Assembly (NCBI GenBank): GCA_009602725.1
Contig: WELB01000014.1
Coordinates: 374,600-394,599, forward strand
From: Spirogloea muscicola
Taxonomy: Eukaryota
DNA: 20,000 nt
Direction: 5' to 3'
Shown: piece after piece, positions 1 to 20,000 of the stretch
Position numbering within the stretch: the stretch's first letter is position 1
Layout of the letters: each line of letters opens with the position of its first letter
The notes under the pieces: model-generated
Told to the model about the DNA's origin: nothing
The model's input: the letters and a program-made list of their open reading frames with translations, nothing else
Databases searched by the model: none
Translations under genes and position numbers: made by a program

Positions 1-230
1 GGCCACCCATGTGGGCAATGGCGTGCCGACTGGTGGCAGCAAGCCACAGGCCATGGAGGCCGGGGAAGGCGCGGGCGGCAGTAGCGGCACGACAACTGAA
101 GCGTGCAAACGACTTCACTCAGAAGCTATTGACGATCTGTACACCAATGTAGACATCGACGTAGACATCAATGTAGACACAGAGACTGCGGCTGCTGATG
201 GTTAAAGGAGCGGCTGTGGAACCAACGGAC

Positions 231-456
231 AGGGAGCTCCAGCGGAAGGCGGCGGCGAAGCGGGCGGTGTCGAGGAAGGTGTTGGAGAGGAGGAGGGACT
301 TGACGCGGCGCGGGCGGTGCGCGGCGTAGAGCTGCGCCAGGAAGCCGCCGAGCGCGGTGCCGTAGACGTGCACGGCGTCGACGCGCAGCGCGTCCAGGAA
401 GCGGTCGAGGCCGGCGAGGTACTCCTGCCGCGTCCACAGCTCCGGCGCGTCCACCG
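231..456 (-). CDS. Maspardin (SPG21)-like alpha/beta-hydrolase fold protein, one internal exon (partial gene)
   Basis: Translation VDAPELWTRQEYLAGLDRFLDALRVDAVHVYGTALGGFLAQLYAAHRPRRVKSLLLSNTFLDT matches the maspardin core as I recall it (HL[FY]G[AT]SLGGFLAQ...HRPRRV.SL.LSN). Strong GC3 codon bias. Likely GT donor at 230-229. The 5' part is cut off by the N at 457. Confidence 0.85.
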
Positions 457-457
457 N
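457..457. other. Assembly gap (single N)
   Basis: N in the sequence; coding signal stops abruptly here. Confidence 0.95.
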
Positions 458-877
458 GTACTAAGCAAGGACTCGTAACCTGGTCAGTAGCCGCAAGTCA
501 GAGCTGCTGCTAAGTAAGCTGACCCCAGTGGCTCGGTAACCGCGAGACAGCACGTGGAGGTTGCTGACTGATGCCCAGACCACCGGACGGCCACTGACAA
601 GCCCTTTTTGTGCCCACCAGCTAAAGCCAGAGCAGGAGCGCTCTGGGGGGTGCCCCAGTTCCGTCGCCCAATGCATCCCGCGAACATCCTCCGGACACGG
701 ACTGGGCTGGCGGGGCCCGCCGTGATGCCGCTCTCCGCCGCTGCTCGGCCCGGCCCGTCGATCCCACTGCATCGGACGGTGCCCGACGGCCCCCGGACGG
801 AGGGCTTGGGGCCTAGGGCTTTTGTAGCCCCCCTCTCTTCATCTCATCGCCACGCCACGTACCGGGGGCCTACCGCA

Positions 878-918
878 CCGCCGCCGCCGCCGCCGCCGCC
901 GCGGCCGCCGCGGCGGCG
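878..918. repeat. (CCG)8 microsatellite plus GC hairpin in a CpG-rich promoter/5' region
   Basis: ccg x8 at 878-901. cgccgccgcgg-ccg-ccgcggcggcg inverted repeat at 894-918. Confidence 0.85.
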
Positions 919-932
919 CTGATCACCACGGG

Positions 933-992
933 CGTTTAGCGTTTAGTGATCCAGGGGATTAGGGGTTAACGGTTTACGGTTTCAGTTTCGGT
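933..992 (+). promoter_or_regulatory. Degenerate telomere-like (TTTAGGG-like/telo-box-like) heptamer cluster
   Basis: cgtttag cgtttag ... ggattag gggttaa cggttta cggtttc agtttc, with ~7-nt periodicity. No perfect TTTAGGG copy. Confidence 0.4.
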
Positions 993-1089
993 CAGCTAGC
1001 TCCTCCACTCAGTCAGTGAGAGCCCCCCTCGTCTATTGTGCTCACCTCCGTTGCAGATCCAGCACTGTGGACCTCTTTGATATACACTT

Positions 1090-2195
1090 ATGCCTTGCGG
1101 ATGCAAACCCCCCTTGACGTCCATCTGTGATGTGTTAGGAGGAGAAGTTGGTCATCGAATGAGCGCTCAGCATGGAGTGGAGGTGGTTAAGCCAGTCTGC
1201 CATGGTTGAATGTCACTTGGTACGACTGACTACAGCCCGAAAATGTAGCAGGTTTCCTCCATCTTCATGACTAGCGCACTCTGTGCACCTTTGCCTGTGG
1301 CAACTCTTTGCAGCGCTAGCTCGCACGAAGCCACTGCACAGTTGAGCTCTGAGTGCTTATGCTGCACACATATGGCTGACTCAGATTGCACTTCAGATGT
1401 GCACCCTTCAAATTGTCGATGTGCAACCGCTGGGATTGTGACATACACTTGCAGTACTGGCGGAGATCCAAAGCTGTTCTGATGGGACACACTATGTCCT
1501 GACGAGCTCTAGGTGGTACTTTCCTACTAAGTTGATTGCTTGGCATTTGCTTGCAATAATTGGCCAGGGCGTCCGCCTACTCATCTGTTCCTGAAATAGC
1601 AAAGCAAGCAGATAATCCTCGAGTGGTTTTTTCTGTGACCCAAGTTGATTGCTTGGCATTTGCTTGCAATAATTGGCCAGGGCGTCCGCCTACTCATCTG
1701 TTCTTGAAATAGCAAAGCAAGCAGATAATCCTCGAGTGAATTTTTCTGTGACCCAAGATGGGCTTGTGGGCAGCACTTGTTTAGTGCACCAGCCCACACC
1801 AACATTAGCAGCGAGCTCAAGTGTAAGCTCTACGTCACACATTGGCCAGCTCTTATTTACGGCATGGGAAGGAACGTCCCTGGACGAACTCTCTCTCATC
1901 TCATTAATCACCGTGTGCTGATTTTGTGAGTACTATAAGTAAAGGAGCTGCTGTACATTTGCGCCTCTACGTCTTTTGCATTTGTGGCCCCCTTCTCTCT
2001 GATGCGCAGTGTTACCTACAAGTACATGCCATCTCCTATAAGCCCTCCAGCGCCAGTGTTCAAGCTGCGCTCGACTTTTGCATGGCCTGCATTTGCGCAA
2101 CCCCAATGCCGTGCAATATGGAGTGCCGGATCGGCCATCCCTTGCTTAGCTTGCTTACTTGTGGCCCCTTCCACGTTGGCAGGCGGCCGCTATGA
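1090..2195 (+). CDS. Candidate small OB-fold protein, TPP1/Est3-like (spliced; first coding exon uncertain; may be a pseudogene)
   Basis: Phase-consistent exons 1455-1512 (ttgcag|...AG|gtggta), 1681-1822 (ggccag|...AGT|gtaagc) and 2010-2195 (ctgatgcgcag|...TGA) translate to LAEIQSCSDGTHYVLTSSRASAYSSVLEIAKQADNPRVNFSVTQDGLVGSTCLVHQPTPTLAASSSCYLQVHAISYKPSS...RRPL*. First coding exon is either 1090-1204 (166 aa total) or 1172-1244 (152 aa); both end in phase 1. Putative 5'UTR intron 858-1056. Confidence 0.45.
1529..1757. repeat. 113-bp direct tandem duplication (2 copies, 3 mismatches)
   Basis: aagttgattgcttggc...ctgtgaccc at 1529-1641 and 1642-1754, then aag. Confidence 0.95.
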
Positions 2196-2265
2196 CCACC
2201 TCCTTCTGCAAGGAAGCTGGTGCAGAGGCCTGGCTTGCCAGCAGAGCCACTTATGGCCGCCAACC

Positions 2266-3719
2266 TCACGACAATAGCGCCTCAGCAAGGGTCATCTTGC
2301 CACCTGCTGTCACTGTGTGGCCATGGCAAGGCACGAGTGCATCCCACTCCCAGTTGAGGATGCGCCGCACCTGCTCTTGGTACCGCTCTCGGCGCGCCAG
2401 CATGAAGGTCCGATAGAACGGCCGGTACACGCGGTCCATACCCTGCTTAAAGAGCCACGTTCCGCCTGGCGAGTCGGCCGGGTAGTTCCACCACAAGTCG
2501 GTCACGAAGAGCACGCCCGACGGACGATGGTGGAAGACCACCTGCACGCTCATCTACTAGTCAGTATGTCAAGCACAGAGAAGCTCTTCGGCAGCCGCAT
2601 GGAGCTTTGTGGAAGTCCGTGGTCAGGTTCCAAGCGAAGCAAGCAGGGCAGAGGCACGTCCAGACAGCATCCCACCTCATTGAAAAACGGCTTCCGGTTG
2701 AAGGGGTTGTGCTCGTAGTCCAGCCATGCAAGATCGAACTCGCCTTGCCAAGCCTCCGGCGCGACATTGTCCCAGCCGACTTCCTCCTGGATGCCCACTT
2801 TTGGCTTCTTCTCCTTGATGCCAGGACACCCTGCTCAACGTCCACGCCGTGCACCATGTTGTTGAGGCGGGAGACTCAGCAGTACTGGAGCAACATTGAC
2901 CAGTACTTGATGACGTTGTGGGTATGAGGTGGACGACTCAGCTTACCGTACGCTCTGGCCGCAGGGTAGGCATCAATCCACTGCTGTGCAAACCTGCACA
3001 CGAGATGGACACCAGGTCTCTTGCGCTCCTGAGCTCAACTTCAAGAACAAGCAAAGGAAGCTCTGCAATTCAAGAAAAGGTGGCCTAAAGGAAGAGCTAG
3101 CTCATCTTACTCCACTAGGAGCAGACTAAGAGGTCATAGGATAATGCGGGATGCATGGCGCGGGCATGCTTATGTTGAAGAGGCCGAGGAGAGGCTCTCA
3201 CATGCTGTGCTCGTAGTTGGGGGAGACGATGGAGCGCAGCGGCCCGAGCGCGTCAATGGCGTCGCGCAGCGGCTGGTCGAGGGGCACCGGGGAGTGCACC
3301 CACACGGAGCCGTCGGCGAGCCGCACGACGCCCATGCGCCCGCCGACGTCGATGCCCGTCCACATGTGCGCGCGAGGCGCCTCCCACACCTTGCCGGGCA
3401 CGATCTCCCGCAGGACGTCCCCCGTCGGGTTGGACCAGGTCCTCGGCAGCGGCGCGGAGGCCTTGGAATCGGCGGTGCCTCGCGTCGCCTGCGGCGAGCT
3501 CGATGCGCTGGCGACGACCGCTGCTCGGCCCCTGCTGGGCTTCCCGCGCGCCCCGAGCTCTGGTGCAGGCGAGGGGTCGACGACCCCATGACGCCGAGGC
3601 CACCCCACACGGCCGGACAGGAGTCCGGCGGCGCAGCGCCGGCTGCTGGCCAGCTCCCGAGCCACTCGACGGTGCTCGCGGGACGCAGCAGCGCTCCGGA
3701 GTCGGGGCGGGCCCGCCAT
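2266..3719 (-). CDS. DUF4336-type metallo-beta-lactamase-like protein, probably organelle-targeted (~331 aa)
   Basis: Exons 3719-3202, 2993-2947, 2830-2676 and 2541-2266, all GT-AG and in phase. Motifs IDVGGRMGVVRLADGSVWVHSP, IVSPNYEH, FFNEVVFHHRPSGVLFVTDLWWN and LVPCHG. The R/S/A-rich N-terminus resembles a transit peptide. Start codon inferred: the frame is open upstream to the gap, with a probable intron at 3941-3810. Confidence 0.85.
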
Positions 3720-3988
3720 CAGCCCCCACTGTGAGCTCTCGTGGGCAGCGCACACGCCTCCATGCCGCGGCCGGACGGCCGTGAGGGCCGCTGTCTGCAA
3801 GGAGGGCACCTGCAGGGACAGCGAGAAATGGCCATGGGGACACGAGCGTGCCGACGGCGGCAGCTCGGCCAGGCGGGGCGCAGCACGGCCAGCTCGAGCT
3901 GCCGGGGCGAGCGCGGAGGATGGCCCTGGCGCGGGGCGCACCTGGCCCCGGGGCCGCCGCCGCTCCAATCCCCGCAGGACGCCCGCCG

Positions 3989-4115
3989 NNNNNNNNNNNN
4001 NNNNNNNNNNNNNNNNNNNNNNNNNNNNNNNNNNNNNNNNNNNNNNNNNNNNNNNNNNNNNNNNNNNNNNNNNNNNNNNNNNNNNNNNNNNNNNNNNNNN
4101 NNNNNNNNNNNNNNN
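3989..4115. other. Assembly gap (127 N) inside a CCG-rich divergent promoter region
   Basis: N run flanked by ccg repeats. Confidence 0.95.
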
Positions 4116-4558
4116 CCGCCGCCGCCGCCGCGCGCGCCGGCAACCGCGCCGCGTGCCGCGGCGGGGGCTTCCACAGAGCGTGGTTTTCCGACAAATCTGC
4201 TGTACGGTCATATTTGTCCAGCGTCGTCCACGAAAGTGGCTCTCCCAAAGCGGGCAGAGGCTGTGAACAGCCAGCCCCACTAGAATACGCGAATAACCAT
4301 AACATGTAGAGACCAAACAATCACAAATTTGAGAAGAATGGACAAGACCTTTTCCAACTCCCCAGCTTGCTGCAGCAGCCGCCCGAGCTGCACCTCTCCG
4401 CAGACGCCGCCGCCGCCGCCGCCGCCCGCAGCGCCCGCCGCCTCGGACCTCGCGCCCGCCTCTGCCGCCGCGTGCCTCGGCTTCTCGTGGAGCCCGCCAT
4501 GGGCCTTGCGCTTGTCGCGGCTTCGAGAGAAGCCCTGCTGCGACGGTGCGCCTGCCGC

Positions 4559-4566
4559 TAGGGTTT
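4559..4566 (-). promoter_or_regulatory. Telo-box (AAACCCTA) upstream of the ARIADNE start codon
   Basis: tagggttt on the + strand is AAACCCTA on the - strand, 160 nt upstream of ATG 4726. Confidence 0.5.
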
Positions 4567-4725
4567 GTGACGGCCAGGCAGCCGTCGCACGCCCCCCCCG
4601 CGCTCTCGCGGACGCCGCACAAGGAGCTCTCCGTCTCAACTACTAGCGGCCGAGCTGCAGCCCTCCTATAGCTGGTGGCGGCGGCCGTGACGGCAGTTGC
4701 GGCGCAGGGGGGGGCCGCAGCTGCC

Positions 4726-7700
4726 ATGATGAGTAGGAAAGACGAGGACATGGAGGACCTGCAGTTCCAAGTCGGCGACGGCGCCCAGGGAAAGAAGAAA
4801 GAGGAAGGAGAAGACGACGACGATGACGACGAGGGCGGCGGCGGCGACGACGACGACCTAGAGAATGACGAGGACGGGGTGCAGGAGGAGGAGGAAGACA
4901 AGGACGACGGCAAGGATGAGGAAGACGGGGAGGACGTTCTCAGCGAGGACGATGAGGAGGACTACGGGTTCGAGTACTCTGGAGCAGACGACGAGGAGCC
5001 CAGCTCCAGGCTGCCACAGGTAGCCGCGTGACCTCCCTGGCCGCTGGCTGCATCGCCGGGGTTGTGGTTCTCCATACCCTTGTCAACCTTGTCTGGAGGG
5101 AGCCGGGAGGGCAGCCCCTTTGCGCACCACTGTGGACTTTGATCACAAGCGTTGCTGCTCGGATCGATGCAGGCCAACTATACCATTCTCTCAGAGAAGG
5201 ACGTCTTACACCGGGAAGCGGAGGCCGTGGATAGCGTGTCCACTGTGCTGTCGGTGTCAAGGACAGAGGCTGGCATTCTGCTCCGGCACTTCAAATGGTG
5301 AGTTGGCAATTTGGCGATGCACTGCGTGTATACAGACATCATAGTCACTCTTGTTTGCCATCTCCTCACTTCATCGCTCTCCGTAGCCAAGCAAGCTGGA
5401 AAGTGACGTAGCTCAGAGAAGCTGATACTTTGAGAGCTGCTGCCCTTTCTCTGGTTAAGGAGCGTGAGTAGGGTTAATGACGAGTGGTTTGCGGACGAGG
5501 AAGCAGTGCGGAGGGCTGTGGGTTTACTATGTTCCTCATCTGATGCCAAGAGGGAAAGAAGTGAGGAGGTGTGTTTGCAATCACGTATGCTTATGTCTGA
5601 GCAGATTACTCAGAAGAGCATCAATTGAAGTGCAGGCTACGTACAGCTATCTGGTCTGCTTAGTGAGGTCGCTACTAGCCCCTAGACACAAGAAGGGAGG
5701 GCAATTTGCACATGGTGCGTCGGTCTCACAAGCCTGAACGTGCCTGTGCAGCTCACTTGCGGGATATGCTTTGAGTCCCATTCTGTGGACTACATGCATG
5801 CCCCAGCTTGTGCCACCCATTTCTTCTGTGAGGCTTGCTGGCAAGGTAAAGCACAAGTTGTGGTCACTCTGGGTAGAGGCCCTTCTGCTGTGTATGGTTG
5901 CCTTGTCAAGTAGCTCTCCTCTGTCAAGTAGCTCTGAATTACTCGCAAGAAGATTCTCACTTGTCTCATCTTCTGCCTACATAATGTTGCTTGGTTCATC
6001 TGTTTGCAGGTTACATGCATTCGGCCATAGGGGATGGGCCTGGCTGCCTGACTTTGCGGTGTCCAGATCCTTCATGTGGGGCAGCTGTTGGCGAAGACAT
6101 GGTGCTGTCACTTGTCGATGCTGAGCACCGTGCCAAATACACTCGATATCTTCTTCGGTCCTACATTGAAGACAATCGAAAGGTAGACAATGATATTCAA
6201 ACTTGGTGAAAGCATTTGGCCTGGCAATGCTGCTTGTAGTTATTGTCTTCACAATCACAATGTAGCAACACTGGTTGTCTTCACAATCACAATGTAGCAA
6301 CAGTGGTAGACATTCTCTCTAAGAATTGGTTGGCGTCGTGTGCTGTTAATACAGGCAAAGTGGTGTCCAGCCCCAGGTTGTGAGTATGCTGTGGAATATG
6401 AAGGTGGCACAGCGTCCAATGACATCATCTGCCAGTGTGGCCACAATTTCTGCTGGAATGTAAGCACAAAGCATAGCTGCTTGAGTGGACGCATGTCAAT
6501 GCATGTCAGAGAACCTTAGAAATGTGATACTTCACCTGAGGTTGTCTTGCAAGGGACTGTCATTTATAGTCTACTTTATAGTCCTCAGCTTTGAGGCACA
6601 GTGGTCAATGCTTCAGTATCAAGTCGAATGTTGTGAAGCAGCCAAAGCATGAGTGTCTTTCCTTGTTGTGCAGTGCTTGGAGGAAGCTCACAGGCCTGTG
6701 GATTGTGGCACTGTCGCTAAGTGGATACTCAAGAACAGTGCTGAGTCTGAGAACATGAACTGGTACTTTCAGGAAGCTGGCTTCGTCTGGCAGTAGGCCT
6801 TCTTCACTCCGCAGTGCTTGTTCGTCAAGTACATATGTGTAGCTGAATACACACACTTCTAATTGTTCACCTTCTTCCTGCTTACTTCTTTATTTCTACA
6901 GGATACTTGCCAACTCCAAGCCTTGTCCAAAATGTAAACGGCCCATTGAAAAGAATCAAGGGTGCATGCACATGAGCTGCACTCCTCCATGCAAATTCGA
7001 GTTTTGCTGGTCAGTCATCTGACTTAACTTGCTGACTCTACCCATCTGCAACGAGTCCCCTAGGAATGTTTGCGTACATTGGTACACATAGGCAGGCATG
7101 CATTTGGTGCAGATACTTAGATAGATCACTGATGGTAGTACTGCAAATTGATTGACCTAGATGAGAGAGCAGACGATCAATGATCACATAGCACAATCAT
7201 TGCTCAAGGATAGTTGGTGCTTGCGTGGCTTTCTTTCAGGCTGTGCTTGGGAGCCTGGGGAGACCATGGTGAAAGAACTGGCGGCTTCTATGCTTGTAAT
7301 CGCTATGAGACTGCCAAGCAAGAAGGAGTGGTAAGCAGAGTGGTTGTGGCGATCACGTAGGTGATAATTTTGGAATGTTGGTGATTGCGGAATTACTTGA
7401 AGCTCTTTCAACCAGATTAGCTTCAGGAGTGAAGTATGAGAAGCAAGTTGCTGCTCTGTTGCAAGCTCTGCTTGCGCTGTGCTTGAAGTGCTAGCTATTC
7501 AGAAGTTGCATGTCTAACCTGTGCCGGTGTGACCAACATTACAATCAGCTACAGCTTCACTGGTCCATCAAATTGACTGGCTAACAGTGTGGTATTTTTG
7601 CGGCTTGCAGTATGATGAGACAGAGAGGAGGCGTGAAATGGCAAAGAACTCCCTTGAACGTTACACTCATTACTATGAGCGTTGGGCCACGAATGAATCT

Positions 7701-9483
7701 GTATGACTCATGTCTGATTTACCATTGCAGCGTCATAATGTGACGTTCACATCTTGACTTTCTCAAGAGTGTCAAGGAGCAAGGAAATTCCTAAGAAGCA
7801 TTTGTCTTCCTTGACTGCTTGTGCGTGTGCAGTCAAGGATGAAAGCTCTGGAGGACTTGAGGCAGATGCTGCTTGACAAGGTAGTTGTGCAAATGGGACA
7901 CTGTACTGACATGGGCATTGGCATTGTGCTGCATGATGATGGAGAGCAACTTCTTATTATTGTTTTATGCCAAGCCTATGGACAAGCCTATGGACACAAG
8001 GCATATTCAAGTTCGAGTCTAAACTAGCACATTGCCTCGGCAGACTTGTGAGACCTGTTCTTTTAGTGCTCTGAATATCCATATACCTCTGGTCTACCAT
8101 TGCAGATTGAGATCTTGAGTGATAAGCAGTGCCAGCCTGTGTCGCAACTGAAGTTTGTTCCTGAGGCTTGGCTTCAGGTTAGCAATTTTCAAGAATAATG
8201 AGGTCCTAGCCACTCAACTCAGAAAGTGGTTGCAATCATGTAGCTGGCAGCTTGCCCAGCTAGCTAGTTGCTGTGTGCCATGGTTGTTTTGGCCTTGTTA
8301 AGAGCCATTGAGGCAGGCAGCATTGCTCAACAGCATATAGAGTCTTTTAAACAGTCTAGTTGCTGAGCAATGCTCCCATGAAGACTACTTGGCCAGATTT
8401 GATATCAAAGAAACGACTGCTGAAGCATCGAGCTAAGCATATTGTCCTACTTGCAGATTGTGGAGTGTCGGAGGGTCTTGAAGTGGACTTACGCCTATGG
8501 TTATTACCTTCCTGAGGCGGAGTCAGCTAAGCGAGTGTTTTTTGAGTATGTACAGGGTATGTAAGAGTGCATCTCAATTTTCTCACAGCCTTGGTGCTTC
8601 ATTGAGATAAGACAGCAATTACTAACCCTTTTCATCAAGAGGTGCAAGGAGGTTGCTGGAAGAATGACAATGCAGGGAGAAATGCTTGTACCTGATACTC
8701 TTCCTGGTGCTGTGTTGCTGCACTTGATTCTTCCTCAGGGGAAGCAGAGGCGGCATTGGAGCGACTGCACCAATGTGCAGAGAAGGAATTGAACGTTTTT
8801 CTGAACGGTGAAACGCCACATACATCGTTCAATGAGTTCCGCACCAAGCTTGCTGGTTTGACAAGGTTGCTATACGGCAGACCAGACATCGTAGCTTTAT
8901 CATAGATTTGATATCATGAGTGTATGCAGTCAAGGTGCATGTGCTGCATGGATCTGCACTGGGTTTGGTTACTGTCAACCATTAATTGAGTCACTAATCT
9001 CCACAGTGTTGCAAGCTGCAAATGCAGGCTAGTGACCTAGAGCTTCCACCAGTCACTTGTGCATGTGTCACTGATCAAGTGCGCAGGCTTTTCCACTGCA
9101 CCTGTAGCTGTAGTGATTGATGCGAAGAGACTCTGACGACATTTTGCTGCTTGTTGTCCAGTGTTACGAGGACTTACTTCGAAAACCTTGTGAAGGCGCT
9201 TGAGAACAACCTCGCCGATGTAGATAATTCGAGGTCCGCATTTGGCAAGGGTGCCAAAGCTGCGGGGGCCAGCAAGGGCAAGGCGGCAAAGCACCGCGGA
9301 GGGGGGCTGGGCGTGAGTAGCTCAGGGAGGGGTGGCGGAGGGCCGTCATTCATTGCGTCGAGGTCTGCAGCTGGCACTGGTGCGTCCTCCGAGGAGGACT
9401 ACTGGAGCTGCGAGCACTGCACGCTCGCGAACCCTGGGAGTATGCACGTGTGTGGCGTCTGTCGCCAGCCCCGCAGCTCCTGA
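4726..9483 (+). CDS. ARI8: ARIADNE-family RING-IBR-RING E3 ubiquitin ligase with C-terminal RanBP2 zinc finger (ARI8-like), ~648 aa
   Basis: 15 exons: 4726-5019, 5173-5297, 5460-5568, 5752-5845, 6010-6182, 6355-6459, 6674-6762, 6902-7009, 7240-7330, 7611-7700, 7833-7880, 8106-8177, 8457-8556, 8739-8865, 9162-9483. All GT-AG and in frame (1947 nt). Acidic N-terminus, RING1 [48 protein letters not shown]2 [21 protein letters not shown], Ariadne domain [11 protein letters not shown] and [16 protein letters not shown], and zinc finger [15 protein letters not shown]. Exact paralog assignment is tentative. Confidence 0.95.
6243..6306. repeat. 32-bp tandem duplication in ARIADNE intron 5
   Basis: ttgtcttcacaatcacaatgtagcaaca(c/g)tgg x2. 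Confidence 0.9.
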
Positions 9484-10004
9484 TTGGTTGCCCTTGTAGG
9501 CCGACTAGCTTCTCCGCAATGTTGACTTCCTATCTCCCTCCACCTGCATAGGACATCCTGCAAGCCCTCCTCTCCTCCTTGCTATGGAGCTGCCAACAGC
9601 CGGGACTGTTGCGCGCCCATCTTGCCGACCAAATTGTGTAATATCGACATTCATTGACAGGGTTCAGATTTATTACTGTTGCCGACATATCTTGGGAAGC
9701 CTTAAATGAGCTGCTGGGCTTGTTGTGTTTGCAATCTGTTAAGCTTTACATTTTAAGAGGAGTTGCCACTGGGGTGCTAATGCTAAATCGATACGAGATC
9801 TTACACGAGATTGGCTGTACTGTTTGCACAATCCAGCTCCAAGTAGCAGTGTGTCTACTTGCCCTGGGCGGAAGGCGTTAGAGCAAGGTAAATCTCCCTG
9901 AAGTGACCATTTGTCGAACTTGGGGGATTGAGAATGTATTTTGGTGATTACAAGGAGGCTGAAGAATGTGTTTGTGTTGCCTGTGAAATCGTCTCTTGCC
10001 TTAT

Positions 10005-10079
10005 GGTGCACTAGCCTTCTTCATGTACTCAAGCTAAACAAAGGTGCAGTAGCCTTCTTCAGGTACTCAAGCTAAAAAA
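10005..10079. repeat. 38-bp tandem duplication between the convergent 3' ends of ARIADNE and the kinesin
   Basis: ggtgca(c/g)tagccttcttca(t/g)gtactcaagctaaa(c/a)aa x2, period 38. Confidence 0.9.
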
Positions 10080-10183
10080 TTATGCTCTTAGTCGCCCATG
10101 TGTCCATCTAGACTCAGGCTAGCTTCCATTGACAGGAGGGTCTCGTTTAGCAATCAGGAGAGGATGTTTGCAGCCCCAATATA

Positions 10184-13100
10184 TTACACGAATGCTGTCA
10201 CAAGGCTCGGACGCCAGCAACTTGTGGACATTGTGGGTGCAAAGCTGAGCTCGAACATCTCTCGAGACGGCTGCTGCTGCATACTGCCGCTTAGGTTGAG
10301 GAAGCCCAGCAGCCCTGCAACAAGTTCAGCACTTGCGCGCGCCTGTGCACTGTTGGCTGGGTCTGACCAAAGGCGCGCCGCCAACTGCACCTTCCGCCGC
10401 TTGGACGTCGAGGAGATTCCCCACTTGGCATACAGCACCTCCCGTTCGCTTTTGCTGAACTTCCTTCCCAACCGCTTGGCTACCATATCCCGTTCCCGCT
10501 TCAGCTGCCGGGTGCTGGACCGAGCCGAATGCTAAGTGTCAGCTATTGAGCACATACATGACCCACTTGTCTGGGGCGGAAAGCCAGCATGATGCCCAAT
10601 GTCTAACTCTGAGGGGATGGAAATCAATTGCTGCCATGTAGAGCTCGCTCAGAAGAAGCCGACACTTGTGACAACAGCTGAAAGAGCAAGGCGAGAGCCT
10701 AACCTAGCGGCAATGATGCCGGGCTCCCCGTCGCCGTCCTCGAGGGCCTGGAGCATCTGGTTCTGGAGCCACAGGAGCCGGCGGTGCTCGACCTCCAGGT
10801 AGTTCTGGTCCGCCTTGGCGCCAGTGACGAGGAGGTAGAACTGCGAACGGTGCAGCAAGGACACCTGGCAGAGGGACCACAGCTCGATGATGGCCTGCTT
10901 CTCCTGCTCGAAATCAGGCGGCCCGGTGCACTCCTCTGGCTCCTCCTCCTCTGGCTTCTGGCTTGCCTCGAGCTCCAGGACCTGAGACTCGTAATGCAGC
11001 CACCCCCCATACAGGCGTCAGTACCACGAGGGCCACCAATCGATGAAGTTGTGGAGTCCCTCCAGCAATGTAACACCACTAAAAAGACGATTACAAGGGA
11101 TGGGCCCAGAACAGGCACTTGTATCCCGTCCAGACAGTGCTGGATGCTCACACAACTGCGTGTGTGAGCATCCAGCCTGCTACCAAGGGTACAAGCTGTC
11201 CACTGTCCACTGTCCATAAGCTGGCAAGGTTTGAGTGGCTTGCATACAAGTCTTTCTTTTTGGGGTATGAGACCTAGCATGCAGACCTTATGTCCAAAGA
11301 GCACGACTTGAGGCAATGCATATTGCTGCTCATCATCTGCACTGGCAGCTCAAGAGTGAGCTGCTCATTGCCTCCACCCAGCACACTGCCTGCTGCTACT
11401 ACTGTCAAGGAGAACATGAGGTTTTGGGGAGCACCTGGCAGACCAAGAGCTGCTTTTGGTAGTGCAGCTTGGCGACACGCTCTTTGAGCTCAGTCACGTA
11501 GTTCCGGATGCTCTTGATGTTCTCCTCGGCAGCCGTCTTGAACAGGCTCTGCATGCGGTGGACGTCCACCGACGTGCTCCGCACCACGCCACCCGAGGGC
11601 GACTGCGGCACAGCCTCCGCCTCTGCCGCCGACAGGGCGGCGCTGCCATTGATGCCGGCCCTGTCACCAGCCGCCGCCGTTGCATTCTCCTGGTCACGGC
11701 TGCTGGCAAAATAACTCCTGGGCGACTTCAGCCGCGAGTTGGCGCCGGGCCCCTCCAGTGATGCGCCCTGCGGCGACACCTGCGGCATGGACGCCCCTAT
11801 CGCACCCAGCACGTGCCGCACTGACGTCGCCGGTGCCGCCGCCGCCGCTGTGGTCGTCGGCGTCGGCTCCTGCAGCGAGGAGCCCCCATCTCTCAGGGCC
11901 TTGTGACCGGACGCGCCTCGCTCGTCGTCGCCCTGGTTGTCCAGGTCGCCGCACATGTTGTCCAGCGAGAGCTGCACGCTGGCCAGCTTCTCCTCGAGCG
12001 AGGCGATCGCCGCGTCCGTCTTCCCATCCGACTTGGAGATCTGGAGGCGCGAGAGCTCTTCTCGCAGCATCGAGGGGCTGTCGAGGTCGTTGACGGCGAC
12101 CCTGCTGGCCACCAAGCTGGGGTCTGCAGCACCGACTGCTGGTGGCGGCACGCCAGGGCCCTTAACCTTTTCGGCTTTCAAGGCCTGTATGTTCTTCAGC
12201 TCTTCCTGTAGGGGTTGAGAGGCACGCAAGACAAGAGCTGAGATTGTCAATGCAATCTGCAAATGCAAATGTGGAGAATACATCCGCAGATTGCACAACA
12301 CCGAGCCCAAAGTAAGTAGAAAGTCGTTTGCTGTAATGGAAAGAGGCACGACAAGCGCTTCCAATTGGATCTGCCTGCGGACATGATTGCAATCAAGTGG
12401 CACCACGGCGAAGGAAATGAGGAGGCGCAAGCCGGCTCCGATGACACACCTGGAGCCTCGAGATTGTGGAAGAGGCATCGTGGTTCATGCCCAGCTGCGC
12501 GAGCCGCAGGCACTCAATCTCCTTCTGCAGTGCCTCAATGGCCGAGCTGGCCTCCTCGCCAAGCTCGTCCTGCATGTGCTCCAGCTTCCGGATCTCATGC
12601 ACCAGGGCCAGCGAGGACTCCGCCCGGCTGCCGGCTGAGGCCCGCCGGGGCGGTAGCCGGCGCTTCTCCGCCGGCGAGTCCTTCTCCTTGTCGCCACTGC
12701 CACCGCCACCCAGCCCAATCTCCAGCAGGTGCTGCACAGGAGCCTTCTTGCGGAACGCGCCCGAGTGCCGCAGGAGCCGCCTCATGGACTCTGGCGACCA
12801 GCCCTTGCTGCTGCGGCTCCCCTTCACCTCCTGGTGTCAGGTGTCACCACTTTTTGAGATAACATCGTAACTCTCAGGCTCTTACTCACATGACAAGATG
12901 AGTAAGGCATGAAGAGGTCTGGGAGATACTTTGAGGAGGGTTGAGCCTTCACGGTGGCCCAGTCAGGATGAGCACTCCCAAACAGGGTCATGTCGAGATT
13001 GCTCTAAATAGCTAGAAGCAGTTCCGCCATTGAGCAGATGCAGTGGCACCAGCAAGCATTGCCAGGCAGCGAAGCCATGATGTATCAGCATCTTCTGCTC

Positions 13101-16100
13101 TCATGTTCGAAAGGCAGCACATTGGCGAGATAAGGGATGTATAGCGAGGAAATATGGACGCTTACAACAGATGCATCGCCGACTTTGGAGCGCAGGAGGG
13201 CCTTGGTAAGCTCCTTGACATGCGCCTGCGCTGCGTCGCGCTGGCTCTCTAGCTCCGCCTTCTCCATCTCGAGCTGCAAAAGCACAGCTACAGCTGCAAT
13301 GTCACAGGAGTTGAAGTGTGTCGGCAACTACTCTGAGCCCAAGCACAACCTGCTGAAAGTCAGATTCCATAGCTCTTGTCGCCGGACAAGCTGGTCAGCA
13401 ACGGACAAGGAGCACAGGCGCATTTAGGTCTAGAAGGTCGTGGACGCCATCGACTGCTTGGATAAGATTTGAAGGGAAGGCGTGGCAGGGCAGGCAGCAC
13501 TCACCTTCTGCAGCAGCACTGTCTTGTCCCGGAGCTCATTGGCTGGCGCACTAGCAAGCAACGCCACCTTCAGCCGCTCTACCTCACGCTGCAACTGCTT
13601 CACGAGCACCTTGTCCGACACAACCTGCGTGCAAGTGCTCCCGCAGCTCAAAAGGGCCTTCAAGACAAGAAGGAAATTTGCCGCTCTACCTCACTCTGTG
13701 GCTTGCATGCACACGACATTAAGGACAACTGTTAACAAACCCAGATGCAAAAGGGTAGGAGTGGCTTCCATGGTCTGAAAATGCTAACCAGGTTAATCTG
13801 GGCGCTGTTTGTGACCTCCTTGGCCTGCCTTGCAAATGACAGTGTGTTGCGCGTGTGGTCCACGTGACTTAGTGCCGGCGACATGGTGCACACAATGGCA
13901 GTGCGCGCATTGCCGCCAAGCGAGTGCTGCAGGATGCGTGTGAGCTTTGAGTCTCGGTAGGGTACATGTTGCCCCACACGCAACCGCTGGCCCCCGCTGC
14001 CACCACGCACGCAGCGTATGAGCAAGCGCCACCCCGCCGCAAGACATGCTCAGAGGCTCTCAGCATGAAACTGCTCAGTGGATGCATGGACACAAGGAGG
14101 TATGATTGCCAACTACCAAGTGCAGCGCATGTGCCTGCATCCTGCTACAGAGCTGGAGTCAGCATCACGAGCCCATCATCAACCAATGGACGCAGAAGGG
14201 TCTAGGCTTCATGTAGGGGGACTGAGGCTTTAAAATCTGGAGGCTGCGCCTGCCTCCGTATTGGCGGTGGTGAATGCAGATATTCATGGAGCAGGGGCTT
14301 AAGGTACAGGGTACAGATCCAAGATCAGGGTTCAGAGACCCGCACCTAAGCTTGCGGATGACCTGGCCAAGCGTCAGCAAGCTCTTGTTGATGTGCCCGC
14401 CCTCCTTGAGCCGCGCGCCCTCTGCCAGCGTCTGCGACACACGCTCGCTGCCCGCCAGGTCCACGAGGTTCTGCGCAAGCCCACTCAGCCCTCGAGTGAG
14501 GGCTTGAAGGCCATGAGGAAGCGATGTCCCCACAGTTGGCCCAGCAGCGGTGGTGCTGCCCCTTGCAGTCAGGCCCTTGGGGCCACAAACCTTGGAGGCA
14601 TCTAGCACCTGAGCATTGTGCTCCACAAGCGGCTGGAGTAGTATGGATCTAGGGTGAGGTCCTCGCAGGCCAAACCCTTTCGCTGTATGACTCACCAAGC
14701 TGGCCAGGAGCACCTGGCCTGATACACCATCAGGCGATTGTGTGGCCGTCTCTCGCGGGCAGCTCTCCACCGTCTGCAGTGCTCGCAGGGAGGCGGCAAA
14801 AGCCACCTCGTGTTAAGGGGCAGACGATGCCGAGTGACGTCAAAGAGCGCGCTACTTTCACACAGTAGCCTCGTGCGAGCAACTTCTCATAATCGCTGGT
14901 TGGGGAGGGAGAGCAACCACAAGTACCAGGCGTATGATCTGGTGAGAGCGAGAGCTTGTGTCGTTGAGCAGTGTCTCCCCAACCTGGCGCTGCGCTGCAT
15001 GCCAGCAACGAGTACCACAAGCGACCAGTCAGCCAAGACCAATTGATGCTTGCATTTCTGCACTATCTTGCCTGCTTTTACACGCGCCAGAAAATAAGCT
15101 CCCGGCCATACTCTGGGCCAATGCTGACAGCGTAAGAGTCGCGAGCAGAGAGACAGGAGCAGCAAAACTCACACTCGCACTCGGCAAGGACTTGCTGCAG
15201 ATGTGAGCTTGACTGGACCACCATCTCTGTCAGCCGCTCCACCACCGTCCCCCGCTGGACATGGGCCGCCGGCCCGCGGCACAGTCAGCAGCCAGCTGGG
15301 AGAACTCACCTTGCCAACGGTCCAGGTGTCGCAGGTGGCGGCACCTTGGGCGGATACGGGCAAGGGAAGGGGCCCTTACATCGGGGTCGTCGAGAAGGCG
15401 AAGGGGCCCACTGTCAAAGCTCAGCAGGTCCCGCACAACCTCATTGTAAATCTCAAGAGCTGACACACGCAGCAGGTACTCGCGGTGTGGCGTCTGCAGC
15501 CGCAGCGGCAGCGGCGGCGGGTCTCGCCAAGCGCTGTCAGGGCAACCGGCAAGGAGGGTGATGTGACGGCAAGACGGCAGAAGTAGCTCTGCCACTGTAG
15601 CAGGCGTGCATGATGCAGCACTTGCGGGTCAGCAGCGTAGCTTCGACCTCCTCGATCTTGGAAAAGATGTCGAGGACGGCGGCCTCCGTGATCGCCTGCA
15701 TTGTGTATGTCTTGCCACTGCTCGTCTGGCCGTATGCAAAGATGGTGGCTGCAAAAAAAGAAGATCAAGGGTCAGTGACCCACACACAAGGTGCAGCTTT
15801 GACAAAGTCGGCAGATGGGAGGGGTGGACAGCCACCGGCGCTCTTGCTGCCAATCAGCGCCCAGCTTTTCTTTCGGCGGTCAAGCTGCGGTCAACAGGGC
15901 ATGAAGAACGAGCGCGTGTAAGCCGGCACTGGGCATGCCAGGCGGGCAGAACCCAGCACAGTCCTCACCGTTGAGGCCGGTGAGGACAGACAGCACAACG
16001 TCGCGGGCGCCCTCCTCGTACACCTCCTGCGACGAGCACTCGGGCGCAAATACGCGGTCTGCATAGCCGCCAGCCACACCGCCGAGGCAGCGCCGCCAGC

Positions 16101-16625
16101 ATCCGACGGGTGAGTCAGCTTCAGCAGAGCCATCAGCGGCGCTGGCTGCGACCACAGCGATGCAAGCCCCTTCTTTGGAACACCGCCGTCGTACGGCAGC
16201 ACTGGTGTCCCGGCAGCTGCCAACGACTAGAGCTGCCAGCTGGCAGCAACGGACTGCCAGCTGGCAGCGACAGGACGTCTGCCTCTGTCACGTCTGAGCG
16301 GCGCAGCTTCAGGGCATGCCGCCTGCTCCAGCAAAGGGCCTCCGGCCAGGCCTCCGCAGATGATCCCCAAGCGTGCCGCGCTCTTGACGCATAGGTGCGA
16401 GCAGGCAATGCCCTCATGGCGGCAGCACGGGCTGACATGGGTGAGCTCACCGAAGTGGTAGACGGCAGGGTAGGGCAAGCGCTCCGGCAGGGGCTCGGTG
16501 AAGCGCAGCGAGTGCGGCGAGGGGCACTCCCACACGGCGCCGTCGCCGGCCGCCGCCTCCTTGGCGTTCAGCGGCCGCACGCGCACCGTGACGTAGATCT
16601 TCTCCTCCCCCATGTCCACCTTCAT
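10184..16625 (-). CDS. NACK1: Kinesin-7 of the NACK1/NACK2 (HINKEL/TETRASPORE) type, ~1009 aa
   Basis: 15 exons: 16625-16451, 16058-15969, 15748-15648, 15493-15380, 15254-15173, 14994-14927, 14773-14696, 14470-14346, 13996-13789, 13624-13505, 13273-13166, 12830-12450, 12205-11435, 10981-10704, 10514-10184. In frame (3030 nt). Motor motifs [40 protein letters not shown] and [18 protein letters not shown]-type stalk/tail motifs [69 protein letters not shown] and LYAKWGI. The true start may lie further upstream. Confidence 0.95.
16232..16267. repeat. Duplicated palindrome in kinesin intron 1
   Basis: gctgccagctggcagc (16232-16247, perfect 16-bp palindrome) and ctgccagctggcag (16254-16267), period 21. 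Confidence 0.8.
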
Positions 16626-16736
16626 TCCGCCGCCGCCGCCACCGCGGCCACCGCCGGCTCCAGCTAGCAGAAAGTGCGCACCCGCGCCGCCGCTGCCAGG
16701 GCTGCCGCCGCGGCGCCCCGGCGTGCCGTGCGCCGA

Positions 16737-16737
<1 letters not shown>

Positions 16738-16778
<41 letters not shown>

Positions 16779-16779
16779 N
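16738..16779. other. A41 run abutting an assembly gap (N at 16779)
   Basis: Homopolymer directly next to an N within a CCG-rich region; likely a contig-end artefact. Confidence 0.7.
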
Positions 16780-16902
16780 CGCCGCCGCCGACAGCTGTGG
16801 AGCTCCGCGGCGACGGCGGCGGCGGCGGCGCCTTCCAGACCGCCAGGCCGTCCGATCTCACGGCCTCCATGCCCGCCGCATATCGCGCACCGCCACCAAG
16901 GC

Positions 16903-16951
<49 letters not shown>

Positions 16952-16952
16952 C
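16903..16952. repeat. (GCG)n microsatellite, ~14 pure units, in the kinesin 5' region
   Basis: gcggcggcg... run seen directly. Confidence 0.9.
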
Positions 16953-17343
16953 TGTGGCTCAGCGCACACTGGCCCGCTCTGAGTGTCGACGAGCTGACCT
17001 CAACGGGGCCCTTCCCGCCAAAGCTGGCAACCCCGGAGTGCGCCGTCAGCGGCGCCGTCAGCGTCACCCTGACGCCCCCTCCCCTTCTCATTGGCGTGCC
17101 GCTGCTGCCATGAGCCTACCTCAAGGTGAAGCTCCCGAGGAAGGGCCGGCCCGCACTGTAGCCCCATGGCCATGAGCTGCAGCTGCTGATGCCCGCCATT
17201 GCTGGCGGCGGATTTGCCGACGAGCGCCACTTGCGGAGCGCCAAGGTAGAGGGAGATGGGGACGATAGATGGTCGCCATAAGCAAGCAATGACAGGCAGC
17301 AGGTGACTGCCATCCCATGGAAAGCGGAAGGGTGGCAAGGTGG

Positions 17344-19954
17344 TCAAGACTCCATGACGAGCTGGAACATGCCAGACTTGCACTCAGATGGTGACAAGAA
17401 GACGCACTTGCTGGGGCTGCCATCGTACGCCAGTTGCACGCAAGTGACAAGTTCGAGCCCAAGGCGCTCCAGAGTTGTCACTGCCGCATCGCGTAGGGCA
17501 CTGCCCTGCGCGCCTAGCCACCTGCTGGCGAAGGAGACAAGTAGCTGGCACACCCGCGGCGGCGCGTCTCTTGCACCCCACGCCTCGATCATCTCGAACT
17601 CCGCGCCCTCCACAGACAGCTTGAGCACGTCTACGCGGGCATGGCCAAGGCCAGCCATTGCTGCCGCCAGCGTCGTCACCTGAACAGCAACCTGCTCGGG
17701 CACCAGCTCGTATGGTGCCGCAATGGCCGGCAGTACTGTGAAGGTGCCCACTGGCCTCGCAGCTTGCAATACGGCGCGCGCAGTGGCGTTGCCGTCGTGC
17801 GCCCCCAGGCAGGCGTCGTGGATGACAACGTTGTCGGGCGCCAAGTGCTCGTCAAAGAACTGCTGAGCCCAGGGGGCGCCAAGCGGCGTGGCATCGAAGG
17901 CGTGCACAATGCAATTGTACCGCCCGGCAACTGTCGACTCCCAGGACAGGTCCTGACCGATGCCGCCTGAATACACGACACTGCTGTTGCCAAGGAATCC
18001 CTCGAGGAAGGCTGGCCATTGACCGGGGCCAGAGCCCAAGATTGATGCGGCGCCCAGGAAGCCGCGAAGGCAGATAAGCTCCGGCGTCGGGCCGTCGTAG
18101 GCTGCTGCGGCGCCCTGCAGGGCTGCCATCTCGAAAACGCACCGGCCGTAGCCACGCCCATCAACATCGCGGCGCACTGCGGCGGCCTCGGGGCCGGCCG
18201 CTGCATCGAAGATTGCCTCCCAGCCAGCTTCCCACGGCCCACGTGGATTGCACAGCTCCACGCCGTCGCCGCGGTAAGCCCAACCGCCGTCCGCGGCGCG
18301 CACCAGGGCCAGCGCCTTGTCGCCAACCGCCACTGGTTTGCATGGCCGGCACTTGGCGCCGTTCATGAATCCCCGGCTGCTCAGCGACACAACTTGCACG
18401 CCAGTTGGACGCAGCGGCCAGGCATACCGCCGCAGGCTCAGCACGCAGAAGGGCAGGTCAACCTTTGCAACCGCCACGCCACGCACCTCCAGCTGCGCTC
18501 GGAATGCTTGCTCCGAGTTCAGCGATCTGTAGCCAGCGCGCTGGATCTTGGGTAGCAGGCTCAACCGCGCCAGTGCAGCGCGGCTTGTGTTCATGTCTCC
18601 CATGCCAAAGCGGTCGTTGTAGCCGCCGTAGCTGCAGCCATGCGGCACACTGTACTTGCGTGGATTGTACGCCGCCAGCGTGTGTGGTGGTCCCGTCCAG
18701 AATGTGTCCACACGTGTACGCAGCACCCAGCTGTAGCTCACCCCAGCTGCTGCCTCGCGGTCGCTGATAAGCTTCAGGCAGCCCTCAACGAGGTTGAAGT
18801 ACTGCAGCAGGCCCTGCGGAGGCGCGGCAGGCAGGCATTCAGGGACAGGGCGAGCGGTGCCAGATGAGCAGAAAATATACAAGAAGGCACTCCAACCCTT
18901 AAACCTCGACATCACACATAAACATGCTCGTCTCAGGTCATTTGTAATAGCTTCAGGGCATTGTAATTGCCTGACTTGAACACAATTGCATTGTGAAGAC
19001 CTGTACGAATCTGAAAGATCTACAGCTCCTGCTCCAAAGCCTCAAGCGGAACCCTTGTGCTCCCAGAGTAAGAGCTCAATGTATTCGACCTGCAGGCCGT
19101 TTGGGGACCCTGACGCCCTGAGCACGGCCTGTGGAGCGCCGCGGTGCCCAATGGGCGTCTGCGCGAAGAAGCGCAGTGAGACGAGGTTCTGTGCGCCAAG
19201 CAGGACAGTCATCTTGTGCGTGTTCTCATCCACCGGCACATTAACGAGGACGTCAGCAGCCTCGAACGCACGTAGCACATGCTGCTTGATGGTGGGCCCA
19301 GTGAGCTCAAACATGCGCGCCCCGCCAACAAGACAGATGGCCACCCTGTTGAACTGCAAGAGGGCGCGGAAGCTGAAGCTGTTGAGCTACTTAGCATTGT
19401 TAAGCAATCAGCCTCAGGTGAGGCGACTGCTCAAGCTGCGCAACTTCAAAGAGCCGAGCGTGCCGCTCTGCCGAGCCGCTCCAGCCGCTCCGAGCTTAAC
19501 ACGCCGGCAGCATGCAGGCCTTTCTGCCATGCTAGCATCAGGTGGCGACAAAGGCAGACTCCGCTGCTCACCTTGGCGCTGTGCACGGCGGAGACGCGAT
19601 CCTCGTCCAACAGCGTGGGCTCATAAGACGGGCAAGGCGAGTCTGCGGCGTCACGCGCCGCCACTCCCAACGACGCCGCACCGCTCGCCTGCGGGACGGG
19701 GGCCTCCTTCTGCTCAGTGTAAGCTGCACCGGAGATCGTCCAAAGCTGGCAGGGTAGCTGGTGGTCGTCTACGGCGGCACCTGCACGTCGTCGGCGATGA
19801 GGAAGTATGGCAGGCCGGTGGCGGCGGCGATGACGAGCAGCGCGGCGCAGGCCAGCAGGCGGGCGCATGTGGGGCCCCCGAACTGCAGCCGCAACTGGGG
19901 TCCCACGGCCGCCGCCGCCGCCTCCTCCGCCGCCTTCGCCACCGCCGCCGCCAT
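17344..19954 (-). CDS. Type II membrane protein: plant uncharacterised conserved domain fused to a C-terminal METTL24/FkbM-like SAM methyltransferase (~681 aa)
   Basis: Exons 19954-19781, 19709-19572 (alternative acceptor 19745), 19353-19090 and 18813-17344. N-terminal TM helix LLACAALLVIAAATGLPYFLI. Conserved plant motifs RVAICLVGGARMFELTGP, SPNGLQGLLQYFNLVEGCL, WVLRTRVD, GGYNDRFG, LNSEQAF and GAKCRPC. Methyltransferase motifs VVYSGGIGQDLSWE, CIVHAFD and TTL...LGHARVDVLKLSVEGAEF. Confidence 0.85.
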
Positions 19955-20000
19955 CCTCTGGCTCGCAGCGCGCGTCACCGCAGGCAGGCCTGCCGCCGCC

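What the first reader, a model, noticed from the sequence alone, without database searches (positions are those of the whole stretch)
1090..2195. Hidden spliced gene encoding a possible TPP1/Est3-like telomerase-recruitment OB fold in a plant-lineage genome
Seen in sequence: three short exons (1455-1512, 1681-1822, 2010-2195) join through canonical GT-AG sites in matching phases. They give ...SDGTHYV...RASAY...GLVGSTCLVHQ...CYLQVHAISYKP. A CpG/CCG-rich 5' region and a likely 5'UTR intron (858-1056) lie upstream, and the body is CpG-poor like the other gene bodies. From memory, the human TPP1 (ACD) OB fold reads ...SDGTHSV...TREAL...GTEGRLLLLQD...FYLQVDRFSLLP, with the same motif order and similar spacing (54 vs ~50 residues from SDGTH to xYLQV). 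Established: TPP1, Tpz1, Est3 and Tetrahymena p50 recruit or activate telomerase through this fold. To my knowledge no clear ortholog is described in land plants. Inference: this may be a stand-alone, Est3-sized (152-166 aa) green-lineage TPP1-like protein. The RPA70N OB fold also has an SDG.H motif and is the main alternative.
Basis: partly seen in the sequence, partly recalled or inferred. Interest (0 to 1): 0.88.

Follow-up and report, generated by a model that had tools for sequence, protein, structure and literature searches.

The report
Broken TPP1-like gene copy in alga
In a green alga of the group likely closest to land plants, this stretch is interrupted by an extra base, a stop codon and a tandem repeat, and is likely a dead duplicate of a small gene whose remains resemble the telomerase-recruiting protein TPP1/Est3; a sister copy that may be intact could be seen only in part, and the resemblance rests on motifs alone.

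Summary
Sequencing contigs show three diverged copies (A = window, B, C). The first exon likely runs 1314-1512, not 1455-1512. In the window it carries one extra base (near 1350, against C) and a TGA (1439), and a real 113-nt tandem repeat follows. A and B differ at neutral density (5 silent, 24 replacing codons); B also lost the SDG aspartate. About 100 bases of C are visible; they read open and occur in an RNA run. Motif order and Trp-Asp-Leu spacing (53 and 60) fall between TPP1 and Est3, and the motif chain arose in 0 of 400 simulated windows (post hoc). No search supports the family: Pfam, PDB, 1.84 billion proteins and metagenomes gave no relative, the fold model was useless (pLDDT 36), RNA contigs cross the last intron unspliced, and codon bias was not significant. 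Verdict: probable pseudogene of a TPP1/Est3- or RPA70N-type OB gene. Its value is as a pointer to copy C.

The parts
859..1056 (+). Putative 5' intron of the transcription unit (GTACCG ... TTGCAG), CpG-rich, with degenerate telobox-like words
   Evidence: Sequence; copy B's alignment starts at 1051. No RNA joint seen.
1057..1182 (+). Putative exon, mostly untranslated; candidate start ATG 1172 followed by a phase-2 donor at 1183
   Evidence: Inferred. Copy B aligns over 1051-1195 with 18 changes and 4 gaps, then not until 1308. Four ATGs lie upstream in 1057-1171, which weakens this start.
1314..1512 (+).
   Evidence: Acceptor 1313 kept in copy B; copy C reads open from about 1321 to 1422 in one frame (loose ends, aligned by eye)
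1348..1351 (+). Frame break: one base more than copy C
   Evidence: 30 loose letters of C before 1352 align to 31 window bases; B has no gap here, so it shares the break
1439..1441 (+). In-frame TGA between the LQIV and SDGTH motifs
   Evidence: copy B has TGG at these bases
1513..1567 (+). Likely original 55-nt intron (GTGGTA ... GGCCAG)
   Evidence: B aligns without gaps to 1570; a GTGG donor is also used by the neighbour. Short against the neighbour's 113-221-nt introns.
1529..1754 (.). 113-nt tandem duplication that copies the acceptor and the first 74 nt of the next exon; absent from copy B
1681..1822 (+). Coding exon (in frame only from the second acceptor)
   Evidence: B has 55 letters where a single copy would have 57
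1823..2009 (+). Putative 187-nt intron (GTAAGC ... GCGCAG)
   Evidence: same donor hexamer as one in the neighbour's RNA-guided model; crossed unspliced by RNA contigs
2010..2195 (+). Last exon: LQV motif, a possible helix, then a Cys-rich tail and stop
   Evidence: all 6 listed differences in 2010-2110 are shared by both RNA contigs, so they are private to the window (5 replacing, 1 silent)

Best explanation
The window holds an interrupted reading frame (extra base, TGA, tandem repeat) that is likely a pseudogene left by genome multiplication, descended from a small gene predicted to encode a stand-alone TPP1/Est3-type OB fold. Shown: three copies of the region exist; A and B share a frame break that C lacks; A and B have each gained further lesions and differ without sign of selection; the neighbouring DUF4336 gene is open. 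Inferred: C (about 20% diverged over the roughly 100 bases seen) is the retained copy, of about 175-180 residues. Inferred from the family only: that protein would use the OB surface to bind the TERT N-terminal domain and help engage telomerase, as Est3 does, without the long POT1/TIN2-binding tail of TPP1. The window copy itself most likely makes no working protein.
For: Three copies and their lesions. A versus B in the proposed frame: 5 silent and 24 replacing codons among the listed differences; density 0.06-0.21 per base in exons against 0.09-0.18 in introns, while a neighbour's sister proteins are 93% and 87% identical. The two sister copies each lack one of A's lesions in the way that opens one frame (C one base shorter, giving a 198-nt phase-2/phase-2 exon; B TGG for TGA). 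C against A at 1393-1422: 6 of 8 mismatches at third codon positions (p 0.02). Trp-Asp 53 and Asp-Leu 60 residues lie between TPP1 (50, 56) and Est3 (65, 69), computed from the conserved trio W98/D148/L204 and W21/D86/L155 (PMC2775752, passage); the same passage says these two families are not linked by simple profile methods. Motif chain 0 of 400 simulations. C's 5' block is held by a 145-nt contig of the RNA-like run.
Against: No Pfam TPP1 or Rep-A_N match at E up to 10 for single pieces or the read-through. No PDB OB fold. 2 hits in 1.84 billion proteins, both repeat artefacts, although proteomes of this organism or a close kin and of a related alga are in the sister collection. No hits. 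In C's other visible stretch (1321-1350) only 1 of 7 mismatches is at a third position (hand count), so pooled 7 of 15 is not significant. Codon signal not significant. RNA contigs cross the last acceptor unspliced, one of them probably from C. The Trp is seen only in C; A and B have Ser. No acidic TEL-like patch (9 acidic of 174). C beyond 1422 was not seen, except through shared differences if RNA record 24 is C.
Confidence: 0.45

Rival explanations
1. There is no coding gene: the region is the long 3' untranslated end of the opposite-strand DUF4336 gene plus spacer, and the motifs and splice sites are chance.
For: RNA contigs run unspliced from 2365 to 1741 and from 2365 to about 1920; no homologue anywhere; neutral A-B divergence; codon signal not significant; no annotated protein matched although neighbours are annotated.
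Against: Ordered motif chain 0 of 400, joined in phase by canonical sites; family-like spacing; sister copies lack the lesions in the frame-opening direction; a separate CpG-rich 5' region with an intron-like stretch.
Confidence: 0.22
2. It is a decayed copy of another OB domain of the same structural class, RPA70N (PF04057) or the N-terminal domain of plant DUF936 proteins, acting as a protein-docking module unrelated to telomerase.
For: The LQ-hydrophobic and SD(G/S) motifs and their 24-residue spacing are, from my recall, shared by these families; two earlier scan notes found the same TPP1/RPA70N ambiguity in other lineages (unchecked).
Against: From recall, these families have a shorter stretch after the SD motif and lack the N-terminal Trp and the aromatic-LQV strand; no Pfam hit to either; there is no room for the rest of an RPA70.
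Confidence: 0.17
3. It is a decayed small gene of some unrelated, lineage-restricted family, and the OB-like motifs are coincidental.
For: No family hit of any kind; Cys-rich tail (10 Cys in 174), not a feature I recall for TPP1 or Est3.
Against: Four motifs in the expected order and spacing.
Confidence: 0.1
4. One reading: the window copy is a working gene of 152-166 residues that uses acceptor 1454 and the second acceptor 1680 and so avoids all three lesions.
For: The frame is formally open; acceptor 1454 is a good TTGCAG kept in B.
Against: It drops the LQIV block that C conserves; B does not align over 1195-1308 and has 4 gaps in 1051-1195; candidate first exon 1172-1243 ranks last of six frames; window-private changes in exon 3 are 5 replacing to 1 silent; an identical upstream acceptor at 1567 would have to be skipped.
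Confidence: 0.06

Closest known systems
Human TPP1/ACD OB domain (Pfam PF10341; PDB 2I46)
   Different: No Pfam or PDB match. No room for the POT1-binding domain, linker and TIN2 motif (PMC8653790, passage). No acidic TEL-like patch. The window copy is broken.
Budding-yeast Est3
   Different: No sequence match. Est3's programmed +1 frameshift is not echoed: the break near 1350 has no CTT-AGT-T word and is absent from copy C.
RPA70 N-terminal OB domain (PF04057) and plant DUF936 N-terminal domain (PF06075)
   Same: LQ-hydrophobic strand followed about 24 residues later by SD(G/S) (recalled).
   Different: Longer middle part, Trp and LQV motifs (comparison recalled); no following domains; no Pfam hit.

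Membership tests
TPP1/Est3/Tpz1 (PF10341) | Match to the Pfam TPP1 profile | tested here: inconclusive
   No hit at E up to 10, but only pieces and a read-through that lacked the last exon and held 56 intron codons could be scanned
TPP1/Est3/Tpz1 (PF10341) | Conserved Trp, Asp, Leu trio with family spacing | tested here: inconclusive
   Asp and Leu present in the window, spacing 60; Trp only in copy C, spacing 53 (window has Ser; another Trp lies 36 before the Asp); B has Gly for Asp. Assigned by motif, not by alignment.
TPP1/Est3/Tpz1 (PF10341) | Five-stranded OB barrel with capping helix | tested here: inconclusive
   Single-sequence model of the read-through: mean pLDDT 35.9, pTM 0.23; no fold search was run on it
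TPP1/Est3/Tpz1 (PF10341) | Intact, expressed reading frame | tested here: not met
   Window copy: extra base, TGA, tandem repeat; no spliced joint listed. Open question for copy C.
TPP1/Tpz1 shelterin type | POT1-binding domain and C-terminal TIN2/Poz1 motif after the OB fold | tested here: not met
   58 residues follow the conserved Leu; the neighbour's stop is at 2266
TPP1/Est3/Tpz1 (PF10341) | TEL patch / binding to the TERT TEN domain | not testable with these tools
   No intact protein or TERT of this organism in hand; TEL residues are not conserved outside mammals (PMC8653790, passage)
RPA70N (PF04057) | Match to Rep-A_N profile, followed by three DNA-binding OB folds | tested here: not met
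   No hit; no room for further domains
DUF936 N-terminal domain (PF06075) | Match to the profile | tested here: not met
   No hit, with the same limit of broken input

The most novel reading that the evidence does not exclude
Copy C is an intact, expressed, unannotated Est3-sized TPP1 orthologue: the algal sisters of land plants kept a stand-alone telomerase-recruiting OB protein that gene callers miss, and land plants either lost it or still hide it.
Probability: 0.25. Interest if true: 0.8.

Novelty: new member of a known kind. Interest (0 to 1): 0.42.

Why it matters
Papers read here state that no TPP1 homologue is identified in Arabidopsis and suggest that POT1a or TRB proteins do its job (PMC8450087, PMC6356271, PMC11577926, PMC11206666; passages). 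An intact TPP1/Est3-like gene in a zygnematophyte would date the loss or divergence to the origin of land plants, give a close seed for profile searches in mosses, ferns and seed plants, and make 'how do plants bring telomerase to telomeres' directly testable. As it stands the window gives only a broken copy and a pointer to where the intact one may be.

Tried and rejected
No whole genome is held for this window, so copies B and C could not be fetched. No RNA holder listed on record; run X5 is a guess, treated as RNA because its contigs skip CT..AC stretches of the neighbour. Both read-laying runs are used and their tables were cut (40 of 321 difference rows, 12 of 63 gap rows, 24 of 82 loose ends; 27 of B's 32 differences). 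Parts without RNA cover (1073-1340, 1475-1608) are not taken as evidence. Pfam: the Fumble hit (E 0.024) and the PDB pantothenate-kinase and enoyl-CoA hydratase hits lean on intron read-through and are rejected. The two library hits are LRR and TPR repeats. The ESM Atlas gave no answer, so no language-model look-alikes are known. The fold model was too poor for a fold search; no complex prediction was sent. The codon model looked supportive (rank 1 of 6) until a stop-free null removed it. Rescue introns ending at 1454 from donors 1399, 1415, 1421, 1438 fail on phase or are 40 nt or shorter (hand check). A programmed frameshift like EST3's was considered and rejected. An alternative open frame for copy B through its extra C (3 of its 4 private changes silent) is judged chance. 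No TPP1, Est3 or RPA70N sequence could be obtained from any tool, so no direct alignment was made. Literature: 7 full-text searches listed no paper whose title or abstract start reports a plant or green-algal TPP1; 11 papers were seen as keyword passages only, no supplements were opened, and most subscription papers are outside the library.

Full report
Setting. The window is from a plant-lineage eukaryote: it holds a kinesin with DUF3490 and a DUF7796 gene. The DUF7796 protein's best hits are three EukProt proteins with SM-prefixed ids at 93, 87 and 60%, then a jgi/Mesen1 protein at 40%, then land plants. I read this as a zygnematophyte alga; that label reading is recalled. The finding lies between a maspardin-like hydrolase on the minus strand (Abhydrolase_1; the maspardin name is recalled) and a convergent DUF4336 gene, which joins into about 330 open codons through canonical introns near the RNA joints.

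The observation. The three exons and their phases are as described and give 128 codons. The CpG pattern holds. Two things were missed. A 113-nt tandem repeat (1529-1641, 1642-1754) copies the acceptor and 74 exon bases; the first acceptor gives an early stop. The repeat is in the DNA reads: a 76-nt contig spans its junction at single depth and a 97-nt contig has about double depth. And upstream of 1455, in the same frame as SDGTH, lies a block with HIW and LQIV motifs, cut off by TGA 1439.

Sister copies. DNA runs of one sample show three copies at similar depth. Copy B aligns over 1051-1195, 1308-1570 and 1741 onward. It lacks the repeat, has TGG at 1439-1441, but has an extra C after 1426, Gly for the SDG aspartate, and 55 letters where 57 are expected in the next exon. 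Among the listed A-B differences, 5 codons are silent and 24 replacing in the proposed frame, at intron-like density. So neither A nor B shows selection. Copy C was laid only at 1352-1392 (5 differences), with 30 loose letters shown on each side. Before 1352 those 30 letters match 31 window bases, so C is one base shorter and has Trp where A and B have Ser. Behind 1392 they keep CTLQIV with 6 of 8 mismatches at third positions (p 0.02); before 1352 only 1 of 7 is (hand count). A 145-nt contig of the RNA-like run X5 has C's letters on both sides; its strand is unknown.

Revised gene. With X at the two breaks the frame from 1315 to the stop is 174 residues, Trp position to Asp 53 and Asp to Leu 60. 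TPP1 has 50 and 56, Est3 65 and 69, from the conserved trio in PMC2775752 (passage). The start is uncertain; ATG 1172 with donor 1183 fits by phase, but four ATGs precede it.

Chance. The chain LQ-hydrophobic, SDG-x-H, aromatic-LQV in order occurs once in the window and in 0 of 400 simulated windows. A codon model trained on 4.3 kb of neighbours found the true frame in 31 of 37 test pieces and ranked the proposed frame first, but 155 of 1000 stop-free null sets did as well.

Family tests. All were negative or uninformative. Pfam: no TPP1, Rep-A_N or DUF936 at E up to 10. PDB: no OB fold. HMMER over 1.84 billion representatives: 2 hits, both repeat proteins. Word-seeded searches with exons 2 and 3: 0 of 89 and 0 of 16 candidates. 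Metagenome scans: 0 of 599 and 0 of 595 stretches. Fold model: pLDDT 35.9. The queries were broken or partial, the read-through lacked the last exon, and TPP1 and Est3 themselves are 17.6% identical and not linked by simple profiles, so these blanks do not refute the idea. They do mean that no tool result names the family, and that no copy of this gene is annotated in the proteomes searched.

Expression. X5 lists 5 joints, all in DUF4336. Two of its contigs (1741-2365, matching B; 1982-2365 plus 63 loose letters, probably C) cross the last acceptor unspliced. They are most simply the neighbour's 3' end. Contigs drop rare forms, so a weak plus-strand transcript is not excluded, but none is shown.

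How it most likely works. Shown: A is interrupted three times; B is interrupted too; C lacks the shared break in the part seen. Inferred: after the genome was multiplied, the A/B lineage of this gene died and C was kept. Inferred from family knowledge only: the kept protein would be an Est3-like stand-alone OB fold that docks on the TERT N-terminal domain; TPP1 does this through its OB fold (PMC8745574, PMC8653790; passages). It has no room for TPP1's POT1- and TIN2-binding parts.

Known and new. Four papers, seen as passages, list no TPP1 in Arabidopsis; one notes that the PF10341 fold occurs in a number of unicellular organisms. Seven searches listed no report of a plant or green-algal TPP1. 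Earlier scan notes show no look-alike of this stretch and two cases in other lineages where TPP1 and RPA70N could not be told apart (unchecked). Membership in PF10341 is not established here.

Verdict. A real but broken gene-like structure with a fair motif case for the TPP1/Est3 class and no database support. Interest 0.42, almost all of it from the chance (about 0.25) that copy C is an intact orthologue, which one look at the assembly would settle.

Noticed in passing
window 119-800 (minus strand): Maspardin-like alpha/beta hydrolase (Abhydrolase_1, E 1e-7; name recalled). A single N at 457 breaks it, its likely 5' part at about 520-700 lies in two frames, and 531-576 is a multi-copy stretch with many loose ends. 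It may be another decaying copy or an assembly join.
   Followed up: partly
window 2266-3719 (minus strand): DUF4336 gene, open over about 330 codons, spliced in the RNA-like run; unspliced contigs extend at least 525 bases past its stop, over the candidate gene's last two exons.
   Followed up: partly
window about 10100-16900 (minus strand): Kinesin motor exons followed by DUF3490 (NACK/HINKEL-like kinesin-7 by recall), many introns.
   Followed up: no
window 17344-19386 (minus strand): DUF7796 protein fused to a weak FkbM-type methyltransferase domain (E 3e-4, below cut-off). Full-length cover (92-96%) only in five top hits, including the SM-labelled and Mesen1 proteins; land-plant hits cover about half.
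   Followed up: partly
window 4672-9483 (plus strand): A long CpG-poor gene with an acidic N-terminal stretch and a C-terminal RanBP-type zinc finger (E 0.0015, below cut-off); not identified.
   Followed up: no
window 930-995: Degenerate telomere-like words (TTAGGGG, GGTTTAC, GGTTTCA) inside the putative first intron.
   Followed up: no
window 1529-1754: The two repeat copies differ at 3 of 113 bases, all in the exon part, so the duplication is recent but not brand new.
   Followed up: yes
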